IMG/VR virus record: IMGVR_UViG_3300038393_000327
Coordinates: 6,683-70,682 of that record
Direction: 5' to 3' (one strand)
From: a virus
Lineage: Duplodnaviria > Caudoviricetes
DNA length: 64,000 nucleotides
In this document: positions 1 to 64,000 of the stretch, in pieces
Layout of the letters: each line of letters starts with the position of its first letter
Position numbering within the stretch: position 1 is the first letter of the stretch
The notes under the pieces: generated by a model
Seen by the model: only the letters and a program-made list of their open reading frames with translations
Told to the model about the DNA's origin: nothing
The model's database searches: none
Translations under genes and position numbers: made by a program

Positions 1-38
1 GAAGGTCTAGCATTGCCCTGTGCCTTTATCAATGGTAG

Positions 39-266
39 TTACGTGTAGTCTTTGTATCTACCATATCGAGACTCGAAGAGTTCCATCCATCGATAGTCTT
101 CTTGGAGTTGTTCCCAATAGAGATCAATTTGATCCCAATGATCGAACTTCATCTTGTTACGATGAATATTTATTGTGGCTTCTTCTAAGTCTCCTAACCA
201 CCCAACCCAAAGAGCAAGGGTAGTGATGATAAGAACCGTCCATACGAGAATTTCGACTTCATTCAT
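39..266 (-). CDS. hypothetical protein with N-terminal transmembrane helix
   Basis: 75 aa ORF, hydrophobic N-terminus, overlaps upstream ORF in a tightly packed operon. Confidence 0.6.
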   Translation of the reverse strand: MNEVEILVWTVLIITTLALWVGWLGDLEEATINIHRNKMKFDHWDQIDLYWEQLQEDYRWMELFESRYGRYKDYT

Positions 267-495
267 CCTCTTCTTCCTTCTTCTCTTCTTCTACTTTCTC
301 TGATCTGACTTCAAATCCATATATAGTCCCGTGTTTACGAGACACATAATGAGCATCATCTGTATCATTAGGGTCATAACTCAGGAAATGATAGTCTTTA
401 CCTTGTTCGAAGGAGTCATTGATAGCCTGAAACCCCTCGATATCAATAAGAAAGACTTCTTTCCCTAGAGACCCTTTGAAAATCACAAAAAACAT
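259..495 (-). CDS. hypothetical protein, acidic C-terminus
   Basis: 78 aa ORF, AAGG SD, operon packing. Confidence 0.6.
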   Translation of the reverse strand: MFFVIFKGSLGKEVFLIDIEGFQAINDSFEQGKDYHFLSYDPNDTDDAHYVSRKHGTIYGFEVRSEKVEEEKKEEEDE

Positions 496-503
496 TTTGA
501 TCC

Positions 504-731
504 TTAATCTGTTAACTCGTATTCATTACGTATATAATGATTGAAAAACTTACCTTTGCTTTCGGCAGTCATAAAAGCTTCAAATACATCTGGTGGAACG
601 TCTTTGTATTTATACGTCCCATCATAATTCTTAGGAGGACCATACTGAAATACGACAGTCAACACTTGTGTCTTATCATTGTAAGATAACTGATAAGTAC
701 ATTCGGAATTAGTCTTGACCGTGGTTTTCAT
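504..731 (-). CDS. KTSC-domain protein
   Basis: Y-N...LTVVF...Y.Y.DVP..VFEAFM.A.SKGKFFN.YIR matches the KTSC pattern. Confidence 0.8.
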   Translation of the reverse strand: MKTTVKTNSECTYQLSYNDKTQVLTVVFQYGPPKNYDGTYKYKDVPPDVFEAFMTAESKGKFFNHYIRNEYELTD

Positions 732-871
732 TTCACCCTCATCTCATTCAAAAGGAGAACTGTCTCCGAAGCGACAACCTCAGAGACAGCACTACAAAGA
801 TAGAAAGCACCAAGTTCAGTCTCCCGGAATATGGACCAATCACCGAACTCATTCTTCCGGGAGAAGAACAT
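728..871 (-). CDS. small hypothetical protein (47 aa, not in ORF track)
   Basis: MFFSRKNEFGDW...; TAATG overlap at start and ATGA overlap at stop. Confidence 0.55.
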   Translation of the reverse strand: MFFSRKNEFGDWSIFRETELGAFYLCSAVSEVVASETVLLLNEMRVK

Positions 872-1044
872 TACTTTTTCTTTCTCTGTTGCATAGCCTT
901 GATCTTTTCGACCTTGGCAAGTTCACGACGACGAGACTTCCCCGCATCCACTTTGGAGAACTTCGGTCGTCTCAAAGGAGCCAAATGACGATAACCATTG
1001 GCTGCCTGTTTCCTTTTGCGTCTAGCAGTTCTTGCTACGCACAT
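871..1044 (-). CDS. small highly basic protein
   Basis: MCVARTARRKRKQ...; GAGGGA SD before ATG 1044 (shorter than the ORF-track call). Confidence 0.5.
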   Translation of the reverse strand: MCVARTARRKRKQAANGYRHLAPLRRPKFSKVDAGKSRRRELAKVEKIKAMQQRKKK

Positions 1045-1158
1045 GCTTCCCTCATGCAGTCGGGGGAGTTGTTCCACCCGTATACTTCTGAATGAACGGC
1101 CACCCATAGCGATAAGCAACCGCACCGACAATAACACCAAGAACAAATTCGACCAATT

Positions 1159-1389
1159 TTATCTCCATTTCATTGAACCAGGGCAACGAAAAGCCTCTGG
1201 TGGTTGAGCGTTTGACAATGACTTTAACATCATTGCGTGATCTAATCTGCGAACAGCCAAACGCTCTCTAGCCTTTCGCAAATACTTACCATTCATGCCT
1301 TGTCCGCAAGTATTGGACTTCTGTCCGCTTCTTCCGAACCAATGTCTTGGATGGATGGATAGTTGTATCTTTTCTTTCTTCACCATCAC
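1159..1389 (-). CDS. small basic hypothetical protein
   Basis: 76 aa ORF, overlaps upstream stop. Confidence 0.55.
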   Translation of the reverse strand: MMVKKEKIQLSIHPRHWFGRSGQKSNTCGQGMNGKYLRKARERLAVRRLDHAMMLKSLSNAQPPEAFRCPGSMKWR

Positions 1390-1628
1390 TCAGTCCAATT
1401 AGGACGATTGAAGTGCACGTTGTCGAACTGTTCTTCGAGATATCTGGACAGACCAGAGTCATCGAAATCTTCGACGTAGGGCACATCACCCGTCTTAGGA
1501 AAACCCTTACTTGATACTTCCGGGAGATACATTTCTGGAGGGATAGTTTCGATCTCTTCCCTTATGTCAGGGTCTTCTTGTTCTTCTAGAGAGAAACCAG
1601 GTATAGTAGAAGAGGTTGCCAGTTTCAT
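1386..1628 (-). CDS. acidic hypothetical protein
   Basis: start placed at MKLATSS within the 105 aa ORF. Confidence 0.5.
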   Translation of the reverse strand: MKLATSSTIPGFSLEEQEDPDIREEIETIPPEMYLPEVSSKGFPKTGDVPYVEDFDDSGLSRYLEEQFDNVHFNRPNWTE

Positions 1629-2028
1629 TTCAGTAGCCCACCCAATTTTCTTAGTTTTGTCCCTCAAAGGTGGGGAGAGATTTAAATAGAGCGCTCTCCC
1701 CATTCGCTCTCAACTCAGGACGCTTAGCGACCATAAGTTCTTTGCAAGAGTTCTAACAATCGCCATAAAAGTTTTTCCAGGCCATCCTGCCACGTACCTT
1801 TATGATCCCATTGTTATCGTCCATTGCGACGAGGGTTCTTTTCGAATGATCGCCTTCTTTAGGGCGTTTCCCGGCTCCCCAAGCCCTTAATTTAGCTTAT
1901 CTTTGATCAATCTGCTGGTACGCGCCCCGCGTTGCCTAGCGTCGCATAGCTTTCCTCCATTTAGGATCAGTTGATGCTAGTTTCACAGCTTTTATAACTA
2001 TCGCTTAGCTCATTGGCTATCAGCGGAC

Positions 2029-2096
2029 AAAAAAATAGCCCCAAGTGAAAATCTTCTAGGAGCTAGGCTCGACTAGAAAAAGATCACTTGGGGCTA
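2029..2096 (-). terminator. long intrinsic terminator hairpin
   Basis: 13-bp stem TAGCCCCAAGTGA/TCACTTGGGGCTA followed by a T-run on the minus strand. Confidence 0.8.
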
Positions 2097-2106
2097 AGTT
2101 GCCTTG

Positions 2107-2241
2107 TTACTGCGCAGACGGGGTTGACTGCGAGGGGGTAACAAGGGGCGCGACTTGCTCGTAGATAGGAGTGTGATGTTGTGCTGCCACACCACCAGCG
2201 GCCCCCAATGCGAGCAAAAATATCATTCCAAGGAATTTCAC
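2107..2241 (-). CDS. 44 aa peptide with Sec-type signal peptide (not in ORF track)
   Basis: AAGGAG SD, GTG start, MKFLGMIFLLALGAAGGVAA-QHHTPIYEQ..., followed by a terminator. Confidence 0.7.
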   Translation of the reverse strand: MKFLGMIFLLALGAAGGVAAQHHTPIYEQVAPLVTPSQSTPSAQ

Positions 2242-2317
2242 TTATCTCTCCTTCTGTATAATGAAGATTTGTTTATCCCTATCTTGGGCAAAGAGCTTCA
2301 TGGGTTGTAATACTAAC

Positions 2318-2443
2318 AGGTTGAACTTTTTGCGACCGGTGTGTCTACCATTTCCACCACTCCCCGATAAGTGGTCGGGGAGGTAGGACTTGAACCTACA
2401 ATATGCCGGTTTATCCATGCATTTTTGTTGCTGAACTCAACCT
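2318..2443 (-). ncRNA. CAGCAA-stem RNA unit U6 containing a circularly permuted tRNA-like domain (2335-2410)
   Basis: AGGTTGAGTT-CAGCAAC...AGTTCAACCT-G closing stem; inside: ACCGG, T-arm, CTCCCCG-ACCA, cttat, CGGGGAG, D-arm, CCGGT. Confidence 0.8.
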
Positions 2444-2452
2444 AATTAATTC

Positions 2453-2537
2453 AGGCTAGCTTTTTGCTTCTTCATATTACAAGTATGATGCAAAATCGAT
2501 AACGAAGTTATCTCTCATTATTTGCTGCAACTAGCCT
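2453..2537 (-). ncRNA. CAGCAA-stem RNA unit U5
   Basis: AGGCTAG-TTG-CAGCAAA...CTAGCCT-G; internal hairpins GATAA/TTATC and TCATA-CTTGTAA-TATGA. Confidence 0.7.
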
Positions 2538-2545
2538 TTAATCGT

Positions 2546-2794
2546 TTAATTCAATGTATGTTTGGGAGGGACATGAACTACTTCACCACCTGTGATCTCC
2601 TTCACTAATCCAGAAACACTTCGTTCCATGAACATACGATGTATTCCTAGATGGATAAAATACTCCACGAATTCTTCACGGGTAAAAGGACACCCATGGT
2701 GCTTCACTTCGTGCATGTAACATGCTTCGAGATAAACAGCCGAAGTCAGATTGTATAAACAATCACGATTTTTCAATTTGCACTGATGGCACAT
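2546..2794 (-). CDS. Cys/His-rich hypothetical protein inside the ncRNA cluster
   Basis: GAAAGGGAAAAC-ATG; MCHQCKLKNRDC... Confidence 0.6.
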   Translation of the reverse strand: MCHQCKLKNRDCLYNLTSAVYLEACYMHEVKHHGCPFTREEFVEYFIHLGIHRMFMERSVSGLVKEITGGEVVHVPPKHTLN

Positions 2795-2823
2795 GTTTTC
2801 CCTTTCTTTGTCTCTCAAAAAGA

Positions 2824-2952
2824 CACAAGGAAACCACTAGGATTTAGCCAGTTGCGGCGGACCACTCCTATTGGAAGCCTATATTTTGGGACGGACAGGC
2901 TCTTAGTGCATTGAGGAATGGGGGACAGTCTCAACACACGTTCGTCCTTGTG
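2824..2952 (-). ncRNA. candidate multi-branched structured RNA
   Basis: 8-bp closing stem CACAAGGA/TCCTTGTG; internal TTGAG/CTCAA, GCCT/AGGC, TAGGA/TCCTA and CACTA/TAGTG stems; non-coding. Confidence 0.45.
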
Positions 2953-2996
2953 CCCATTTCAGAGACAAGTTTTTAGTTCTTTTTTGGGGATTTACC

Positions 2997-3051
2997 AGGT
3001 AGCACGGGGGGTTTGCATCCAAAGCAATTTTTTATTTGCTGAAGGCTACCT
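2997..3051 (-). ncRNA. CAGCAA-stem RNA unit U4
   Basis: AGGTAGC-CTT-CAGCAAA...GCTACCT-G. Confidence 0.7.
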
Positions 3052-3079
3052 TACTCGGAGGAACTCGAAATCAACTATC

Positions 3080-3221
3080 AGGGTCGTTGTTCCTTAACAC
3101 TGGAACCGCGTGGTTTCTTAAACCCTTATGAGAGCTTATGCGTCCTCTCATTTTGACTATGCTTGCTCCACAGGAGCGTGGTTTATGAACATGATTTTAA
3201 TTTTGTTGCTGCAATGACCCT
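3080..3221 (-). ncRNA. CAGCAA-stem RNA unit U3
   Basis: AGGGTC-ATTG-CAGCAAC...GACCCT-G with three internal hairpins. Confidence 0.7.
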
Positions 3222-3231
3222 TTAATCGTTC

Positions 3232-3292
3232 AGGCTCTCTTTATACATGGAAAGCGTTTCCACGCTTAAGGTTTGATTGCTGTATAGAGCCT
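3232..3292 (-). ncRNA. CAGCAA-stem RNA unit U2
   Basis: AGGCTCT-ATA-CAGCAAT...AGAGCCT-G; internal AAGCGT-GGAA-ACGCTT hairpin. Confidence 0.7.
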
Positions 3293-3302
3293 TTAAATCA
3301 AC

Positions 3303-3365
3303 AGGAACGCGCCTTTCGGGCATGTCAACATTATGGAGTTGGTTTTTGGTTGCTGAAACGTTCCT
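3303..3365 (-). ncRNA. CAGCAA-stem RNA unit U1
   Basis: AGGAACG-TTT-CAGCAAC...CGTTCCT-G. Confidence 0.7.
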
Positions 3366-3372
3366 AAAATGG

Positions 3373-3441
3373 TTTTCTGTGAGTGTAAGCTTCGTTAAGT
3401 ACGAGGGGGTCGGGTTAAAGAATACCCACACTCACAGAAAA
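3373..3441 (-). ncRNA. three-way-junction RNA domain
   Basis: perfect 14-bp stem TTTTCTGTGAGTGT/ACACTCACAGAAAA enclosing two small hairpins. Confidence 0.55.
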
Positions 3442-3442
3442 T

Positions 3443-3515
3443 TGGGAGCGAACATTGGCGTTGAACCAATCACAAGAGACTGAAGGGGACCTCTTGTCCT
3501 TCCTAAGATTCGCTC
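3443..3515 (-). ncRNA. 73-nt tRNA-like RNA lacking a D-stem and ending in CCA
   Basis: 8-bp acceptor-like stem GAGCGAAT/GTTCGCTC plus CCA, T-arm ATTGG-TTCAACG-CCAAT, 7-bp stem with 12-nt loop. Confidence 0.6.
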
Positions 3516-3522
3516 AAAGCGG

Positions 3523-3679
3523 TGTTGCCTAGTGCCTTTCGCTTCGGATGAGGGAACAACGTGGCAAAACTCAAAGCACACTTGACGTACGGGAGTCGGC
3601 CAACATCGGGGGGATGTTTTAGTGGCCTTACCTTTTAACAATCAAGCTTCACTGTGCCTCAAGGATACACTAGGCAACA
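3523..3679 (-). ncRNA. candidate ~155-nt structured RNA
   Basis: perfect 12-bp closing stem TGTTGCCTAGTG/CACTAGGCAACA; internal CTTGAGGCACA/TGTGCTTTGAG helix. Confidence 0.5.
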
Positions 3680-3714
3680 AAAAACCCCACTAGAAATAAA
3701 TCCAATGGGGTTTT
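3679..3714 (-). terminator. intrinsic terminator
   Basis: AAAACCCCA...TGGGGTTTTTT. Confidence 0.75.
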
Positions 3715-3737
3715 CAGTAGTCTAGGGAAAAGAGGTA

Positions 3738-3821
3738 TTACATTTCTCTTACGCTTTGTATTAGAGCAAGCAAAAGAATTACTCCAAATACACCCGCGCC
3801 AAGTATAAGCAGTTGGAGCAT
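3738..3821 (-). CDS. 27 aa single-pass membrane peptide (not in ORF track)
   Basis: GAAAGGAAAATAAA-ATG; MLQLLILGAGVFGVILLLALIQSVREM. Confidence 0.6.
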   Translation of the reverse strand: MLQLLILGAGVFGVILLLALIQSVREM

Positions 3822-3833
3822 TTTATTTTCCTT

Positions 3834-4355
3834 TCACTTGTCCATCCATTTGCGCCGGACTCTACGTTTTGTTCCGACCTTTTCGATACGCTCAACAATC
3901 CGGCCTTTACCTGCTAAACCAGGGTGGAAGCCTTGTATGATCCCATATTTCGGCTCTTGCACCTTGATTTTAGCAGCATTGGCCTTTCTATTGGCTTCGG
4001 CTTTAGCCTTATCGGCCTTTGCCTTGTCCTGTAACTCATGAGCATGAGCAACTTTGCCTTCCAAAGCCATGCAAGAAATAATGGTTTTAGTTAGCTTTTT
4101 CTCTAGTTTCATGACTGCTAATTCAATCCATTTCTTACGTTCTGGACTGGTTTTGCTATCATGTAACTCTTGTTTGTTACGCTCTATTTGCTCACGCAAT
4201 CGTTTTGCGTTCTTTTGCGTTTTCTTCAACTGATTTTCTGGCAAAAGCTTAGTCGGTTTGTTTTTCGCCGACGATGTTAGCATCCCGGAATGAGACCTAA
4301 CATTTGTCATCTTTGACCATTCTTTCGGTTGACGGTTCCGCCTTATCTTAACCAT
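3834..4355 (-). CDS. basic coiled-coil hypothetical protein
   Basis: 173 aa, AAGGGAAA SD, K/R/A-rich heptads. Confidence 0.75.
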   Translation of the reverse strand: MVKIRRNRQPKEWSKMTNVRSHSGMLTSSAKNKPTKLLPENQLKKTQKNAKRLREQIERNKQELHDSKTSPERKKWIELAVMKLEKKLTKTIISCMALEGKVAHAHELQDKAKADKAKAEANRKANAAKIKVQEPKYGIIQGFHPGLAGKGRIVERIEKVGTKRRVRRKWMDK

Positions 4356-4387
4356 TTACTTTCCCTTTCACGATGGTCTAGAAACGC

Positions 4388-4421
4388 AAAAAACCCCATG
4401 AGAAATTAATCCCATGGGGTT
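4388..4421 (-). terminator. intrinsic terminator
   Basis: AACCCCATG...CATGGGGTTTTTT. Confidence 0.75.
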
Positions 4422-4454
4422 CCTGATTTAACGCGCTATGCGTTCGGGATGGCT

Positions 4455-5261
4455 CTAGTGAGCGTGAGCGGCTTCCGGTTCTTTCTTGGCTTTCGCGTTG
4501 GCATTGGCCTTGATAAGTTCTTCGGTTTTGGCTGGAGTTTCCTCCTCCGTTTCATCCGAATGAGAACCATCGTTGAAATTGTCCAGAATGCCCTTAAGCT
4601 TGTCGCCAGAAAGGCCCAAAGCCCGTCCGGCGGCAGCAAGTTTATTCTTTTCAATTCCATTCGTTGCCGCATTCTTGGAAATTTTCATGAGCAAGTTTCC
4701 GACCATGCGTTGCAAGGCGGTAGCATCCATCGCTTCCGCGTCGCGCCGTTCGGCGTCGGCAGACTTCCACATGAAATCGAGCGCCTTTTCTCCGGCGTCT
4801 CTGATTTCCTTTCGTGCGGCCTTGATTTCCTTGATATCCTTCGGAGATAACGCTTTGTTATCCTTGACATCGATCAAGAAAAATCCCTTGATCTTGCCAT
4901 TTTCCGAACGACCGGAGAAATCGAAGAATTTTGTCGGACGACGCTCCCAAACATCTTCGGAAACTTCGCCGTCGATCACTTTGCGAATGCCGCCCTTGCC
5001 GAAGATATCACGTACACGATTTGCATACATGACGCGGAGTGCTTCTGCATCCTTCGGCGAGCCGTTCTTGTCATTAGCAAGCTTGACGTAAAGATCGTTG
5101 ATGAAATGCGGGTGACCATGCATGAGCATAAACATTCCGCTTGCGGCAGCCGCTTGAAGCGATACCGCGCCGGCTCTGGCGTCCTTGACTGCCTTGTCGT
5201 TCAAGTCGTAACGACGCTTGCTATCGGCATTCGTAAGGACGAATTCGTTATTATTAGCCAT
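4455..5261 (-). CDS. early hypothetical protein, GC-rich coding
   Basis: 268 aa, AAGGGAAA SD, own terminator, strong codon bias. Confidence 0.85.
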   Translation of the reverse strand: MANNNEFVLTNADSKRRYDLNDKAVKDARAGAVSLQAAAASGMFMLMHGHPHFINDLYVKLANDKNGSPKDAEALRVMYANRVRDIFGKGGIRKVIDGEVSEDVWERRPTKFFDFSGRSENGKIKGFFLIDVKDNKALSPKDIKEIKAARKEIRDAGEKALDFMWKSADAERRDAEAMDATALQRMVGNLLMKISKNAATNGIEKNKLAAAGRALGLSGDKLKGILDNFNDGSHSDETEEETPAKTEELIKANANAKAKKEPEAAHAH

Positions 5262-5910
5262 AGTCTTTCCCTTTCGCGCCTTTATCCGGTTGAAAAGCTA
5301 CTGACCAAAAGGCAAAAAACCGCCAGTAGCCAAGTAACCGGATTAGCAACGGCCAATTAGGAACAAGCCCGCATGAAACCATCGCGTTAAGGTCTATTCA
5401 ATTGAGAAAGAACCATACTAAAACTAAGACATAGCTTTAGTATCCACCGCTCCCACGCTTTCGCGCTTAGACGGTAAGTAAGGTGGTTGTACAAAACAAC
5501 CAGAATGCAAGCGCTTGGGTGCCTATGCTTCCGCTCTAGCTTCCGCCTTGTCCCGCTTGTCCTACATATCGGAGGCGGGGGCTTGGCTAGTGCACCTATG
5601 GTCCTATCCCGGAGGATGCTTCCGAAGGCTGAAGGCTGACAAGGCAAGCGCACATGTCGCATTCAATGGGTATTAAAACATGCGATTGTGGCAGAAATAA
5701 GGCAGAAAACCAGGAATAAATTCCTATCTTATCACGCGGATATAAGGCACGAGCGCGCACGTATGCCAGGTTAGGCTAACGTTAGGTGATAGGCTCTAAA
5801 TCGTCCACAAATGCCCGTACAAGCGTTTTCGTTGTTTCTGGCATGGTGATACCCGGAAACCCCTAGAAACGCTTCTAGGACCGGTTCCTGTGGCAGCTAG
5901 GGCATAGGCA

Positions 5911-5963
5911 AAAGAAAAGCCCGGTTCCGATCCTGCCAGCTAGGCGAGACCAGTTCCGGGCTT
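5911..5963 (-). terminator. probable terminator hairpin
   Basis: AAGCCCGG...CCGGGCTTTTCTTTT downstream of the early genes. Confidence 0.6.
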
Positions 5964-5970
5964 GATTAGA

Positions 5971-6186
5971 TCACAAGTAATCGTCGGCTTGTCCGCTTTC
6001 GATAAAGGCACATTTGGCACAATGCCTTGATAGCTTTACAAGTCTTTCAGGGTCTTTTGCTTCCTTTGCAGCTTGTAAATAGTAATAAGCCGCTTGAGTA
6101 TAGTTTTCTTCCATTCTCGCAACATCGCCCATTGTTTCGAATAGACCTTTTGCGAGCTCTCTCTTGTCAACATACATCTTAGACAT
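5971..6186 (-). CDS. early hypothetical protein
   Basis: 71 aa, AAGGGA SD. Confidence 0.7.
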   Translation of the reverse strand: MSKMYVDKRELAKGLFETMGDVARMEENYTQAAYYYLQAAKEAKDPERLVKLSRHCAKCAFIESGQADDYL

Positions 6187-6400
6187 GAGATATTCCCTTT
6201 GCTGCTAGTGAGAATTGATAGTGCATTTCTAGAGTATCATAGATATGGTTTATTGCCCTATAGAGTTGGGTTTCATTGATTATCCCATATCTCTTAAGGT
6301 GTATCCTTATGATCTCCGTTGCACAATCTTCCCGCCTATTTCCAGCTAACCAGCTAGACTTAGCGTAAAAGTTGATTTCTGCTATATCACGGTCATTCAT
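6179..6400 (-). CDS. early hypothetical protein
   Basis: 73 aa, AAGGGAAA SD. Confidence 0.7.
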   Translation of the reverse strand: MNDRDIAEINFYAKSSWLAGNRREDCATEIIRIHLKRYGIINETQLYRAINHIYDTLEMHYQFSLAAKGISHV

Positions 6401-6470
6401 AGGTTTTCCCTTTCACGATATTAACCTATTCACCTATCGCCTAATAAATCCCTAGTAGCCATTGTGTTGA

Positions 6471-6665
6471 TTATTTAGCTAGACAAACGATTTCAACTCG
6501 TTTGATTTCACTTGGCTTGTATTGAACGGTATTGTTATTACCGTCGCTACTAATCGCACCTTTAGTCATTAATTCATTGAAGAAATAGAGCATATCGTTA
6601 ATGTCTCTATATTCCCCATAATATTGTCTAGAGCCTTCAAGTTCGAAGAATAGTTGATAGACCAT
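6471..6665 (-). CDS. early hypothetical protein
   Basis: 64 aa ORF. Confidence 0.65.
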   Translation of the reverse strand: MVYQLFFELEGSRQYYGEYRDINDMLYFFNELMTKGAISSDGNNNTVQYKPSEIKRVEIVCLAK

Positions 6666-6668
6666 GTT

Positions 6669-6923
6669 TCAAAACTCCACATTGTAATAGAGTTTCGAAT
6701 ATTTCCTGATAATAGTTAGAACTTCATCAGGTATAGGTAGATCAAAATCAAACCAAGATTGTTCGTAACCTGGTTCAATCTTCATACAATGCTTACCTAT
6801 ATCAGTAACACCGCCTTTCGGAGTAGCGCGGAACAATACACGATAGGTTTCTGTCCTATCGGGATAAGACAAATCAATGTCAAATCCGTTTTCATATTGT
6901 TCTATTCTTTCATACGGTCGCAT
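6669..6923 (-). CDS. early hypothetical protein
   Basis: 84 aa, AAGGGAAA SD. Confidence 0.7.
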   Translation of the reverse strand: MRPYERIEQYENGFDIDLSYPDRTETYRVLFRATPKGGVTDIGKHCMKIEPGYEQSWFDFDLPIPDEVLTIIRKYSKLYYNVEF

Positions 6924-7026
6924 TAGTCTTTCCCTTTCTTTGTAGTGTTAAAACTACTAGGGATTAACTAGACGATAGGTCGTTATATCCTACTAGCTAA
7001 TAAAACCGCTCATATAAGCCGGTTGA

Positions 7027-7203
7027 TTAGTGAAGTTCTTTACGTTTCTTTCTTCCTTCAAAGCCGACTTGTTGAATACCTAAATAGATATGCCAGTCGG
7101 CAAACTCATATCTAGACCATTTCTTTCCGTTTTGGATTGAAATCGTATAGATAGTTTCAAAGTATATAGCCAATGCTAGATTTAAGCTTATTTCGTTATT
7201 CAT
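7027..7203 (-). CDS. early hypothetical protein (58 aa, not in ORF track)
   Basis: MNNEISLNLALAIYF...; start overlaps the upstream stop. Confidence 0.55.
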   Translation of the reverse strand: MNNEISLNLALAIYFETIYTISIQNGKKWSRYEFADWHIYLGIQQVGFEGRKKRKELH

Positions 7204-7529
7204 TTCATTACGTCTCTAATGACATGCAAAGGATTACCTTGCTTCATTAGTTCGCGTTGTTCTTGTATTGTCTTGGAATGAACTCTTACGATTTCTCCAG
7301 CCTTAGTATCCGACCATTCGATTGTATAACCGTTCAATACTCTATCGAATAAATCGTATTGTTCTTTCTGTACTACGGCGACCGTTGAACGCGAATGCTG
7401 TCTTTCCCAATCGCGCCAAGCTTTCCATTCAATGCAATCTGTATTTTGCGCTGATAATGGCAAGTCTTGAACACAAGCCCATAGATAAATACCACGGGCG
7501 ATATCACGCGTCTTAGCTGAATTGTTCAT
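7200..7529 (-). CDS. early hypothetical protein
   Basis: GAGGA SD before ATG 7529 (MNNSAKTRDIARG...). Confidence 0.7.
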   Translation of the reverse strand: MNNSAKTRDIARGIYLWACVQDLPLSAQNTDCIEWKAWRDWERQHSRSTVAVVQKEQYDLFDRVLNGYTIEWSDTKAGEIVRVHSKTIQEQRELMKQGNPLHVIRDVMK

Positions 7530-7736
7530 GTTAGTTATCCTCTTGTGTTGGGTTAGCGCTATGCGCCTCATAGAAGCCCATACAAGCGGTTTAACTAGCT
7601 AGTAGGATGGATCATGCCGACAAGAGAGAACGCGCGTTACAGCGCCTCTTGTGCGGTCCTATTCGATTGTCAAAGAACGGGCGGAAGTCGAGACCGGGGT
7701 TAACTCGTTTCGCCAATGCACTGCTATTCCTCCGGA

Positions 7737-7764
7737 ATTATCACATAACCCCATGAGATTTCAA
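7737..7764 (-). promoter_or_regulatory. possible sigma70-type early promoter
   Basis: TTGAAA-16-GATAAT with an upstream TG. Confidence 0.35.
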
Positions 7765-7879
7765 GCAATAAACATATCGCCAGGAAGGTCAACAGGGGAT
7801 AATTATTTTAAAAATCAACGGAAAAGGAGAAAAATATCTCTTTACTTTAAAAAATATGCATAAATTCCTATTTACCCTC

Positions 7880-7908
7880 TTGACAAACATTTTAAATATT
7901 GATATAAT
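7880..7908 (+). promoter_or_regulatory. consensus sigma70 promoter
   Basis: TTGACA-17 nt-TATAAT. Confidence 0.8.
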
Positions 7909-8502
7909 ATATGTATAAGGAAGAGAATAGAGATAGTTCATTGATAATAACATGAAGTATCAAAGAAAGAGTAGATAACAAAGATAAGAGTATTAGATGT
8001 TTTCGATTAAGCTTCTACTCTGGTTAGACTTCATTGGATAGTCATGAATGGTTTGAGTTAGAGTATCAAAGGCTCTAGCTGGGACAGTGAGCTATGATTA
8101 TGATCCGCGATGACTGGTGCGGGCAAGAATAGGTCTAGCTGTATAAGAGATATGTATCATTCATTTAATGGATAACTATGTCGATGTTATATAAGGCAAG
8201 TACTCATACATGATAGTGTTTACTCTTTATTGTATAAATCCCAAGTAATGGACAATGACCCAAAGCTAATACTGAATAGATAGTATTCACAAATATTAGA
8301 GATAATATACACGAAAAGTATGGCGCTCTCTACTTCTCATCCAAGTATATCTCAAAGTATAACACCTACTATACTTCCTGGTTGATAGTATAGCCGAAGT
8401 ATTACTCTAGTAGAGCCAGGGGAGAGGTGACAGGGTGGGGGTATACCGATATCGTATACACAGTCGGCGTAATTTTGGAAAAATCAAAGGTGTAAATATT
8501 CT

Positions 8503-8913
8503 ATGGCAAATAAAGAAAGAACAGAGCTACAACAGAAGTTCCTAGAGGCTCTATTTGGAGATGCCCAAGGTAATGTTCGTGAAGCTATGAGAATGGCTGG
8601 ATACGCAGAGAATACTAAGGTCTCCGAAGTTGTCCGGGCGCTCCGGGATGATATTGTAGAACAAGCCAATATGGTACTAGCTCTCAATTCTCCTAGGGCA
8701 GCAATGGAATTAGTAGGATTGCTCGTTGACCCAAACCAAGTAGCTGCACCGACTAAACTCAGAGCTATCCAAGAGATTCTTAATAGAGTTGGTGTTGATG
8801 CTCCTAAACAAGATCAAGACATCAATCTCAAAGTTCCACAAGGTGGTCTATTTATTATGCCTGCAAAGGGTAATGACAAGGAGATTAAAGATGAAGAAGA
8901 CAATGAAGGTTAA
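8503..8913 (+). CDS. terS: terminase small subunit
   Basis: HTH-like N-terminus (LTE/QQKFLEAL...AMRMAGY), directly upstream of terL. Confidence 0.7.
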   Translation: MANKERTELQQKFLEALFGDAQGNVREAMRMAGYAENTKVSEVVRALRDDIVEQANMVLALNSPRAAMELVGLLVDPNQVAAPTKLRAIQEILNRVGVDAPKQDQDINLKVPQGGLFIMPAKGNDKEIKDEEDNEG

Positions 8914-8925
8914 GAATTGTAAATC

Positions 8926-10842
8926 ATGCGGGAAACCAATGAACAAGGGCAGTCACAAGAACTGCTAAATGAGAAATATCCTGAAAGACCTCATCTTACT
9001 AGAATTCCTTACGGCTATATAAAGAAAGCAGGTGATCCTAATCTCCTCGTCCCTGATCCGGCTGTTATCCCACTCCTTGATCAAGCCTTAGACCAGTTAG
9101 ACGCAGGTATATCTCTACGGACAGTCACGGAGTGGTTGAATGCTAATACACCTGAATACGCTCAATTATCTCACTCTGGTCTAGTTAAACTCAGGAAGTT
9201 CTACAGACCTAATGCTAAGGTAAAGAAAGCTCCAATAAAGAGACTAACTCCTGATGAGAAAGCAGCCAAGAAAAGAAGGATGCTTATTGCTCAGGAAAAG
9301 AAGAAGATTAAGAATGCTCAAAAGAGGGCAGCCCGGTTAGGAGAAGAACTAACTATAATCAAAGAGAATACTATCGATGCAAAGGATAGGTCTCTGTTGA
9401 TGGAGTTAGACTATTCATCTCCTGAATACAAAGAAATAGAACAAGAAGAGATTCCTGTTGTCTTTAAACCTAACCCCGGACCACAAACCCTCTTCTTTGC
9501 TGCAGAAGAACTCGAAGTTCTCTATGGTGGTGCAGCAGGGGGAGGAAAGTCCTACGCTCTAATCGCTGACCCAATGCGGTACTTCGATAATAAGCATTTT
9601 CGTGGGTTGATCCTTCGTAGAACCAATGACGAACTCCGTGAACTGATCTGGAAATCTCAAGAGTTGTATCCTCAGATTTGGGATAAGGCTCAATGGAGAG
9701 AGAAAGACAAGGAATGGAGATTTCCTTCTGGTGCTAGACTCTGGATGACTTATCTCGAAAGAGATGAAGACGTAATGCGTTACCACGGTCAGGCATTTAC
9801 TTATATCGGTATCGACGAGTTAACTCAATACTCTACTCCATTTGCTTGGAACTTCATGAGGTCTCGTCTCCGTGATGCTTCTGGTACTCTCCCTCTATTC
9901 ATGAGAGCTACCACAAACCCCGGCGGCCCCGGCCACGGATGGGTCAAGAGGATGTTCGTTGATCCTGCCCCGAAGGGGAAAGCTTTCTGGGCAACAGACA
10001 TCGATTCAGGGGAAACTCTAACCTTCCCTAAAGACCATCCTAAGTCAGGACAACCTCTCTTTAAAAGACGTTTCATCCCTGCCCGTGTCTCAGACAATCC
10101 TTATATCTGGGCCGATGGTAACTATGAAGCCAATCTGATGTCTCTCCCTGAAGTCCAACGTAAACAACTTCTTGAAGGGGATTGGTCTGTTGCAGATGGC
10201 GCAGCCTTCTCAGAATTCAATGAAAGAGTCCATACTTGTGAACCATTCGAGGTTCCTGCTGGTTGGAGGAAGTTCAGAAGTTGTGACTTCGGTTATTCAA
10301 CTTTCTCTGCAGTACATTGGTATGCTATTGATCCTGAAGATGTCCTTTATGTTTATAGAGAACTCTATGTCTCTAAGAAGACTGGTAAGGAACTCGCCCG
10401 GCTAATATTGGATTTAGAAAAGAATGAGAAAGTCACTTATGGTGTCCTAGACTCTTCTGTCTGGGCTCAAAGAGGACAAACCGGCCCGAGTATCGCAGAA
10501 GAAATGATCGCAGAGGGTTGCCGTTGGAGGCCATCAGATCGTACCGCAGGTAGCCGTATCAATGGAAAGAACAGACTTCACGAACTCTTGAAGGTGAATA
10601 AATACACCAATCGCCCCGGCATCATCTTCTTTAATACTTGTCGCCAAATCATCGCTGATCTACCTATGATCCCTATGGACCCTAAAGGTGGAGAAGACAT
10701 TGATGATAGATATTTATCTGATCACGCTTATGACTCAATTCGTTATGGTATCATGACTAGACCCCGTGGTAATGAAGTAATGTCACTACAAAACTACAAG
10801 GTTACTCATTGGATGCCTTCAGACCCCACTTTTGGATATTAA
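8926..10842 (+). CDS. terL: terminase large subunit with ~170 aa N-terminal extension
   Basis: YGGAAGGGKS Walker A, GIDELTQ Walker B, RATTNPGG, C-terminal DHAYDSIRY nuclease motif. Confidence 0.95.
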   Translation: MRETNEQGQSQELLNEKYPERPHLTRIPYGYIKKAGDPNLLVPDPAVIPLLDQALDQLDAGISLRTVTEWLNANTPEYAQLSHSGLVKLRKFYRPNAKVKKAPIKRLTPDEKAAKKRRMLIAQEKKKIKNAQKRAARLGEELTIIKENTIDAKDRSLLMELDYSSPEYKEIEQEEIPVVFKPNPGPQTLFFAAEELEVLYGGAAGGGKSYALIADPMRYFDNKHFRGLILRRTNDELRELIWKSQELYPQIWDKAQWREKDKEWRFPSGARLWMTYLERDEDVMRYHGQAFTYIGIDELTQYSTPFAWNFMRSRLRDASGTLPLFMRATTNPGGPGHGWVKRMFVDPAPKGKAFWATDIDSGETLTFPKDHPKSGQPLFKRRFIPARVSDNPYIWADGNYEANLMSLPEVQRKQLLEGDWSVADGAAFSEFNERVHTCEPFEVPAGWRKFRSCDFGYSTFSAVHWYAIDPEDVLYVYRELYVSKKTGKELARLILDLEKNEKVTYGVLDSSVWAQRGQTGPSIAEEMIAEGCRWRPSDRTAGSRINGKNRLHELLKVNKYTNRPGIIFFNTCRQIIADLPMIPMDPKGGEDIDDRYLSDHAYDSIRYGIMTRPRGNEVMSLQNYKVTHWMPSDPTFGY

Positions 10843-10852
10843 GAGGAAGTAA

Positions 10853-13009
10853 ATGGATAAACCAAAGGTTACAACCAGTAATAGGTTTTACTCTCCCCAA
10901 GATGGGTTTATGAGTCAAGGTCTCACTACTGAAACAGACAACGCTAACGATGAAATCCTAGCTCTCAGAGAAGGTAAAGATGTAGCCAACGAGACACTTC
11001 AATACCAACCTCTTGTTGCTCATATCAAAGAAAGATACACTCGGGCTAAGAATAAAAGACTTCTAGATGAGCAACGCTGGTTATCAGCTTATCGGAATTA
11101 CAGAGGTATTTATTCCCCAGAAGTAGCTTTCACAGATACTGAGAAGTCTAGAGCTTTCATCAAGATCACTAAGACTAAAGTCCTTGCTGCTTATGCTCAA
11201 GTCTCCGATATTCTTTGGTCAGGTGCTAAATTCCCTATTGGAGTTGAAGCTTCTAATATCCCAGAGGGTGTAGCCGATACGGTTCATCTAGACCCTAAAG
11301 AACCTGATACTTCTCAGGGTCCTCAACAACAATCAACCATCGCCCGGCCAGATATCGCACAACTCTTAGGTCCTCTAAAACAAAAACTAGAACCTGTTGT
11401 CGATAAGCTAAAAGAAGGCCCCGGCCTCACCCCTACATCTTTCACATGGTCCCCTGCTGTTGAAGCTGCAAGGAAAATGGATCAAAAGTTGCAGGATCAA
11501 ATGAATGAAGCAGGTGCAGATAAATCACTTCGCTCCGTTGCTTTTGAAATGTGTTTGTTTGGTCAGGGGGTGTTTAAAGGTCCTTTAGCTAAAGATAAAG
11601 AATATCCTAAGTGGACTGAAGATGGAACTTACCAACCTTCTATTAAACGTATTCCAGATATGGAGTTCGTTAGTATTTGGGACTCTTATCCTGATCCAGA
11701 TGCTATTAATATGGATGATTGTGAATATTTTATCCAAAGACATAGGATGTCTAAGTCTCAATTAAGGCAACTAAAGAAGCGTCCTTATTTCCGTGAAAAG
11801 AGTATTGAGAATGCTATTTCCGATAACTTCAATTACATCGAAGAGTATTGGGAGAACACGATTAAAGACTATATGCTTCGTCAGGGTACAGAGAGATTTG
11901 AGGTTTTCGAGTTTTGGGGTAACGTAGATAGTGATTTCGAAGAAATCGCTGAACTAGAAATCCCTGATGACTATAAAGACAAAGATCAAGTTCAGGTGAA
12001 TATCTGGGTTTGTAATGGTCACATCCTTCGTGTTGTGTTCAACCCATTCACTCCTGCTCGTATCCCATATCACTCAGTTCCTTATGAACTCAATCCATAT
12101 TCCTTCTTTGGGATTGGTGTTGCCGAGAATATGGAAGACACTCAACTTCTCATGAACGGTTTTGCTCGTTCAATGGTAGATAATGGTGTGCTATCTGGTA
12201 ACGTTATTCTAGAAATCAACGAAGATAATCTAGTTCCCGGACAAGATTTTAAAATCCATCCGGGTAAAATTTTTAGAACAACAGGGCAACTAGGACAAAC
12301 TATCCATTCTATTGATGTCAAGAGCGTGTCTCAAGAACTCATGGCTATGTTTGATAAAGCTAGACAGCTTGCTGACGAAGCAACTGGTATCCCTAGTTAT
12401 TCACATGGTCAAGGTGGTATCCAAGGTATTGGTCGTACCGCTTCAGGTATGCAAATGCTCATGGGTGCTGCTGCTCAGAATATCAAAGCAGTCGTTCGTA
12501 ACATCGATGACTATCTACTTGTTCCTCTAGCTCGTGATCTCTTTGCGTTTAATATGCAATATGATTTTGATCCTCAATTTATTGGTGATCTTAAATGTGT
12601 TGCTCTAGGTACAACTTCTCTAATGAGGAATGAAGTACGTTCTCAGAAAATACTTCAATTCCTGCAATTGACAGCTAATCCTATGGATGCTCCTTGGGTT
12701 AAGAGAGACTATCTACTACGTGAACTAGCAGAGTCTCTTGATCTAGAAGCAGAGAAATCTGTTAATGATCCAAGAGAAGCTGGCTTGCAAGCTGAACAGA
12801 TGAAAGCAATGATGGAAGCTCAAGGTATTGATCCTAATAAGCAAGGAGCCCAAGGTTCCCCATCTGTTCCCGGTGCAGGAACTCCTTCTTCAGGTAGTTC
12901 TGTTGGACAAGGTGGATCACCAGTTCCCGGAGAACAAGGTTTCTCTGGTGGCGGTGGTGGGTCACAACAAGCTGCTAACGTGAATAAGGCTAAGGCTCAG
13001 AATGGATAA
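10853..13009 (+). CDS. portal protein
   Basis: 718 aa after terL; P22/SIO1-type motifs (PYELNPYSFFGIGV, RTASGMQMLM). Confidence 0.9.
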   Translation: MDKPKVTTSNRFYSPQDGFMSQGLTTETDNANDEILALREGKDVANETLQYQPLVAHIKERYTRAKNKRLLDEQRWLSAYRNYRGIYSPEVAFTDTEKSRAFIKITKTKVLAAYAQVSDILWSGAKFPIGVEASNIPEGVADTVHLDPKEPDTSQGPQQQSTIARPDIAQLLGPLKQKLEPVVDKLKEGPGLTPTSFTWSPAVEAARKMDQKLQDQMNEAGADKSLRSVAFEMCLFGQGVFKGPLAKDKEYPKWTEDGTYQPSIKRIPDMEFVSIWDSYPDPDAINMDDCEYFIQRHRMSKSQLRQLKKRPYFREKSIENAISDNFNYIEEYWENTIKDYMLRQGTERFEVFEFWGNVDSDFEEIAELEIPDDYKDKDQVQVNIWVCNGHILRVVFNPFTPARIPYHSVPYELNPYSFFGIGVAENMEDTQLLMNGFARSMVDNGVLSGNVILEINEDNLVPGQDFKIHPGKIFRTTGQLGQTIHSIDVKSVSQELMAMFDKARQLADEATGIPSYSHGQGGIQGIGRTASGMQMLMGAAAQNIKAVVRNIDDYLLVPLARDLFAFNMQYDFDPQFIGDLKCVALGTTSLMRNEVRSQKILQFLQLTANPMDAPWVKRDYLLRELAESLDLEAEKSVNDPREAGLQAEQMKAMMEAQGIDPNKQGAQGSPSVPGAGTPSSGSSVGQGGSPVPGEQGFSGGGGGSQQAANVNKAKAQNG

Positions 13010-13217
13010 GAGATTAGCTAACGATATTATACAACACTTCGATATGAAAACAATGCAAGTCCTTGAAGCTTATATCCAAGATAGAGAGGAGTATCTTTTC
13101 AAACAAATGAAGACTTCTCTGGACTCTGATGGTTGGAGAAAGTTTCAAGGAGCTTGTCAAGAATTAGACATACTCAGAAAGATTAGGGAATACGCTATAG
13201 CGATAAAGGAGAGCTAA
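13002..13217 (+). CDS. small conserved post-portal protein
   Basis: 71 aa; ...FQG...L..L..I.E pattern typical of this position. Confidence 0.7.
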   Translation: MDKRLANDIIQHFDMKTMQVLEAYIQDREEYLFKQMKTSLDSDGWRKFQGACQELDILRKIREYAIAIKES

Positions 13218-16154
13218 ATGGCATTTAATATACCAAGTTATAATGGCCTAGCTTCTCTAGGAACAGATGATAAGAAGAAACCTAATAGTTCTTCAGATGA
13301 CAAAAAGAAAACTGATAAGGCTGCAAAGAAGAAGGCTGAAGACGAAAAGCATCTAAGAGACAACGGTCTAAGCCCAACTTCTCAATCCGGTATTGAGGCA
13401 ATCACTGATCCAATGCCTTCTGGTCCTTTAGCCATGACACAACTAGTTCGTGGTGAAGACGGTAAGATGCATTCAGTCTACGTTGACGCTACTACTGGTC
13501 AAGCTCTTAGTGATCTTAAAGGTTATACGATCATTGACGGTCAAACCTTTTATGATGTCACTGCATCAGATGATAAGAATAAAGACGGTAAAGTCTCTAC
13601 TTCAGAAACAGATACTAAAGCTTCTAACATCCCTTCATCTGATGGTAGTGGTCGGTCTGTTCTACAAGAAAGAGGTTCTGGTACTTCAGCACTTGACGGG
13701 CCTCAAACACCTGGTCCTGCGGCTACTGCAAGTAATAACTTCGGTTATACTTCCAAGCCTAGTGGTCTCGGTGTTCTTGGTCTGGCTGCTGGAGTTGTTA
13801 ACCCTGCTCTAGGTGGTGCTGTCAGTATGGCTTCTAAAGCCATTAACGTGGGCAATATGTCTGCAGTTAATGAGGCTAGAAAAGGTCTAGGTCTCCCCGG
13901 TCTTACTGGTGCACAACAAGTTAAAGGTGCTCTTAAAGACAATAGAGGTCAAATCGCTAACGTTAATATTGGTGATAACAAGTATTCAGTTGGCTTCGAA
14001 GCATTGTCTCCTGACAACAAAACTAATCTAACTTATAACGAAGCAAAAACTCGTGAAGCTCTGGCTAAGACGAATATCACTGAGACTCCTAAAGATCAGG
14101 TTACTAAAGCTCCAGAGAAAACTAGTCAATCTCTCGCTTCTAAGATTACTGGATTAAATAAAGGTTGGTTGACTAAAGCATTAAATCAACTTGTCGGTGT
14201 TGATCCTACTTCAACAGTAGAACCTGGACAAGTAGAGCCAACGGTTGCTCAAAGTGTTCCTACACCAACAGCCAAGCCTTCTCAAGAGGCTTCTATTGGC
14301 CTTCCTCAATCGGCACCCGCACCTACTAGTGCTACGAATACTACCCCTACATCTTCAAATGGTGTAGGACTTATTGGACGACCCAATAATCCTGGTGTGA
14401 TTGCGGGTGCTACACCTGATGCTTTAGGACGTGTGTCTTTACAATCAGTAGATTTCGATAAGATGGGTCTTCAACCAGCTATGGCTGCTCAAATGAAGAG
14501 TTTTCAGAAAGCTGCTGCTGCTCAAAATCTTGATTTGTCTGTTGATGTAGCAAATATGAATAGAACTGCTGCTCAACAACAGTCAATTGTAGATGCAGGA
14601 TACTCTAAAACAAATAATTCTTATCACAGAGTTGGTTTAGCAGCGGATATTTCTGCAACTAAACTTAATGCTAAGAACCAGCCTGATCCAGCAACTCAAG
14701 CAGCCTCTCGTGCGTTGGCTGAAAAACTTGGTTTAAATACTCTTAGTGCTTCATTTGACCCTGCTCACGTTGAAGCACACGTCCCCGGAGAGACTGCAAA
14801 AAGTCTTATGAACCGTCCAAGAGATGCATTTGGTAATATCCAACTATCTCCTGAAGAAGATTTAAGTGTTAGAAATAATTCAGTTCCTACACCAACAGAA
14901 CGCCCTTCTACAACCCCAGAAGTCGATAGAAATTATTCTGGTCAAGGAGTGTTCGGTACTGATGATGCTACGGCAACTCCTGGTCCAAACCACTCTCTAG
15001 GCGCTCCTAGTGTAGCAACTTCTGCTCCAATAGGACCTAATCATTCTCTTGGAGCCTCAGAGGCTTCGACTAGTTTAGGATATATTGGTGCAAATCATTC
15101 TTTAGGTGCTCCTGCTCCAGATGGTACTGATTATTCAGGTGCTGGTGCATTACCTAATGCTGATAGTATAGGAATGACACCTAGTACTAATACTACACCT
15201 CATGCAAATAACAATCTAGGTACAACTCCTGCTGCTTTAGCAGCTATGGGTTTCACTCCTAGAAGCGCAACGCAAAAAGCAGAAATGGCTAGAACCATTG
15301 CAGGAGAACTTTCTCAGAAAAGTCTCAAAGCCCTAGCATCAACTGATCCTGCTACCGCTGCTGCAGCTAAGAACGAAGTCGGTTCTATGCTTGCTACTAT
15401 GGAAAATAGAGCAGCAAGCGATAAATACGGAAGTATTTCTAAGACTTTGGCTCCTAGTCAGTATAATTCTCTGTTCTCAAAGAACTTGAAGACTACTAAT
15501 CAGAATTATGCTAACAACAAAGACTCTATCAACGCTGCTGTTAGTGATTATTATTCAGGTAATCTTCCTGATGCTAACTATGGTGCTACCAACTACCATG
15601 CAACAAACATGTCTAAACCTCCAGGTTGGAGTAAAGCCATGAGTAGTGTGTCACAGATTGGAGATCATACATTCGGTAATCTTCCTGGTTATACACCATC
15701 TGCCGCCTCACAAGCTGCTTCTAAGGCTTTTGGAACCATGGCAGGTACTAGTTACTCTCCCGGTAAAGCCTCAGATGACGCTGTAGGACCCGGTACTAGT
15801 AATCCATCACAATATGGTGGCGCTGGATATACCCCCGGTGGTATGGATTCTCCTTCTAATTCTTCTAGAACCCCTGCTGCGTCCACTGGACTAGGTGTTC
15901 CCGGTTATGGTGGTGTTGGATTAGGATACGGTGGTGTTGCTCAATCAGGCAATTCTACACCTGCTTCTGGTAATTCTGGTGCTTCTGCCAGTTCTTCCCC
16001 CGGTGGTTCTACAGGTTCTGGTGCTTCAGGCGCTGGTTCCGGTGGTGGAGCTTCAGGTGGTGGTATAGGTAGAGGTGCTTCTACTGGTGGTTCTCCTGCT
16101 GCTAGTGGCGGATATGCTACCGGAGCCACGAAAGGCTCAACAGGAGGGTTATAA
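13218..16154 (+). CDS. large virion protein with M15-like peptidase and SleB/Hydrolase_2-like domains
   Basis: R.A.QQ...S.H..G.AADI...FDPAHVE; TIAGE...ENRA...QY...ATNYHA..P.W...IGDHTF; Gly/Ser-rich tail. Confidence 0.75.
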   Translation: MAFNIPSYNGLASLGTDDKKKPNSSSDDKKKTDKAAKKKAEDEKHLRDNGLSPTSQSGIEAITDPMPSGPLAMTQLVRGEDGKMHSVYVDATTGQALSDLKGYTIIDGQTFYDVTASDDKNKDGKVSTSETDTKASNIPSSDGSGRSVLQERGSGTSALDGPQTPGPAATASNNFGYTSKPSGLGVLGLAAGVVNPALGGAVSMASKAINVGNMSAVNEARKGLGLPGLTGAQQVKGALKDNRGQIANVNIGDNKYSVGFEALSPDNKTNLTYNEAKTREALAKTNITETPKDQVTKAPEKTSQSLASKITGLNKGWLTKALNQLVGVDPTSTVEPGQVEPTVAQSVPTPTAKPSQEASIGLPQSAPAPTSATNTTPTSSNGVGLIGRPNNPGVIAGATPDALGRVSLQSVDFDKMGLQPAMAAQMKSFQKAAAAQNLDLSVDVANMNRTAAQQQSIVDAGYSKTNNSYHRVGLAADISATKLNAKNQPDPATQAASRALAEKLGLNTLSASFDPAHVEAHVPGETAKSLMNRPRDAFGNIQLSPEEDLSVRNNSVPTPTERPSTTPEVDRNYSGQGVFGTDDATATPGPNHSLGAPSVATSAPIGPNHSLGASEASTSLGYIGANHSLGAPAPDGTDYSGAGALPNADSIGMTPSTNTTPHANNNLGTTPAALAAMGFTPRSATQKAEMARTIAGELSQKSLKALASTDPATAAAAKNEVGSMLATMENRAASDKYGSISKTLAPSQYNSLFSKNLKTTNQNYANNKDSINAAVSDYYSGNLPDANYGATNYHATNMSKPPGWSKAMSSVSQIGDHTFGNLPGYTPSAASQAASKAFGTMAGTSYSPGKASDDAVGPGTSNPSQYGGAGYTPGGMDSPSNSSRTPAASTGLGVPGYGGVGLGYGGVAQSGNSTPASGNSGASASSSPGGSTGSGASGAGSGGGASGGGIGRGASTGGSPAASGGYATGATKGSTGGL

Positions 16155-16468
16155 TGAAGCTAAAAAATAGTAAATTCTACAATAAACCTAATCCAAATGT
16201 AGAAGATAGAACAACCGATATCCCACCTGATCCTCAAGAAGGTGAAAAACTCTGGGGTGGTGGTGTTTATCATAAACCAAAAAACACAAAAATCTCTGAT
16301 GACGTGGAGTTTAATCCTGATGACAAGAAAGAAATGTCTGTTGTCAAGGAATTAGCTAAGAAAAACATTGAAGGAACTACTCCTACACCCACTCCGAGAC
16401 CTTCAGACGGCTTCAAAAGCCATGATAATCTAGTTACTCCCGGTAAATGGAGAACTAAATCTAAATAA
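16154..16468 (+). CDS. small hydrophilic protein with C-terminal VTPGKWR motif
   Basis: 104 aa; TAATG coupling. Confidence 0.7.
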   Translation: MKLKNSKFYNKPNPNVEDRTTDIPPDPQEGEKLWGGGVYHKPKNTKISDDVEFNPDDKKEMSVVKELAKKNIEGTTPTPTPRPSDGFKSHDNLVTPGKWRTKSK

Positions 16469-16512
16469 TATGGGCTACCCTATCTCAAAGGCCCCCAGCA
16501 TAAGGACTTATA

Positions 16513-17394
16513 ATGACCAAATATAAGAATGAAGACCGAATTGCCCAAGAAGAAGCCGAATTAGAGCGTCTTGAAGCTGATTACCGTAAACAATACGGTG
16601 AAAAATCAACTGAAGAAGGTAATTCACCTCCTGAACCCGTATCTGATGCGCAACTTCAAGAGGAAGAGACATGGAAGAAACGTCATAGTGACTTAAGAAG
16701 CTATACTCAACGTCAATTGAACGATAAAGACAAAGAAATTCTTGCTCTAAGAGAAGAAATTTCCAAAGCTGAGAAAGCTAATCGTCAACGAGACCTTCCA
16801 AAGAATAAAGAAGAGCTTGAAAATTGGGTTTCGGAGTATCCAGACCTAGCTAGAGTTCTCGGTACGATGATTGATACTCGTGCAGAGGCTCAAATTACTA
16901 ACGTTGCTGATGAAGTCCGGTCTGTTAAGATGGAATTAGAAGCAGAACGTACAGCAATGGCTAAGGAACGTGCTCTAAACGAAGTTCTCAAAGCTCATCC
17001 AGACTTTCTATCCCTAATCCAGACACAAGATTTCAAGGATTGGGTAGAGAAACAGCCTCTTCCTAAGTCAGAAGGCGGTAGAGGTAAGATCGGTCAGGCT
17101 ATTTATGAAGCCTTATGGGTAAATGAAACCGATCCAGAAGCTGCAATCCAAGCTGTAGATGTCTACAAGCAAGATAAAGCAGGATCACGCAGACCTTCTC
17201 CTGATAGGGAAGCTGCTCTTACAGTAAAAAAGACATCTTCGGGAACTCCTGCCTCTGATGGTGGGAAGAAAACTTGGAAAGAGTCCGAAATTGAAAACCT
17301 CCAATATTGGGAGTGGGACAAGTACGAGAAAGAAATCGAAGATGCAAGACGTGAAGGACGTATTATTTATGATCTTTCAGGAGCCGCTAGGTAA
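16513..17394 (+). CDS. capsid scaffolding protein
   Basis: acidic coiled coil, WKKRHSDLR, C-terminal ARREGRI..D; precedes the capsid gene. Confidence 0.85.
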   Translation: MTKYKNEDRIAQEEAELERLEADYRKQYGEKSTEEGNSPPEPVSDAQLQEEETWKKRHSDLRSYTQRQLNDKDKEILALREEISKAEKANRQRDLPKNKEELENWVSEYPDLARVLGTMIDTRAEAQITNVADEVRSVKMELEAERTAMAKERALNEVLKAHPDFLSLIQTQDFKDWVEKQPLPKSEGGRGKIGQAIYEALWVNETDPEAAIQAVDVYKQDKAGSRRPSPDREAALTVKKTSSGTPASDGGKKTWKESEIENLQYWEWDKYEKEIEDARREGRIIYDLSGAAR

Positions 17395-17567
17395 CTAGCC
17401 ACCTCTTGAGAGTCAAGATACTCTTCATAAGACAATAAATTACATAAAGAATACCTATTTGAAGTGACCTCTCTTTGGCCGGAGACACTCACAAGTAAAA
17501 TAGCCTCTCCCTATGTATTTAGTTGTGTTTAAACATCAAATTCAACCTAATACAAAGGAATACTTTT

Positions 17568-18626
17568 ATGGCATTTCAATCTGCTGCAGGCTATAATAAC
17601 CTGCCTAATGGTGTATTTTCACCAACTATCTACTCAAAGAAGGTTCAGAAACAGTTCCGTCGTACTGCAGTCGCAGAAGCGATCACTAATTCTGACTACT
17701 TCGGTGAAATCAAGAACTTTGGCGACTCTGTTAAGATCATCAAAGAGCCTGAAATCACAATCCAAGCCTATGCCCGTGGTACTCAACTAACTCCACAGGA
17801 CCTACAGGACAGTGACTTCTATCTAATCGTTGATCGTGCGAATTCATTCATCTTTCGCATTGACGATATCGAGAAGCAACAGTCACATGTCAACTGGATG
17901 GACCTAGCCTCTGATCGTGCAGCTTATGACATGTCCATGGTTTATGACCGTGACATTCTTGGCTACCTCTCAGGTTACGAGTATGATGAGTCTGCCGGTA
18001 CTTGGTCTGCTCGTTCAAGCGCTGTTGGCTCAAAGGCCGAAAGCACTGCGGACACAGACGAACTGCTTGGCATCCACAAGCTAACTCGTGCTTCTTTCGT
18101 CACTGGTGGTTCTTCATCAGAGTCAGTTGCACTAGGTGTGTCTGGCACTTATGACGTTACTCCTCTTCAAATCCTTAACCGTATGAACCGTCTTCTTGAC
18201 GTTCAGAACGTGCCAAAGGAAGGACGTTACGTTGTTCTTGACCCGATCTTCATCGAGAAGCTAATGGATGAGAATTCAAAGTTCATCAACAACGACTACA
18301 TGGCTAACCAGAATGCTGGTGGTCAGCTAACCAACGGTAAGCTAGTCCAGAACAAGATTCGTGGCTTCGAAATCTACGAGTCAAACAACCTTCCAGTTGT
18401 TGGTACTGGTCCTGGCACTATCGACAACAACGGTTCTTCAAGCAACTTCGGTGTTGTCCTAGCTGGTTGGAATGGTGCTGCTGCTACTGCACAGCAACTA
18501 GAGAAGACAGAGCACTATCGCGATCCATATTCCTTCGGTGATATCGTTCGTGGTATGCATCTTTACGGTCGTAAGATTCTCAAGCCACAGGGCCTCGTCC
18601 GCTGCTGGTACAATATCAACGCTTAA
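17568..18626 (+). CDS. major capsid protein
   Basis: MAFQSAAGYNNLPNGVFSPTIYSKKV...DIVRGMHLYGRKIL; AAAGGA SD; high-expression codon bias. Confidence 0.95.
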   Translation: MAFQSAAGYNNLPNGVFSPTIYSKKVQKQFRRTAVAEAITNSDYFGEIKNFGDSVKIIKEPEITIQAYARGTQLTPQDLQDSDFYLIVDRANSFIFRIDDIEKQQSHVNWMDLASDRAAYDMSMVYDRDILGYLSGYEYDESAGTWSARSSAVGSKAESTADTDELLGIHKLTRASFVTGGSSSESVALGVSGTYDVTPLQILNRMNRLLDVQNVPKEGRYVVLDPIFIEKLMDENSKFINNDYMANQNAGGQLTNGKLVQNKIRGFEIYESNNLPVVGTGPGTIDNNGSSSNFGVVLAGWNGAAATAQQLEKTEHYRDPYSFGDIVRGMHLYGRKILKPQGLVRCWYNINA

Positions 18627-18645
18627 TTAAAGGAGATATAATCTT

Positions 18646-19140
18646 ATGGCTACTGTTTCTCTTGCTGCCGCGTCAACTCGCGTCCAGCATCCTTCACGAG
18701 CTTCAAACGTCAAAGTGCCCTACCTCGTAGAATACGTCGTAGACCTTGCCACTGCAGCTACAGCTAAGGGTACTGCCCTTGCAGCCTCTGATGTGATCGA
18801 AGCAATTCGTATCCCAGCAGAAACTGTTGTGCTATTCGCTGGTTTTGAAATTGTAACTGCCGCTACTGGTGGTTCTTCAGACCAAGCAATTCTTCTAGGT
18901 GATGGTGGTGATCCAAATCGTTGGGTTGATACTTTTGACCTAGACGCTGCTACTGCTGGCGCTCATGGTACAATCGTTATTGCTACTGCTAACCCGACTG
19001 TGTTTGCTACTGCTGACACTATTGATATCACTATTTCTGCTGCTACCACAGTTGCTACCGCTGGTACAATTCGTGTTTATGCACAGATGGTCGATGTCAG
19101 TAATGCCAAGAAGCCCGGTCTTGCTGCTCTAGCATCTTAA
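18646..19140 (+). CDS. putative capsid decoration protein
   Basis: 164 aa Ala/Thr-rich, co-transcribed with the capsid gene ahead of a terminator. Confidence 0.65.
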   Translation: MATVSLAAASTRVQHPSRASNVKVPYLVEYVVDLATAATAKGTALAASDVIEAIRIPAETVVLFAGFEIVTAATGGSSDQAILLGDGGDPNRWVDTFDLDAATAGAHGTIVIATANPTVFATADTIDITISAATTVATAGTIRVYAQMVDVSNAKKPGLAALAS

Positions 19141-19148
19141 TAACTAAA

Positions 19149-19186
19149 GGCTCCGGGGGTGAGATATCTCCCGGAGTCTCTTTTTA
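19149..19186 (+). terminator. terminator after capsid genes
   Basis: GGCTCCGGG...CCCGGAGTC followed by TCTTTTT. Confidence 0.75.
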
Positions 19187-19201
19187 AGGAGAGGCTCTTT
19201 A

Positions 19202-19498
19202 ATGTCACAATTTACTCTTCGAACTACTGATCTCGTCAGTGTTACTACGGTTGCATCCTCTGCGTCTTCTGTTTCTCTTATTTCCGCAAATACCAAGAGA
19301 AAAGGTCTGACTATTCAAAATACAAGTACTGCAATCCTTTACGCTCTACTAGGTGGTGGTACAGCTACTGCTACGACTGCTCATTCTGTTCAAATTCCTT
19401 CAAATGGTTATTATGAAGTTCCTTATGGATTTACAGGGGCTGTCTCTGGTATTTGGGCTTCTGCAAATGGCTCAGCTAATATTACGGAGTTCCTATGA
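19202..19498 (+). CDS. small beta-rich virion protein
   Basis: 98 aa; RKGLTIQNTS..LY...G pattern common in phage structural proteins. Confidence 0.7.
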   Translation: MSQFTLRTTDLVSVTTVASSASSVSLISANTKRKGLTIQNTSTAILYALLGGGTATATTAHSVQIPSNGYYEVPYGFTGAVSGIWASANGSANITEFL

Positions 19499-20712
19499 TG
19501 TGGTCTAATCCCTATACCAGAACCCAAAATTCTATGAGTGTAGGGGTTGGTCAGAACGGTTTTAACTCTTTTACACCTTTTTCTTTATTTTCTAACGGCG
19601 AAGACGGTTTTCTTTATGATTTTAGCAAAACCGATCGACTTTTTCAAGACACTGCCGGTACAACTGCTGTAGCTCTAGACGCAGACCCAATCGGATTAGC
19701 GTTGGAAGGCCATGCATGGGGCGGCAAGACGCTGCCGCAGTTGATTGCGGGGCAGGCGGAGCTTAACCTCAATCCTGGACCGTTTGCCAATGCCATTGGT
19801 TATACCGCGTCATCCGGTACGCTTGCCATCGTAGGCGATGAGATCGAGCAGACCACTTCTGCCGCTGCCGCCAGCGTTGTTTCCATACCCGTGACGACAG
19901 TCGTTGGGCAGTTCTATGTCTTGCAATATGATGCACATCGAGGGTCTTCCTCGACCATAAGCATTCAGGCGGGCACAGCGGCTGCTGGCGGCGCAATCGC
20001 ATCAGCCACCATTTCGAGCGCAACGTCCGTTACCGGGCAGATCATCTTCAAGGCGACGACCACTACCACCTACCTCCAGATGGTGAATAACCAAGCGGTG
20101 GCGGGCAGGACTGGATACGTTCGCCAACTCTCCTGCAAGGCCATCCCCGGCAACCACGGCCTGCAAGCCACCAACCCGGCTCGCCCACTCTGGAAGACGC
20201 CGAACTTCGCCCGGTTTGACGGCTCTGATGACACCACTGTCACCGGTATTAGTCCTCCGTCAGCTACGGCCGGCTTTCTCGGAGCCCGTATTTATCAGGC
20301 GGCGGGAAATAGCAACAAGGTCATCATGGGAGCCCGCACTAGCAGTGGCGTGGGGTCAGCGTGGTTCAATATTCGGTCTGACGGAGGTAACGCAGGCTTG
20401 CTCGGTGGGATTGTTGGTGATGGCGACGCTCTTGCGGTCAAGGGGAACACTATTGTCACGGGGCGGTGGGTCAATGTTGGTCTTGGATGGTCGGGGGGAA
20501 CCTATCGTTTTTATACCAACGGCGTTGTCGATAGCCCTAACTACGCCATCACGGGTTCTGTGACATCGGCTAAGACCGCCCTAGGGTCTCTGAATGTCAA
20601 CGGAGCCCCGACTGGATTTGACGCGCTCGACATGGCCGCAGCAATTCAGATTAACCGAGAGCCCTCCCCGGCAGAAATACTGGCCCTCTCCAACTATTGG
20701 AACGCACAATGA
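19495..20712 (+). CDS. fibre/receptor-binding protein with carbohydrate-binding and LamG-like domains
   Basis: 405 aa; GC-rich from about 19700; GNHGLQAT...FDGSDD then a concanavalin-like C-terminus. Confidence 0.7.
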   Translation: MMWSNPYTRTQNSMSVGVGQNGFNSFTPFSLFSNGEDGFLYDFSKTDRLFQDTAGTTAVALDADPIGLALEGHAWGGKTLPQLIAGQAELNLNPGPFANAIGYTASSGTLAIVGDEIEQTTSAAAASVVSIPVTTVVGQFYVLQYDAHRGSSSTISIQAGTAAAGGAIASATISSATSVTGQIIFKATTTTTYLQMVNNQAVAGRTGYVRQLSCKAIPGNHGLQATNPARPLWKTPNFARFDGSDDTTVTGISPPSATAGFLGARIYQAAGNSNKVIMGARTSSGVGSAWFNIRSDGGNAGLLGGIVGDGDALAVKGNTIVTGRWVNVGLGWSGGTYRFYTNGVVDSPNYAITGSVTSAKTALGSLNVNGAPTGFDALDMAAAIQINREPSPAEILALSNYWNAQ

Positions 20713-21143
20713 GCAACCTTCCTTGCATCATGATCGCCAAGGCTGCGGTCAAGGACAACGTCAACCTCGTGCTGGAGGCGCAGGGACGTGGCCCCGGACG
20801 GTTCTGGATGCAAATGCGGACAAATGGGCAGCTTGGCGGCGGTGTAGGAAATCAAAATAGCGTCGTAATAGTTGGCGGGACATCGAACGCCGGCCTAGTT
20901 ACGACCGGAGTTCTTACATTCGACGGGGCTAACGTCGTTCTTTATAGGAATGGGGTTAGTGTTTATTCGGGGGCACAATCCGGTGTGCCGGACACTACAA
21001 CCCCACTAGCGCTCGGTGGATTGAACAACAACGGCACAGTGGGTTTTTTCGCACCCGCGGACATGTTCAACGCTCTCGCCATCAACCGCGCCCTCACCCC
21101 CGCCGAAATCGTCAACCTCACCAACTCATGGGGAACCACATGA
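20709..21143 (+). CDS. chimeric ORF: 30 codons of the 21159 protein fused to an alternative LamG-like C-terminus
   Basis: first 30 aa identical to 21159..21572; remainder homologous to the C-terminus of 19495..20712. Confidence 0.65.
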   Translation: MSNLPCIMIAKAAVKDNVNLVLEAQGRGPGRFWMQMRTNGQLGGGVGNQNSVVIVGGTSNAGLVTTGVLTFDGANVVLYRNGVSVYSGAQSGVPDTTTPLALGGLNNNGTVGFFAPADMFNALAINRALTPAEIVNLTNSWGTT

Positions 21144-21158
21144 ATATAGGAGAACTAA

Positions 21159-21572
21159 ATGAGTAATCTTCCTTGTATTATGATTGCTAAAGCAGCAGTC
21201 AAAGATAACGTAAATCTTGTTCTCGAAGCTCAAGGTCGAGGACCAGGCAACCTCTCACGCAAGATGTGCGCCATCGATCCCAACGCTACATGGGAAACCC
21301 CTGCCACACACTACATGATGCAGGACATGTCAGCTACAGATACTTTGGTCGCTGAATGGCAAGCTCTGTGTAATGGTGATCTTCCAGCTATAGAAGGTCA
21401 ATGGGGTGAAGATGGGATTATTTCTAGTCTTGATGCTCAAACAGCTTGTTCTAATGGCAACATGCAAGTCTATTCTGCAGCGGGTCTAGTTTCACTTGAA
21501 GACTCCACAGAATGGAGAGACGGTACATTTGTTGGAGTCGGGTTGCAATTTGTTCCTGATCCACCTCTATAA
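21159..21572 (+). CDS. putative fibre assembly/partner protein
   Basis: 137 aa, AGGAG SD. Confidence 0.7.
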   Translation: MSNLPCIMIAKAAVKDNVNLVLEAQGRGPGNLSRKMCAIDPNATWETPATHYMMQDMSATDTLVAEWQALCNGDLPAIEGQWGEDGIISSLDAQTACSNGNMQVYSAAGLVSLEDSTEWRDGTFVGVGLQFVPDPPL

Positions 21573-21581
21573 GGAGATAAC

Positions 21582-22013
21582 ATGTCTGCTACTAATACAA
21601 CCGAAGACAACATTCTTAAGTTGATCTTCAATGCTACTGCATGGGGTAATATCGCAGATAATACTGCTACTTCTCCTGCGACAAATCTTTATATTTCACT
21701 TCATACTGCTGATCCAGGTGAGACTGGTTCTCAGACAACTTCAGAGAGTGCCTACACTTCTTATGCTAGAGTTGCTGTTGCTAGGACATCTGGTGGTTTC
21801 ACGATCTCTAATCCTAATGTGACTAATGCTGCTGCAGTGACTTTTCCAGCTTGTACTGGTGGCTCTAGTACTGTTACTCACTTTGGTATTGGACTAGCAT
21901 CTTCTGGTGCTGGCACTCTTCTATTCTCAGGTGCACTAACTGCTTCTCTTGCTGTCTCTAATGGTATCACACCTCAATTCGCTATTGGACAACTTTCTGT
22001 AACTGCTGACTAA
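21582..22013 (+). CDS. virion structural protein
   Basis: LYISLHTADPG...YARVAV...AVTFP...THFGI pattern. Confidence 0.75.
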   Translation: MSATNTTEDNILKLIFNATAWGNIADNTATSPATNLYISLHTADPGETGSQTTSESAYTSYARVAVARTSGGFTISNPNVTNAAAVTFPACTGGSSTVTHFGIGLASSGAGTLLFSGALTASLAVSNGITPQFAIGQLSVTAD

Positions 22014-22024
22014 GGAGTAACTCT

Positions 22025-23233
22025 ATGACTTCTCCCTCTGTTGTTCAAAGATTGTCGGGAGCAGCTTCTGCTAGAGCTACGACTTTTACTGCAACTTTTT
22101 CTGCAGCAACAGCAGGAAATCTCTTGGTTCTGGAAATGAATCTTGAGACAAATAACTCTGGTCCTGCCGGACCCCCTTCTGGTTGGACAACAGGTATCCT
22201 AAATACTACCGATGGTCAAAATAACACTTCTATTTTCTACAAGATAGCTGCGGGTGGTGAAACTAGTGTTAGTCCTACATTCGGTAATAATACATGGACT
22301 TGGGTATTTAGAGAGATCAGTGGTGGTACTGCGATAACGTTTGGTACTTCTGCAACTGGTACTTCTGCAAATCCTGATCCTCCTTCTGTTACTGGTGCTG
22401 CGACAAATGATTATCTTTGGATTGCTGGTTCTGGATATAAGACAACAACTACTAGTTCTTATTCTTCTGGTTATTCAAATGGGCTTACTGCTTCATCCAC
22501 AGGAAATCTTGTTCGTCTTGCTAGTGCAGAGAAACAATCAAATGGAATTTCAGAAGATGCTGGAACTCTAACACTTGGAGCATCTGCTAACTGGATTGCT
22601 TTTTCTTATGGAATTCAATCTCTTTATTCTAATATCGTTGGTTCTAGCACTCTAACCTTTAGTCAATCCGGCACAGCCAAGGGCAATACTGCTTTAATAG
22701 CATCTAGTACTCTAACATTCTCACAATCTGCAGTCATAAAAGGTAATACCTCTCTTGTTGCATCTAGCTCTCTGACGTTTAGTCAAACCGGAACAATCAA
22801 AGGCAATACTGCTTTAGTTGGTTCTAGTAGTCTGACATTTACAAACACTTCTACACTCAAAGGAACTGGTTTAGTAATAGCGTCTAGTACTTTGACATTT
22901 AGTCCAAGTGCAGTGATTAGTAGTCTCGCCTCTATTATCGGCTCAAGCACTTTGACATTCAGTGCGACTGGTACTGGTAGATTTGTAGCTCTTTTAGTTG
23001 GAAATACCACTCTTAATTTTGCAACGACTGGAATTCTTGTCGGAACAGCCTCTATTAGTGGTTCTATAACATATGTATTCGATGTCAATGGGTCTTTAGT
23101 TTTTATTAGATCACCTTATGAATTTGATGTCAGTGATCCTTCTGGTCCAATTTACGACACCAGTGATACAGAAGGAAATCTTTATGAAATAACAACTGGT
23201 GACGGATATGGTATAATTTATGAAGAGGATTAA
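22025..23233 (+). CDS. fibre-like virion protein with ~21-aa repeats
   Basis: about 7 copies of (L)xxSSTLTFSxSGTxKG. Confidence 0.7.
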   Translation: MTSPSVVQRLSGAASARATTFTATFSAATAGNLLVLEMNLETNNSGPAGPPSGWTTGILNTTDGQNNTSIFYKIAAGGETSVSPTFGNNTWTWVFREISGGTAITFGTSATGTSANPDPPSVTGAATNDYLWIAGSGYKTTTTSSYSSGYSNGLTASSTGNLVRLASAEKQSNGISEDAGTLTLGASANWIAFSYGIQSLYSNIVGSSTLTFSQSGTAKGNTALIASSTLTFSQSAVIKGNTSLVASSSLTFSQTGTIKGNTALVGSSSLTFTNTSTLKGTGLVIASSTLTFSPSAVISSLASIIGSSTLTFSATGTGRFVALLVGNTTLNFATTGILVGTASISGSITYVFDVNGSLVFIRSPYEFDVSDPSGPIYDTSDTEGNLYEITTGDGYGIIYEED

Positions 23234-23235
23234 CA

Positions 23236-23973
23236 ATGCCTAGTACCTATATGGATTTGACTAATCGTCTTCTGAGACGTATTAACGATGTTGAAATTTC
23301 AGAGTCTGATTTTCTTTCTGTGAGAGGAATTCAAGCTGTAGCTAAAGATTGTGTTCTGGATACAATACGAGAAATTAATTCCTCTCGTATTGACTGGCCC
23401 TTTAATGCAGTAGAACATTCTCAATCTCTCGTGGCTGGCACAGAAGAATACGCTTGGCCATTACAATTTACTGCTGCTGATTGGGACTCTTTTCAAATTC
23501 AAAAAGATGACGATTTAAATGTTAATCATACTCAACTAACTGCGATCTCAAGGGAAGAATGGTATCATAATTATCGTGATATGGATTATGACTCAGAGTC
23601 CCTTGGACGTGGCGTCCCTACTTTTGTATTTCCATCACACGGTCAAGGTTGGGGTGTTACTCCAAGTCCTAACCAAGCTTATGCAATTAAATACAGGTAC
23701 TATAAAAATCCAGATGATCTAGTGGATTTTGACGATGAGACAACGATACCTAGTAAATTCGACTATGTAATTCTCGCTGGTTCTCTACAACATATGAATT
23801 TATTCAAAGAAAATCCAAATGGTGTTGCTATAGCACAAAAGAAATTCAAAGATGGTGTATCAGATATGGTTAATCTTTATCTTCCTAATCCGATTTATGC
23901 TTATGACACTAGAGTTAATTTTGGTGGTGGTGTTCCAGGTGGAGGTTATCTCTTTTATAAAGGTGGACTCTAA
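23236..23973 (+). CDS. tail adaptor (tubular protein A-like)
   Basis: 245 aa, precedes the nozzle gene; WPF...L..G..EY..P pattern. Confidence 0.75.
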   Translation: MPSTYMDLTNRLLRRINDVEISESDFLSVRGIQAVAKDCVLDTIREINSSRIDWPFNAVEHSQSLVAGTEEYAWPLQFTAADWDSFQIQKDDDLNVNHTQLTAISREEWYHNYRDMDYDSESLGRGVPTFVFPSHGQGWGVTPSPNQAYAIKYRYYKNPDDLVDFDDETTIPSKFDYVILAGSLQHMNLFKENPNGVAIAQKKFKDGVSDMVNLYLPNPIYAYDTRVNFGGGVPGGGYLFYKGGL

Positions 23974-25539
23974 ATGGCTAACATGGAAGGTTTTCAATCC
24001 TACAAACTCATTTGTGAAGGTGGATTAAATTCTAATAAAAACTACCTCGATCTGTCTGAAAGAACTCCTGGTGCAGCGATCATTTTGCAGAATTTCGAGT
24101 CCTCATTGTATGGTGGATATCGTAGAATTGATGGATTTGAAGCTCTAGAACCATTAGCGCCTGAAGTTGATCCGACGAATGCAGAAGGTGCCATCCTAGG
24201 TCTAAAGATTTTCGTTGATGATATCATAGCAGCAAGAAAACAGCAGTCTGGGAATACTTATAATTTCTATAAATGGCAATCCGGTAGTTCTTGGAATGCT
24301 TACACTACAGGTTTGACTCTTTCGACTGTCAATCTCGATAAAATTAGAGCTGATGTTTTCAATTTCGACGGTACAAATAAGATTGTATTTGTCGATGGAG
24401 TAAACGGAGTTATCGTATTTGATGGTGCTTCTTGGACTCAACCGACAGGTGATCAGTCAATCAATGCCCCTAAATATGTCACGATTTTCAAGAACACTGT
24501 TTTTGTTTCTGGCGATGCAACTCACCCTGAATTAGTAGTTTATTCTAAACCTCTAGACGAAAGTGATTGGGACGTTGCTTCCGGTGCAGGACAAATCAAT
24601 GCCGGTTTCGTCGTGAAACAAATTCTCCCATTCCGTGATGAACTTTATGTCTTCGGAGAGACACAAATCAAGAAGATTGTCATAGATGGAACAGATTTTG
24701 TTATCCAAGATGTAACTAAAAATATTGGTCTCGTTGCTTCTGACAGCGTTCAGGAAATCAACGGTGATCTCTTGTTTCTTTCCCAAGATGGTTTTAGAAC
24801 TATTGCTGGTACTAATCGTATCGGTGACGTTGAAATTGCTGTACAAAGCAAAAATATTCAACAAGATGTCATTGATTTGATCTTGAATGCCGATTTACCT
24901 AGTGTGAATACAGTTATTGTAAGACGTAAGTCCCAGATCAGGTGTTTTTTCTCTGACGAATCACTCGATGTCAACAAAAATAATGGTATTTTAGGTAGTT
25001 TGAGAGGGGGTGACAACGGTATTTCATGGGAATGGAGTCGTCTAAAAGGTATTAGGACATCTATTTGTACTTCTGGATACGTTGGAACTCAAGAGTATGT
25101 TCTTCATGGAGATTTTAACGGTAAAGTCTATCGACAAGAAAGTGGACATTCTTTTGATGGAGAACCAATCACTGCTATTTATACTACTCCTTATCTAGAT
25201 TTTGGAGAGAGTATGGTCAGAAAAACTATCCATCGGATCAATATCTTCATCAGACCAGAGGGAGAACTATCTATTAATGCTGCTCTCCAATATGATTGGG
25301 GCTCTAGAAAAGTCACAAATCCTTCTACATACGTGATTGAAGGTTCTGTTACAGGTGATTTGTATGGTTCTGCTATCTATGGTACATCTCATTATGCAAC
25401 TAGTGTAGAACCAATGCTCTGGCAAAATATTGAAGGTTCTGGTTTTTCTAATAAAATCACATTCAGTTCATCTGACACAAATGAAAGTTATTCAATTCAA
25501 GGCATCGTTTATGAGTATGCCGTTAACGGGAGAAAATAA
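23974..25539 (+). CDS. tail nozzle (tubular protein B-like)
   Basis: 521 aa, GGLN start, beta-propeller-like, follows the adaptor. Confidence 0.75.
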   Translation: MANMEGFQSYKLICEGGLNSNKNYLDLSERTPGAAIILQNFESSLYGGYRRIDGFEALEPLAPEVDPTNAEGAILGLKIFVDDIIAARKQQSGNTYNFYKWQSGSSWNAYTTGLTLSTVNLDKIRADVFNFDGTNKIVFVDGVNGVIVFDGASWTQPTGDQSINAPKYVTIFKNTVFVSGDATHPELVVYSKPLDESDWDVASGAGQINAGFVVKQILPFRDELYVFGETQIKKIVIDGTDFVIQDVTKNIGLVASDSVQEINGDLLFLSQDGFRTIAGTNRIGDVEIAVQSKNIQQDVIDLILNADLPSVNTVIVRRKSQIRCFFSDESLDVNKNNGILGSLRGGDNGISWEWSRLKGIRTSICTSGYVGTQEYVLHGDFNGKVYRQESGHSFDGEPITAIYTTPYLDFGESMVRKTIHRINIFIRPEGELSINAALQYDWGSRKVTNPSTYVIEGSVTGDLYGSAIYGTSHYATSVEPMLWQNIEGSGFSNKITFSSSDTNESYSIQGIVYEYAVNGRK

Positions 25540-27170
25540 TGGGTACAGGATATACTCGACAATCTGATGCTGAAATCGATGATGGACTTACTGTTGAAGC
25601 TGTCGATCTAGATAATGAATTCGATGCAATTCAATCAGCTTTCAACGGGACTACAGGTCATTCTCACGACGGAACAAGCGGTGAGGGCCCAAAGATTTCT
25701 CTAACCACTAGTATTACTGGTATCCTTCCTATTGCTAATGGTGGTGTCGGGGGTCTCAACAGTGTTACTACCTCTGATCCTACTGTTAATGATGATAGTA
25801 ATGATGGGTACGTAGTTGGCTCTCAATGGGTCAACACCACAGGGGATAAATTCTTTATCTGTGTTGATAACACTGTGGGAGCAGCAGTTTGGCAACGATA
25901 TCAACTCTATGATGTTGATCTAGAGGCTATCGCTGCTCTTTCTAGTGCTGCTGATAAAGTACTTTATGCTACTGGTTCAGGTACATGGGCTCTCGCAACT
26001 CAAACTTCATTCGCAAGGACATTGATTGATGACGCAGACGCAGCCGCAGCCAGAACAACCCTCGGTCTTGTTATTGGAACAAACGTCCAAGCATACGATG
26101 CCGAACTCAATGCACTCGCAGGTCTTACCTCAGCAGCGGATAAAGTTCCTTATTTCACAGGTTCCGGAACAGCAGATGTCACGAGTTTTACCTCCTTTGC
26201 AAGAACCCTTGTGGATGATGCAGATGCTTCTACAGCGTTAAGTACCCTCGGCTTCACAACTTTCACTAAAACTCTCGTAGATGACGTAGATGCTGCAACT
26301 GCTAGGGCTACTCTTGGTGTGACTATTGGCACCAACGTACAAGCTTATGATGCAACTCTTGCTGCTCTAGCTGCATTCAATACCAATGGTATTTTAGTTC
26401 AAACTGCTGCTGATACTTTCACAGGCAGAACACTAACTGGAACTGCCAACGAAATCACTGTCACTAATGGTGATGGTGTTTCAGGTAATCCTACTTTAAG
26501 TCTTCCTTCTGCGTTGACTTTCACTGGTAAAACGATTACAGGTGGCACTTATGCATCTTTTAGTTCTAGTTCTGTTACAATCACTGGTGGTAGTATCACA
26601 GGTATTACTGATCTAGCAATTGCAGATGGAGGTACTGGTGCTTCTGATGCGGCTACTGCTTTTGGAAATCTAAAACAATCTGCCACAACTTCAGCTACTG
26701 GTGTTGTAGAATTAGCGACTGATGCAGAGACTCAAACAGGTACAGATACTGTGAGAGCTATCACTCCTTCTAATCTAACTGCAAAAGAAGCCACTACCAC
26801 TGATTATAGAGCCAACAACGCAGATCGTATCCTTACAACTGATATTGTATGGTCTTCAGCAGCCGAAGTAACTCTAACTGATGCTGCAACTATCGCTGTT
26901 GATATGAATACATTCATTAATGCTGCAGTGACTCTTGGTGGTAATAGAACTCTTGGTTCCCCCACTAATGAAAAAGTCGGACAGTCAGGGTATATTAGAA
27001 TTATACAAGATGGTACAGGATCAAGAACTTTGGCTTATGGTTCAGATTGGAAATTCGCTGGAGGAACTGCTCCTGTTTTAACCACGACTGCAGGTGCCGT
27101 AGATTATCTTTTTTATTTCGTTTCTGCAAGTAATTTCATTTTCGGTAACTTAGTAAAGGATATCAAATGA
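25539..27170 (+). CDS. tail fibre
   Basis: N-terminal anchor EFDAIQSAFNGTTGHSHDG; internal ARTTLG/GTNVQAYD repeats. Confidence 0.85.
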   Translation: MGTGYTRQSDAEIDDGLTVEAVDLDNEFDAIQSAFNGTTGHSHDGTSGEGPKISLTTSITGILPIANGGVGGLNSVTTSDPTVNDDSNDGYVVGSQWVNTTGDKFFICVDNTVGAAVWQRYQLYDVDLEAIAALSSAADKVLYATGSGTWALATQTSFARTLIDDADAAAARTTLGLVIGTNVQAYDAELNALAGLTSAADKVPYFTGSGTADVTSFTSFARTLVDDADASTALSTLGFTTFTKTLVDDVDAATARATLGVTIGTNVQAYDATLAALAAFNTNGILVQTAADTFTGRTLTGTANEITVTNGDGVSGNPTLSLPSALTFTGKTITGGTYASFSSSSVTITGGSITGITDLAIADGGTGASDAATAFGNLKQSATTSATGVVELATDAETQTGTDTVRAITPSNLTAKEATTTDYRANNADRILTTDIVWSSAAEVTLTDAATIAVDMNTFINAAVTLGGNRTLGSPTNEKVGQSGYIRIIQDGTGSRTLAYGSDWKFAGGTAPVLTTTAGAVDYLFYFVSASNFIFGNLVKDIK

Positions 27171-27835
27171 TCCCTGGTATTCTCGGTATTAGTGGTTTGA
27201 TTTCTTCGGAACGATCCGCAGCGTTCTTAACTAGTGCGTCACTTGGAAGTGGTACAAATCCTAGTGGCTCTTTGAGTTTTGGAACAGTAGATAGTGTACG
27301 TAGAATTGTGTGTGGTGTGCACTGGGTTGAAGGTGGATTTCATAGAACTCTGAATAGTGCTACTATTGGCGGTGTTGCTGCTACTATTCATGTTAATGTC
27401 GGTCATAATGGTGGTTCAACTGGATTAGGTGCTGCAGTTATGAGTGCTTTGGTCCCTACAGGAACTAGTGGAACAGTAGCTTTAAGTTTCAGTGGAACTG
27501 TAAATGATTCTTATGTCTCTACTTATAGGATAGTAGGTATGTCGTTGACTGATACAGGAAGTGACGAAAAACAAGTAACTACCGGACAATTATCTGTTAC
27601 TCTAACTAGTGCATCCAACGGAACTATCATTGGAGCATATACTGGTTCAACTAATACTCATACCAATGGTATTACTTGGAGTGCCAATATGAATGAACAA
27701 TATGATGTTGATTTTTCTAACAGAGCGGGTGGAGCGTTCGCTACAGGATTTTCTTCTGGTTCTCAAATCATTACAGCTACTCAGGGTACTATTTCTAACT
27801 CTGGTTGCGATCTCGCTGTCACTTCATGGGGTTAA
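27167..27835 (+). CDS. tail fibre distal/partner protein
   Basis: 222 aa, coupled to the fibre gene. Confidence 0.65.
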   Translation: MIPGILGISGLISSERSAAFLTSASLGSGTNPSGSLSFGTVDSVRRIVCGVHWVEGGFHRTLNSATIGGVAATIHVNVGHNGGSTGLGAAVMSALVPTGTSGTVALSFSGTVNDSYVSTYRIVGMSLTDTGSDEKQVTTGQLSVTLTSASNGTIIGAYTGSTNTHTNGITWSANMNEQYDVDFSNRAGGAFATGFSSGSQIITATQGTISNSGCDLAVTSWG

Positions 27836-27836
27836 T

Positions 27837-28292
27837 ATGAAGAAGACACAAAGACAATCAGATAATATTATAGATGTCCGTGATCACACTTCTTCAATTC
27901 CTAAATCTCAACGCAAAGATTTGATGTTAGATAATATTGAGATCAAGAAAAATAATAAATCAAGACAAGATTATATTGATAATAATCCAACTCCCAAAAA
28001 TACTCCTTTTAAAGAGCAAATTGATGCTATCGAAAAATCTGGAAAACAGGCTTCCGAAGCTAGAAAGAAGCAAATTGCTGAGAATATAGGAGATTTATCT
28101 AGAACTAGATGGAATGGTGATAGTGCTAGACATCGGGGTCCGGCAAGATCAACCACTAGTGGAGAAGGAGATTTAAAAGATAATGACCCTTACACTACTC
28201 AACCTAGATGGCAATCTTTACCAGATACATATACCTCTCAAGTCACTCCTGGAGAGTGGAGACAAAGATTAAAGAAAGATAGTGGAAAATGA
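27837..28292 (+). CDS. hydrophilic protein with C-terminal YTSQVTPGEWR motif
   Basis: start re-placed at ATG 27837 after the upstream stop; 151 aa. Confidence 0.65.
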   Translation: MKKTQRQSDNIIDVRDHTSSIPKSQRKDLMLDNIEIKKNNKSRQDYIDNNPTPKNTPFKEQIDAIEKSGKQASEARKKQIAENIGDLSRTRWNGDSARHRGPARSTTSGEGDLKDNDPYTTQPRWQSLPDTYTSQVTPGEWRQRLKKDSGK

Positions 28293-28885
28293 GAATACTG
28301 AACAAAGATACTATAGACTTAATCAAGTCTTATGAAGGTCTAAGGCTCAATGCTTATCAGGACTCAGTAGGTGTTTGGACTATTGGCTATGGTCATACTT
28401 CTGCTGCTGGTAATCCTGCAGTAACTTCAGGTATGAAGATCACTAATCAACAAGCAGAAGACATGCTCCGTTCTGATCTTCGTAAATATCAAGCCTATGT
28501 TGAAGCAGTAGTTAGAGTTCCAGTCAACGATAACCAATATGGTGCAATGGTTTCTCTATGCTATAATATCGGACCCGGTAATTTCGCTAAGAGCACTCTC
28601 GTTAAGAAAGTGAATGCCAGTGATTGGAGAGGTGCTGCAGAACAGTTTGGAGTATGGAATAAAGCAGGGGGTAAGGTTTTAGCTGGTTTAGTCCGTCGAA
28701 GAAGTGCAGAAGCTGCTCTATTCGCTAAACCCGCAGGAAACACCCCTAGCGAGCCCGTACAGCCTGTTCCTGTTGTTCCTGCACCTGCACAGCCAGTTGT
28801 AGGGAAACCTTCTGAGAAGCCTCCTGTGACCTTAATAAGCATAATCATTGAATTAGTAAAAACAATCTTCGGAAGGAAATCATAA
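28289..28885 (+). CDS. endolysin, GH24 lysozyme
   Basis: EG...Y.D..G..TIGYGH, CYNIG, GL..RR..E. Confidence 0.92.
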   Translation: MRILNKDTIDLIKSYEGLRLNAYQDSVGVWTIGYGHTSAAGNPAVTSGMKITNQQAEDMLRSDLRKYQAYVEAVVRVPVNDNQYGAMVSLCYNIGPGNFAKSTLVKKVNASDWRGAAEQFGVWNKAGGKVLAGLVRRRSAEAALFAKPAGNTPSEPVQPVPVVPAPAQPVVGKPSEKPPVTLISIIIELVKTIFGRKS

Positions 28886-29178
28886 TGCCAGCAGGTCGGA
28901 AAGAAAAATATAAACAAATTAATGATACACCTGACAACAGTGTTACTCTAATTCGTAAGGATTCTAAAGCTGATACTGATTATAAGAATGAACAAAAAGC
29001 ATTCACTGAAGCAGCAGATTTTCTAGGTCCAGATACACAATTTAGGAAAAAAATTGTTGACCGTTCTTCTGCTGATGAAGTCGTGAATAAAATTAAACAA
29101 AAACGTTCTCCTTATACTTCTCAAGTCACTCCAGGTGAATTCAAATCTAAAGATAAAATCGACGGGAAGATGCCATGA
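28885..29178 (+). CDS. hydrophilic protein with C-terminal YTSQVTPGEFK motif
   Basis: 97 aa; TAATG coupling. Confidence 0.65.
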   Translation: MPAGRKEKYKQINDTPDNSVTLIRKDSKADTDYKNEQKAFTEAADFLGPDTQFRKKIVDRSSADEVVNKIKQKRSPYTSQVTPGEFKSKDKIDGKMP

Positions 29179-29354
29179 GAAAATGGATAGCTCAGAGATA
29201 TAAAGCCTTCGTCCCTCTAGTGATGGTAGGTATCTATCTAATCAATAAGCACTATGGTTGGGATTTACCTCTTTCACAAGATGATATTATTACTCTCCTT
29301 GGTGTTCTTATATCCATTGGAGTTCACCAAGTACCTAATCAACCAATGGATTAA
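29175..29354 (+). CDS. small 2-TM protein, holin candidate (not in ORF track)
   Basis: 59 aa MRKWIAQRYKAFVPLVMVGIYL...ITLLGVLISIGV; ATGA overlap. Confidence 0.6.
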   Translation: MRKWIAQRYKAFVPLVMVGIYLINKHYGWDLPLSQDDIITLLGVLISIGVHQVPNQPMD

Positions 29355-29356
29355 TC

Positions 29357-29725
29357 ATGTTAAAGCTGCTACTTAGTTTGGTCTCGGGACCGCTAACCCA
29401 GATTTCTAACGATCTAAAAGAGGCTTATCAAGCCAAACTAAATGCGGCGAATGATGCAGAGAGGATTGCCGCTGATGAAAGAATTAATCTATTGGAAGCT
29501 AGGAAATCAGTCATTATGGCTGCTCAATCAGACCCTCTGGAAAGACTGGTCCGTATTGGGTTTGCTTTCCCTTTTGTCGCGTACACATGGAAGCTAATCC
29601 TTTGGGATAAAATTCTAGGTTGGGGAGTGACTGATAGTTTATCTTCTGACTTAACTCAATTAATGTGGATCGTCGTTGGGGGATACTTCCTTGACACAAC
29701 AGTAAAGAGGATATTCAAACGATGA
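29357..29725 (+). CDS. GTA-type 3TM holin-like protein
   Basis: coiled N-half, then VRIGFAFPF..., WIVVGGYF. Confidence 0.65.
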   Translation: MLKLLLSLVSGPLTQISNDLKEAYQAKLNAANDAERIAADERINLLEARKSVIMAAQSDPLERLVRIGFAFPFVAYTWKLILWDKILGWGVTDSLSSDLTQLMWIVVGGYFLDTTVKRIFKR

Positions 29726-29940
29726 GCGAAGATGATTTCAAAGAAGATGAACTAATCGATATTCGTCTCCCACGCAAACAATATGAGACGCTTAAATTAA
29801 TGATTGAAAGAGAACAAGCTTATAATTGGTTCATTAACACGATAAAGAATAATTGGTTATGGGTAGTCGGTGGTGGAGTTCTTAGTATCTGGTTGTTATA
29901 TGACAAGTTTCATATCTTGTTCTCTAATGGAGTTAAATAA
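29722..29940 (+). CDS. small membrane protein
   Basis: 72 aa with C-terminal TM helix. Confidence 0.65.
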   Translation: MSEDDFKEDELIDIRLPRKQYETLKLMIEREQAYNWFINTIKNNWLWVVGGGVLSIWLLYDKFHILFSNGVK

Positions 29941-31613
29941 TGGTTGATGTCACATATAACCCACAAGATAATAATTACTATCTAGCAGATGGTACTAGAT
30001 GGGGTGCTGGTAGTAGCAACAACGACAAAAGCCAACTTAATGTTGTTAGTTCTTTCGATCCACCTGCTAATCCACCTGTTATTGACCCTAATAACCCTCC
30101 CCCTACTACTGTTGTCCCTGGTAAGCCCGCAGCCGGCACAGGTCAAGTCAATGTTGCAGATTATGCTGCACAACTGGTCACTGATCCTTCTAAAGCCCTG
30201 ACTAAAGATGATCCTAGTACCCCTGATAATGAGAGTATGTTCTTACAAGATCATGTCCAGAATATCGATGCTAATGCTCAGGGAACTAATATTACTGCCC
30301 CTCAACAAGGTCCTGATATACAAGGTCAGACTACTCAGGCTCAGACGACCACTGCACAACAAGTTGATCCTAGGGATGCTACAACTTATGATGCAGCCAA
30401 GTCACAAGATCAAGTAGAACAAAATGGTCAAGCTACTGCTCAACAAGGACAAGTAGATCAAAACCATCTGATTGATGCTCCACAAGAAGATGTCCAAGCA
30501 ATGGCTAATGGGCAGGGTCCTGTTGGTCAAGCTCTTAATGACTACGCTAAACAGAATCTATCTAATATCATTGATACTAGTACTCCTAGTGGTAAAGCGC
30601 TAGCAGAAGCTCTCGGTGATGGTAATTACGTAGATAGTAAGGCTACTCTTAAAGGCCAATTAGACACCCTACAGTCTGAATTCGTAGATGCCGATGGTAA
30701 TCCTAAAATTCCCGGATGGGCTGCTGCAACAGCACGTAATGTCTCTAAAATCGCTGCTTTCAAAGGTATGTCAGGCACTGCTGCTACGGCTGCCATGGCT
30801 CAAGCTCTTATGGAAGCTAGTATCCCTGTTGCTCAACAAGATGCTCAGTTCTTTCAAACACTCACTCTTAAGAACCTAGATAACAAACAACAAGCCACAA
30901 TCAACAAAGCAAACGTTCTTGCTAATTTCGAAATGACTAATCTCGATAATAGAATGACGGCTGCTGTTGAGAACTCCAAAGCATTCTTGCAAATGGATAT
31001 GGCTAATCTAGACAATAAGCAACAAGCAGAAATTCTGAATACTCAATCCAGAGTTCAATCAATTCTTGAGGACTCTAAACAAGAGAATGCTGCTCGTCTA
31101 TTCGCTGCTCAGTCCCAACAGGATATGGATAAATTCTATGACAGTTTGAATTCTAGTATCCAGCAATTCAATGCTGCACAATCAAACGGTATGGCTCAAT
31201 TTAATGCTGGTCAAGACAATGATATGTCTAAATTCAATGCTGATCTAGAAAATAACAGAGATCAATTTTATAAGAATATGCAATATAACGTGGATACTGC
31301 TAATGCTAAGTGGAGACAGACTGTCACACTACAAGACAACGCAAATCAATTTGAAGCTGCTGCTACTGATGTTAAGACATTGACCACGATTTCCCAAGAA
31401 CAATTAAATCAAATTTGGGATAGATCAGATGCTCTTCTAGATTATGCTTGGAAATCTTCTGAGAATGATCTAGACAGAAAGGCGTCGATTGCTATGGCTA
31501 AACTACAGTCTAGGTTAGCTGGACAGAATGCAGATAAAGCTGGATTAGGTTCTCTCCTAGGAACTATTGCAGGTAAAGGCGCGAGTTCATTACTCGATTG
31601 GGCTTTTGGTTAA
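29940..31613 (+). CDS. internal virion (ejection) protein
   Basis: 557 aa Q/N/A-rich with QFNA repeats; position after lysis genes. Confidence 0.75.
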   Translation: MVDVTYNPQDNNYYLADGTRWGAGSSNNDKSQLNVVSSFDPPANPPVIDPNNPPPTTVVPGKPAAGTGQVNVADYAAQLVTDPSKALTKDDPSTPDNESMFLQDHVQNIDANAQGTNITAPQQGPDIQGQTTQAQTTTAQQVDPRDATTYDAAKSQDQVEQNGQATAQQGQVDQNHLIDAPQEDVQAMANGQGPVGQALNDYAKQNLSNIIDTSTPSGKALAEALGDGNYVDSKATLKGQLDTLQSEFVDADGNPKIPGWAAATARNVSKIAAFKGMSGTAATAAMAQALMEASIPVAQQDAQFFQTLTLKNLDNKQQATINKANVLANFEMTNLDNRMTAAVENSKAFLQMDMANLDNKQQAEILNTQSRVQSILEDSKQENAARLFAAQSQQDMDKFYDSLNSSIQQFNAAQSNGMAQFNAGQDNDMSKFNADLENNRDQFYKNMQYNVDTANAKWRQTVTLQDNANQFEAAATDVKTLTTISQEQLNQIWDRSDALLDYAWKSSENDLDRKASIAMAKLQSRLAGQNADKAGLGSLLGTIAGKGASSLLDWAFG

Positions 31614-31623
31614 GAGGTAAAAC

Positions 31624-32352
31624 ATGGGCGTCACATTTGAAGATATGGTCGTTAAGTCTATGCGCTTGTATTGGAACAAGGCGAAAGACTACAATGGTAT
31701 GGCCTCAACAAAAAACAACAAATACAACAAAGACTATTTTGATGGTGTAGAGAAAGATATGCTTCCTGCAGGTCAGAAATACACTAAACCGACTCTTCCA
31801 AAGACTGATCTGTCGAATATCCCCGGAATGATGCCCAATCCAAATGGCCCTATTCCCGGTGAGAATTATACTTCTGATACTAAGAATTACCCTTGGCATC
31901 GTCCACCAGAAGTCACCAGTCTAGATCAAGGCATTAGTCTTTCAGCCAAGCAACTTATGGATGAAGAAAAGTCTTCTGGTCTATTGACCATGATGCAAAT
32001 GGGAACTCCGTTATCTCTATTGACAGATATGTTCGTAACATCAGGTATTGGAGCAGGTAAATGGACTCCTGACTTTGCTATTCTCTTAGCTGGTCCTGTA
32101 TCTCATATTATGATGCTTATGGCTAAGGCTCACGGAATTGAACCTGATCTTGGAATTGATCTTAAGAAAGACACTAAGACAATTTCTTACATGAAAGCTA
32201 TCCAAGGCGATCAAGAGAATATCGCTAATGTCTATAAAGCTCTAGATGATCCTGATGTCATTGCCCATGCAGAACAACAAGTTCAGGGTTTTATGGGGAT
32301 GGGCCAACAAATGAACCAACAACAAACTCCACCAGAAGAAGGAATTGAATAA
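31624..32352 (+). CDS. internal virion protein
   Basis: PIPGENYTSD..NYPW.RPP motif conserved in this phage group. Confidence 0.7.
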   Translation: MGVTFEDMVVKSMRLYWNKAKDYNGMASTKNNKYNKDYFDGVEKDMLPAGQKYTKPTLPKTDLSNIPGMMPNPNGPIPGENYTSDTKNYPWHRPPEVTSLDQGISLSAKQLMDEEKSSGLLTMMQMGTPLSLLTDMFVTSGIGAGKWTPDFAILLAGPVSHIMMLMAKAHGIEPDLGIDLKKDTKTISYMKAIQGDQENIANVYKALDDPDVIAHAEQQVQGFMGMGQQMNQQQTPPEEGIE

Positions 32353-34229
32353 TGGGATTTATGGCCGGATTTGGCTCTGCCTTCTCACAGTCCTTCCAGG
32401 CTGATCAGGATCGTATTGCTCAAAAAGACGAAGACACATTCCGTATGCAATATCAAGACTATATTTCTCAAAGAGATTATAGACAAAAATTGGATTTAGA
32501 GAATAAGAAAAATCTTCGTATGGCTCGTAGTATTGTTGCTGGTACAACAGGACAACCTCCTGAAGCTGTACAATGGGCTTATGAACAACTGTCTGGTGGT
32601 GCTTCCCCAGAGTATGTTCAGAAATATCTCAACGATAATCAAGCTACTGTAACTCCTAACACCACAACTAAACCTGGTGATGGCGCTACAGCTAATGATG
32701 CTCAACCTGCTGATCCAAGAGATAATCTATCTACTGCTGCTTCGTCTTCTGTTGACTCACAAATGACAGCATCAGGAATGAAAGCTCCTGCTTCTGGTGG
32801 TATCTTTGGTAATATCAAACAAGGTATGCATGACATCTTTAGTGGTGAAGGTAAAGCTGCTAGGACTAATGATAGATCAACTCAACGTATTGCTGGTGCT
32901 ACTGGTGTTGATCCTCAACAAGTCAAAGACACCCTTTCTGGTAAGAACATGCCAGGTGATCCTCTTGATGGTATGCCAAACACTCAGATTAAGTTTGCCC
33001 CTAAAGGTGCTACATTCCAACAACTTCAAGCGGCTGCTAATAATTACAATGATGCAACTGCTCTAAAAGTCTGGACTGATCAGAATGGTACTCCTGAACA
33101 AAAAATGTATGCAGACAACCTTTATAATCAGTTCAAACAACAGAAATCAAACGAAATCCGTCAAAATGCTTTTGCCCTTGATCCTTCCAAAGCTCCTCAA
33201 CGGGGAATGGTTAGAAACCCGAATGGTCTAGGATACAATGGTAAATTTGTCCAAGCTGATTACTCAGATGGTGATCCCTTACATCCTAAATGGATCGATG
33301 ACCAAGGACAAGAAGTTGACCCTAAACTAGTCCAACCCGTTGGTCAAAATCAGGAAGCTGATATGAAAGCTGTTGCGGAGGAAGCCTCAGAAGACATGAA
33401 GCCTTATGAACAGGCTAAAACTGATCAAAAAGCATTTATTCGTACTGCTAATGATTACATTACTCTCCTTAAAGACAGTAAGGGTAAGTATGATGCTAAG
33501 GCTATGGATATCACAGGTGACGTATCTCAATTCGTTGATCGTTGGAGACGCGCCGCTGTTAATATCGCTGATCTAGTGATGCCTCAAGGTGAAGTTCCTG
33601 ATGCTAGTTCTGCTGTTGCAGAACTAGATAAAGCTGAAGCTAAAGTTAGAAATGAACTTGCTTCTGGTAGACTTATCGATGCTAATTCTCAGAATGCATT
33701 AAAAGCTTCTCTAATCGATATTCAAGGAACTAAACTTGCTTATCAAATGGCTGCTCAAGCTAACGGTAGTACCAAAGGTATTTCTAATGCAGATTTTCAA
33801 CACTTTAAAGACGTTGTATCCGGTAATGGAAATCCTGTAACTGCCGCCAAAGCTCTTCAAATGTCAATCAAACAAGGTTCTGGTAATCTTGGAGATATGG
33901 AAAAAAATATCAAGACAGGTAGAGGCAAAGCTTCTTACTATAAAGGTAAGTATCCCGGTGCTCCTAATGGATTTGATATGGGACAGTCATTTGAAGATGA
34001 GTCTGCACAAGACCCAGAAATTGCAGCAGCATTAAAGAATATCAACGCTGATGCAGGTGAGGAAACCAATCCAGGTCAACAAATAAACACTTCTGAAAAT
34101 ATGCCAGAATGGGCGACAAAAGCTCAACAGCCTATTGTAGGATTGGATGGACAAGAAGTGGCACCTGGAATGTGGAAATACATGTCTCCTGCTCTTCAAG
34201 ACGCGATCAAGAAAAAGAATGGATTGTAA
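32352..34229 (+). CDS. internal virion (ejection) protein
   Basis: 625 aa, MGFMAGFGSAF start typical of ejection proteins. Confidence 0.7.
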   Translation: MGFMAGFGSAFSQSFQADQDRIAQKDEDTFRMQYQDYISQRDYRQKLDLENKKNLRMARSIVAGTTGQPPEAVQWAYEQLSGGASPEYVQKYLNDNQATVTPNTTTKPGDGATANDAQPADPRDNLSTAASSSVDSQMTASGMKAPASGGIFGNIKQGMHDIFSGEGKAARTNDRSTQRIAGATGVDPQQVKDTLSGKNMPGDPLDGMPNTQIKFAPKGATFQQLQAAANNYNDATALKVWTDQNGTPEQKMYADNLYNQFKQQKSNEIRQNAFALDPSKAPQRGMVRNPNGLGYNGKFVQADYSDGDPLHPKWIDDQGQEVDPKLVQPVGQNQEADMKAVAEEASEDMKPYEQAKTDQKAFIRTANDYITLLKDSKGKYDAKAMDITGDVSQFVDRWRRAAVNIADLVMPQGEVPDASSAVAELDKAEAKVRNELASGRLIDANSQNALKASLIDIQGTKLAYQMAAQANGSTKGISNADFQHFKDVVSGNGNPVTAAKALQMSIKQGSGNLGDMEKNIKTGRGKASYYKGKYPGAPNGFDMGQSFEDESAQDPEIAAALKNINADAGEETNPGQQINTSENMPEWATKAQQPIVGLDGQEVAPGMWKYMSPALQDAIKKKNGL

Positions 34230-34232
34230 TCA

Positions 34233-37208
34233 ATGGCTACAGATCAAGAACTCCAACTAGAGTATGAATATGCTCAAGCTAGAGCAAAAGCTGATGCTGA
34301 AAGAAATGCAGCCGCAGAAGCTGAAATTCAAGCCAACGGTCCTCGTAATTCTTCTGGTTCTCCTGATGACAGACAAGTGGCTAACGACCAAGTCAAGCAA
34401 GAAGAATACGACAATAATTACGTAAGTGGTATTGAGAATATTCCTCATAATACTATGCTTGAAGCTAAGGGTCTAGCTAAAGGTGTAGCTAACGCCGGTA
34501 TAGGTGTCCTTCAGACTGCTAATGCTGTGGGACACTCTATCGGTTCTGGTCTTGGTAGAGCTTATGATGCAGTAGCACCTTCTATTGGATTAAGTCCTCG
34601 CGATCCTGCTAGTGTTAAAGCTGCAGATGATCAAGCTTCTAAAGAGCAGAAATTTTTCCAAGACAATACATTCCAACAAACTACAGGCCCAGACAAATTC
34701 TTCATGCCAGCAGGTCAGGTTGCTGCGACAGTCGCTGCTGGTGGAGGAATTGGTGGTGCAGTTAAAGAAGCTGCTGCTCCTATTGTTGGTAAAATTGGTG
34801 GCTATCTAGCAGGGGCTGCTGCAGGGGGTGCCGCTGCCGCTAGTACTTTTCCTCAACAAGAGGGATTACTTGTTCGTAGTGATGGCTTTGTTGGATTTGG
34901 GATTAATCCAGAAGACAGTCCAGCCACACAACAGACAAAGAAATTTCTTAATCAGTCTATCGATAATATGATGCTTGGAGTCGTTGGTGATGGCGCTTAT
35001 GCTCTCGGAAAGAAGGGTAAAGAAGTCGTCACTAACGTGATCAAGAGTTTTACGAATCACGGTTCTTTATCTAAAATTCAACAACAGGCTGCAGAAGATG
35101 TCGTTGCTGTCTTTGGACAATTAGGAGAACATCCTACTGCTGAACAGCAACAACAAGCTGCCCAACAGGTTATCGACTTGATTGATAAGAACGGTACTGC
35201 TGTTTATGATTTTGGTGAAGGTGTAGGGAAGAAAGAAGTCAAAAGAGATACGATTTCTAGTATCACAAACGGTATGGACCAAAGTGATCCAATTGATAGA
35301 GCTATCGCTACTAGAATGGAAGCTCTCCGTTCTTCTGCTAAAAGAGGCAACGCCCCTAAAACTGCTGTGCAACTTCAAGAACCAGAGCGTGTTCTCAACG
35401 AAGGATTACAAGAAGCTCAGGCTGTAAGAGGCGGGGATACGGCCATTGATCAAACTAAACAAGTCTTACAAGATAGGGCAACACAAGAAGCAGGTGTACT
35501 GGATCAAGGTGTTCAGAATGCTAAAGATGATTTGGCTCAACAGTCTGCTGACTATACTGACGTAATTGCTAAAGACCCTACATTTGGTCCTGAAGTTCAG
35601 AAAGCCAAAGAAGGTGGCATTCCATTAGACATCAACAAGAAACAGCGAGAAATCAAAGGAACGATTGTTGATAAATCTAAGGCTGCTCTAGAAACAGATC
35701 GTAATATCCGTAATGCTGCGTATAAAGCCGTAGCTGATACAGGTGCTCCTGCGAACATGGATGAATTCATGCAGATTGTAGAGGATAATAAATCCACTCT
35801 TTCTCCTGAATTACAAAAAATAATCGAAGGAGCAGACGGTTCTTATGGGTATCTGTATAACAAAGTTCGTAACCGTCTCTCTAAAGAAATCGGTGATGCA
35901 CGAACCGCTGGGAAACCAGTGGATGGTCTTTACGCTCTTAAGAGAGATATTGATGAAGGTCAGATTGATTGGTTGACAGGTAAAGGTGGTCCATTTGGTC
36001 TCCCTGTTGAACCCGGCTCTGCTGATGATATCGGACAAATTGTAAAGAATGCAGCAGATAATGCTAAGAAAGTCAATACCGAATATTCTGCTAAGTGGAA
36101 AGATACTATCGGCGATGAATTGAGGAATAATTTCGATAAAAATCGAATGGCTCCAGGTTCTCTTCAAGAGAAAGGTAGAGACCTTGTTGATGCGGCTATC
36201 TCTAATCCTAATAGGAAAGAGAGTATTGAAAATCTCAGAAATATTCTTGGTCCTGAAGGTGAGAGTTTAATCTCTGATGCAGCATTAGCTAAGGCGACTC
36301 AAGATATCACTGCTGGTAAGGGTGCTAACTTTGACCAGATTACAGATAAACTTCAACAATATGCTAACTCTTTTGGTCCTAAACAAAAGGCGAGACTAGA
36401 AGGTTTCTTATCTGATCTCAAAGCTAAGAAGATGTCTCTCGAAGAATTAGGGGCTAAGATTCCTCAACTTGAGAAAGATGCTGCTGCTGAAAAGGAAGCA
36501 ATCTTCGGAGAACGTTTCCCCGGTCTATTTGAAAATGTAGGAGGAAAGAAACTCCCTAAAGATCGTGGTTATGAAGTCTTCGAAGATGCAATGAATGCTA
36601 AACAACCAACACAGTTGAAGGCTCTTATTAAACAGGCTCAGAAAAATCCAGAAGATATGTCTGGTATTCAAACTGCTTGGTTGAAATCTGCAGAGAAGAA
36701 AATCAATTCTAATCCTAAGAGTATCGGTGAATTAGATGAAAACTTCATTGATAATGGGAAACTAATTTTCGGTGAAGGGTCAGATGAAGTCAAAGCTATT
36801 ACAGGTCTCAGAGACGAAGTGTCAAAACTTCAATCATCTTTGAATAGACCAGGAATGGAGGGTCTTTCTGCAACAGAGAACCAATCCAATCTTAAAAGTG
36901 CTATCTCTCTAGTCCAAACATTCATCTTCGGTGTTCTCAATCCGACTGCTGCTAGAGTGAATAAGATCACTAGTAACCTAGCTAAATCATATAGCTCTGT
37001 TGATACTTCTCACCAAGCTATTGATAATATTCTTTCTGATAATCAAGAAATGAGACAGGCTATGGTCAATCTTATTAATAAATCTAAAAACCGTCTTTCC
37101 CCCGCTACGTGGAAACAATTGTTCACAGCAGGCGCAAGGTTAGGTCTTTATGAATTAAAGCCAGAAAAGGGTTTGAACTTTCAAACTAATAAAGCTCTTC
37201 AGAAATAA
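34233..37208 (+). CDS. large internal virion (ejection) protein
   Basis: 991 aa, Gly/Ala hydrophobic stretches near the N-terminus, last gene of the structural operon. Confidence 0.75.
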   Translation: MATDQELQLEYEYAQARAKADAERNAAAEAEIQANGPRNSSGSPDDRQVANDQVKQEEYDNNYVSGIENIPHNTMLEAKGLAKGVANAGIGVLQTANAVGHSIGSGLGRAYDAVAPSIGLSPRDPASVKAADDQASKEQKFFQDNTFQQTTGPDKFFMPAGQVAATVAAGGGIGGAVKEAAAPIVGKIGGYLAGAAAGGAAAASTFPQQEGLLVRSDGFVGFGINPEDSPATQQTKKFLNQSIDNMMLGVVGDGAYALGKKGKEVVTNVIKSFTNHGSLSKIQQQAAEDVVAVFGQLGEHPTAEQQQQAAQQVIDLIDKNGTAVYDFGEGVGKKEVKRDTISSITNGMDQSDPIDRAIATRMEALRSSAKRGNAPKTAVQLQEPERVLNEGLQEAQAVRGGDTAIDQTKQVLQDRATQEAGVLDQGVQNAKDDLAQQSADYTDVIAKDPTFGPEVQKAKEGGIPLDINKKQREIKGTIVDKSKAALETDRNIRNAAYKAVADTGAPANMDEFMQIVEDNKSTLSPELQKIIEGADGSYGYLYNKVRNRLSKEIGDARTAGKPVDGLYALKRDIDEGQIDWLTGKGGPFGLPVEPGSADDIGQIVKNAADNAKKVNTEYSAKWKDTIGDELRNNFDKNRMAPGSLQEKGRDLVDAAISNPNRKESIENLRNILGPEGESLISDAALAKATQDITAGKGANFDQITDKLQQYANSFGPKQKARLEGFLSDLKAKKMSLEELGAKIPQLEKDAAAEKEAIFGERFPGLFENVGGKKLPKDRGYEVFEDAMNAKQPTQLKALIKQAQKNPEDMSGIQTAWLKSAEKKINSNPKSIGELDENFIDNGKLIFGEGSDEVKAITGLRDEVSKLQSSLNRPGMEGLSATENQSNLKSAISLVQTFIFGVLNPTAARVNKITSNLAKSYSSVDTSHQAIDNILSDNQEMRQAMVNLINKSKNRLSPATWKQLFTAGARLGLYELKPEKGLNFQTNKALQK

Positions 37209-37253
37209 AAAAGCCCCCGGTATCCTTGAATGGACGCCGGGGGTTTCTTTTTA
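37207..37253. terminator. bidirectional terminator between convergent operons
   Basis: AAAAAAGCCCCCGG...CCGGGGGTTTCTTTTT. Confidence 0.85.
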
Positions 37254-37254
37254 T

Positions 37255-37389
37255 CTACTCTATAGACTGTAGTTCACAATAAATACAAAGAGCCATAGAA
37301 TACGCTGCTACATCAAATTTACCTTGCCATGCTGAAAACACAGAAATAAATAAACTCAATAATGAAAGAATTGACCAAAATAATACCAT
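37255..37389 (-). CDS. 44 aa membrane peptide (not in ORF track)
   Basis: TAATG overlap; MVLFWSILSLLSLFISVFSAW... Confidence 0.5.
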   Translation of the reverse strand: MVLFWSILSLLSLFISVFSAWQGKFDVAAYSMALCIYCELQSIE

Positions 37390-37775
37390 TATGCTGCTTT
37401 CTTATCTGCGAAGATTTTAAGATTTTGAATTACGGAATCAATATCTGAAAACTGTCTGACTCCAGGAAGTGAGTGGAATACTTGTTCCTTTTCTCCTACG
37501 ATCCAGACATGTTTCTTTAGTGCATATCCCATACCTAGTTCTGTATGCCTTCCTCCACCTTTCTGCAATGAGCCATAAGGATCAGTAAAGACAAGGACCA
37601 TCTCTGCTTTGATGACATCTTCCCAATCCATGACTGCGATATCTTCGAGAGATTTTCCTTCCTCATCACCGTTAGTCCACCGTGCTGTGACGATATGTCC
37701 TGCGGCTTCGAGTTGGTCTGCATATTCTCTAATCTCTTTAATTCTGGCATATCTACCAGCAGTATAAATCTTCAA
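37389..37775 (-). CDS. nucleoside 2-deoxyribosyltransferase-like protein
   Basis: KIYTAG...D.EDV..AE...F...GGRHTELG.A. Confidence 0.8.
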   Translation of the reverse strand: MKIYTAGRYARIKEIREYADQLEAAGHIVTARWTNGDEEGKSLEDIAVMDWEDVIKAEMVLVFTDPYGSLQKGGGRHTELGMGYALKKHVWIVGEKEQVFHSLPGVRQFSDIDSVIQNLKIFADKKAA

Positions 37776-37778
37776 TCA

Positions 37779-38201
37779 TTATTCCTTTTCAGTAACTGGC
37801 GGGACAGCATTCGGGAACTTCTCGATTAGCTCTCCTGCCTTTTTGTTGAGTTCTTCTTGCCATCCTACAGGTGCTTTGGGTGGCCGATCATCTTGTAATT
37901 TTTCAAAGATCATAGCATCTCTAAGAACAGTGAGACTAGCGAGAGCTTTAGTAATATGAGAAAGATTACTAAGAGGATCAATGTCCTCTCCCTCCCACCA
38001 CGCTGTGAGATGTCTAAGAGTAGCATCGTAATACACAGAAGAACGAACCCCACTAGCGCGATAGTTGTGGCGACCATACTTTCTTGCTCCTTCCATCATT
38101 GCTACACCGATCTCTGCGAGTACAGGTGCTGAGATTGTGCTAAATGGAACTTTCTTAATACCTACTGCATCTTTTGGGTTGGTTTCTTTCTTTTCTATCA
38201 A
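37779..38201 (-). CDS. dATP/dGTP diphosphohydrolase-like (DUF5664-type)
   Basis: NPKD..G..K.P...GARKYG..NY...RH..AWW.GED.D..S.L.H..KA. Confidence 0.85.
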   Translation of the reverse strand: MIEKKETNPKDAVGIKKVPFSTISAPVLAEIGVAMMEGARKYGRHNYRASGVRSSVYYDATLRHLTAWWEGEDIDPLSNLSHITKALASLTVLRDAMIFEKLQDDRPPKAPVGWQEELNKKAGELIEKFPNAVPPVTEKE

Positions 38202-38362
38202 ACATCTAACTCCATTTGTTGCTCAGTGATAATTCCCACTCTCCACCGACCATCTTGAGTCCAATAGAGTTCAGCCTTAAAATAATCTGTGTTGTTGAAT
38301 TCAGCCGTTGTTTCAATAAACTGAATAGCGTCATAGAAATCGTTGAATATTTCAATAATCAT
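38198..38362 (-). CDS. small hypothetical protein (54 aa, not in ORF track)
   Basis: overlaps both neighbours (ATGA and TTGA). Confidence 0.55.
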   Translation of the reverse strand: MIIEIFNDFYDAIQFIETTAEFNNTDYFKAELYWTQDGRWRVGIITEQQMELDV

Positions 38363-38922
38363 TTACATCCCCATTGTTCTGCCATAGCATCGGCTATCCC
38401 GGCGTAAGTTATAGAACGCATCAATCCACGATTCGAACTCGGCGGGAGTTTCCATATTCTTTGCTCTCGTCCATCTACGATATTCGTTGGCTTGAGCAAC
38501 GGCAAATTCTTTAGCCATAGCCCGGTCTTCTTTGTTTCTCCGTGACCGAACATCCACGGTTGAATGTACTGATCTGGTTTTCTCCATAATTTACTTAATC
38601 TCCCAACTGGATTTTCTACGGCCACCATGTCTGCATAATCAAAGAAACTACTAGCAAAACTAGCAGCAGGGATATAAAGATCGGGACGATCATAATACCA
38701 ACGATTACCAGACACAGCCAAATATGTACAAGGAGGGTGAGAAATAATGAGGTCATAATAATTCTTACCTTTAGAATTTAAGAGGTCTAAAACATCACAA
38801 GTATAATGGTAAGGACTATTATCCAATGAGTCTAATAAATCACAACTAACTACATAATGTTCCCTCTTCCTGAATGCTTCCCTCACTATCCCGCTGAACT
38901 CGCAGGCTATTAAAACTCGCAA
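38359..38922 (-). CDS. DNA cytosine methyltransferase-like protein (short phage family)
   Basis: RVLIACEFSG, HPPCT, ENPVG, QPWMFGH. Confidence 0.75.
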   Translation of the reverse strand: MRVLIACEFSGIVREAFRKREHYVVSCDLLDSLDNSPYHYTCDVLDLLNSKGKNYYDLIISHPPCTYLAVSGNRWYYDRPDLYIPAASFASSFFDYADMVAVENPVGRLSKLWRKPDQYIQPWMFGHGETKKTGLWLKNLPLLKPTNIVDGREQRIWKLPPSSNRGLMRSITYAGIADAMAEQWGCK

Positions 38923-39040
38923 TGCTTCTTAATCCCTCCTGTGGAATTGTTAATGATAACTTAGAAATAGAAGACTCCCTAGAGTAAATTACCCTAGAGA
39001 GTCCATTTTCGTATTCAACTAAAAATTTATGTAAGGTCAA
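38846..39040 (-). CDS. hypothetical protein
   Basis: 64 aa; fills the gap between nrdJ and the methylase-like gene. Confidence 0.4.
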   Translation of the reverse strand: MTLHKFLVEYENGLSRVIYSRESSISKLSLTIPQEGLRSIASFNSLRVQRDSEGSIQEEGTLCS

Positions 39041-40940
39041 CTACTTCACATCCATCTGCTGCACAGGCAAGAGTTTGGAGTCCTGTTGTGTTATCTTCTT
39101 GTTCGTAATAACTCAAATCCTCCCATCTGATTTCTTTTGGCATCTTTGCAACCCACTGGTTGTATGTTGCTTCATCAATCTCTTGATATGGAGCCTGCCT
39201 ATACACATGATCAGAATGTGGAAGAAAGCTAACCCCAGATATAATGTCGAAATTCTTATAGACCCAACCTCCTACTTCTGGCCATTCTTGCTCTTTGACA
39301 GTGACTGTGATTGAGGGCTTGTGTTCGCACCAGTCTTCTTGGATGTATTTCCAGTATGCGAGTTGGTCGAGGGCAGTAAGATCGTCTCTCGTAAGAGCTC
39401 CCTTTGGAGACTCAATCGGGAAGTAGAATACAGTAGTGCTTTCTGGCTTAGTGACATCAGGTTCATTTGGAATACCTGCTTCTTTCATAAATGTTGTCAG
39501 AGGGTCTTTGTTATCTGCTCGAACGGAACGAAGATAAAAAGGAGCATGTCTAGCGTGAAGGCCACTAGAGCTATCAACCAATTGGGATACAGTACCACTA
39601 GGTTTAACACAAGTAATAGCAGTACTGGGATTAATACCCAAGAGTTCAGCATAATCTTTATTCGTTGCGATGGCTTCATCACGTAATTCCTTCAGGTCTA
39701 TTTTACTTAGATATAAATCTTTGTTGTCTAATTGGCCTGTCAACGAAACACCTAGAAGACGTTCCTCTTCAGTATTCTGTTGCCAAATCTTTCTTAGGTA
39801 TGGGAAGTAAGTGAGCGTACTTTGGAATGTTCCAAGGATCGTTGCAAGACGAACTTTAACTCGTAAACTCTCTTGAGTATCTTCGGATCGGACAACAACC
39901 TCTGTAAGATTGCAGAACTGGTAGGGTCTAAGGATAATTTCAGAGCATGGATTTGTTCCGAAATCTTCGTCAAACTTTCTTCGACCGTTTTTTGCTGCTT
40001 GCTTTTGGGAAGCAACACGATTAAAGATACCTCGCTCTCCTGATTTAGACTCGTAGAGTGAGAGCCATTCTTGCATGAATTGTCCGACATCAGGTTTTTC
40101 CGTATAACAGATTGAGTTATTTGATAATGCTCTTTGTGGTTCGTTAGTCCACCATTCACCCATCTTAGCTTTTCTCATCCGATCATCGGACAAGTTGCTA
40201 AGAGAGATCATTGCACTACGACGAACTCCTCCGACAACGACGATCTCCCCAATCTTACAGAGGATATCGTGACACTCCAAGGAGTTGAGCTTTCTACCTG
40301 CACTGCCTTTAAACTTAGAGATAACGAATTTGAAGAGGTCCTCCAAAGGTCCAGGGCCAGATGCTCGTCCTCCAAAAGTCTTAAGTCTTGCTCCGGCAGG
40401 TCGTATTCTAGAGATATCCCACTTGGGAATTTCACCTGAATATAACAGGGATATAACTTGTCTGAGAGCTTTGGCCCATCCTTCTTTTGAGTCTTTGACA
40501 ACAACAGTTGTTTCGCTGTTGAAAAGGAGGTCTGGAACTTCTGGAAGCTTATTGATGTACTGTCGTTCAACTGAAAATCCTACTCCTGTTCCACATAGGA
40601 GGATGTACATTGCTTCGTCAAATGACTTGATGTCATCTATAGGTAGGTACGAGCAATTATAACCTGCTGTGTTATCACGTTCGAGAGCAGGACCAGCAGT
40701 CATCATGGCTCTCATAGAAGGCATTACTTCTAGATTATAAATGGCATTATAAAGGTCTTGATATAATTGACCTTTGATTGAATATCCATGATTATCTAAT
40801 GCATGATGATGCATAAAATTTAGATATCTAGTTACTGTTTCATCCCATCGTTCTCGTCTTTTTTCTTCTTCTAACCAACGAGAATACCGGGATACGTAGA
40901 TAAATTTTTGGTAGTAATTCTTAAATGGACTGTCCGTCAT
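39027..40940 (-). CDS. nrdJ: class II (B12-dependent) ribonucleotide reductase
   Basis: VMPSMR, YNC, TNPCSEI, CVKPSGTVS, C-terminal CAADGC. Confidence 0.95.
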   Translation of the reverse strand: MTDSPFKNYYQKFIYVSRYSRWLEEEKRRERWDETVTRYLNFMHHHALDNHGYSIKGQLYQDLYNAIYNLEVMPSMRAMMTAGPALERDNTAGYNCSYLPIDDIKSFDEAMYILLCGTGVGFSVERQYINKLPEVPDLLFNSETTVVVKDSKEGWAKALRQVISLLYSGEIPKWDISRIRPAGARLKTFGGRASGPGPLEDLFKFVISKFKGSAGRKLNSLECHDILCKIGEIVVVGGVRRSAMISLSNLSDDRMRKAKMGEWWTNEPQRALSNNSICYTEKPDVGQFMQEWLSLYESKSGERGIFNRVASQKQAAKNGRRKFDEDFGTNPCSEIILRPYQFCNLTEVVVRSEDTQESLRVKVRLATILGTFQSTLTYFPYLRKIWQQNTEEERLLGVSLTGQLDNKDLYLSKIDLKELRDEAIATNKDYAELLGINPSTAITCVKPSGTVSQLVDSSSGLHARHAPFYLRSVRADNKDPLTTFMKEAGIPNEPDVTKPESTTVFYFPIESPKGALTRDDLTALDQLAYWKYIQEDWCEHKPSITVTVKEQEWPEVGGWVYKNFDIISGVSFLPHSDHVYRQAPYQEIDEATYNQWVAKMPKEIRWEDLSYYEQEDNTTGLQTLACAADGCEVVDLT

Positions 40941-41132
40941 TCACTCTCCTTCTAATTCAACAAATTCTGTTGTACCTAAATTCTCCCAAATCCAATTCAA
41001 TTCATCCATAGTTAGTAATTCATCTTCTAACCATCCATCCCATGAACCAATTTCATACCACCAAGCCGCAACCATTTGTTCTAAATTTACTTGAGCTAAC
41101 TCGATTAATTCTCGTTTACGTTGAGGGGTCAT
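40941..41132 (-). CDS. hypothetical protein
   Basis: 63 aa ORF with SD. Confidence 0.6.
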   Translation of the reverse strand: MTPQRKRELIELAQVNLEQMVAAWWYEIGSWDGWLEDELLTMDELNWIWENLGTTEFVELEGE

Positions 41133-41150
41133 ATTTTACCTCTATAATCC

Positions 41151-41582
41151 TCATAACTTAACTGATTGAACCTTTCCGCCACATGTATTCACATACTTGA
41201 TTGCATGACGTACTGCTTCTATCGCTGTTGCCCCTTGAGCCATTGCTCCTTGAGCTACGTTAGCACCAGACCCCATACTATAGAAATCTGCTTTGATACT
41301 CATAGGATAACCGATAGGATCAATGAGAGCGATATCGCCATCGGGGTGGATTATGATACCTTCGAAATCTTCTAACTTTAATTCTGACAATCCTGGCTTG
41401 TCTGGTTCATCATCTTCGAACCAATCAAAAAACATTGACATCGTAGCATACGAACCAGCAGCCCCTAGAAGAAATCCTGTTTTTGTTTTATGAACTTTCT
41501 TGCCTGCACCAACAATTAATCCACTAGTGGAAATGTTAGAGTCAGCAGCAAGAACTCCGTCACGATATGCTACAATGGTTAT
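41151..41582 (-). CDS. HslV/proteasome-beta-like Ntn peptidase; AUA start
   Basis: (M)TIVAYRDGVLAADS...GAAG...SMGSG..VA.GAM; frame is closed upstream; AAGGAG + 8 nt + ATA overlapping the mazG stop (TAATA). Confidence 0.8.
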   Translation of the reverse strand: MTIVAYRDGVLAADSNISTSGLIVGAGKKVHKTKTGFLLGAAGSYATMSMFFDWFEDDEPDKPGLSELKLEDFEGIIIHPDGDIALIDPIGYPMSIKADFYSMGSGANVAQGAMAQGATAIEAVRHAIKYVNTCGGKVQSVKL

Positions 41583-41911
41583 TAGCGTAACTCCTTGGAT
41601 TGAACAACGGGAATATTATATCTCTCGTGCAGTTTGTCGTAATTCATTTGGAACAATTCTTCTGGTTTAAATCCGAGATCAATAGCTAGATTACACCAAT
41701 ACCACATGACATCACCGAGTTCTAGCTTCATGGCTTCTTCTCGTTTTCCGAGTTCTCGGGGATTTCCTCCGTATCGGATTGTTTTCTTGATGATGTCCAC
41801 TGCTTCTCCGGTCTCCCCAGCCAAACCGAGAGCAGGATACACAACAGCAAACTTATGATCGTCATATTGCGCTGTCTCTTTTACTGAATTAAAAAATATT
41901 TTAAAGTCCAT
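41582..41911 (-). CDS. mazG: MazG-like nucleotide pyrophosphohydrolase
   Basis: ALGLAGETGE..D.IKK...ELGDVMWY...N..KL..RY. Confidence 0.9.
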   Translation of the reverse strand: MDFKIFFNSVKETAQYDDHKFAVVYPALGLAGETGEAVDIIKKTIRYGGNPRELGKREEAMKLELGDVMWYWCNLAIDLGFKPEELFQMNYDKLHERYNIPVVQSKELR

Positions 41912-42083
41912 GTTCTTGGTCAAATCTCCCTTGTTGATATGCAATTACCGCAATCCAATAATATAAAAAGTCTTCTTTACGTCCTCGTTCTGGACGATGA
42001 GTGGCTCTGAAATCCAACATCATGTATTCATTGTATTGATCTTTAGCTTCCTCCATGATTTCTTCATAAGCATCACTTTTCAT
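41901..42083 (-). CDS. hypothetical protein
   Basis: 60 aa, overlaps neighbours. Confidence 0.6.
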   Translation of the reverse strand: MKSDAYEEIMEEAKDQYNEYMMLDFRATHRPERGRKEDFLYYWIAVIAYQQGRFDQEHGL

Positions 42084-42351
42084 GCATGATACCTAAGAGT
42101 TCAGCGTGATCTACAAGGAGTTCATGATACTTATCGCGTGATCCAGTGATCTTATTAGTCAAGTCTTCTAGACAATAGGCCATACCTTTAAGGTCTAAAT
42201 ATTCATCGATTGCAACAGACCACATACTTTTTCCGTCTTGAAGAGTCAGAACGTACTTTCCGGATTGAAAACTATATACTAATTCAATCTTCTCAGGTTG
42301 TAAGGGCTTCCCAGGAAAATCTAAGTCCTGATATTTGGGAAATATTGCCAT
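42073..42351 (-). CDS. hypothetical protein
   Basis: 92 aa with GGAG SD. Confidence 0.55.
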   Translation of the reverse strand: MAIFPKYQDLDFPGKPLQPEKIELVYSFQSGKYVLTLQDGKSMWSVAIDEYLDLKGMAYCLEDLTNKITGSRDKYHELLVDHAELLGIMHEK

Positions 42352-42937
42352 TCCATAACTCCGCTAGATATTGAATTTCTTTTTGGCTATGAGGATCAGA
42401 CCTAAGCTTATAAGCCCTAGCCCAGGCAGCCAAGGAGCCTGTGGTGTACATTTCAGTATACATAGATTGAGGAAGTACCATACGAGCTTGCTCAGGGGCG
42501 ACGCCGATACGAATAAGTTCTTCATAAAGAGTAGCAGCTTCTTTAGCATAATATCTTACTGCCTCTTGCATTTTGTAGGACATCTCGACTTTTTCGTCTG
42601 ATGATCCTTGTTTGACTGACCCTTCTGGTCTTTTCCTCCATATATCCGGTACAAAGAACTCGGGTACATCATCCACGTATCTTCGGGAGACTTCATTTGT
42701 CACAAAGCCAACTGTATGTTTAGCGAATTGTCTAGCCACGAAAATAGGCATCTTTTGCCAAAGAGTTATCTGTACATGTCCGAAAGGAGTCCAGTGCCCA
42801 TGTCGTGCGAGGTAATTAATTAGTTTTTGGTCTCCTTCTCTAAGGATACCGTCGGGTACAATTTTCTTAAAAGATACACGGGCAGCATCTGCCACCCGTA
42901 CATCTGTTCCCATATAATCTATGAGTTTAGCTTCCAA
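42293..42937 (-). CDS. thyX: flavin-dependent thymidylate synthase
   Basis: HWTPF, PIFVARQ..KH...NEVSRRY, EQARMVLP, R.DPHSQKEI. Confidence 0.95.
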   Translation of the reverse strand: MEAKLIDYMGTDVRVADAARVSFKKIVPDGILREGDQKLINYLARHGHWTPFGHVQITLWQKMPIFVARQFAKHTVGFVTNEVSRRYVDDVPEFFVPDIWRKRPEGSVKQGSSDEKVEMSYKMQEAVRYYAKEAATLYEELIRIGVAPEQARMVLPQSMYTEMYTTGSLAAWARAYKLRSDPHSQKEIQYLAELWNGNISQISGLRFSWEALTT

Positions 42938-43645
42938 TTACTTAATCGCTCTCTTAGCAAACACTACATTAAGATAATCATTGATTTCTTCTACAGGAGT
43001 GAAGAAGTTGAAAAATGTAATCGGCATTGCACCACCTGTAGTAACACCAATGACTTGGTATTCCTTTGTTTGATCATTCCAAGTGAACATACTAGAACCT
43101 GAAGAACCAGGAGCTAGATCAGGAGTTGCTCTATAGAATTGACCAGACTGAGACACATCCTTGAATACACCGTCTTCCACATAACCAAGACGACCAGAAG
43201 TCCATGTCATAGAACGACCAAGAGGATATCCTACTAGTTCGACATTCTGACCATAAGTTAAAGTGATATCTCTAGGAGCCACCTTAGCGACATGTTCGAA
43301 ATATGTCTGCTTATCACGAAGCTTAAGCAACGCGAGATCAGACTTGTAAGATTGACCATAAACATCTGCTAGATAGGTCTTAACCCCTGTCTGCCTGTTA
43401 TGATTATCATACAGAGCTTTGTTGACTGTGACGATCTTCCCGTCGTTCTCTGTGCAATGTTTGGCAGTCAGAACATAGGTTTCGACTTCACCTGTCTTGA
43501 CATCGCGATCTGACTTAATGATCTCACCAGAACAATAGTCTCCAATCTGGACACTCGGTTCAAACATCTGATCAGCCATGGGATCAGCCCATGAAGGTGT
43601 GGACAGACCTAAGACCATCAGCACACCAAAAATAAATTTCTTCAT
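42938..43645 (-). CDS. secreted trypsin-like serine protease
   Basis: signal peptide; LTAKHC, DLALL, PGSSGS catalytic triad. Confidence 0.85.
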   Translation of the reverse strand: MKKFIFGVLMVLGLSTPSWADPMADQMFEPSVQIGDYCSGEIIKSDRDVKTGEVETYVLTAKHCTENDGKIVTVNKALYDNHNRQTGVKTYLADVYGQSYKSDLALLKLRDKQTYFEHVAKVAPRDITLTYGQNVELVGYPLGRSMTWTSGRLGYVEDGVFKDVSQSGQFYRATPDLAPGSSGSSMFTWNDQTKEYQVIGVTTGGAMPITFFNFFTPVEEINDYLNVVFAKRAIK

Positions 43646-43656
43646 ATATTTCCCTT

Positions 43657-43821
43657 TTATATATCCGATGGTATCATGCCCTCAAGGATTTCATCATCCA
43701 TCAATCCACTTTCATAGACAGCTAGAACCACTTCGCCTACTGTCAAATCAAACATTTCAAAGAATTCTTCTAAACTAATGTCTAAGTTTTCAATAATCCT
43801 CTCCAATATCTTTTCGTTCAT
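43657..43821 (-). CDS. acidic hypothetical protein (54 aa, not in ORF track)
   Basis: GAAGG SD; MNEKILERIIENLDISLEEFF... Confidence 0.55.
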   Translation of the reverse strand: MNEKILERIIENLDISLEEFFEMFDLTVGEVVLAVYESGLMDDEILEGMIPSDI

Positions 43822-43981
43822 CTTCAATTCCTTCATAGTCTCGGGGGTCTAGTTTGACCCTCTTATATACTTCTTTTCTTGGGTCAAATACTTTCGGATG
43901 AGTATTCTCATGCATCCATTTTGCAACCTGATCTCTTTTCCGTTGTTGACTTCTTCGTTGTTTAGTTTCAGGATCACCCAT
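43790..43981 (-). CDS. hypothetical protein
   Basis: 63 aa. Confidence 0.6.
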   Translation of the reverse strand: MGDPETKQRRSQQRKRDQVAKWMHENTHPKVFDPRKEVYKRVKLDPRDYEGIEDERKDIGEDY

Positions 43982-44544
43982 CAGATAATTCTTAGCTCTT
44001 CAATATTGACTGGTGTATAATTGATTAGTTCAACACAAACACACTTATATCTTTTTGTATCACCATCTGGTTCTGCATTAGTATGAGTGTGTCCATGTAT
44101 ATTTTTTAAGAAATATTTCTTTTCTTTCGGTTCATATTGTTGTGTTCCATTATTCCAAACCATACTGTGTTCAATACGTTCAGCAGAACTAGGGTGTACA
44201 GGAACATGGGTCAACAAGAGACCGAATTCTTTAAACATCCTCCACACATCGATCTTCTTAAAATGATTTTGGAGAATTTGATCTTTCCCGTTGTCATGAT
44301 TACCTAAGATCAATCTCTTTTGACCTTTAAGATGAGAAAGAATATTATTAATATATTCACGAGATTGACCTCCCATGTATACATCACCTAGATGATAAAC
44401 TTTGTCTCCATCTTTGACAACAGAATTCCATTTTTCTACCATATCCCAATCCATTTCTTCTACATCTTTGTAAGGACGATTAGAGTAGGAAATGATATTT
44501 TTATGACCAAAATGCGTGTCACTGACTAACCAAATATCAGCCAT
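43981..44544 (-). CDS. calcineurin-like metallophosphoesterase
   Basis: SDTHFGH, YHLGD, GNHD, THVP, HGHTH. Confidence 0.9.
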   Translation of the reverse strand: MADIWLVSDTHFGHKNIISYSNRPYKDVEEMDWDMVEKWNSVVKDGDKVYHLGDVYMGGQSREYINNILSHLKGQKRLILGNHDNGKDQILQNHFKKIDVWRMFKEFGLLLTHVPVHPSSAERIEHSMVWNNGTQQYEPKEKKYFLKNIHGHTHTNAEPDGDTKRYKCVCVELINYTPVNIEELRII

Positions 44545-45298
44545 ATTCTCTTTCCAGTCTTTTCAAGGAGACCCATTCGAGATCGTAGTCTCCATTCTCA
44601 ACTTCTCTTTTAATTACTAAACCTCTGGACCAGAGACGATTGACTTCTCCTGCCCAATCACTATCGTGTTCTTGATATACACCAGCTACGAGTCCGTGAA
44701 GCCTTCTACCATTAGCGTCAGTACGTATGCTATAATCAAAGGTATGAGTATGACCGCAAGTAACTGAACTAAAATGCTTGGTGAGAAGAGAATAGCCCCC
44801 GTGCTCACCCCCAACAGGACGACCAGATACACCACTAACCATATAGTGTGCATATGTGATCCCATCCACGACAAGACATCCGGGAGTTTGACCTTTGTAT
44901 CGTACGATTTCGTCGTAGTCTTTCTTAAGGTCGAAGTCCTCGAAAGATATTGTTCCATCGAGTTCCGGCTGAAGTTCAAGTAATCTTCTCTGTCTTTCTT
45001 CGTGATTTCCTTCCAAGAAGATCGTCCGTGGTCTCTTTTTCTTTGCCTTCCGAATCGGGGCGAAAAGTCTTTCTGAGAATTCGAGTCCTGCATTTAAGTC
45101 TTTCTTATAGGCTTTGCCATGGAATGAAGCTTTGCCTTTATCATAACCAGACAATGAGGCTAAGTCCCATTGATCACCTAAATTGATGAATACATCTGGT
45201 TTTAAGTCTACGATTAATTTACCAACCCAATCCGCTCGTCTGTTATCATAATCAGGATGAGCATGAGGATCAGGTAATACTAGGTGGATTTTGCTAAT
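44537..45298 (-). CDS. metallophosphoesterase; AUU start
   Basis: upstream extension supplies PDPH and NLGD motifs, then GNHE and GHTH; GGAGG + 8 nt + ATT; in-frame TAG just upstream. Confidence 0.8.
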   Translation of the reverse strand: MSKIHLVLPDPHAHPDYDNRRADWVGKLIVDLKPDVFINLGDQWDLASLSGYDKGKASFHGKAYKKDLNAGLEFSERLFAPIRKAKKKRPRTIFLEGNHEERQRRLLELQPELDGTISFEDFDLKKDYDEIVRYKGQTPGCLVVDGITYAHYMVSGVSGRPVGGEHGGYSLLTKHFSSVTCGHTHTFDYSIRTDANGRRLHGLVAGVYQEHDSDWAGEVNRLWSRGLVIKREVENGDYDLEWVSLKRLEREYG

Positions 45299-45636
45299 CG
45301 CTTCTTCCTCCTTTTTCTATTTCGTTTCTTTTTAGGTACTAACCATCCTCTTCTATTTTTTTCAAGGTAATCCGCTGCGGCTCTAAAAAGGATAGGGTTT
45401 GAATGTCGTCCAAGAAATCTGGAGTTGCAGAAATCACACAATAATCCACGGATTTCAAGAGTTGCGTGATCATGATCAACACTGAGTCTTTTAGTAAATT
45501 CTGACTCGTGTCTTTGGCAAATTGCACAACAGTAATTCTGTTCCTCTAACATTTCTTCGTATTCAGCTTGACTGATACCGTAAGTTCTTTTGATATGGTA
45601 CCATCTAGCTTTTTCTTTTTTATCTTCAGGAGTCAT
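45280..45636 (-). CDS. endonuclease VII-like protein
   Basis: YGIS..EY..ML..Q...CAIC...VDHDH..IRGLLC..CN. Confidence 0.85.
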   Translation of the reverse strand: MTPEDKKEKARWYHIKRTYGISQAEYEEMLEEQNYCCAICQRHESEFTKRLSVDHDHATLEIRGLLCDFCNSRFLGRHSNPILFRAAADYLEKNRRGWLVPKKKRNRKRRKKRLAKST

Positions 45637-46480
45637 CAAATAACTCTGGAACAGCAGGTTCTCTATTCACTTCTGTAAGATGTACAGGTCCATATGAATA
45701 AAGGAAGGATCGAAGACCAGGCCAACAAGATTTCTTGAAAGGACAATAGGAACAATTAACTCCGAGTTTTAAATTACCCGATGCCCCGAAAGGTTCATCT
45801 TTGAAACCCCTCTCCGGTATTTCGGTTGAGGCGATGGTTTCTTTCTTTGCACGATAGGTTTCTGACCAGTCAGTACTTTCATCCTTCGCATGAAGATCAA
45901 GTGTGATATGCCCAAGCGTCTTGTCAACGACGAGGAAGCCAGCTTGTCGTTTGTCCGTGACTTTATCATCGGTCTGGCTAGAATGTAGATACGATTGAAG
46001 CTGTGCCACATATCCGAACGGATCATTTTGCGAAAGCGTTCCGTCTTTAAATTTCTTAAATGAATACGAGGAGGCAGATTTAACATCAACAATGACACCA
46101 TCAATGACCGCATCACGGTGGCCTTTGATACCTTCGATTTCTTGGGTGTCTTGGCGGCCAGTAACTTCATGACCTGATAACTCCGCTAGGAATAAAACAA
46201 CTTCTTCTAATAAATGCCCGATCATAAACTTCATGTAAGTTTCGGGCCGTAGTTTCTCTCCTAACTCTGGTTGATTAATTTCATACCAAAGTTGTTTTTC
46301 ACAAGCTTTACCAATGTTAGACATTCGGAGAGTTGGTTCTCTTACTCTTTGTGTTAGAGCAGTAGAGATAGTTTGTGCAATATTATCTTTAAATCTGTTT
46401 AAGAAGTCCTCGGGGATATTTTCAACCCCCGAAGATAATGTATTTTCTATATCACTTACGAGTGTTGTAATGCTTTTTAT
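45626..46480 (-). CDS. PD-(D/E)xK (Cas4-like) exonuclease; AUA start
   Basis: (M)KSITTLVSDI...EPTLRMSNIGK.C..QLWY...GH.DA...VDVKS...CSYC..K..CW; AAGGAG + 7 nt + ATA. Confidence 0.8.
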   Translation of the reverse strand: MKSITTLVSDIENTLSSGVENIPEDFLNRFKDNIAQTISTALTQRVREPTLRMSNIGKACEKQLWYEINQPELGEKLRPETYMKFMIGHLLEEVVLFLAELSGHEVTGRQDTQEIEGIKGHRDAVIDGVIVDVKSASSYSFKKFKDGTLSQNDPFGYVAQLQSYLHSSQTDDKVTDKRQAGFLVVDKTLGHITLDLHAKDESTDWSETYRAKKETIASTEIPERGFKDEPFGASGNLKLGVNCSYCPFKKSCWPGLRSFLYSYGPVHLTEVNREPAVPELFDDS

Positions 46481-46498
46481 ATTATCACTCCTTTTTGA

Positions 46499-47020
46499 TT
46501 ACCACTTAACTGTTTCGTTTTCTTCTTCTGTCTCAACAGGTTCCTTGTATTCGATGAGATCAATGAGTTTTACTGACTCAAGGCGATTACCTGGACCCAT
46601 AGCTGTTGGATAAACACACAGGGTGATCTGGACATCAGAACCATTTCCAATGAGAATTGTCTCACCCTTCTTGACGATCTTTGTCTTAGGGTCATCATAA
46701 GAACGAAGCATCTTGTCATCCTCGCCATAATATCCAACGAGGACCTTGCCATCTTTGCCGTAGATCACAGGGGGAGTGAAATACACGATCTTACCCTTGA
46801 TCATCTTTGTAGTAGGACGAGAGGCAGCAAAGAAAGAACCATTCTCGTCTTTATTCACCTTCTTCTGGATACCTAGAGCCTTGTATTTATTCCACTCTTC
46901 AGGATCATCCATATAAAGGTTCATTGTCCAACGAACAGCACCTTTGAATTCGTCTGGCTTATAAAGTTTTGTCCAGTATGCTTTACCGTTGAACTGTACG
47001 TATTGTGTTTGTGATACCAT
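46499..47020 (-). CDS. ssb: single-stranded DNA-binding protein (gp2.5-like)
   Basis: GKAYW.KL..PD, IGNGS.V.....Y...G.RLE.V; acidic tail ending in W. Confidence 0.75.
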   Translation of the reverse strand: MVSQTQYVQFNGKAYWTKLYKPDEFKGAVRWTMNLYMDDPEEWNKYKALGIQKKVNKDENGSFFAASRPTTKMIKGKIVYFTPPVIYGKDGKVLVGYYGEDDKMLRSYDDPKTKIVKKGETILIGNGSDVQITLCVYPTAMGPGNRLESVKLIDLIEYKEPVETEEENETVKW

Positions 47021-47035
47021 TAAATTTCCTTTTTG

Positions 47036-47503
47036 TTATATTGTATTCGGTATAAAAATATTAACTGATAACTTAGCTAATTCATCTACTAACTCATTCA
47101 GTTTATTCCCATTATGAGCTTTGACCCATTGGAAATCCCAATTAATCCATTTTACTTTCTTCATGGCTTCGACTGCTTCCCATAAATCTAGATGGGTTTT
47201 AGTCTTCCATTTCCCTGTTGCTCCCATGACTACGTATTTGGAGTCACTCACGATAGTCACATCATAAGGCTTCGCTCCCTTCTCTATATCGTCTAAAATG
47301 TCAGGATACCAGAGAAGACTATCAACAGCTAACATAGCTTCGAATAAAGCTTGTAATTCCATCTCATTGTTAGTTGTTTCGTCTTTACGACCTGCTCTCC
47401 AATGCTGAATTTGAGATTTAGGATAGTCAGGGGGTTCGATTACAAATGCCCAACCACCAGGACCAGGATTTCCGAAACACGCTCCATCAGTGAATATCCT
47501 CAT
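47036..47503 (-). CDS. rnhA: ribonuclease HI
   Basis: FTDGAC.GNPGPGG, TNNEMEL, SDSKY, WVKAH, NELVDELA. Confidence 0.92.
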   Translation of the reverse strand: MRIFTDGACFGNPGPGGWAFVIEPPDYPKSQIQHWRAGRKDETTNNEMELQALFEAMLAVDSLLWYPDILDDIEKGAKPYDVTIVSDSKYVVMGATGKWKTKTHLDLWEAVEAMKKVKWINWDFQWVKAHNGNKLNELVDELAKLSVNIFIPNTI

Positions 47504-47521
47504 CGTTGTACTCTTTTAACA

Positions 47522-49351
47522 CTAGTGAATGTTAGCATACTTATCACCAAATTGAATTCCGATTGCAAGCTCTCTATTGAGCTTTAGTTTTTCATTAGTC
47601 TTTTTGATTGATTGCTCTAAGAGTTTTGTTGCACCTTCTCGGTGTCCTTTCTTTATATGGAGGACGATTTCGTCATGGAATTGGGCGGTGAGTTGTTCTC
47701 TTTGTTGCAACACTTCACGAACCCAGAGGTCAAATACAAATGACGCAGTTCCTTGAATAAGAGTTGAGAACACGTCTTTCTCATTTCTGAGTGAGTACCA
47801 GAACCCGGATACAGGATTTCGCATCCACATTTGACCATCAATTTCCCTAATCTTCTGTTGTTTTGCTACTACTTTAATAGCCCAATTAAGAGACCAATAA
47901 CCATCGAATAGTTCTTTGGCTTTCTCAAGTGTGATACCGAGAGTTTTAACAAGTTTAGGAGGAAACGCTCCGTATTGCATAGCGTAACCACCATTCTTAG
48001 CCATATCTCTAATACGACTCTTTGACTTATCACCGTTCTTATAGGCTTGAACCTCTTCTTCAGTCATCATCTTTGCAGTGACAGCTACTTTAAGATGAGG
48101 ATCATACCCATCTTCCAACATAGTTTTCACATAGCCGGGATCAAGTGGATAAATGTAATGTTGCTTAAGTCTATCCTCAAGAGAGGACATGTCCGCACCA
48201 CACAACTCATATCCATCATCAGCAACCAAAGATGATCTAATTGCTTCTGCATATAGTCTGTCGGGTTTGGGGAGATTGACACAAGGATGTTTGTGTTTAA
48301 AACGGAGAGTGTTAGTCAACCCATTGACTTGGGCTTTGACGTATCCATCTTCTTGTGTTTCTAAAAGACCACGGATAATAGGGATACGATGAGATAGAAC
48401 TCCCAATCCGTCTAAGTGTTCGAGTTCTGGAACTTTTTCATAGAGTTCCTTAACACTAGGACAAATACCCTTACCGTGTTTCTGATTGACTTGGGGAACA
48501 GGGTCTTTGCCTTTAGGATATTCAAAGAGACGAGGAACCCACCCTAGAGAAAATAACCACTCTTTGATCTGTTGAGGACTGGTAGGACTAGGTTCTTCTT
48601 CACCAACAACGACCTCGATCTCTTCTGTTTCAATAGGGAGATTGTTGAGAGAACATAAATCGAACCACTCTAATCCCTTAGCAGTGAGAGTACCGTCTTT
48701 CTTAGTGAACCTCTTAGGTCTAGTCTTCGTACCATACTTAACCACTTTGGGCATTACGCCCCGGAGAATATTGATTTTCTTTGCCTGCTCTTTCTCTAAT
48801 TCAATAAGAGCTTTCTTGGCATATTCAATATCAATTTTCCATCTAGACACTTCTGCCAGATGAGCGCAATGCATTTTAAATGTTAGATAATCAATGAATG
48901 CCCAGACACCATTTTCAGACTGATAAATCTTCTTGAGTTTATTCCATTGGGCATTCCATAGATGGGTGTTGATCTTAACGTCTTCTTCGCATCTATGTAT
49001 GTATTCTTCTATTGTTAGATTAAACCAATCATTGATCTTAGGTTTAGGGACATTAAAATCATCCCCGTAACTTTCAAGACCATGTTGATATCGTTGAGGT
49101 TCTAAATACCATGACAACGACAGCGTATCTACAAACTTACAGTTGAGCTTAATACCAAGGAGCTTTTCTAAAACAGGAATATCCCAACGTTTAATATTAT
49201 GACCAATGAAAATAGTCACCTTCTTTAAAAACTCTCTCATATCCTCATAATCAACGAAGGATACAAGACCTAACTCCTTGGTATAAGTACTCATACAATA
49301 CAGTTTAGTAGGTTTCAGGCCATCGCCTTCTACGTCTATAACTGCCTCTAT
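47522..49351 (-). CDS. polA: family A DNA polymerase with 3'-5' exonuclease; AUA start
   Basis: ExoI DVEGDGL lies 5' of the first ATG; GHNI..WD, DMSSLE, R..AK...YA..YG, QFHDE; AGGAG + 7 nt + ATA. Confidence 0.9.
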   Translation of the reverse strand: MEAVIDVEGDGLKPTKLYCMSTYTKELGLVSFVDYEDMREFLKKVTIFIGHNIKRWDIPVLEKLLGIKLNCKFVDTLSLSWYLEPQRYQHGLESYGDDFNVPKPKINDWFNLTIEEYIHRCEEDVKINTHLWNAQWNKLKKIYQSENGVWAFIDYLTFKMHCAHLAEVSRWKIDIEYAKKALIELEKEQAKKINILRGVMPKVVKYGTKTRPKRFTKKDGTLTAKGLEWFDLCSLNNLPIETEEIEVVVGEEEPSPTSPQQIKEWLFSLGWVPRLFEYPKGKDPVPQVNQKHGKGICPSVKELYEKVPELEHLDGLGVLSHRIPIIRGLLETQEDGYVKAQVNGLTNTLRFKHKHPCVNLPKPDRLYAEAIRSSLVADDGYELCGADMSSLEDRLKQHYIYPLDPGYVKTMLEDGYDPHLKVAVTAKMMTEEEVQAYKNGDKSKSRIRDMAKNGGYAMQYGAFPPKLVKTLGITLEKAKELFDGYWSLNWAIKVVAKQQKIREIDGQMWMRNPVSGFWYSLRNEKDVFSTLIQGTASFVFDLWVREVLQQREQLTAQFHDEIVLHIKKGHREGATKLLEQSIKKTNEKLKLNRELAIGIQFGDKYANIH

Positions 49352-49381
49352 AATTATTCTCCTATCTCGATCTATACAAAT

Positions 49382-49409
49382 ATTATATCAAACTGAAATT
49401 ATTTGTCAA
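49382..49409 (-). promoter_or_regulatory. sigma70 promoter for polA
   Basis: TTGACA-16-TATAAT. Confidence 0.7.
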
Positions 49410-49412
49410 GTC

Positions 49413-49523
49413 TTATTTATCAAAAATAATAAGATAAGCCATATAAACTAAAATTCCTACCAGTATCCAAACCGAAAAGATAGCAAATAAAAGTAAAGCT
49501 ACAACAATATAATCTGTAATCAT
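49413..49523 (-). CDS. 36 aa membrane peptide (not in ORF track)
   Basis: ATGA overlap with the helicase stop; MITDYIVVALLLFAIFSVWILV... Confidence 0.5.
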   Translation of the reverse strand: MITDYIVVALLLFAIFSVWILVGILVYMAYLIIFDK

Positions 49524-51148
49524 TTTATAGGCATCCTATATTCATCATCTAATTGTATTTCACGAAGCTTACGGGACATAACATCCATAACACACATTCC
49601 ACCTGGACCTGTCTGTCCACCTAGACGTGCCTTATCAATGTTCATGTAGATTGTATTACGGACTGTAGGATCAGGACTCAACTTGTCTCTGGTGAGTTTG
49701 ATAATGGTGTTACTGACGTTCTCGATATTCCTAGAGCCTCTGGTTCTGCCGTTGTCATTAGTATGTGAAATCATGATGATACAAATACGAAGTTCTTTGG
49801 CAAGAAGTTTAAGTCTCTGAGAAATTCTATCGAGTTTCAATCTTCCGTCATCATCTTGTAGTCCTGTTGCCAACCAAGTGATGTGATCAAGAAAGATAAA
49901 ATCACACTTGGCACCACTGGCTAAGAAACGGATGTTATCTAAAAGAGCTTGTTCGTCTTGGAGTTCAAATGACGTATAGATATGGACTCTATCGTCTGCT
50001 CCACCTACAGCTTTCTGATATCCTTCGAAGATATCTGTTACAGACAACCCACTATCAGGGAGAGTAGCTGGGAGACCCAACTCATATCCTGCGATAGCTT
50101 TAATCGTCGTACCGGAGTCTTCTTCTAAGTGAATGATACCGATGTTTGATTTGGTAGTTTTGAGGAGATGGTGCTGCAATGCCCTGAAGAATTCAGTTTT
50201 ACCAACACCGGATGCGTTGGCTTCAGGACTGGCAGGGACGCCAGTGATACACACGATCTCACCTTTATGGAGACCGTAAAGCATTGCATTCAAGGAACTA
50301 AAAGGATAAGTTCCGATCTGGTCTTCTTTTACTTCTTCAAGAGCAGATTTAATATCTGCAAACGAAGAAATGATATTGTCAGGAGAATATCGTTTGGCGT
50401 TATCCCAGACACTGAACAAGCCGCTACTATCGTTATTTTGAAGATAGTCATTAGCGTCTTTAAATTTCTGGATTTTGACCAGATAGACTCTTGTGAAATC
50501 AAATAAAGCACTGATTTCTTTCGTTGTTTTTCGATCTACTTCATCATTGTCTAGGCAAAGATAAATCTTCTTAAATGAATTGATATAGTCTCTGTGCTTG
50601 ATACACACTTTCATTGCTTGGGCAAGATTTCCACTAGGCAACGATACCGCTGCCGTCTTCCCCCTAGTAACTTGCCAAATGCTAGGGGCATCGTATTCAC
50701 CAGCAGTAATGGTGATACTTTCTTTGCTTCCAGGATCAAACCTGTCCATTCCGAAGAGATCAGGGTCTTTCATATCCCCAACCCCTCGGAACTTCTTTTC
50801 TTTCATATTTCTGATTTTAACCCCTCGATTATCTGGATAGGGAAATCCAGTCTCGAAAGGTTCACCATCAATGAATTTGGTACTGATCCCGTAGAAACGT
50901 AACGTTGTCTCTGTCAACCCACGATGAGGGTAGAACGAAGAAGTTATAGTTTGTGGTATGATGATTTCTCTCTCAGCCACTGGTAGTAATTCTTCCAATT
51001 GCCCTCCTTCGTTTCTATTGAAGTTTTTTCCTCCACATTTTCCGTAACAATATCCTGACCCGTCTTCACGAACACAGTACGCATCAGAAGAGTCTCCACA
51101 AGGACACGGTATATGTCGTTTAACAAATTTTCCACTTTCGTTGTTTAT
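49520..51148 (-). CDS. T7 gp4-like primase-helicase; AUA start, probable internal UUG start at 50998
   Basis: in-frame upstream Zn motif CPCGDSSDA...GYCYGKC; TOPRIM ITAGEYD/LDND; GVGKT, FLDHI, ISH, RGS; GGAGG + 7 nt + ATA. Confidence 0.9.
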   Translation of the reverse strand: MNNESGKFVKRHIPCPCGDSSDAYCVREDGSGYCYGKCGGKNFNRNEGGQLEELLPVAEREIIIPQTITSSFYPHRGLTETTLRFYGISTKFIDGEPFETGFPYPDNRGVKIRNMKEKKFRGVGDMKDPDLFGMDRFDPGSKESITITAGEYDAPSIWQVTRGKTAAVSLPSGNLAQAMKVCIKHRDYINSFKKIYLCLDNDEVDRKTTKEISALFDFTRVYLVKIQKFKDANDYLQNNDSSGLFSVWDNAKRYSPDNIISSFADIKSALEEVKEDQIGTYPFSSLNAMLYGLHKGEIVCITGVPASPEANASGVGKTEFFRALQHHLLKTTKSNIGIIHLEEDSGTTIKAIAGYELGLPATLPDSGLSVTDIFEGYQKAVGGADDRVHIYTSFELQDEQALLDNIRFLASGAKCDFIFLDHITWLATGLQDDDGRLKLDRISQRLKLLAKELRICIIMISHTNDNGRTRGSRNIENVSNTIIKLTRDKLSPDPTVRNTIYMNIDKARLGGQTGPGGMCVMDVMSRKLREIQLDDEYRMPIK

Positions 51149-51151
51149 ATT

Positions 51152-51244
51152 TTATCCTCCAAATATTGCTGCAATGAATGGTGCAGACATAAATGAAAAT
51201 AGACAAATCCAAAAAATTGCCCAAAGTTTATGTTCACTTGTCAT
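51152..51244 (-). CDS. 30 aa membrane peptide (not in ORF track)
   Basis: MTSEHKLWAIFWICLFSF...; its last codons provide the primase SD. Confidence 0.5.
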   Translation of the reverse strand: MTSEHKLWAIFWICLFSFMSAPFIAAIFGG

Positions 51245-51436
51245 CTATACCTCCCAATATGGTTCACAGAAAGCCACCATCGGTCCAACTGGAATTGGAT
51301 ATTGTGGTGCATGTTCTTGTTGATGTTGCCACAGTTTGCATTCATCATATGAAATGAAATCAGGATGATCAATTCGTGGACCACCACCTAGAATAAAAAT
51401 AACACACATCCACTTCATCATACGCACCTTCGACAT
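51245..51436 (-). CDS. hypothetical protein
   Basis: 63 aa ORF in a packed operon. Confidence 0.5.
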   Translation of the reverse strand: MSKVRMMKWMCVIFILGGGPRIDHPDFISYDECKLWQHQQEHAPQYPIPVGPMVAFCEPYWEV

Positions 51437-51717
51437 GAACTCTTAATTTCGAACCAATCACAGTCACATTCTGACAAGTTCATCAATCCGTTCTGAGTAA
51501 GATTCCCCTGTCTGTCACGATAACGGACTGATCTTTCTTCGTTGTCTGCATCCCACTCGGATTCAAGAGCTTTTCGAATAGCTTTAACAGGAACATATAA
51601 ATCACCATGCTTTCCCGTGATCAACAGGAAATCCTTCTTTCTCTCGTTGTTTCTAATAAATTGTACTGCACCAGTCTCTGTCTTGATTACAGGACCACGA
51701 TAAAACTTCTTAGTCAT
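51418..51717 (-). CDS. hypothetical protein
   Basis: 99 aa. Confidence 0.6.
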   Translation of the reverse strand: MTKKFYRGPVIKTETGAVQFIRNNERKKDFLLITGKHGDLYVPVKAIRKALESEWDADNEERSVRYRDRQGNLTQNGLMNLSECDCDWFEIKSSCRRCV

Positions 51718-51931
51718 GGAATGCCATTGCCTCGTCGTAGTATTCCCAATTATCTACACCAGCAGCCTCAAGTTTATCTAACTTTTCAAGACGCTTTCGA
51801 AGATAACAAGTCTCATTCCATTGTTCTTGGAGAAATTGGACGGCATCTTCTTTAGTCCCTTCTTCTGCAATGGCATTGATGAATGCAGCAGGGACATGAG
51901 GATATTCTTTAATTATCATATAATTTAACAC
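51710..51931 (-). CDS. conserved phage hypothetical protein
   Basis: LEAAGVDNWEYY motif common in phages. Confidence 0.7.
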   Translation of the reverse strand: MLNYMIIKEYPHVPAAFINAIAEEGTKEDAVQFLQEQWNETCYLRKRLEKLDKLEAAGVDNWEYYDEAMAFHD

Positions 51932-52631
51932 CCTTGTTGAATAGTAGGTCCATAGCTCTCAGAGATTGCTCATAAACGTACTTTATAGACTCGTCAGAGG
52001 CCAACCAAGCACAAGACAGTGGTCGGTACTCTACTCCATAGGTTTTCGCTCTGAAGGCCCCTCTAGAGCCGTATAAACGCCTACGCTTATCGTCATTATC
52101 CCACAGCATAGATGCAGGATAGAGGACAGCATCGAGTTGCTTAACGGCTTCTCGACACATATCGAAATGGGTAGAGTCATTAGGATCAAGCCAGTTACCC
52201 CAACCAATATGGATATGGCCACCAGCAGTCCTGAATGGTTCTGTTGTCTCTGGTGGTATATTCTCTTCTCCGGTATATGCATTGTAATCAGGCATACAAC
52301 CAAGGAGTTTGGCTGTCTCAGGAAGATTCTCGAAATAGTCTGGATCGAAATGAGCAGTAGGTTCAAAGACGATCATGTGGTCAGACATGAAGCCTTCAAC
52401 TCTTGCATATAGATTATCTAGAACCAGTCCGATGTTCTTCGTGAAATCAAAGAAGGAAGATGCCGGGTCTGTATTGAACTCTAGAGCGACACCATCAACT
52501 TGGATGGCACCACCGGGAACCTTATGAGGTTCTTCTTTTGTTCCTGGAATCCAATCATGAGCAGAGACGAAATCTCCCTCTAGGTTTTTGATAAAGAGTT
52601 CTGGGTCACAACCAATTGTAAAATCAACCAT
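51909..52631 (-). CDS. phiEco32-like COOH.NH2 ligase type 2 (copy 1)
   Basis: TIGCDPELF, QVDGVALEFN..P, GC.PD.NAY, RTAGGHIHIG, K.YGVEYR. Confidence 0.9.
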   Translation of the reverse strand: MVDFTIGCDPELFIKNLEGDFVSAHDWIPGTKEEPHKVPGGAIQVDGVALEFNTDPASSFFDFTKNIGLVLDNLYARVEGFMSDHMIVFEPTAHFDPDYFENLPETAKLLGCMPDYNAYTGEENIPPETTEPFRTAGGHIHIGWGNWLDPNDSTHFDMCREAVKQLDAVLYPASMLWDNDDKRRRLYGSRGAFRAKTYGVEYRPLSCAWLASDESIKYVYEQSLRAMDLLFNKGVKLYDN

Positions 52632-52635
52632 GTTT

Positions 52636-52818
52636 TTAAAACCAAGTCAGATCAGAGGCATGAGGGAAACGGATAGCTAGAATGAATATCAGTATCCAGA
52701 TAGAGAAGAAAACGCATATTCCTCTACTATCCCAATCCCATAAATGTGGAAGTCTCCATGACACGAACATTCCTACTAGAATGGGTACTATTAGTGCTAT
52801 CAGAATTGAAGTGATCAT
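52636..52818 (-). CDS. small 2-TM protein
   Basis: 60 aa hydrophobic. Confidence 0.6.
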   Translation of the reverse strand: MITSILIALIVPILVGMFVSWRLPHLWDWDSRGICVFFSIWILIFILAIRFPHASDLTWF

Positions 52819-53747
52819 TACAGGTACTTCTTGAAAACTTGCTTTGCAGCTTCGGCATATGTCTTAGGTTTACCATCGAACTTAACACCAGTCTTGTACA
52901 GTTCTGCAGCAAACTTAATACCGTTCTCTTTGTCAGCAAAGATATCTTGAATATTCTTCCTAGAGTAATCAAATCTCTTCCTGAATGTTCCACCAGAGAA
53001 GTCATTAGGCTCTCCGTTCTTGAATTTCTTAAGGCTAGCCATCTGAGGGAACATATAAGTGTTGACTGGTGACGCTGCCGGAGTATATTGCTGTTGAAAA
53101 TCCAGTGTCACACAACACAAAGCCTCGAATTCATCCAGTCCTTCCTTACGTAGAGTATCCCACTTAAGTGAAGAACCCGGGAGATAACAATAAGTGAATT
53201 TCAGGAGATTGACCATCACTGTAGGATCAACATCAGTGTTAGTCAGGATGATACCTGTGAACTTCTCTTTTCCTTCTGGTCCAGAATGTGTCCTGATAAG
53301 AGTGTGTTCTCCACCAAAACCCTTGATCCAAGGAGAACGATCACTCCATACGTAATTGAATAGATCATTCTCTGGACATGTACCAAAAGGAACAGCTAGA
53401 GCAAAAGGCTCACCCTTGGGGAAAGGATACCTCAAATCTCCTGGCTTGCCTTCTGGTTGTGTTGCCTCTGCTCCATGAGTTGATTGATATTTACGGAGAT
53501 ATCCATAACAAGGATTGGAAGGACGAGGTACGATCTCTAGATCACCGTTGTCATGCTTCATAACTAGGCAACCAGGATAACTCCCGTGAAGAGTGTTGTT
53601 GAAATTGATTAGTTCAGGGAGAACTTGTTCTAGAGTTCCGTTTGGGAAAATCACATTCTTGACATTAGCCATTTCTTCAGTCTCTTCTTCATCAAACCAG
53701 TCATCGTCATAGAAATCGTCGTCTTCTAAGAAATCTTCTTCGTTCAT
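52818..53747 (-). CDS. hypothetical protein of the amidoligase cluster
   Basis: 309 aa, acidic N-terminus. Confidence 0.75.
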   Translation of the reverse strand: MNEEDFLEDDDFYDDDWFDEEETEEMANVKNVIFPNGTLEQVLPELINFNNTLHGSYPGCLVMKHDNGDLEIVPRPSNPCYGYLRKYQSTHGAEATQPEGKPGDLRYPFPKGEPFALAVPFGTCPENDLFNYVWSDRSPWIKGFGGEHTLIRTHSGPEGKEKFTGIILTNTDVDPTVMVNLLKFTYCYLPGSSLKWDTLRKEGLDEFEALCCVTLDFQQQYTPAASPVNTYMFPQMASLKKFKNGEPNDFSGGTFRKRFDYSRKNIQDIFADKENGIKFAAELYKTGVKFDGKPKTYAEAAKQVFKKYL

Positions 53748-54022
53748 GGTTTGTTATCGTTTGCTACTAAATCTTTTTCTAGCTCTAGGTCCATTAAATC
53801 TAAAGTACCATCATCGAGCCAACCATAAGGATCATCTTTGGCTTCGTAATCAGCCATCAGTTCCTCGTGCCATTCTCTACATTCTTTACAAATGAAAGAA
53901 TCTTTTCTGATAGGATCAATCATAAAATATTCAGTAGTGAAGTCTCCAGAATTTGTTTCAATGTCTTGTGAAGAAACTTTGTTGCATGAGACACAACGTC
54001 TGTGTGCACCTGTATTTACCAT
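53744..54022 (-). CDS. small Zn-finger protein
   Basis: CVSC...CKEC. Confidence 0.65.
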   Translation of the reverse strand: MVNTGAHRRCVSCNKVSSQDIETNSGDFTTEYFMIDPIRKDSFICKECREWHEELMADYEAKDDPYGWLDDGTLDLMDLELEKDLVANDNKP

Positions 54023-54155
54023 TAATTATTTTTTCTCTTTATACGGCCAGAGGTGTCTTAAAGCTAAAGGGACACGGCCGGTAGTTATTATGAATTTAAC
54101 ATTTAGAAAGATAGAGATATTATATATTACCCTTCCTATCTAACTTAATACAGAT

Positions 54156-54184
54156 ATTATATCATATAAAAATACCAAAGTCAA
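54156..54184 (-). promoter_or_regulatory. sigma70 promoter
   Basis: TTGACT-17-TATAAT. Confidence 0.75.
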
Positions 54185-54188
54185 TACC

Positions 54189-54887
54189 TTAGTCGTAATG
54201 ATCGTACATTGACCATCCAGCTTGACCTGGCATACCCCAAAAATCTCTAATTTCTTTCTCTCTTTCAGAAGTATTTTCTATATTCTCGTTGACAGCACCG
54301 GGGAAGTCTGACTCCCAGATGTCCCACTCATAATAAGGTCTACCAGTTATAGGAGAGACCATAACACGAGATTGACGAGTCCCCCTGTTGCTTAGTTTGG
54401 TTGCACTGAATGCATCCTTATCCCCAATATACATGAACCCGTGAGCCCATTTATGCTTCAGATAAGTATGACCAACACTCTCCAAAGCAGGACTATTCAT
54501 CTGATCCAACAAGACGATCTTTTCGATCCTTCTGTTGAAATACAAATTGTTCTGTTGGAGTTCATCGATAGCCAAGATGTGTTGTGGACTAACGAGAAAA
54601 GCCTCTCCCTTGATACAAGCATGGATCATTACTTTCTCATCGAAGACAACTGGATAATCTGTCCCAGCACTCATCATCTTGAGATTGGTATTGACCGTCA
54701 TAGCTTTACCTAGATACTTAGCTCCCTCTAGGTATTTATTATTCTCTAGTGTATCACGCTTGAGATTGTCATACACAAACAACAAAATATCTCGCCTGAA
54801 CCGAAGATCATGAAAATCAGGAGATTGCCAAGCCCGTGTCTCAAGCTTCGTTAACAGAGAAATATATCGATCAATTTTCTCAGCCAA
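54189..54887 (-). CDS. gamma-glutamylcyclotransferase (AIG2-like) fold protein
   Basis: LLFVYDNLKRD resembles FVYGTLKRG; IKGEAF, L..IDELQ. Confidence 0.65.
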   Translation of the reverse strand: MAEKIDRYISLLTKLETRAWQSPDFHDLRFRRDILLFVYDNLKRDTLENNKYLEGAKYLGKAMTVNTNLKMMSAGTDYPVVFDEKVMIHACIKGEAFLVSPQHILAIDELQQNNLYFNRRIEKIVLLDQMNSPALESVGHTYLKHKWAHGFMYIGDKDAFSATKLSNRGTRQSRVMVSPITGRPYYEWDIWESDFPGAVNENIENTSEREKEIRDFWGMPGQAGWSMYDHYD

Positions 54888-55920
54888 CGTGAACCTCCTG
54901 TTCAGCTTTCCTCTTGTTCATTTCGATCTTCTTTTCTAGCTTATTTTCTTTGTTGTTCTTTGTTAGTTCTTGATATGCAATAGTTATCGAACGAAGATAA
55001 TTTGTGAGGAGCATGAACATAGTTGTAGCATCATCGATATTTTCCTTGAAGAGTTTGTGGATTTCAGACTCTTCGAAGCTTGCCATAGCGATGAAGCCGT
55101 CCGCTGTGAACAGATCGACCTCTTCCAAAATGTCCACTATTTGTTTTGACAAAGAGATCGTCCTCTCGAAAGGGGGATATTTTAAAATCTCAATATCACC
55201 GACCTTTTGGACAGTCTGGACTGCTGGAAGTTTACCCTTCTTCTTTTCTTCTTCAGCTTTCCTCTCGTTGAACAGAGTTCCTCTCTTGATTTCCTTGAAA
55301 TAATCATCATTAGAAGCTAAGAATTCTTTACCATTCTCGTCTTTGATTTTCTCCCATCCTGAAGAATTCAACAAGAGAGGAGGTTGGTCATTCACGATAA
55401 GGACTGCTCGGCCTGATGTAGAAATCCACTTATTAAGGATGACTTCTTGAATAAATGGATCACTAAGATCAGCACTCCCTTGTGACCCTTTAAGTCTTGT
55501 CAGGAGTGGAGCAATCTTCGCGAGAGCATACTGTCTGGAATCGCTATCTTTCTTGGTGTCAAGTTCTTGAATGTGTTCTTTCTGAGCATCTGGAACATAT
55601 ACGTTATACACTGTTCCGTTGTGCATGAAATAGATATCACGCTTAGCCGAATGATAGACTTGGATAGGCTGAACATTATCCATATGCACTTCACCAGCAG
55701 ATGCATTCCTCAAATGCACCCATCGTTCAGCGTCTTCGTTGTCCTTCAAAATCTTATAAATCTTATCGGGATCGACTTTCGCTGGCATGTCCTTGATAAC
55801 TTGAATTTTGTTATTCGCCTTAATCAGAACGCCATATCCATGCTCATTGTTATGGACAGCATTGAACAACAGATCAAAAGGGAGTGTATATCCCGGCAAG
55901 AGTTGGAAAATTGAACACAT
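54880..55920 (-). CDS. class II glutamine amidotransferase (copy 1)
   Basis: N-terminal Cys (MCS), N.HGYG, HLR.A..G, MHNG, DS. Confidence 0.85.
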   Translation of the reverse strand: MCSIFQLLPGYTLPFDLLFNAVHNNEHGYGVLIKANNKIQVIKDMPAKVDPDKIYKILKDNEDAERWVHLRNASAGEVHMDNVQPIQVYHSAKRDIYFMHNGTVYNVYVPDAQKEHIQELDTKKDSDSRQYALAKIAPLLTRLKGSQGSADLSDPFIQEVILNKWISTSGRAVLIVNDQPPLLLNSSGWEKIKDENGKEFLASNDDYFKEIKRGTLFNERKAEEEKKKGKLPAVQTVQKVGDIEILKYPPFERTISLSKQIVDILEEVDLFTADGFIAMASFEESEIHKLFKENIDDATTMFMLLTNYLRSITIAYQELTKNNKENKLEKKIEMNKRKAEQEVHVG

Positions 55921-55925
55921 TCAGA

Positions 55926-56687
55926 TTAACCTTTCAATGCCTTCGCATAAATTTCAACAGTAGTCCCTTGAAGACCTGGAGCACTGTTAACTTCAAGGAC
56001 ATATGCCTTGCCAGTTTGCTTGTGGACCACGATATCAACAGCGCCGAAATCAAGTCCGATCTCAGAGACAGTATCGATTGCAGCTTGGATCACGCTCTGA
56101 TGAGGATTAACATTAGCCCTCTGATAGATGAAACCATTGTCTAGGTTCCTGATCTTCCAGTTGATGTCTTCCTTGTCATGCTTTTCAGCATATTCCTTGG
56201 AAAGTGTCTTCCGTTGGATATCAACAGACTTCCCATTAATGACATGAACACGATACTCTTCTGTCTTCGGAATATACTTCACATACAAAGGAGCCTTGAC
56301 GAAATCCTTTGGGTTAAGGTTCTTATGCATTAGCACAATACCGGCCCCAGAATGCCCATTCAGAACGGTTCTGGCTACAACCCAATATCCCTCCCCAACC
56401 CACTCTAAAGCCTTCTCATGGCTCTCTGTGAACTCAGGAAGGTATGGTGAACCCTTAAGATGCTTGAAGAACTTCAGTTTATCCGAAGTCAATGCCACCT
56501 TCTGAGGATGGTTGATGATCTTGCACTTCAAGACTTCATTAGGAACTTGTGTAGCTCCCCAATTGATGACTTGCTTTTGAAGACCCCCTTTGAACTTTGA
56601 ACCTTCGTTCTTGATCCTCTTGATACCCAATGCTTCTTTAAGTGCCTTGGCACCTTCCGAATTCGGGTTATACGAAAAGATATGCAT
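55926..56687 (-). CDS. ATP-grasp ligase (RimK-like)
   Basis: INWG, EYRVHV, DFGAVDI, LEVNSAPG. Confidence 0.9.
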   Translation of the reverse strand: MHIFSYNPNSEGAKALKEALGIKRIKNEGSKFKGGLQKQVINWGATQVPNEVLKCKIINHPQKVALTSDKLKFFKHLKGSPYLPEFTESHEKALEWVGEGYWVVARTVLNGHSGAGIVLMHKNLNPKDFVKAPLYVKYIPKTEEYRVHVINGKSVDIQRKTLSKEYAEKHDKEDINWKIRNLDNGFIYQRANVNPHQSVIQAAIDTVSEIGLDFGAVDIVVHKQTGKAYVLEVNSAPGLQGTTVEIYAKALKG

Positions 56688-57865
56688 TAGAAATTATCCT
56701 CTATTTCTTCGTCTTGGATATTGAATGGATTAGGTGCAGGTTGTTCAAGGTCAGGATGGAATTGAGGTACTACTGGCTTTAACACTGCATCTATTATTGC
56801 ATTGGCAGCGTTAGGATCAATCCAAGCATTCACTGGCTTCTTCTTACCAACCTTTGGTGCTGCTTGACCTTGTGCAGCGGCTTTGAGGAATGCATTGTCA
56901 GCATCTTCGATATATTTAAAGTTCTTGATGATAACGTGTTTTTGTTCTTCTGTCAGAGCTTCAAACGAACTTCCATATATCTTGATAGACAACTCGTCTA
57001 GATTTTTCGACGACAATTTTTTTGGTGCTTGTTCTTTGTCTAACGCCCTCCAGTCAGGGATTGACACGGCACAATTGGCAGCAAACCAGAAATTCTGTTC
57101 TACCAATTTGTCTTCATCAGGAAATTTCAGTAACTTCCTGTACTTACCGAAGATGTCTGTTAGGAGTTCGTTGCCTCTCTTCTTCCAAGCCAGAATGATA
57201 TCTTTTGGAGTGATATCTTGTCTTGAATACACGAGAAGACTGTTCAGAATTCCAACCCAATCTTCGATGATTTTGATATCAGTTGTCCCTCGAAGAAGTC
57301 TGATTTCTAGAGAACCGTACTTCCACAGTGCGCTCATGTTCAACGCGGCGTACTTAGAAGAATTCGGCTCAATTTCTAGATGATTGAACCTTCTCTTTTG
57401 AATGCAATCCAAGACATGGAGGATAAAGCCGAAGTTCTCTTCTGCATCAGAAAGTGGGAGACAGAAAAGATTGCTTTCTCTCGAAGGACCTGCAAATTTC
57501 TTCAACAAATTCTCAACAATACAATACACTGTCAAGAAATTACCAAGTGTCAGAAACTTTTCGTTCAAGAAATTGATATGGACATGGACACTGGTTGTGA
57601 AAGAACTCTGATTGAATTCGATCCCATCGATCTTTGATTTGAACTCAATCAGAGCTTCAGGGACTTCCTTCTCAAACATCAAAGGAACTTTTAAGACATA
57701 TTCATAAGGTGCCGGTCCTCTTAGAGAATCGTCATTATGGACTGTCCAAAAAGCCATGTTTGGCTTATGATATGCAACCTTCGCTTCTGTTTCAATCTCA
57801 ATACCGAATTCACCTTTATGTTTCTTTAAAGCTTTGAATTTAGCAAATTCGTCTGCTAATGTCAT
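56687..57865 (-). CDS. putative amidoligase (COOH.NH2 ligase type 1)
   Basis: GIEIE, DDSLRG..EYV, SVHVH, KYAALN, G.LEIR. Confidence 0.85.
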   Translation of the reverse strand: MTLADEFAKFKALKKHKGEFGIEIETEAKVAYHKPNMAFWTVHNDDSLRGPAPYEYVLKVPLMFEKEVPEALIEFKSKIDGIEFNQSSFTTSVHVHINFLNEKFLTLGNFLTVYCIVENLLKKFAGPSRESNLFCLPLSDAEENFGFILHVLDCIQKRRFNHLEIEPNSSKYAALNMSALWKYGSLEIRLLRGTTDIKIIEDWVGILNSLLVYSRQDITPKDIILAWKKRGNELLTDIFGKYRKLLKFPDEDKLVEQNFWFAANCAVSIPDWRALDKEQAPKKLSSKNLDELSIKIYGSSFEALTEEQKHVIIKNFKYIEDADNAFLKAAAQGQAAPKVGKKKPVNAWIDPNAANAIIDAVLKPVVPQFHPDLEQPAPNPFNIQDEEIEDNF

Positions 57866-57874
57866 AGTTTATCC

Positions 57875-58504
57875 TTAATCGATTTGCCAACCGAGAACGT
57901 GTGAAAGATATTTCGAAATCACCCATCCGAGTTCATCACTCTTGACATGGACGATGTATTTGTTCGGTTGTATCCATCCTACATACTGGTTCTTGTAGAA
58001 GACTTTAATGATGCCTTGCTCATCGATACTTAAAGCAATCGAGAGATTAATGGCAATTTCACCAACACCCCCTAATTTCCTAAGACCATGCAGAGCCTGT
58101 TCAAGACTTGGATATCTTCGTTGAGCCATTTCAACAAATCCCTGAGAGAACAACAGAGAAGTGACATTGACTATCTTCTTCTTAGCACTTCCAGGAAGAT
58201 ACTGGAATTTAGAATTATGTTGATTAATCCCTTGCTTAACCTTCCTTACAGGAATTCTGGAGAGATATGCTGTTAATTCAAATTTCTTATAGTTAACATA
58301 TCCCAATGGGATACTGGAAAAATCGAAATGATCATCTGTGAACTTGATTTGGTGTTTAGGAGGACCCCCGCCGCCATATTCGAGATCATATAATTCTAAC
58401 ATCTGGCCTCCACCTTCTTTAAAATAGTATGGAGTGCCCTTATACATGAAGATACTCTCAGCAATTTTCTGAGGAATATCTTGAGCAATGATTGTACATT
58501 TCAT
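57875..58504 (-). CDS. hypothetical protein of the amidoligase cluster
   Basis: 209 aa; PLGYVN...YLSR.P.R..KQG. Confidence 0.7.
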   Translation of the reverse strand: MKCTIIAQDIPQKIAESIFMYKGTPYYFKEGGGQMLELYDLEYGGGGPPKHQIKFTDDHFDFSSIPLGYVNYKKFELTAYLSRIPVRKVKQGINQHNSKFQYLPGSAKKKIVNVTSLLFSQGFVEMAQRRYPSLEQALHGLRKLGGVGEIAINLSIALSIDEQGIIKVFYKNQYVGWIQPNKYIVHVKSDELGWVISKYLSHVLGWQID

Positions 58505-59214
58505 AGTGCAATTCTCGGATTAATATTCTGGACGATCTTGAACCTATGCATAACGATATTGAACATTTCTCTTCGTGTGTCTTCTTTGCGGACCCACCTG
58601 TTAGATGGAGCACGGAGTTCAATACCATAACTCTTCGGACGAAATGCTCCCTTACCCCCATAGAAAGCCATCCTTTTCTTCTCTAGAAGAGTTGTGGGTT
58701 CAAAGAACTTTTCACTCCTGAAAGCAGAAGCAACTTTCTGACAAGCATAGAAGTGTTCACCACCAAAAGGTTTCATTCCTTCAGTCCAACCTATATGAAC
58801 GTGACCAGAAGCTGTTCTGAAAGGTTGTTTTTCAAGTCCGGGAGGAGGAGTTTGTTGAGCCCCCATAGATGTAAAATCGGGGACACAACCCAGCATCTTG
58901 GCTTTCCAAGGCTGTTTGTCAAAATACTTTGGATCAAACTTGGCAAATGGAGTATACGACAAGCGTAAATTCTTGTCGATTCTCTTCACCATTTCATTCA
59001 TTTGAGTAAGAACAGTTCTAATATTCCCTTCGAATTCATCTTGAGTTTTAGCAGGATCGATGTTGAATTCAAATGCCATACCATCGACCTGAACAGCACC
59101 CTTATCGACCTTATACGGTTCTTTCTTAGTGCCGGGGAGAATACCATATGCCGAAATATAATCATAGCCATCCAGAATAAAAAGTTCAGGATCGCAACCA
59201 ATTGTTATGTCCAT
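58501..59214 (-). CDS. phiEco32-like COOH.NH2 ligase type 2 (copy 2)
   Basis: TIGCDPELF, QVDGMAFEFN..P, RTASGHVHIG, K.YGIELR. Confidence 0.9.
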   Translation of the reverse strand: MDITIGCDPELFILDGYDYISAYGILPGTKKEPYKVDKGAVQVDGMAFEFNIDPAKTQDEFEGNIRTVLTQMNEMVKRIDKNLRLSYTPFAKFDPKYFDKQPWKAKMLGCVPDFTSMGAQQTPPPGLEKQPFRTASGHVHIGWTEGMKPFGGEHFYACQKVASAFRSEKFFEPTTLLEKKRMAFYGGKGAFRPKSYGIELRAPSNRWVRKEDTRREMFNIVMHRFKIVQNINPRIAL

Positions 59215-59563
59215 CTGTCGTCCAATATGTGTTACGAATTTTAAAATATTTTAGAGCCCTTTTACAACCAACACAAGGCTCTGAATTAGAAACATTTTTA
59301 CCTCCTGTGACCCTCAAAACATAAAGATCACATTCTGTCAAGACATTTTTATCTTTAATTTTAGTTAGAGCATCCAATTCTGCATGAATAAAAATCTTTT
59401 CTTCTTTGTCTGCGAAGAATTTCTGAAGAGGATGGGATTTTTTCTTATTATGCCCAACAGAAAGAATACTTCCTTTATGAACAACAACAGCACAATGCTG
59501 TGAATTTCCCACCTTATCTGCCCTAGGGACAGATTTCAAAAGGAACTGAAAAATGTCATCCAT
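59186..59563 (-). CDS. zinc-dependent nucleotide/nucleic-acid deaminase (CMP/dCMP deaminase fold)
   Basis: H.A, G.N, HAE, PC..C. Confidence 0.85.
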   Translation of the reverse strand: MDDIFQFLLKSVPRADKVGNSQHCAVVVHKGSILSVGHNKKKSHPLQKFFADKEEKIFIHAELDALTKIKDKNVLTECDLYVLRVTGGKNVSNSEPCVGCKRALKYFKIRNTYWTTDGHNNWLRS

Positions 59564-60682
59564 CTAGTTCACGAAATTTCTTTCCCTCAGACCTCCTACT
59601 TCGAAGAGATCATCACACTTCTTACAGAGATAACGTCCTGTGCCTATCTCATTACCAAGATACTGCTCAAGAAGGTCCATGTCCTTTCCGCAACCGCAGC
59701 AATCCTTGTGGAGGGCTTCTCTGGGCATGACTGCTCGTTCTTTTGGGCCTGCTTCTTTGCTTCCCTCTGTTCCCTTCTCGTCCTTTTCCTTAGCTTTCTG
59801 TTGCTCAGGAAGAGGGGATGGTTTTGCCAATTCTGTACGAGGAACAATCCTTAGATCAGGCTTTTGTTGAACAGGAACAAGAACCCCATGCTTTATTTCA
59901 AAACTAGGGGAAAAATCCTTGACTTTCTCCTGTTTCTTTTCGACAGGAGGGGGATTGACATATTCCAACGTCCACGGTTGTTTCTTACTCGAAGCGTGAA
60001 TATCGAGTGGAGAAATCCTATGGATCAACCCTGTAGCGAACTCACATACATTATGTCTCTTAATAAAATTCCTATTTAGAATCCATTCGAGCATCTCTTT
60101 CTCGGAAGCCCAATACAGAACCTTACGGTTCAAATTCCAAGAACAATGCAACGGACGATGTTCATTCCTAGCAAAGACTAGTTCCCTCTTCACCTTGTCA
60201 TAGATCACGATTGCATAAGCAGACTTTGAATTAAGTTTCGAGAGGACTGGTTGAACACCATGAGTGTTGATATCATTGAACATCAGTTCTGAGTCAGTGA
60301 TGTTATTTCCAGGACGATAGTCACTTGACTCTAGAGTTCCGTTGTGCATTCCAACGATCTTACTCAAATCGAATGGATGAGCGTTATCTGCACTGATAAC
60401 TCCTTTAGTTGCTGCCCGGACATGACCAGCGAAGAAGTTATCAACATGAGAATTGAAAAGATGCCTATCTCCACCCTTACCCTTTTCGTGATACCACAAA
60501 AGATAAGCAATTTCATTGGCAGTCTTTTCAACTGTGTAATTAGCATATTTGTTGTAGACAGCGCCTTGAACAATTCCTGCCCCATCCTGACCTCGAACTA
60601 CGGATGCTTGAGCGAGTTCCCTCAAGATTTTCAGGTCCGTGTCGATGATCCCGTTGCCTGCAATACCAAAAATTCCACACAC
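59564..60682 (-). CDS. class II glutamine amidotransferase (copy 2)
   Basis: MCGIFG, RGQDGAG, GHVRAAT, NAHPF, HNG, DSE, WASE. Confidence 0.9.
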   Translation of the reverse strand: MCGIFGIAGNGIIDTDLKILRELAQASVVRGQDGAGIVQGAVYNKYANYTVEKTANEIAYLLWYHEKGKGGDRHLFNSHVDNFFAGHVRAATKGVISADNAHPFDLSKIVGMHNGTLESSDYRPGNNITDSELMFNDINTHGVQPVLSKLNSKSAYAIVIYDKVKRELVFARNEHRPLHCSWNLNRKVLYWASEKEMLEWILNRNFIKRHNVCEFATGLIHRISPLDIHASSKKQPWTLEYVNPPPVEKKQEKVKDFSPSFEIKHGVLVPVQQKPDLRIVPRTELAKPSPLPEQQKAKEKDEKGTEGSKEAGPKERAVMPREALHKDCCGCGKDMDLLEQYLGNEIGTGRYLCKKCDDLFEVGGLRERNFVN

Positions 60683-61002
60683 TATACGATTTCCTTAATT
60701 TTCCAAAGGTTTGAGGTCCTAAGAATCTCTTTGAAAACAGAGAAATTCTTGTTTAGAGGCACAAATCTCGATAGATCATACCATCCTTCACATTCGTATC
60801 TTTCATTAGGACCAACTCTTTTCAATGTGATTGGATTAACAACCTCTAAAAGTTGAACAGCAGGTAAAAACTTCCTACCATTCCAAGCTTCACCTATATC
60901 TCTTATGGTGTAAATCTTGTTCAATGTAAGTATTTGTATGACCGGATTTCCCTTATTTGGTCTAATACAGACAACTTGCATCCCAATTTTAGCATCCCAC
61001 AT
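60682..61002 (-). CDS. hypothetical protein
   Basis: 106 aa; G.QVVCI...LT..KIYTI. Confidence 0.7.
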   Translation of the reverse strand: MWDAKIGMQVVCIRPNKGNPVIQILTLNKIYTIRDIGEAWNGRKFLPAVQLLEVVNPITLKRVGPNERYECEGWYDLSRFVPLNKNFSVFKEILRTSNLWKIKEIV

Positions 61003-61006
61003 GGCA

Positions 61007-61681
61007 TCACAAAAGCATGTTCACCAGTTCAAAGAAATAGACGTTGCAATCATGACGCTCGTCTACATATTCAGGATGGGGTTGGAAGCACAGAGACTTG
61101 GTATGTTCATAATACACAACCTCTGTATCAAATTTGGGATTAGGACGATTTGGATCGGCACTAACAAAGAAAGTTGCTTCCTTTGCAATACCAATCACTT
61201 CTCCCTTATCACTTGGGATCATCATCTGGTGGTGAGTACTGGTCATCTCAAGATCAGTTTGATAGATCAAGAGATCACGTACAGTATGACTACGACCATG
61301 ATTATTCACGTCTTGCCACATCTTCCCACCAGAGAGAATATTGAGGAATTGTCCTCCCCTACAGATACCGACTTTTGGATATCCATCGAAAGCATTCCAA
61401 GCAGCGACTTCCCTACGATCTCGATTAGCATCGAGGTATTCACAGGCTACATTCTTCTCGTTGTAATAGCTTGGAGATACGTCGCTACCACCAGTGAAAC
61501 AAATCAAGTCTGGTTCACCGAGATGTTGATAGTCTGGAATGACCTTGTATCCACGGTCTCTAAACATTCTCTGCACGAGATCATCGTTACCAATTACTTT
61601 GACAGACTTATGTTTAGTCTCGAAATAGTTCAACAGGAGAGCCTTGCCCTTCTTTTCCTGCTTAGCCTTATACTTACTCAT
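61007..61681 (-). CDS. class I glutamine amidotransferase / peptidase C26-like
   Basis: FTGG.DV.P, GICRGGQ, STHHQ, QPHPE. Confidence 0.9.
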   Translation of the reverse strand: MSKYKAKQEKKGKALLLNYFETKHKSVKVIGNDDLVQRMFRDRGYKVIPDYQHLGEPDLICFTGGSDVSPSYYNEKNVACEYLDANRDRREVAAWNAFDGYPKVGICRGGQFLNILSGGKMWQDVNNHGRSHTVRDLLIYQTDLEMTSTHHQMMIPSDKGEVIGIAKEATFFVSADPNRPNPKFDTEVVYYEHTKSLCFQPHPEYVDERHDCNVYFFELVNMLL

Positions 61682-62403
61682 TTGAATTTCTTGTCCATTT
61701 CTTTGAGGTTTTCACGAGAGATTTCAACGCCATAATATCCCACGTAATCCTTATACTTATTATCGCCTAACCATTTTCGTGGATCACCATGACCTAATTT
61801 TGATTTAGCGAAGAGAAGTGTATTATAGGCTGATCTTACGTGTGGTTTGCTTTCTTTGATGGCTTCCCAATCAGGGTCACCACACCAAGCCCAATGGTTA
61901 TCGTTTTCTACACCTCTATACTCTAAACGTTTTCCGTTATACACGAAATCTTTAGCATAGACATACGCTCTGGCGGGATCGATACCTTCCTTCACTGCTT
62001 CATACCAAAAGCGGATATGATCTTCGAATTCATTGAAAGCCCGAGAGGCGATGAGGAAATTCATCAAGAACTTTTTGTTTGCTTTCTTGAGGGTTTCTGG
62101 CCCAACAAAAAAGCCTCTGATTTTCTTCTCGTCTTTGATAATTTCAATTGGGTCTATAAGGAGAGACCTCCAAGGAGATTTATCCCCTGTGATCCATTGT
62201 AGATATTGGACTCCTGCATCATCATCCAACTCACAGTAGTACCCTACTCCTAGATATTTGAAGGTTTTGGGTGAATGGACACCAATCTCGTAATAACAGG
62301 GTTCACGAGCTTCAAGGATTTCTTCTTTGCCTGTCTCGAATGCGAACCAACTATCACTACCGTTACATTTAAGAAGATGCAAACGGCCTGTTTCTTTTGT
62401 CAT
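61678..62403 (-). CDS. hypothetical protein
   Basis: 241 aa, coupled to neighbours. Confidence 0.7.
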   Translation of the reverse strand: MTKETGRLHLLKCNGSDSWFAFETGKEEILEAREPCYYEIGVHSPKTFKYLGVGYYCELDDDAGVQYLQWITGDKSPWRSLLIDPIEIIKDEKKIRGFFVGPETLKKANKKFLMNFLIASRAFNEFEDHIRFWYEAVKEGIDPARAYVYAKDFVYNGKRLEYRGVENDNHWAWCGDPDWEAIKESKPHVRSAYNTLLFAKSKLGHGDPRKWLGDNKYKDYVGYYGVEISRENLKEMDKKFK

Positions 62404-62615
62404 CTTTTCACAATTTCATTTCTATCAAATTTAACTTCGTAAATGGAATATAATTCCTGTATCCCGTACGGATATCTTTGTATCTTTCTTACTGCATCGT
62501 TCTGACTTCTAAGTAAAATCTTATCGTAGTCAGAAACTCTACCTGAATAAATCTTCTTCATCAGGTGCGAAACCACGTAGTCATTCTTTGCGACTACGTA
62601 TTTCTTCTCGATCAT
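62400..62615 (-). CDS. hypothetical protein
   Basis: 71 aa, ATGA overlaps. Confidence 0.6.
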   Translation of the reverse strand: MIEKKYVVAKNDYVVSHLMKKIYSGRVSDYDKILLRSQNDAVRKIQRYPYGIQELYSIYEVKFDRNEIVKR

Positions 62616-63631
62616 TTGAATAATCTTTCAATGTGTTCAATCACTTTTGCACTCCGATAAGTATAATCAGAGTGTTCAATCATATGGAATGGTTTCTTCC
62701 ATTCTCTGAGTTTCTGTACCATACCATAATAGAATTGCCACCTTTGCATCTCCGTCATTACGCGCTCACCATCCTGGACCCAAGGAACAGAAGGAGCCAT
62801 GCATAGATATAGATCGATGTCCCGTTGACGAGCAAATTCGAAAAACGGTAACGAGTCCGCGTCAGGATGCCAAAGTTCAAAATACAAAGCAGTAACGAGA
62901 GATTCAGTGTCGCTAATAACCAGAGGGACATCATAACACCTAGATACTGCATTCTCGATGAAGGCATCTTGTCCATGGAGAATAACTTCGAAGTCTTGTC
63001 TGTTGAGTTTGTTATGTCTAGGCTTGCAGATTGTCCTCCCGTATTCTGGCACACAAGGACACCCGAAGTGTTTTCCAAGTTCCTTGACCAAGAGAGACTT
63101 CCCTGTTGACTCAGGTCCTACGATAGCAACCTTTTTAACGAAGGATGGTTTGACATAGTTAGGTAACAAAGAAAAGTATTGTTGGAGGTCACTTCTTACT
63201 TTTGTTCCACTTACCTGAATGATTTCTCTGTCTGGATCGACGGGATACCATTCGGCGCTAAGTTCTTCAGCAATTCGTTTTCCGTACTCATCAGATGTGA
63301 AGACATGAGTAATATAATTACTTGGACTGACATCATCAAGAATACGGGCAGTATCCGCCAACCAACGATCCCAATAACTTTCATCTGTGATTGTCCCCTT
63401 CTCGTCTTTCGATACATTAATATCGAATTCTCTTTGAGCAATAATTTGATGAGGCCAACCGCCTATGGCCTTTGCAGCCCACTCGATCCTCTTTTGGACA
63501 GGAATAAAATCTTCATCCGTAAAACCAATAAGGACGATCAACTTATCAACACAAGCTGCTGCTGTCTGCAATAAAAGCTCATGACCTTGGTGGAACGGGA
63601 GAAACTTTCCCAGAGTTAGGCCAACTTTCAT
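62612..63631 (-). CDS. nadR: NadR-like NMN adenylyltransferase / ribosylnicotinamide kinase
   Basis: GKFLPFHQGH, SGT.VR, VGPESTGKS, PEYGR, DT, W.QDG.R. Confidence 0.92.
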   Translation of the reverse strand: MKVGLTLGKFLPFHQGHELLLQTAAACVDKLIVLIGFTDEDFIPVQKRIEWAAKAIGGWPHQIIAQREFDINVSKDEKGTITDESYWDRWLADTARILDDVSPSNYITHVFTSDEYGKRIAEELSAEWYPVDPDREIIQVSGTKVRSDLQQYFSLLPNYVKPSFVKKVAIVGPESTGKSLLVKELGKHFGCPCVPEYGRTICKPRHNKLNRQDFEVILHGQDAFIENAVSRCYDVPLVISDTESLVTALYFELWHPDADSLPFFEFARQRDIDLYLCMAPSVPWVQDGERVMTEMQRWQFYYGMVQKLREWKKPFHMIEHSDYTYRSAKVIEHIERLFK

Positions 63632-64000
63632 TTTTCTGCCACTTCATCTACGATTTCATCGTCTATCCACTGGAATATCCCGTAGATACACAGACACAAT
63701 AGAATTACATACAGACCACTGGTCACATACAACTCCTTGAGGAAATACACAGGAATGGCAACTAGATCAATCATGATCCATAGTATCCAATTCTCTGTGA
63801 ATTTCTTACTCAAAAGGTATTGAGCCACGATAGAAGCCACCATGATGAACGAGTCCCATCCGGGATAGGCAGCATGAGTGTAGAACTTGAAAAACAGTCC
63901 GAAGACAGCAGTTCCAACAAGAACACCTAGTGCAACCAACGTCATCTCTGAGGTAGTCAAGCTCCTTGGATGAAGAGTGTTCTTTCCTTCATCCCCTTGA
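63628..64000 (-). CDS. pnuC: nicotinamide riboside transporter, 5' part outside the window
   Basis: WDSF...SIVAQYL..KK..ENW.LW...D..AI..Y..K.LY; frame is open to the window edge. Confidence 0.88.
   Translation of the reverse strand, partial: QGDEGKNTLHPRSLTTSEMTLVALGVLVGTAVFGLFFKFYTHAAYPGWDSFIMVASIVAQYLLSKKFTENWILWIMIDLVAIPVYFLKELYVTSGLYVILLCLCIYGIFQWIDDEIVDEVAEK

What the first reader, a model, noticed from the sequence alone, without database searches (positions are those of the whole stretch)
2318..3365. Array of six structurally related non-coding RNA units (AGG-N7-CAGCAA ... CCTG) with different cargo
Seen in sequence, minus strand: U1 3365-3303 AGGAACG-TTT-CAGCAAC...CGTTCCTG; U2 3292-3232 AGGCTCT-ATA-CAGCAAT...AGAGCCTG; U3 3221-3080 AGGGTC-ATTG-CAGCAAC...GACCCTG; U4 3051-2997 AGGTAGC-CTT-CAGCAAA...GCTACCTG; U5 2537-2453 AGGCTAG-TTG-CAGCAAA...CTAGCCTG; U6 2443-2318 AGGTTGA-GTT-CAGCAAC...TCAACCTG. 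In all six, CAGCAA begins exactly 10 nt after the first A and is followed by an A-rich tract. The 6-7 bp closing stems differ in sequence but pair in every unit (compensatory variation). Interiors are 55-142 nt units with unrelated hairpins, and three of the spacers are only 9-10 nt. Inference: a modular RNA system in which a constant protein-binding handle presents variable effector domains, probably cut from one precursor. The two-module logic parallels bacterial Y RNAs (Ro60/Rsr-binding stem plus effector domain), but the usual Ro-binding consensus is not visible and no Ro60/TROVE gene is in this window. I cannot assign it to a known Rfam family.
Basis: partly seen in the sequence, partly recalled or inferred. 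Interest (0 to 1): 0.92.

Follow-up and report, generated by a model that had tools for sequence, protein, structure and literature searches.

The report
Phage Ro60-like protein's partner RNA array
This phage carries nine small RNA genes (six in the window) that share one conserved "handle" but differ in their cargo. They are most likely the partner RNAs of a ring-shaped Ro60-like protein encoded nearby; this pairing recurs in many phages, I found it in no paper or RNA catalogue, and the handle resembles the unexplained Class I RNAs of Dictyostelium.

Summary
All six units are at the stated places on the minus strand (unit ends off by one base).

**What the units are.** Each has a 7-bp terminal stem (first pair A-U), a 3-nt linker, single-stranded CAGCAA, an A/U-rich stretch, variable cargo, the 3' stem strand and one unpaired 3' G.

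**The missing Ro gene.** The window starts at base 6683 of a complete 70.7-kb tailed phage. About 5.5 kb past the window's left edge, on the same strand, lie three more units followed directly by a DUF2828+DUF7788 gene. Its predicted fold matches Ro60 best. U6 and one outside unit carry circularly permuted tRNA-like cores that match Rfam YrlA below threshold.

**How widespread it is.** A covariance model of the handle finds same-strand units beside this gene family in phages of Proteobacteria, Firmicutes, Actinobacteria and Campylobacter, and in 36 of 80 bacterial or archaeal loci (78 of 78 matches on the gene's strand). All seven stem pairs covary. The handle is not the canonical YrlA one, and nothing reaches an Rfam gathering score.

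**Open link.** The handle resembles Dictyostelium Class I RNA, but weakly by score. An uncharacterised protein pulled down with that RNA (DDB_G0281243) could not be examined.

Binding, RNA ends and function are inferred. This scan had already noted the same system on at least 23 other genomes.

The parts
3302..3365 (-). U1, 64 nt: handle AGGAACG / UUU / CAGCAA ... CGUUCCU-G; hairpin cargo
   Evidence: Pattern hit; stem; model R2 23.9 bits, E 0.0022; fold
3231..3292 (-). U2, 62 nt: handle AGGCUCU / AUA / CAGCAA ... AGAGCCU-G; one hairpin as cargo
   Evidence: R2 27.1 bits, E 0.00032
3079..3221 (-). U3, 143 nt: handle AGGGUC(A) / UUG / CAGCAA ... GACCCU-G; largest cargo, with three hairpins and no relatives found
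   Evidence: R2 22.0 bits, E 0.0069; no cargo similarity elsewhere
2996..3051 (-). U4, 56 nt: minimal unit, AGGUAGC / CUU / CAGCAA ... GCUACCU-G; aligns end to end with Rfam Dicty_Class_I_RNA
   Evidence: R2 31.0 bits, E 3.3e-5; RF01414 25.9 bits over model 1-56/56, E 0.17
2452..2537 (-). U5, 86 nt: handle AGGCUAG / UUG / CAGCAA ... CUAGCCU-G; A-rich 3' internal strand GCAAAAAG
   Evidence: R2 28.5 bits, E 0.00014
2317..2443 (-). U6, 127 nt: handle plus circularly permuted tRNA-like cargo. Order: T-arm, 7-bp acceptor-like stem with encoded ACCA, 5-nt loop, acceptor 5' strand, D-arm. The system also has four parts OUTSIDE the window, on the same minus strand (genome coordinates; window coordinate = genome minus 6682): Ua at 3618-3732 (115 nt, permuted tRNA-like cargo); Ub at 3517-3608 (92 nt, T-arm-like hairpin); Uc at 3460-3510 (51 nt, CAGCAU variant, ending 16 nt before the ATG); and the Ro60-like gene at 2043-3443 (466 aa, DUF2828+DUF7788).
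   Evidence: U6: read from the sequence and fold; R2 27.6 bits; core 83% identical to an unannotated unit of the same layout in Sinorhizobium phages phiM12/phiM7/phiM19. Outside parts: pattern hits and sequence; Ua matches Rfam YrlA at 39.2 bits, E 4.5e-6; Ub R2 29.9 bits and Uc R2 20.8 bits. Gene: Pfam, AF2 pLDDT 91.3, Foldseek top 12 all Ro60/TROVE, single copy.

Best explanation
The six units are genes for small non-coding RNAs of a Y-RNA-like family. Each RNA is closed by a 7-bp helix between its 5' and 3' ends, with a first A-U pair and one unpaired 3' G. Next to the helix lie a 3-nt linker and a single-stranded (U)ACAGCAA, followed by an A/U-rich stretch. Together these form a constant handle, and the rest is variable cargo. 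The proposed partner is the phage's Ro60-like ring protein (DUF2828 + vWA). It is encoded on the same strand about 5.5 kb further on, outside the window, directly behind three more units. The protein would bind the handle, and each cargo would bring a different host factor or RNA to the ring, or keep it away. U6 and Ua mimic tRNA as bacterial YrlA does. Both have 7-bp acceptor-like stems, so they are likely cut by host RNase P, as M. smegmatis YrlA is. By analogy with Rsr-Y RNA-PNPase particles, and with the Ro60-like gp130 of phage Bas63 that counters the Ppl defence, the particle probably redirects host RNA-handling or defence enzymes during infection. Shown here: the motif, its covariation, its same-strand synteny with the gene family across many lineages, the protein's predicted Ro60 fold, and the tRNA-like cores. 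Inferred: transcription, processing at the AU-rich 8-9-nt spacers, RNA-protein binding, and the biological role.
For: - Motif: six hits clustered on one strand against 0.65 expected; nine units in the genome.
- Covariation: 97.8% of stem cells paired against 64.8% shuffled and 29-38% slid; 7 of 7 pairs change on both sides.
- Protein: DUF2828+DUF7788; AF2 pLDDT 91.3; top 12 PDB matches all Ro60/TROVE.
- Synteny: 18 strict units on the gene's strand and 0 on the other in 25 viral loci, with about 0.7 in shuffles. All 35 model R1 matches are on the gene's strand. All 19 R2 matches are on the gene's strand in eight named phages; four of them (Listeria, Staphylococcus, Campylobacter, Bacillus phages) played no part in building the model. 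All 78 matches are on the gene's strand, in 36 of 80 bacterial or archaeal loci.
- YrlA-like cores: Ua 39.2 bits; L034 36.5 bits; L018 34.4 bits across the full model.
- Literature: YrlA lies within 4 kb of Ro60 on the same strand, and M. smegmatis YrlA is cut by RNase P and receives CCA (PMC4201824). Phage phiLo Ro60 binds two RNAs encoded upstream (PMC12135203). Bas63 gp130 is Ro60-like and counters Ppl (bioRxiv 10.1101/2024.10.10.617714).
Against: - No expression, end-mapping or binding data exist for any unit.
- The six window units lie 5.6-6.6 kb from the gene, beyond the 4-kb range typical of YrlA, with ORFs and a tRNA in between.
- The alignments used for covariation were fitted to the model, which favours pairing.
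- The strict motif was absent from several distant homologue loci, and 44 of the 80 genome loci had no match within 3 kb.
- Aeromonas phage Aeh1 showed no convincing unit.
- The promoter and terminator scan was uninformative.
- The phage has no RtcB or canonical TROVE gene.
- Many of the 'bacterial' loci are MAG contigs that may be phage DNA, so the lineages are not fully independent.
Confidence: 0.8

Rival explanations
1. The units are real structured RNAs, but they work without the Ro-like protein. They could be stable small RNAs or processing modules of phage tRNA clusters, for example spacers that guide RNase P or RNase E, or decoys for host anticodon nucleases. They would sit near the Ro-like gene only because both belong to the tRNA/early region.
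For: In Felix O1-like, Bacillus and Listeria phages the units are interleaved with tRNA genes. This phage has a tRNA between its two unit clusters. U6 and Ua resemble a tRNA opened at the anticodon loop.
Against: - In Campylobacter phage Los1 no tRNA is annotated in the locus, and in Staphylococcus phage BE02 the only tRNA is 1.4 kb away, yet the units directly abut the Ro-like gene.
- The window array itself has no tRNA next to it.
- The one neighbour present in every locus, and the one by which the loci were found, is the Ro-like gene.
- The architecture matches Ro60-bound YrlA.
Confidence: 0.1
2. The units are cis-acting elements of the messenger RNA, such as attenuators, terminators or stabilising hairpins that control the genes downstream, including the Ro-like gene.
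For: The units lie upstream of the gene on the same strand in most loci. Uc ends 16 nt before the start codon.
Against: - In Felix O1-like, Staphylococcus and LeBron phages the units lie downstream of the gene.
- Tandem arrays have 8-9-nt spacers and unrelated cargos.
- None of the units has a terminator-like U tract.
- Two units are tRNA mimics.
- The handle's ends match the mapped ends of free Dictyostelium Class I RNAs (PMC7919456).
Confidence: 0.05
3. The units are DNA-level repeats, such as recombination, packaging or mobile-element sites, and not RNAs.
For: They are short inverted repeats that flank variable inserts and recur in arrays.
Against: - Strand bias relative to a protein gene is absolute (35/35, 19/19 and 78/78).
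- G-U pairs occur in the stems.
- The conserved CAGCAA is asymmetric, lying on one side of the stem only.
- The cargos include tRNA-like folds.
- No transposase or integrase was found among the ten neighbouring ORFs scanned.
Confidence: 0.03

Closest known systems
Bacterial and phage Y RNAs YrlA/YrlB bound by Rsr (Ro60) (Rfam RF02553; Chen et al. 2014, PMC4201824)
   Same: The 5' and 3' ends pair in a 6-7-bp terminal stem next to an internal loop with an A-rich 3' strand. In YrlA the cargo is a permuted tRNA-like module (T-arm, acceptor-like hairpin, D-arm). Several RNAs occur per locus, some without the full tRNA mimic (YrlB has only a T-arm, as Ub does here). They are encoded on the same strand beside a Ro60-fold gene. 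The 7-bp acceptor stem is the feature that lets RNase P cut M. smegmatis YrlA.
   Different: The partner protein is DUF2828+DUF7788, which the TROVE Pfam model does not detect. The internal loop carries (U)ACAGCAA in place of YrlA's AUGCu, and the GNCGAAN0-1G motif is absent. YrlA's second stem is missing. Scores are 34-39 bits against a gathering score of 69. Arrays reach nine units, and six of them lie more than 5 kb from the gene.
Dictyostelium Class I RNAs (Rfam RF01414; Kjellin et al. 2021, PMC7919456)
   Same: Both have a short terminal stem conserved in structure but not in sequence, and a motif directly after the 5' stem strand (CCUUACAGCAA in Dictyostelium, N-U-A-CAGCAA here). Both have an A/U-rich variable interior. 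Class I RNAs start with AAG and end in CUGU; these units start with A-R-G and end in Y-U-G. Sizes are 42-65 nt there and a median of 61 nt here. Three phage units give full-length matches of 25.9-31.7 bits, at or above the paper's working score of 25.
   Different: The linker is one base shorter. All scores are below Rfam's gathering score of 41.5, and only 3 of roughly 90 units examined were matched (none in 67 kb of bacterial loci). Class I RNAs are dispersed eukaryotic genes with their own DUSE promoter, and their known direct binder is the RRM protein Rnp1A. Whether dictyostelids have a DUF2828-type protein could not be tested.
Thermus phage phiLo Ro60 with Yrl1/Yrl2 (PMC12135203; PDB 9KOP, 9L5Y)
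   Same: A phage-encoded Ro60-fold ring with two partner RNAs encoded just upstream. Binding was shown by gel shift and cryo-EM, and the particle engages host PNPase. The phiLo protein is among the structural matches of this protein.
   Different: The phiLo RNAs were defined by a CGAA motif in an internal bulge, not by CAGCAA. That protein was found as an annotated Ro60 homologue, and nothing there concerns DUF2828 or arrays.
Bas63 (Felixounavirus) gp130, a Ro60-like counter of the Ppl defence (bioRxiv 10.1101/2024.10.10.617714)
   Same: The Felix O1-like phages hold this same protein family (about 39% identity), with four handle units just downstream among the tRNA genes. This is the only functional phenotype reported for the family.
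   Different: That work only guessed that some annotated tRNAs might be Y RNAs; the handle-bearing RNAs were not identified. I examined a different Felixounavirus record, not Bas63 itself.

Membership tests
YrlA / bacterial Y RNA (Rfam RF02553) | Reaches the Rfam gathering score (69 bits) | tested here: not met
   Ua scores 39.2 bits over model positions 24-84 only. There are no hits in the window at gathering score.
YrlA / bacterial Y RNA (Rfam RF02553) | tRNA-like module: T-arm, acceptor-like hairpin, D-arm, in that permuted order | tested here: met
   Met for U6 and Ua. Not present in the other seven units; Ub has only a T-arm-like hairpin.
YrlA / bacterial Y RNA (Rfam RF02553) | GNCGAAN0-1G motif (Chen et al. 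2014) | tested here: not met
   Absent from all nine units.
YrlA / bacterial Y RNA (Rfam RF02553) | Encoded within about 4 kb of a Ro60 orthologue, on the same strand | tested here: inconclusive
   Same strand for all nine units. Ua, Ub and Uc lie within 300 nt of the gene; the six window units lie 5.6-6.6 kb away. The gene has a Ro60 fold but is not a TROVE-family orthologue by sequence.
YrlA / bacterial Y RNA (Rfam RF02553) | Bound by the Ro60 protein | not testable with these tools
   Needs co-immunoprecipitation or a gel-shift assay.
Dictyostelium Class I RNA (Rfam RF01414) | Reaches the Rfam gathering score (41.5 bits) | tested here: not met
   U4 scores 25.9 bits; L018:4097-4152 scores 28.6; L034:7757-7816 scores 31.7. 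All three are full-length matches. No match at E <= 1 in nine bacterial loci.
Dictyostelium Class I RNA (Rfam RF01414) | Short stem joining the 5' and 3' ends, with compensatory variation | tested here: met
   Seven pairs, all with changes on both sides.
Dictyostelium Class I RNA (Rfam RF01414) | Conserved 11-nt motif next to the 5' stem strand | tested here: inconclusive
   Eight of the eleven positions (UACAGCAA) are shared in the 50-unit consensus; the linker is one base shorter.
Dictyostelium Class I RNA (Rfam RF01414) | Conserved ends: AAG at the start and CUGU at the end | tested here: inconclusive
   The genomic sequence reads A-R-G at the start and Y-U-G at the end. The 3' G is invariant in 50 of 50 units, and five of the nine own units continue with U. 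The true RNA ends are not mapped.
Dictyostelium Class I RNA (Rfam RF01414) | DUSE promoter about 60 nt upstream; dictyostelid host | tested here: not met
   This is phage DNA with units 8-9 nt apart, which leaves no room for such a promoter.
Ro60 / TROVE proteins (Pfam PF05731) | Matches the TROVE profile | tested here: not met
   No match at E <= 0.1 anywhere in the genome, while the control genomes do match.
Ro60 / TROVE proteins (Pfam PF05731) | Ring of helical repeats followed by a vWA domain with a MIDAS motif | tested here: met
   AF2 pLDDT 91.3, pTM 0.90. Full-length Foldseek matches to 1yvr, 1yvp, 2i91, 2nvo and 9l5y at probability 1.00. D-x-S-x-S is invariant in 32 relatives.

The most novel reading that the evidence does not exclude
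The (U)ACAGCAA handle is the recognition element of the whole DUF2828-type branch of Ro60-like proteins, in phages, bacteria and eukaryotes alike. Dictyostelium Class I RNAs, reported as unique to dictyostelids and of unknown mechanism, would then be eukaryotic members of this RNA family and would work as Y-RNA-like partners of such a protein. The uncharacterised DDB_G0281243, pulled down with Class I RNA DdR-21 and conserved in all dictyostelids, is the obvious candidate. The protein family does reach eukaryotes (Papaver, Rosa, Carpinus, Naegleria, a chrysophyte). I could not establish that any dictyostelid has it.
Probability: 0.3. Interest if true: 0.9.

Novelty: new variant of a known kind. 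Interest (0 to 1): 0.78.

Why it matters
Ro60-Y RNA particles are a classic RNA-surveillance system, but bacterial and phage Y RNAs have been sought only beside genes annotated as TROVE. These results point to a second and much larger branch. The protein family has more than 7,400 relatives, occurs in 710 phage records and reaches eukaryotes. It appears to have its own RNA partners, defined by a different and very compact handle that can carry almost any cargo.

This gives a concrete RNA component to test for the one phenotype known for the family, Bas63 gp130 countering the Ppl defence. It also explains unannotated gaps in many phage tRNA clusters. The 16-nt 5' element plus an 8-nt 3' element could be used to search for, or to build, RNAs that load onto the ring.

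This phage has the largest array among the loci I examined: nine units, seven of them with cargo found nowhere else. That makes it a good case for asking what the cargos do. If the Dictyostelium link holds, a 20-year-old orphan RNA class gains a testable mechanism.

Tried and rejected
**Searches that found nothing**
- ARAGORN found no tRNA or tmRNA in the window, so it does not see the permuted tRNA-like cores.
- Rfam at gathering score found nothing.
- The sigma-70 promoter and terminator scan gave fewer or no more sites than shuffles, so it says nothing about transcription units.
- Ten neighbouring ORFs gave no informative Pfam or PHROG match. One is NMT1-like, and the 82-aa ORF inside the array is an ORFan.
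- There is no RtcB or canonical TROVE gene in the genome.
- Cargo BLAST found relatives only for generic tRNA arms.

**Method problems**
- My first Python scanner missed the phage's own units because the A-U pair extended the stem past the end check. I fixed it.
- MAFFT could not anchor both ends of units with variable interiors. I seeded a covariance model from two 63-nt units and let Infernal re-align the rest.
- The report form accepts only coordinates inside the window, so the four outside-window parts are given in genome coordinates in the text.

**The Dictyostelium protein question, all inconclusive**
- The protein atlas showed only viral and bacterial clusters.
- A 'longer' homology search with the whole protein found nothing.
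- A fragment search reached a plant homologue.
- An exhaustive search from that plant protein gave 6,164 relatives. None of the ten representatives I looked up (six carried names) was a dictyostelid.
- The dictyostelid proteome supplements of PMC7919456 are truncated and held no family signature.
- Avesson et al. 2011 is not in the library.
- The 10 kb on either side of the Naegleria gene holds no handle.

**Readings considered and rejected**
- CRISPR-like repeats, integron attC sites, self-cleaving ribozymes, archaeal-type bulge-helix-bulge permuted tRNA genes, and two-piece tmRNA. None fits the conserved asymmetric motif and the gene association.
Full report
**1. The observation**

On the minus strand of window 2317-3365, the pattern AGG-N7-CAGCAA occurs six times and nowhere else in the 64 kb. 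Chance expectation is 0.65, and none of 100 shuffles reached six. Each occurrence is matched 40-130 nt downstream by the complement of its first bases followed by G, so every unit is closed by a terminal stem.

The exact units are 3365-3302, 3292-3231, 3221-3079, 3051-2996, 2537-2452 and 2443-2317. The A of AGG pairs with the U of CCUG, so the stem has 7 bp and a single unpaired G remains at the 3' end. Spacers are 9, 9, 27, 458 and 8 nt. The 458-nt gap holds an 82-aa ORFan. The interiors fold into unrelated hairpins and share no sequence with each other.

**2.

The window is bases 6683-70682 of a complete 70,682-bp virus record with 125-bp terminal repeats. It is a tailed dsDNA phage with terminase, portal, tail fibres, ribonucleotide reductase and a family-A polymerase.

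Left of the window, on the same strand, lie in order:
- a tRNA (genome 4639-4709)
- two more exact units, Ua at 3732-3618 and Ub at 3608-3517
- a divergent ninth unit with CAGCAU, Uc at 3510-3460
- 16 nt later, the start codon of a 466-aa ORF (genome 3443-2043)

That ORF is DUF2828 + DUF7788 by Pfam and has an invariant D-x-S-x-S MIDAS motif. Its AlphaFold2 model is confident (pLDDT 91.3, pTM 0.90). The twelve best PDB matches are all Ro60/TROVE proteins aligned over the full length: Xenopus and human Ro60, D. radiodurans Rsr and Thermus phage phiLo Ro60 (E down to 2.5e-9, TM 0.59-0.66).

The TROVE Pfam model does not detect this gene, and a sequence search of the PDB finds nothing. It lies 5.5 kb outside the window and is too divergent for the usual annotation.

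**3. tRNA-like cargo**

U6 and Ua contain a circularly permuted tRNA. The order is T-arm, acceptor 3' strand (with ACCA in U6), a 2-5-nt loop, acceptor 5' strand, then D-arm. The terminal stem takes the place of the anticodon arm.

Rfam's YrlA model, the tRNA-like bacterial Y RNA, matches Ua at 39.2 bits (E 4.5e-6), but only over its tRNA-like positions 24-84. Related units score 36.5 bits in L034 and 34.4 bits in L018, the latter over the full model. All are below the gathering score of 69.

U6's core is 83% identical to an unannotated element of the same layout in Sinorhizobium phages phiM12, phiM7 and phiM19. That element also carries CAGCAA after a long closing stem and lies 2.5 kb upstream of the homologous gene.

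The full-model alignment shows that YrlA shares the outer architecture: one unpaired 5' nucleotide, a 6-bp terminal stem, an internal loop and an A-rich 3' strand. Its 5' loop reads AUGCu and is followed by a second stem, neither of which is present here. The canonical GNCGAAN0-1G motif is absent from all nine units.

Chen et al. showed that M. smegmatis YrlA, the one YrlA with a 7-bp acceptor stem, is cut by RNase P and receives CCA in vivo. They also showed that YrlA and YrlB come from one precursor and that YrlB has only a T-arm (PMC4201824). U6 and Ua both have 7-bp acceptor stems, and Ub has a T-arm-like hairpin. The parallel is close, but the cleavage is inferred.

**4. The handle tracks the gene family**

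The protein has more than 7,400 relatives in the metagenome collection and occurs in 710 phage records. These include Felix O1-like coliphages, cluster-L mycobacteriophages, Listeria, Staphylococcus, Enterococcus, Campylobacter, Bacillus, Vibrio and Aeromonas phages. Some records annotate it as 'Ro-like RNA binding protein'.

- **Strict scan.** In 25 viral contigs that encode a relative, a strict scan found 18 units on the gene's strand and none on the other. Shuffles gave about 0.7 and the reversed control 1.
- **First model (R1).** Seeded from two units, it found 35 matches at E <= 1.3, all on the gene's strand.
- **Covariation.** On these, 97.8% of stem cells pair, against 64.8% in shuffles and 29-38% with the partner slid. 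All seven pairs change on both sides. The caveat is that the alignment was fitted to the model.
- **Refined model (R2).** It recovers all six window units (E from 3.3e-5 to 0.0069).
- **Phages not used to build the model.** R2 finds units that abut the gene: three in Listeria LMTA-94, three in Staphylococcus BE02, one in Campylobacter Los1 and four in Bacillus Chewbecca. It also finds four in a Felix O1-like phage and one in LeBron. All 19 matches are on the gene's strand.
- **Bacterial and archaeal loci.** In 80 loci there were 78 matches at E <= 0.1, all on the gene's strand, in 36 loci. Many of these contigs may be prophage or phage DNA.

The consensus of 50 distinct units is A-R-R-NNNN / N-U-A / CAGCAA / A/U-rich ... 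A-rich / NNNN-Y-Y-U / G. C11, G13 and the 3' G are invariant, and the median length is 61 nt.

**5. Mechanism**

*Shown:* a conserved, covarying, strand-specific RNA-like element that accompanies a Ro60-fold gene.

*Inferred:* the units are transcribed leftward with the early region, released at the AU-rich spacers, and bound through the handle by the ring protein. The cargos then bring in or hold back different partners.

The inference rests on three precedents:
- Rsr-Y RNA-PNPase particles in bacteria (PMC4201824)
- phiLo Ro60, which binds two RNAs encoded upstream and engages host PNPase (PMC12135203)
- Bas63 gp130, a Ro60-like protein of the Felix O1 group that counters the Ppl defence, and whose RNA partner was only guessed at

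I put 0.8 on the reading that these are partner RNAs of the Ro-like protein. The rivals are RNAs that work without the protein (0.1), cis-regulatory mRNA elements (0.05) and DNA-level repeats (0.03).

**6. The Dictyostelium resemblance**

Rfam's Dicty_Class_I_RNA model aligns end to end with U4 at 25.9 bits, and with units in two other phage lineages at 28.6 and 31.7 bits. It made no match outside handle units in the DNA scanned.

Kjellin et al. describe Class I RNAs as follows (PMC7919456):
- 42-65 nt long
- starting with AAG and ending in CUGU
- a short terminal stem conserved in structure only
- an 11-nt motif next to the 5' stem strand
- a variable interior
- unique to dictyostelids

The phage handle shares each of these features apart from host range, with UACAGCAA against CCUUACAGCAA and a linker one base shorter.

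The limits are real. All scores are below the gathering score of 41.5. Only three units were matched, and none was matched in 67 kb of bacterial loci.

The preprint version names the proteins pulled down with Class I RNA DdR-21: GuaB, NdkC, Rnp1A/CIBP and DDB_G0281243. The last has unknown function and orthologues in all dictyostelids. I could not obtain its sequence.

The protein family does reach eukaryotes: Papaver (36% identity to the phage fragment), Rosa, Carpinus, Naegleria gruberi and a chrysophyte. No dictyostelid member could be shown or excluded. I give the homology reading 0.3.

**7. Novelty**

Already known:
- Ro60-Y RNA systems in bacteria and some phages
- that this protein family looks like Ro60 (database annotations; the Bas63 preprint)

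Found in no paper I could search and no Rfam family:
- the CAGCAA handle itself
- its association with the DUF2828 branch
- arrays of modular units

I class it as a new variant of a known kind.

Earlier notes of this same scan report the same system on at least 23 other genomes. I reached the reading before looking them up and tested its elements here. Those notes are not independent evidence. None of them mentions DDB_G0281243.

Particular to this locus:
- nine units, the most among the loci I examined
- the units split into a cluster next to the gene and a remote six-unit array
- seven units whose cargos have no detectable relatives

Noticed in passing
window 3366-3700 (minus strand): A 335-nt non-coding stretch directly 5' of U1 folds much better than shuffles (MFE -113.9 kcal/mol, z = -5.66, 0 of 100 dinucleotide shuffles as good). 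It has a long-range helix and a 20-bp hairpin just before U1, and no Rfam match. It may be another structured RNA or the leader of the array.
   Followed up: partly
window 2546-2794 (minus strand): An 82-aa Cys/His-rich ORF (MCHQCKLKNRDC...) sits inside the array between U4 and U5, with no Pfam or PHROG match. The 177 nt between U4 and this ORF (window 2819-2995) also fold somewhat better than shuffles (z about -2.7).
   Followed up: partly
L010:3567-3653 (minus strand; genome coordinates, outside the window) and L018:5172-5292: Rfam's tRNA model gives weak partial matches (19.9 and 18.5 bits) that run from the D-arm of the tRNA-like unit to the T-arm-like hairpin of the next unit. So in two different phages a YrlA-like unit is followed by a unit that holds only a T-arm, like YrlA and YrlB in M. 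smegmatis.
   Followed up: no
L010:3703-3732 (minus strand; outside the window): Ua has an alternative short closure (AGGCU...AGCCUG) 30 nt into the unit, which the handle model preferred to the full 115-nt closure. Two competing folds are possible.
   Followed up: no
window 58449-58483 (plus strand): A single weak stray match of the handle model (17.4 bits, E 0.1) lies far from the array and on the other strand. It is probably chance.
   Followed up: no
L034:11856-11925: A related viral contig has a type-P1 twister ribozyme match (48.5 bits, E 9e-8, below the gathering score of 67.2) about 4 kb downstream of its Ro-like gene.
   Followed up: no
L065, L066, L068, L074, L085, L105 (upstream of the Ro-like gene): In Clostridia-type and Treponema loci, arrays of unusually long full-model tRNA matches (110-138 nt, 46-53 bits) lie between the handle units. 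These could be tRNAs with large insertions or composite tRNA-like units.
   Followed up: no
L037 (LR597663.1, Escherichia phage VpaE1_ev78): The GenBank record annotates its tRNA genes on the strand opposite to the one where Rfam finds them, which is the same strand as the Ro-like gene and the handle units. The strand annotation looks wrong.
   Followed up: partly
L040:6849-8060 (Listeria phage LMTA-94): An RtcB-type 'tRNA-splicing ligase' is annotated 1.3 kb downstream of the Ro-like gene, recalling the rsr-yrlBA-rtcBA operon of Salmonella. The phage studied here has no RtcB.
   Followed up: no
L085:5000-5103: A weak HDV-ribozyme-like match (36.3 bits, E 0.15, below gathering) lies just downstream of the Ro-like gene in a Clostridia MAG contig.
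   Followed up: no

What the first reader, a model, noticed from the sequence alone, without database searches (positions are those of the whole stretch)
2335..2410. Circularly permuted, anticodon-less tRNA embedded in unit U6
Minus strand reads ACCGG-CATATT-[GTAGG TTCAAGT CCTAC]-CTCCCCG-ACCA-cttat-CGGGGAG-TG-[GTG GAAATGGTAGA CAC]-A-CCGGT. The tRNA 3' half (anticodon-stem 3' strand, T-arm, acceptor 3' strand, discriminator and CCA) comes first, a 5-nt linker closes the acceptor end, and the 5' half (acceptor 5' strand, Leu-like D-arm, anticodon-stem 5' strand) follows. Acceptor (7 bp), D, T and anticodon (5 bp) stems all pair perfectly; where the anticodon loop should be, the RNA continues into the U6 scaffold. 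Established comparisons: YrlA-type Y RNAs have this topology; permuted tRNA genes are known in Cyanidioschyzon and Thermofilum; alphaproteobacterial two-piece tmRNA is permuted but has G3.U70 and no D-stem. Retention of an encoded CCA suggests RNase P plus 3' trimming could open the linker and give a chargeable two-piece tRNA body with no anticodon loop for nucleases to cut. GATAA just 5' of the stem could supply a GAU (Ile) anticodon if the ends were ligated (speculative).
Basis: partly seen in the sequence, partly recalled or inferred. Interest (0 to 1): 0.85.

Follow-up and report, generated by a model that had tools for sequence, protein, structure and literature searches.

The report
Phage Y-RNA-like tRNA mimic with CCA
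This phage encodes a small RNA shaped like a leucine tRNA turned inside out with no anticodon loop; it is most likely the RNA partner of a Ro60-like ring protein (a Y RNA of the YrlA type) rather than a working tRNA, and it carries a built-in CCA end that could be exposed by cutting.

Summary
Observation confirmed. Window 2335-2410 (minus strand) encodes a perfectly paired, circularly permuted cloverleaf with no anticodon loop: anticodon-type stem, T arm, 7-bp acceptor hairpin whose loop starts A-CCA, and a Leu-type D arm. It is not chance. Homologs in Sinorhizobium phages phiM12/M7/M19 and about 8 metagenomic phage lineages keep it through compensatory changes (99.5% of cells paired; 12 of 20 pairs changed on both sides). 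It is not a decoding tRNA gene, a tmRNA or an artefact. It is the tRNA-like cargo of a Y-RNA-like small RNA of the YrlA design. Its closing handle (helix + CAGCAA ... GCAAAAAG) recurs in at least 7 other units of this phage and is about 10-fold enriched beside DUF2828 genes. This phage's DUF2828 protein lies 5.5 kb downstream on the same strand, just outside the window, and is predicted to fold like Ro60 (Z about 20). An encoded N-CCA behind a 7-bp acceptor occurs in 22% of handle-family modules (P about 1e-8). That fits RNase P opening into a two-piece, CCA-ended RNA, as shown for M. smegmatis YrlA. Aminoacylation and the GAU-anticodon idea have no support. DUF7873, the partner of other CCA-bearing mimics, is absent here. 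Earlier agents of this scan found the same DUF2828/handle family on other DNA. Verdict: new variant of a known kind.

The parts
2434..2442 (-). 5' strand of the closing 'handle' helix of unit U6 (GGTTGAGTT)
   Evidence: Pairs with 2319-2327. The same architecture is seen in U5 and in the closed YrlA-like unit beside the DUF2828 gene.
2428..2433 (-). CAGCAA handle motif (in U6 the 13-mer CAGCAACAAAAAT is identical to that of the closed YrlA-like unit next to the DUF2828 gene)
   Evidence: The motif [AG]G-N6-8-CAGCAA occurs at 1.10/kb on the sense strand within 1.5 kb of DUF2828 genes, against 0.10/kb antisense and 0.11/kb further away, and is present in 16 of 17 non-redundant loci.
2411..2427 (-). 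Linker between handle and tRNA-like module, ending in GGATAA (conserved GGA(U)AA element; not an anticodon)
   Evidence: Compared with homologs.
2406..2410 (-). Anticodon-type stem, 5' strand in the RNA (equivalent to the tRNA 3' strand): ACCGG
   Evidence: 4 of 5 pairs covary.
2400..2405 (-). Variable-region equivalent (CATATT); some homologs have a class-II-type variable hairpin here
2383..2399 (-). T arm: GTAGG-TTCAAGT-CCTAC
   Evidence: 4 of 5 pairs covary. The Rfam tRNA model matches the T arm only.
2376..2382 (-). Acceptor 3' strand: CTCCCCG
   Evidence: a 7-bp perfect stem with 2360-2366.
2372..2375 (-). Encoded discriminator A plus CCA, forming the start of the acceptor loop
   Evidence: Conserved in phiM12. 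N-CCA starts the loop in 9 of 41 handle-family modules retrieved without any constraint on the loop (P about 1e-8).
2367..2371 (-). 5-nt linker CTTAT. Predicted RNase P 'leader', with cleavage predicted between T2367 and C2366. This is inference.
   Evidence: By analogy with M. smegmatis YrlA (PMC4201824). Not tested here.
2360..2366 (-). Acceptor 5' strand: CGGGGAG (C1:G72)
   Evidence: C1:G72 with A73 and CCA also occurs in phage tRNA-Leu genes in the fetched loci.
2341..2357 (-). D arm of tRNA-Leu type: GTG-GAAATGGTAGA-CAC (preceded by TG at 2358-2359)
   Evidence: (3 of 3 pairs covary).
2335..2339 (-). Anticodon-type stem, 3' strand in the RNA: CCGGT
2319..2334 (-). 3' handle motif CGCAAAAAG followed by the 3' strand of the closing helix (AGTTCAACC, 2319-2327)
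   Evidence: The same GCAAAAAG motif is in U5, and (A)GCAAAA in phiM12 and L033.
2453..2545 (-). Neighbouring unit U5: same handle (AGGCTAGTT / CAGCAA ... GCAAAAAG / AGCTAGCCT) with a different, non-tRNA-like cargo
3041..3365 (-). Four further handle motifs (GG-N-CAGCAA starting at about 3365, 3292, 3221 and 3051), marking units U1-U4 of the array. Their 3' partners were not resolved.

Best explanation
U6 (window about 2319-2442, minus strand) is a phage-encoded Y-RNA-like small RNA of the YrlA design. A terminal handle (9-bp helix plus a CAGCAA ... GCAAAAAG internal loop) is inferred to be the binding site for the phage's Ro60-like ring protein. That protein is DUF2828 + DUF7788/vWA, 466 aa, encoded 5.5 kb downstream on the same strand at genome 2043-3443, outside the window. 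The handle carries a tRNA-Leu-derived L-shaped module in which the ends lie where the anticodon loop would be and the acceptor stem is capped by a loop. The module has a 7-bp acceptor stem followed directly by A73-CCA and a 5-nt linker. Host RNase P therefore probably cuts 5' of C2366, and 3' exonucleases trim back to CCA. This would give a two-piece RNA held together by the acceptor, anticodon-type and handle helices, as demonstrated for M. smegmatis YrlA. Shown here: the structure, its conservation and covariation, the shared handle, the genomic association of the handle with DUF2828 genes, the predicted Ro60 fold, and the enrichment of encoded CCA. Inferred: protein binding, RNase P opening, and the biological role. 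The likely role is tethering or gating the Ro60-like ring towards a tRNA-binding effector or PNPase during infection, by analogy with RYPER complexes, including that of Thermus phage phiLo.
For: Topology is identical to the Rfam YrlA consensus, and the phiM12 homolog aligns over the full model length. Covariation is strong. The same genome has a closed, canonical YrlA-like module about 190 nt upstream of the DUF2828 gene, which Rfam YrlA scores at 39 bits, E 1.7e-5. That module and U6 share the 13-mer CAGCAACAAAAAT and the AAAAG 3' motif. The handle motif is about 10-fold enriched next to DUF2828 genes, in 16 of 17 loci. The DUF2828 protein model (pLDDT 79.7) matches Ro60 structures over its full length: the Foldseek top 13 hits are all Ro60, E 2e-9 to 1e-6; VIA gives Z 14-20 over about 400 residues, against 10.8 or less for vWA-only chains. 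ACCA-type homologs lie 0.3-0.9 kb from a Ro60-type gene on the same strand in G003, G005 and G007/G008, and 2.5 kb away in phiM12. In G005 and G007 the order is ACCA module, then closed YrlA, then Ro60 gene. Every element-bearing genome that is at least 90% complete has a Ro60-type gene. Encoded N-CCA is enriched, 9 of 41, P 1e-8. Precedent for RNase P opening and a CCA end comes from PMC4201824 and 10.1101/312249; for phage Ro60-Yrl-PNPase, from PMC12135203.
Against: There is no transcript, binding or processing data. The window element gets no Rfam YrlA hit even at E 10 or below, and the published Ro-binding motif GNCGAAN0-1G is absent. DUF2828 is related to TROVE only marginally at sequence level (hhalign probability 19%, E 1.3e-3; no PF05731 hit), so 'Ro60-like' rests on a predicted fold. 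Here the element is 5.5 kb and several small genes away from the protein gene. In G004 and G006 the homologs are 20 kb and at least 86 kb from the TROVE gene. Only 3 of 25 DUF2828 loci hold a full tRNA-like module within 10 kb. CCA-bearing modules also occur with a different protein, DUF7873 (L047, L168), so CCA-type modules are not specific to Ro60 contexts. Encoded CCA could partly reflect descent from CCA-encoding tRNA genes rather than selection.
Confidence: 0.75

Rival explanations
1. A Ro60-independent tRNA decoy. The handle is only a stabilising stem, and the tRNA-Leu-like body acts on its own, for example as a sponge or bait for a host tRNA-targeting nuclease, a tRNA-modifying enzyme, LeuRS or an uncharged-tRNA sensor. 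It would be immune to anticodon nucleases because it has no anticodon loop.
For: The module keeps all tRNA tertiary-contact nucleotides plus an invariant acceptor, A73 and CCA across lineages whose other stems have all changed. It lies 5.5 kb from the Ro60-like gene here, and 20 kb or more away in G004 and G006. The same kind of module works with another protein family, DUF7873, elsewhere.
Against: The handle sequence, not just a stem, is conserved and specifically enriched beside DUF2828 genes. U6 shares it with the unit directly upstream of DUF2828 in the same genome.
Confidence: 0.1
2. An evolutionary relic. It is the junction of two tandem tRNA-Leu genes (3' half of one, spacer, 5' half of the next) left after deletion, with no present function.
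For: The layout equals a tRNA-tRNA junction. The single-sequence model also hits many real tandem-tRNA junctions, mostly involving tRNA-Leu. In L029/L045 the homolog sits inside a run of tandem tRNA-Leu genes. Encoded CCA is what a phage tRNA gene would leave behind.
Against: Compensatory changes in three helices across about 10 lineages. The anticodon-type stem pairs the two 'halves', which unrelated neighbouring tRNAs would not do. The element is embedded in a conserved handle. It is conserved between a soil metagenomic phage and the cultured Sinorhizobium phages at 83% identity, while the flanks have diverged beyond blastn detection.
Confidence: 0.05
3. The partner of a DUF7873 protein, as reported by earlier agents for CCA-bearing permuted tRNA mimics, rather than of Ro60.
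For: L047's homolog lies 149 nt downstream of a DUF7873 gene (E 7e-96), and G011 (L168) also encodes DUF7873.
Against: DUF7873 has zero candidates in the window's complete 70.7-kb genome. It is also absent from phiM12, G003, G005, G006 and G007/8. ORFs flanking U6 and its phiM12 homolog have no Pfam match. U6 carries the DUF2828-type handle.
Confidence: 0.03
4. A true permuted tRNA gene that matures into a decoding tRNA (as in Cyanidioschyzon merolae), or a two-piece tmRNA.
For: Same gene order as permuted tRNA and permuted ssrA genes. The phiM12 copy gives a partial 18.8-bit match to Rfam tmRNA_permuted over the T arm and acceptor only.
Against: There is no anticodon loop and no way to form one, because the flanks form the handle. 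No bulge-helix-bulge splicing machinery is known in bacteria (stated in 10.1101/312249). The acceptor has G3:C70, not G3:U70. A D stem is present. ARAGORN finds neither a tmRNA nor a tag peptide. Rfam tmRNA families do not reach threshold.
Confidence: 0.02

Closest known systems
YrlA (Y RNA-like A; Rfam RF02553), especially Mycobacterium smegmatis YrlA (Chen et al. 2014, PMC4201824; Wang et al. 2018, 10.1101/312249)
   Same: A stem-enclosed, circularly permuted tRNA-like module in the order T arm, acceptor hairpin, D arm, with tRNA tertiary-contact nucleotides. It is encoded in phages and bacteria with a Ro60-type protein, often with sister Y RNAs in tandem. M. smegmatis YrlA has a 7-bp acceptor stem, is cleaved by RNase P, and ends in CCA as a two-piece RNA.
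   Different: Here the full A-CCA is encoded in the genome, whereas M. smegmatis has CA added after nibbling. The Ro-binding motif GNCGAAN0-1G is replaced by a CAGCAA ... GCAAAAAG handle. The protein partner is a DUF2828/DUF7788 protein that Pfam TROVE does not recognise. The Rfam model does not detect the element. The element sits in an array of about 6 handle-bearing units, 5.5 kb from the protein gene.
Thermus phage phiLo Ro60 with Yrl1/Yrl2 (PMC12135203; PDB 9KOP, 9L5Y)
   Same: A phage-encoded Ro60 ring protein with phage-encoded Y-like RNAs upstream of its gene. It forms RYPER-like complexes with host PNPase. It is among the best structural matches of the DUF2828 model.
   Different: phiLo Ro60 is a recognisable TROVE protein, and its Yrls were found by the CGAA motif. 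No tRNA-like module or CCA is described for them in the passages I read.
DUF7873-associated double tRNA-mimic RNAs
   Same: Permuted tRNA-like modules with encoded CCA in the acceptor loop. L047 and L168, retrieved here as homologs or analogs, belong to that context.
   Different: There is no DUF7873 gene in this genome. U6 is a single module in a CAGCAA handle, not a two-module RNA following a DUF7873 gene.
Two-piece (permuted) tmRNA of Alphaproteobacteria and some other lineages; permuted tRNA genes of Cyanidioschyzon merolae
   Same: The gene order is 3' half with CCA, then an intervening segment, then the 5' half. RNase P and 3' trimming open the acceptor end.
   Different: No G3:U70, no tag reading frame, and a D stem is present (against tmRNA). 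No anticodon loop, no circular-intermediate signals, and the anticodon-type stem continues into a protein-binding handle (against permuted tRNA).

Membership tests
YrlA (Rfam RF02553 / Chen et al. 2014) | Stem-enclosed permuted tRNA-like module: T arm, then acceptor-like hairpin, then D arm | tested here: met
   the same order as the Rfam consensus structure; covariation.
YrlA (Rfam RF02553 / Chen et al. 2014) | Score at or above the Rfam gathering threshold (69 bits) | tested here: not met
   The window has no YrlA hit even at E 10 or below. The phiM12 homolog scores 18.5 bits. Even the closed modules beside Ro60-type genes reach only 28-49 bits.
YrlA (Rfam RF02553 / Chen et al. 2014) | Conserved Ro60-binding motif GNCGAAN0-1G in the 5' strand of the closing stem | tested here: not met
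   There is no CGAA in 2411-2450. The conserved motif here is CAGCAA.
YrlA (Rfam RF02553 / Chen et al. 2014) | Encoded with a Ro60/Rsr (TROVE + vWA) protein | tested here: inconclusive
   PF05731 is absent from the genome. A DUF2828 + DUF7788 protein is present 5.5 kb downstream, with a predicted Ro60 fold but only marginal sequence similarity to TROVE.
YrlA (Rfam RF02553 / Chen et al. 2014) | Bound by Ro60; modified by TruB and DusA | not testable with these tools
   Requires immunoprecipitation and modification mapping.
M. smegmatis-type two-piece YrlA | Seven-base-pair acceptor stem (the RNase P determinant) | tested here: met
   CTCCCCG/CGGGGAG, 7 perfect pairs stacked on a 5-bp T stem.
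M. smegmatis-type two-piece YrlA | RNase P cleavage and a 3'-CCA end in vivo | not testable with these tools
   A-CCA is encoded at the right position and is enriched in the family, but processing was not observed.
DUF2828-associated 'handle' RNA family (no Rfam family; earlier notes of this scan) | Closing helix followed by (Y)ACAGCAA on the 5' side and (A/C)GCAAA on the 3' side, encoded in a genome with a DUF2828 gene | tested here: met
Two-piece tmRNA | G3:U70 in the acceptor, no D stem, tag reading frame with a resume codon | tested here: not met
   G3:C70 and a 3-bp D stem. ARAGORN finds no tmRNA. No Rfam tmRNA hit in the window.
Permuted tRNA gene (C. merolae type) | The ends can be joined to form a 7-nt anticodon loop, giving a decoding tRNA | tested here: not met
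   The anticodon-type stem continues into a linker and a 9-bp handle helix, and no anticodon loop is encoded.
DUF7873-associated tRNA mimic | Encoded next to a DUF7873 (PF25283) gene | tested here: not met
   Zero candidates in the complete own genome, and the flanking ORFs have no Pfam hit.

The most novel reading that the evidence does not exclude
After RNase P opening, the two-piece U6 RNA is a real substrate of the host translation apparatus. It has a tRNA-Leu-type body with A73 and CCA, and from my own knowledge (not tested here) LeuRS does not read the anticodon. It could therefore be leucylated, producing a charged, anticodon-less tRNA mimic tethered to a Ro60-like ring. This would be a phage device that links RNA surveillance to aminoacylation status, EF-Tu or the ribosome, or that protects the RNA's 3' end. 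The identical acceptor/A73/CCA in lineages whose other three helices have all been rewritten would then reflect synthetase or RNase P identity elements.
Probability: 0.08. Interest if true: 0.85.

Novelty: new variant of a known kind. Interest (0 to 1): 0.55.

Why it matters
Ro60/Y-RNA particles are known from animals, bacteria and a few phages, but their effector-binding tRNA-like modules remain functionally unexplained. This element belongs to a large, uncatalogued branch with three distinguishing features. Its protein (DUF2828) is invisible to the TROVE profile. Its RNAs share a different handle (CAGCAA) and come in arrays with interchangeable cargo. About a fifth of its tRNA-like cargos carry a built-in CCA behind a full-length acceptor stem. 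That makes a concrete question testable in a tractable system, since the cultured Sinorhizobium phages phiM12, phiM7 and phiM19 carry the homolog: are some Y RNAs opened by RNase P into CCA-ended, possibly chargeable, two-piece tRNA mimics, and what do they recruit to the Ro ring during infection? It also matters for annotation. tRNA finders and Rfam miss these RNAs, and gene callers place spurious ORFs over them (for example the 58-aa ORF at 2242-2418).

Tried and rejected
1. ARAGORN and Rfam at gathering thresholds on the whole window found nothing. Permissive Rfam scans of the locus gave only a T-arm match to tRNA and noise.
2. My first viral-contig pattern had a spacer one base too long and found nothing. 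It was corrected.
3. Most hits of the corrected pattern were unrelated terminator hairpins or coding sequence and were discarded by eye.
4. A single-sequence AlphaFold model of the DUF2828 protein was useless (pLDDT 37). It was redone with an 18-sequence alignment.
5. Sequence searches of the DUF2828 protein and its profile against PDB sequences gave no significant Ro60 hit. Only fold comparison did.
6. The MAFFT alignment of the RNA cores misplaced gaps in the stems. I replaced it with Infernal alignment to a seed model.
7. The seed model also hits junctions of tandem tRNA genes. These were removed by ARAGORN overlap.
8. I guessed that the G004 element abutted its TROVE gene across the terminal repeat. 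This was wrong: it is 20 kb away and instead follows a DUF7873 gene.
9. A strict structural descriptor found full tRNA-like modules near only 3 of 25 DUF2828 genes, so tRNA-like cargo is optional.
10. The promoter scan of 1600-4000 found no sigma-70-like site, so the transcription start of the array is unknown.
11. A literature search for DUF2828 found nothing relevant. The 2026 preprint on three tRNA-mimic families concerns other RNAs. The 2020 Wolin review was not held.

Full report
**What is there**

On the minus strand, window 2410-2335 reads ACCGG / CATATT / GTAGG-TTCAAGT-CCTAC / CTCCCCG / ACCA-CTTAT / CGGGGAG / TG / GTG-GAAATGGTAGA-CAC / A / CCGGT. The acceptor stem is capped by a 9-nt loop beginning A-CCA, and the ends emerge where the anticodon loop would be. 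RNAfold reproduces the four helices for the 76-mer. The folding energy alone is not exceptional (z -1.4), but the 124-nt unit including its closing helix gives z -2.5. ARAGORN and Rfam at gathering thresholds report nothing in the whole window.

**It is conserved and it covaries**

blastn against cultured phages finds only this 70-nt element, unannotated, in Sinorhizobium phages phiM12, phiM7 and phiM19 at 83% identity. The flanks do not match. In phiM12 it lies in a 590-nt gene-free gap near a tRNA-Lys gene. The T stem (GTAGG/CCTAC against ACGGG/CCCGT) and the D stem (GTG/CAC against GCG/CGC) differ by compensatory changes.

A pattern for the acceptor hairpin retrieved more full permuted cloverleaves from metagenomic phages: L029/45, L030/33/68, L036, L043, L047, L050/53 and L056. 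A covariance model seeded from the window sequence alone scores these at 30-77 bits. It also finds a second copy in L056 with a covarying acceptor (CGTCCCG/CGGGGCG).

On the 10-sequence alignment, 99.5% of cells pair, against 43-50% after sliding partners. Twelve of 20 pairs change on both sides, and no shuffle reaches the observed values. Two caveats apply. The alignment is model-fitted. The acceptor and ACCA were imposed by the retrieval pattern for most rows.

**What it is derived from**

The 5' half (acceptor strand + D arm) is tRNA-Leu-like. Thirty-eight of its 40 best matches among 875 distinct tRNAs from the fetched phage loci are tRNA-Leu, and the D-arm signature is almost exclusive to Leu. 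That tRNA set is itself enriched for Leu (19%) by one retrieval pattern. C1:G72 + A73 + encoded CCA occurs in phage tRNA-Leu genes in these loci. In L029/L045 the homolog lies within a run of tandem tRNA-Leu genes. Origin from a tandem tRNA-Leu junction is therefore plausible.

**The context: a Y-RNA-like scaffold and a Ro60-like protein**

The window is positions 6683-70682 of a complete 70,682-bp phage genome with terminal repeats. That genome has no TROVE or RtcB gene. It does encode a 466-aa DUF2828 + DUF7788(vWA) protein at genome 2043-3443, minus strand, 5.5 kb downstream of U6 and just outside the window. phiM12 likewise has a DUF2828 gene 2.5 kb downstream of its copy.

With an 18-sequence alignment the protein model reaches pLDDT 79.7. 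Its best structural matches are all Ro60, over the full length:
- Foldseek E values run from 2e-9 to 1e-6. Hits include Xenopus Ro-RNA complexes and Thermus phage phiLo Ro60.
- VIA gives Z 14-20 over about 400 residues, against 10.8 or less for vWA-only chains.
- Sequence-level similarity to a real TROVE protein is only marginal.

About 190 nt upstream of this gene the genome encodes a canonical closed YrlA-like module (7-bp acceptor with a CTAG tetraloop; GCTCAGTTGGTAGAGC D arm). Rfam YrlA scores it at 39 bits, E 1.7e-5. That unit and U6 share the same closing architecture: a helix, then CAGCAACAAAAAT (an identical 13-mer), and on the 3' side AAAAG before the return strand. U5 has the same handle around a different cargo. 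Four more handle motifs lie at about 3051-3365, and two more lie beside the DUF2828 gene.

Across 17 non-redundant DUF2828 loci fetched by protein similarity alone, the motif [AG]G-N6-8-CAGCAA occurs at these densities:

| Region | Density |
|---|---|
| Sense strand, within 1.5 kb of the gene | 1.10/kb |
| Antisense strand, within 1.5 kb of the gene | 0.10/kb |
| Same strand, further than 1.5 kb | 0.11/kb |

The motif is present in 16 of the 17 loci. The 'units' are therefore the cognate RNAs of this Ro60-like protein, and U6 is the one carrying a tRNA-like cargo with CCA.

**Where the ACCA-type homologs sit**

| Genome (locus) | Ro60-type gene | Position of element |
|---|---|---|
| G003 (L043) | DUF2828 | 0.8 kb, same strand |
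| G007/G008 (L033/L068) | DUF2828 | 0.9 kb, same strand |
| G005 (L053) | TROVE | 0.3 kb, same strand |
| phiM12 (L001) | DUF2828 | 2.5 kb, same strand |
| Own genome | DUF2828 | 5.5 kb, same strand |
| G004 (L047) | TROVE | 20 kb |
| G006 (L056) | TROVE | at least 86 kb |

In G005 and G007 a closed YrlA lies between the ACCA module and the gene. Every element-bearing genome at least 90% complete has a Ro60-type gene. The genomes lacking one are 40-60% complete fragments.

**A rival partner, tested**

Earlier notes of this scan say that CCA-bearing permuted modules travel with DUF7873. I confirmed that for L047 (gene 149 nt upstream, E 7e-96) and for G011/L168. DUF7873 has no candidate in this complete genome, nor in phiM12, G003, G005, G006 or G007/8. 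The ORFs flanking U6 and its phiM12 homolog match no Pfam family. CCA-type modules thus occur in at least two protein contexts, and this one is the DUF2828 context.

**Is the encoded CCA meaningful?**

I retrieved CAGCAA-handle RNAs that carry a T arm, with nothing imposed on acceptor or loop. This gave 41 distinct modules free of ARAGORN tRNAs. Nine begin their acceptor loop with N-CCA (expected 1/64; P 1.2e-8), on diverse acceptor sequences and D-arm types. Fourteen have loops of 6 nt or fewer. A second unconstrained retrieval, anchored on the T loop and the Leu-type D arm, gave ACCA on two different acceptors (L036, L168), one 'ACA' loop and one closed loop. So a full-length acceptor followed by CCA is a recurrent subclass, not a universal feature.

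The literature gives the mechanism a precedent. M. smegmatis YrlA, exceptional in having a 7-bp acceptor stem, is cut by RNase P in vitro and in vivo, and its upstream half ends in CCA after nibbling and CA addition (PMC4201824; 10.1101/312249). [quoted passage not shown] Phage Ro60/Y-like RNA pairs are also known, and phiLo Ro60-Yrl recruits host PNPase (PMC12135203).

**Verdict**

- The topology, the YrlA comparison and the RNase P idea hold.
- 'Chargeable tRNA' is untested.
- The GAU-anticodon idea is contradicted by the conserved scaffold role of that stretch.

The element works like, and is built like, a YrlA-class Y RNA of the M. smegmatis (openable) type. It fails the formal Rfam YrlA membership tests on score and on the Ro-binding motif. 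Its partner is a TROVE-unrecognised, Ro60-fold protein. It is best filed as a new variant of a known kind, within a large uncatalogued 'DUF2828-handle' RNA family that earlier agents of this scan have already met on other DNA. What this window adds is a clear case of the CCA-encoding, 7-bp-acceptor subclass in the DUF2828 context, with cultured homologs (phiM12, phiM7, phiM19) in which the two-piece model can be tested.

Noticed in passing
window 3443-3515 (minus strand): An unpermuted mini-tRNA-like element in the same RNA array: GAGCGAAT...ATTGG-TTCAACG-CCAAT-GTTCGCTC-CCA, i.e. an 8-bp acceptor-type stem, a T arm and an encoded CCA, but no D stem. I only read the sequence.
   Followed up: partly
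window 2242-2418 (minus strand): A 58-aa ATG ORF runs straight through the tRNA-like module. Given the RNA covariation it is almost certainly spurious. A more convincing small gene, with an AGGAGA ribosome-binding site and a GTG start, begins at about 2240 and encodes a hydrophobic peptide of about 44 aa ending near 2107.
   Followed up: no
L012:9640-9850 (+) and L047:2759-2902 (+): Two variant architectures. The permuted module keeps an anticodon-type hairpin (L012: TCAGA-CTTTTAC-TCTGA; L047: AGTCCC-TTCG-GGGACT, closed by a tetraloop). The closing helix emerges from the variable-region position instead of from the anticodon stem.
   Followed up: no
L110 about 7540-7650 (+) and L174 about 200-310 (+): A tRNA-like sequence with a D arm and T arm but apparently no anticodon arm, directly followed by a Leu-type 5' half whose acceptor strand pairs with it (TTGGCCG / CGGCCAA, loop GCACTAT). 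It may be a two-module mimic.
   Followed up: no
L056:3999-4065 and 4227-4296 (minus strand): Two permuted modules about 230 nt apart in a 416-kb phage. One has an ACCA loop start, the other ACAA with a covarying acceptor. A TROVE gene exists but lies at least 86 kb away, and there is no DUF7873.
   Followed up: partly
L029:1592-2143 (+) and L045:5899-6189 (+): The ACCA-type module is embedded in a run of at least four tandem tRNA-Leu genes with C1:G72 acceptors. This suggests how such modules arise.
   Followed up: no
L053, L056, L036, L029, L147 (5' of the module): The modules from genomes with a TROVE gene (L053, L056) or with no Ro60-type gene found (L029, L036, L147) share a different upstream motif, GGGTTATC (GGTTATC in L147), instead of CAGCAA. 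It may be the handle of a second subfamily.
   Followed up: no
G013:C1:181387-181722 (minus strand; genome of L130): A 636-aa ORF in a complete 424-kb phage genome gives weak hits to both the TROVE profile (E 5e-4) and the DUF2828 alignment (E 8e-4). It may be an intermediate Ro60-like form.
   Followed up: no
L020:4051-4140 (+): ARAGORN calls a tRNA with anticodon CTA ('tRNA-Pyl'), i.e. a possible amber-suppressor tRNA, in a phage tRNA cluster next to a DUF2828 gene.
   Followed up: no

Follow-up and report, generated by a model that had tools for sequence, protein, structure and literature searches.

The locus and its genes

The window analysed here is a stretch of 64,000 nucleotides, bases 6683-70682 of an IMG/VR phage record that is 70,682 bp long and has direct terminal repeats. 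Portal and terminase sequences place the phage among the phiM6/HMO-2011-type podophages, the portal being at most 58% identical to those of its best GenBank relatives (Sinorhizobium phage phiM6 and the Roseobacter CRP phages). Structural genes run rightward from position 8926 and everything left of about 7760 reads leftward, so that the stalks described below stand at the very start of an operon divergent from the packaging genes. A candidate early promoter lies at 7764-7737, about 120 nt upstream of the first stalk (Table 1). The leader that follows it contains a block matching TCTTTGACAAYYGAATA at 7677-7659, a small hairpin and then a U-rich tract (7646-7629 and following), and GGCATGATCC at 7618-7609; of the five genomes aligned, all retain the block and four retain GGCATGAT. 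A search of Rfam gave no family match within 5800-9000, and a promoter and terminator scan found no promoter-like or terminator-like site in any stalk arm of the window.

Two pairs of small genes follow on the minus strand, each enclosed by complementary arms. The initial annotation had placed these four open reading frames inside two stalks, an arrangement confirmed here (Table 1), and their ribosome-binding sites were inspected by eye in the sequence. The four encoded proteins matched no Pfam or PHROG family and had no relatives among viral contigs, and relatives of the locus were therefore sought through the neighbouring terminase gene and the patterns of the arms. Among GenBank phages, there was no close DNA relative of the region and no match to the arms.

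Table 1. Coordinates of the stalk arms, enclosed genes and upstream elements in the window
Feature	Position	Strand	Description
Candidate early promoter	7737..7764	-	Sigma-70-like consensus match only: TTGAAA, 16 nt, GATAAT, TG upstream
Leader elements directly upstream of first stalk	7609..7677	-	Sequence blocks and small hairpin
Stalk 2, 5' arm (34 nt)	7575..7608	-	Outer stem 11 bp, core UAGUUAA 7597-7591, inner stem 16 bp
Cassette 2, gene 1	7200..7529	-	109-aa ORFan; AAGAGGA ribosome-binding site 7 nt upstream
Cassette 2, gene 2	7027..7203	-	58-aa ORFan; start overlaps stop of preceding gene
Stalk 2, 3' arm	6987..7020	-	Core UUUAUUA 7004-6998; begins 6 nt past stop codon of 7027-7203
Stalk 1, 5' arm	6952..6980	-	Outer stem 10 bp, core UAGUUAA 6970-6964, inner stem 12 bp (two terminal G.U included)
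Cassette 1, gene 1	6669..6923	-	84-aa ORFan
Cassette 1, gene 2	6471..6665	-	64-aa ORFan
Stalk 1, 3' arm	6432..6460	-	Core UUUAUUA 6448-6442; begins 10 nt past stop codon of 6471-6665

Two long-range stalks in the minus-strand RNA

In stalk 2, nucleotides 7608-7575 pair with 7020-6987 through 27 Watson-Crick pairs, six G.U wobbles and one U.U mismatch; in stalk 1, which begins after a gap of 6 nt, 6980-6954 pair with 6458-6432 through 24 Watson-Crick pairs, two G.U wobbles and one U.U mismatch. Our recomputation reproduced exactly the pairing and the gap given in the initial annotation, and stalk 1 can be extended by two further G.U pairs, to 6952/6460. All eight G.U wobbles become A.C mismatches when the helices are read on the plus strand, as had been asserted, and the two stalks do share an identical core that holds both U.U mismatches. 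This core, CUAGUUAA opposite UUUAUUAG, lies at 7598-7591/7004-6997 in stalk 2 and at 6971-6964/6448-6441 in stalk 1.

When all 70,682 bp of the genome were scanned on both strands for ungapped helices with arms 100-2000 nt apart, the two stalks (as minus-strand RNA) ranked first and second, with scores of 67 and 58 against 46 for the next best helix. The best scores from 18 dinucleotide-preserving shuffles of the genome averaged 43.7 (s.d. 3.2), with a highest value of 49. In the minimum free energy structure computed with ViennaRNA for the 1341-nt minus-strand transcript 7740-6400, 33 of the 34 positions of stalk 2 and 24 of the 27 of stalk 1 were paired as described, with pair probabilities of 0.76-1.0 in both stalks and lower values for the last three pairs of stalk 1 only. 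The energies of the two arm duplexes were -49.0 and -42.7 kcal/mol.

A third helix, in which 7635-7613 would pair with 6174-6152 outside the other two (-34 kcal/mol), was considered and set aside. Its score of 46 is inside the range of the shuffled genomes, its 3' strand falls within codons 5-12 of gene 5971-6186, and it has no counterpart in four relatives.

Stalk arrays in related phages

The same structure occurs in at least six other uncultured phage records, with terminases 53-66% and portals 58-78% identical to those of this phage. Among 80 terminase-related viral loci, the sole carrier was L008 (terminase 59% identical), which has two tandem long-range stalks on the corresponding strand. 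An arm-pattern scan of viral contigs yielded, among the matches listed, three tandem stalks in the 69.5-kb record G001, three in G003 and one each in G002 and L193, and a further single stalk was found in L270, one of the metagenome relatives of the terminase. The family set used below comprises 12 distinct stalks from seven records, in arrays of up to three in tandem. Each of the seven records has its array 1.3-2.7 kb upstream of the terminase gene and divergent from it. A scan for core-motif pairs found no stalk in the complete uncultured relative G004, and the equivalent region of the cultured relatives phiM6 and RHph_N3_19 has none, so the structure is dispensable for this type of phage. 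Two further pattern scans of viral contigs returned chance matches only, as did a pattern scan of 185,579 species genomes, where no true stalk was found.

When aligned on the core, the 12 stalks follow a common plan: an outer stem of 9-11 bp, a core of 7 bp, and an inner stem of 8-16 uninterrupted pairs that often begins with RCCGCUUG. The complete helices measure 28-35 bp with a single Y.U mismatch, and their arms span 281-593 nt; each thus offers a continuous double-stranded RNA of at least about two helical turns, built from the flanks of the RNA that would be released. Genome-wide, pairs of core motifs are sharply bimodal in how well their surroundings match. In true stalks, 19-20 of the 20 positions that flank the motifs are paired, as compared with 15-17 for cross-pairings between the arms of neighbouring stalks and no more than 14 for unrelated motif pairs.

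Covariation and an imperfect core

Outside the core, 99.2% of the cells in the 20 alignment columns of the 12 stalks are paired, and compensatory double changes occur in 18 of these columns. Pairing fell to a mean of 67% (maximum 75% in 1000 trials) when partners were shuffled within columns, and to 30-51% when the partner strand was slid by one to three columns, the latter in an 11-stalk set with core columns included. The non-Watson-Crick cells outside the core comprise 23 G.U and a single A.C, which indicates that pairing has been selected on the sense strand, that is, in RNA; each stalk also scores 11-25 points higher on that strand. The initial annotation had argued from two stalks for selection on the RNA of the transcribed minus strand, and the 12 covarying stalks of seven records, with the same G.U excess, bear this out. 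Taken together, the comparisons identify the stalks as a selected RNA structure, a helix kept by evolution at the RNA level.

The core itself, 5'-UAGUYAA-3' opposite 5'-UUUAUUA-3', is nearly invariant in the 12 stalks, so the likeness of the two stalks in the window, taken in the initial annotation as a common core, reflects a real conserved element and not chance. Its columns read U-A, A-U, G.U, U-A (once U.G), Y.U, A-U and A-U. A single transition would turn the G.U into G-C or A-U, and a single change would turn the Y.U into a pair; in the 12 stalks the former has never become either pair and the latter has never been repaired, although the flanking columns vary freely. Selection acts on the imperfection of the core itself.

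Stop codons were examined as a reason for the 5' half of the core, which contains UAG and UAA in two frames. The variant UAGUCAA loses the second stop, and the conserved 3' partner would be left unexplained, and this reading was rejected.

The 3' half of the core, UUUAUUA, follows directly on a G+C-rich stem strand in the manner of a terminator U-tract, which raises the question of whether the inner stem and this U-rich sequence form an intrinsic terminator with a giant loop, a long-range attenuator that tunes read-through between cassettes. We regard such an attenuator as very improbable. An outer stem of 9-11 bp lies beyond the U-tract in 12 of 12 stalks and covaries, so that the RNA must normally be transcribed through and the full helix formed; downstream cassettes and genes require read-through; and the terminator scan found nothing at the arms.

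Cassettes as units of exchange

Each stalk encloses one or two small open reading frames with good ribosome-binding sites. Most cassettes leave 20-30 nt between the 5' arm and the start codon (stalk 2 leaves about 45 nt), and stop codons mostly precede the 3' arm by 6-11 nt; because the arms stay outside the reading frames, translation is left free. Neighbouring stalks are usually 2-8 nt apart, with a spacing of 46 nt in L008. In 12 of 12 cassettes, from seven records, the cargo is sense-oriented with the UAGUYAA half upstream.

The single orientation bears on a concern of the initial annotation, namely that the segments might be invertible DNA; inverted repeats of 27-34 bp do surround segments of about 500 bp. 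No serine or tyrosine recombinase, resolvase or integrase match (PF00239 or PF00589) was found in the genome, all 12 cassettes read the same way, and the mismatches between the arms are strand-specific wobbles. On these grounds inversion is effectively excluded.

The enclosed genes are ORFans that are unrelated between phages, and the frame around them is shared. The arms of stalk 2 and those of stalk b in G001 are identical at 30 of 34 and 28 of 34 positions, with interiors at 48% identity, the random level. L008 and G003, about 95% identical, differ by one extra cassette in G003 whose ends coincide with the outer ends of both arms. Together, the swapped cargo and this insertion or deletion show that the arms are a fixed frame and that the framed unit is gained, lost or replaced as a whole. 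We conclude from these sequence relationships that the helix belongs to the cassette as a unit.

Such a pattern could also arise if the arms worked on DNA, as boundaries that drive recombination and thereby let cassettes be acquired, lost or swapped, a role that has been suggested for the PeSL elements of T4-type phages. It is what one would expect from the difference of exactly one whole cassette, with both arms, between L008 and G003, from the pairing of near-identical arms with unrelated interiors in stalk 2 and stalk b of G001, and from the 5' arms of neighbouring cassettes, which form direct repeats of up to about 16 nt. Recombination sites, however, do not need arm-to-arm complementarity within a cassette, and a role in DNA would leave both the compensatory changes and the 23:1 excess of G.U on the transcribed strand unexplained. 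In addition, the genome has no serine or tyrosine recombinase match, and there is no target-site duplication at the L008/G003 difference. A primary role in DNA is accordingly improbable in our judgement, and the exchange of cassettes is probably a side effect of the repeated arms. A transposon with terminal inverted repeats, or a MITE, was likewise rejected: the boundaries of cassette b carry no target-site duplication, and a search for mobility enzymes (the serine and tyrosine recombinase families) gave no match.

Proposed processing of the early transcript

A near-perfect duplex of 28-35 bp is a standard substrate of RNase III, an enzyme present in nearly all bacteria. By analogy with known substrates, and with moderate confidence, we propose that the helices serve as substrates for a double-stranded RNA endonuclease, most likely an RNase III presumed in the host, which would release protected early-gene cassettes. 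In the early mRNA, a long-range helix joins the immediate upstream and downstream flanks of a cassette. The resulting duplex of 28-35 bp would be cut by the double-strand-specific endonuclease, most likely that of the host, and the imperfect core would set the position of the cut or determine which strand is cut. It counts against the proposal that the phage genome has no RNase III domain of its own. A cut at or near the core would free the cassettes from the polycistronic early transcript as individual mRNAs, each with its 5' end still bound to its 3' end by the inner stem of 8-16 bp. Each cassette would thereby be insulated from its neighbours, with neither end open to end-dependent RNases. 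Since RNase E and the 3' exonucleases need single-stranded ends, a message closed in this way should be protected. Cutting could also have the opposite effect and destabilise the messages, as is reported for RNase III and icaR (PMC3868564).

Much of the interpretation offered in the initial annotation is retained in this proposal, including selection at the RNA level, the shared core and the geometry of an rRNA stalk. Its suggestion that the released mRNAs could be circularised is unsupported, as a Pfam search of the phage genome found no RtcB or Rnl-type ligase. TROVE was also absent from the genome.

Covariation shows only that the helix forms, and a helix that is never cut would satisfy it equally. 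In that case the stalk would be a structural clamp that closes each cassette into an RNA domain of its own. Such a clamp would keep cassettes from misfolding with one another, bar scanning or end-dependent RNases, and allow ribosomes that terminate on a cassette to start again on it. With energies of -43 to -49 kcal/mol the fold is very stable, and the short distances of most stops and starts from the arms would bring the two near each other in space. We consider an uncleaved clamp possible but rather unlikely, since a near-perfect duplex of 28-35 bp would be hard to keep from RNase III, and since a plain clamp would leave unexplained why the outer stem keeps to one turn and why a wobble and a mismatch are obligatory at a set position.

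The core poses a separate question. To our knowledge, bacterial RNase III has no strong positive sequence determinant, and we know of no fixed sequence that it needs. The nearly invariant core of 7 bp exceeds this and may therefore serve another factor. A sequence-specific protein other than RNase III, from phage or host, could bind or cut at the core and so regulate or process all cassettes together. The core is near-invariant in sequence, and not just in pairing, across phages whose flanking stems have diverged, and its G.U and Y.U are kept as such, both of which speak for such a factor. No candidate protein was found, however. Proteins common to the stalk-bearing genomes and missing in G004 are enzymes of replication and nucleotide metabolism or have no Pfam match, and none has a recognisable nuclease or RNA-binding domain; as G004 differs across the whole replication module, a phylogenetic profile for a dedicated nuclease is uninformative. 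There is also no Rfam match in the region. That such a factor takes the place of RNase III seems to us unlikely, and we keep host RNase III as the preferred enzyme.

Comparison with known systems

Dunn and Studier reportedly described the RNase III sites of the T7 early transcript. Each site is a local hairpin between genes in which an imperfect internal region separates a lower from an upper stem, and after processing the message is stabilised by duplex structure at its ends. The outer turn, imperfect centre and inner stem of the phage stalks parallel this three-part plan, and both kinds of element lie in a polycistronic phage early transcript. In contrast to the local hairpins of T7, the arms of a stalk are 281-593 nt apart and enclose one or more genes, and the product of cutting would have its own 5' and 3' ends paired together.

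Long-range stalks are also used by rRNA operons, and the resemblance that the initial annotation saw fits the geometry of the helices (28-35 bp, with arms 281-593 nt apart). Like the leader-trailer stalks of rRNA operons that are cut by RNase III (PMC6582327), the phage stalks are helices formed from the flanks of the RNA that is, or here would be, released; both are arranged head to tail on one transcript, are more than two turns long and covary. The phage stalks differ in enclosing a translated message of 280-590 nt with one or two genes, rather than a structural RNA, and in having a nearly invariant, non-canonical core, and their cutting is a proposal.

Long-range RNase III targets have been mapped in cellular mRNAs as well. 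In B. subtilis, they form duplexes of 10-36 bp with arms up to 505 nt apart (PMC11780869), and in E. coli the distance between paired cuts is 16-1080 nt (PMC6212723). The size and span of the phage stalks lie inside these ranges, and an arm separation of 281-593 nt is thus within the range of mapped RNase III targets. Tandem gene-bracketing arrays, a conserved core and portable cassettes are not described in the portions of those two reports that were considered (PMC11780869, PMC6212723).

A PeSL element of T4-type phages combines a strong sigma-70 promoter with a local terminator stem-loop and works by DNA recombination (PMC2839356, PMC4122927). Both PeSL and stalks flank small ORFan early genes in a variable region with short conserved elements, and in both, close relatives differ at the boundaries of the elements, as in the one-cassette difference between L008 and G003. 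Unlike PeSL, the stalk arms match neither a promoter nor a local terminator, and they pair across the gene with covariation at the RNA level.

A possible portable frame for early genes

Full-text literature searches turned up no account of phage messages in which long-range stalks enclose genes. What is new at this locus is the probable use of a known principle, that of the processing stalk or long-range RNase III duplex, around phage early-gene cassettes that are translated and whose stalks share a conserved, non-canonical core. If the proposed cutting is correct, the processing-stalk principle of rRNA operons extends to messenger RNAs.

Early genes are where phages keep fast-evolving functions for host takeover and counter-defence. 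Little is understood about the expression and exchange of these tiny ORFan genes, and an RNA frame that travels with the cassette suggests a rule for both. Any gene placed between two arms would undergo the same processing and insulation, and probably the same stabilisation. More speculatively, a stalk cassette, comprising the arms, a short leader and the cargo, could be a general and portable expression socket for early genes, autonomous and swappable between phages. The G.U/Y.U core might then be read by a dedicated factor, or might force RNase III into a single-strand or offset cut, and yield mRNAs with paired or even joined ends. Such a socket, if true, would protect bacterial mRNA ends in a way that has yet to be described. 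Were cassettes processed as proposed, the stalk would also offer synthetic operons a compact, naturally occurring element with which to insulate genes. Lastly, with twelve natural versions of a single helix, all built around a fixed core of wobble and mismatch, the family is a clean test system for asking what sets the site and strand of RNase III cutting and whether another factor reads the core.

Possible leader and promoters upstream of the stalk array

Directly upstream of the first stalk, the early leaders of five genomes (G000, the phage studied here, and its stalk-bearing relatives G001, G002, G003 and L008) have a block in common, TCTTTGACAAYYGAATA. Downstream of the block lies a small, terminator-like hairpin with a variable sequence and a U-rich tail, followed in four of the five genomes by GGCATGAT. 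The block could be the end of a leader ORF of about 20 codons (...SLT(I/T)E-stop) or else a nucleotide-level signal. Together, the block, hairpin and GGCATGAT may form a leader or attenuator governing entry into the stalk array. A candidate leftward early promoter (7764-7737) stands back to back with a perfect sigma-70 consensus promoter, which faces a 136-aa ORF (8503-8913) and the terminase gene.

Coordinates of leader, promoter and helix features
Feature	Location	Strand	Details
Leader elements before first stalk	window 7609-7677	minus	counterparts in G001, G002, G003, L008
Sigma-70 consensus promoter	window 7880-7908	plus	perfect: TTGACA, 17 nt, TATAAT, TG upstream
23-nt helix	window 7635-7613 with 6174-6152	minus	-34 kcal/mol; three G.U on minus strand
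Outer strands able to cross-pair	G001 46623-46636 and 47037-47050	sense coordinates
Strong medium-range inverted repeat	G002 2792-2817 with 2929-2954		26 perfect pairs, 111-nt loop
Strong medium-range inverted repeats	G004 63372-63524 and 66574-66765		spans 152 and 191 nt

Additional pairing around the stalks

A 23-nt helix starting 5 nt outside stalk 2 would enclose both stalks together with gene 6179-6400; in gene 5971-6186, codons 5-12 contain the 3' strand of the helix. The helix scores 46, a value that shuffled genomes also reach, and four relatives showed no equivalent of it. In G001, which carries three stalks (a, b and c), eight extra pairs can form around stalk b between the outer strands of its neighbours, the 3' one of stalk a and the 5' one of stalk c. 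The result would be an alternative nested fold; the outer stems of these two neighbours resemble diverged copies of each other.

Cassette content and other helices in relatives

One whole stalk cassette (G003 737-1190) separates the phages L008 and G003, whose sequences are about 95% identical; in its place L008 has an unrelated spacer of 42-46 nt (sense coordinates 7060-7105). A search of the whole G000 genome for a TROVE (Ro60) domain gave no Pfam match at E ≤ 1. The strong medium-range inverted repeats of G002 and of G004, a relative without stalks, are devoid of the core motif of the stalks. The marine relatives L042, L045, L050, L249, L255, L259 and L260 have a 26-nt helix in common (score 52-53), formed by arms separated by 1494 nt on the opposite strand from the terminase. 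This helix is kept in several contigs, and may be merely conserved coding sequence.
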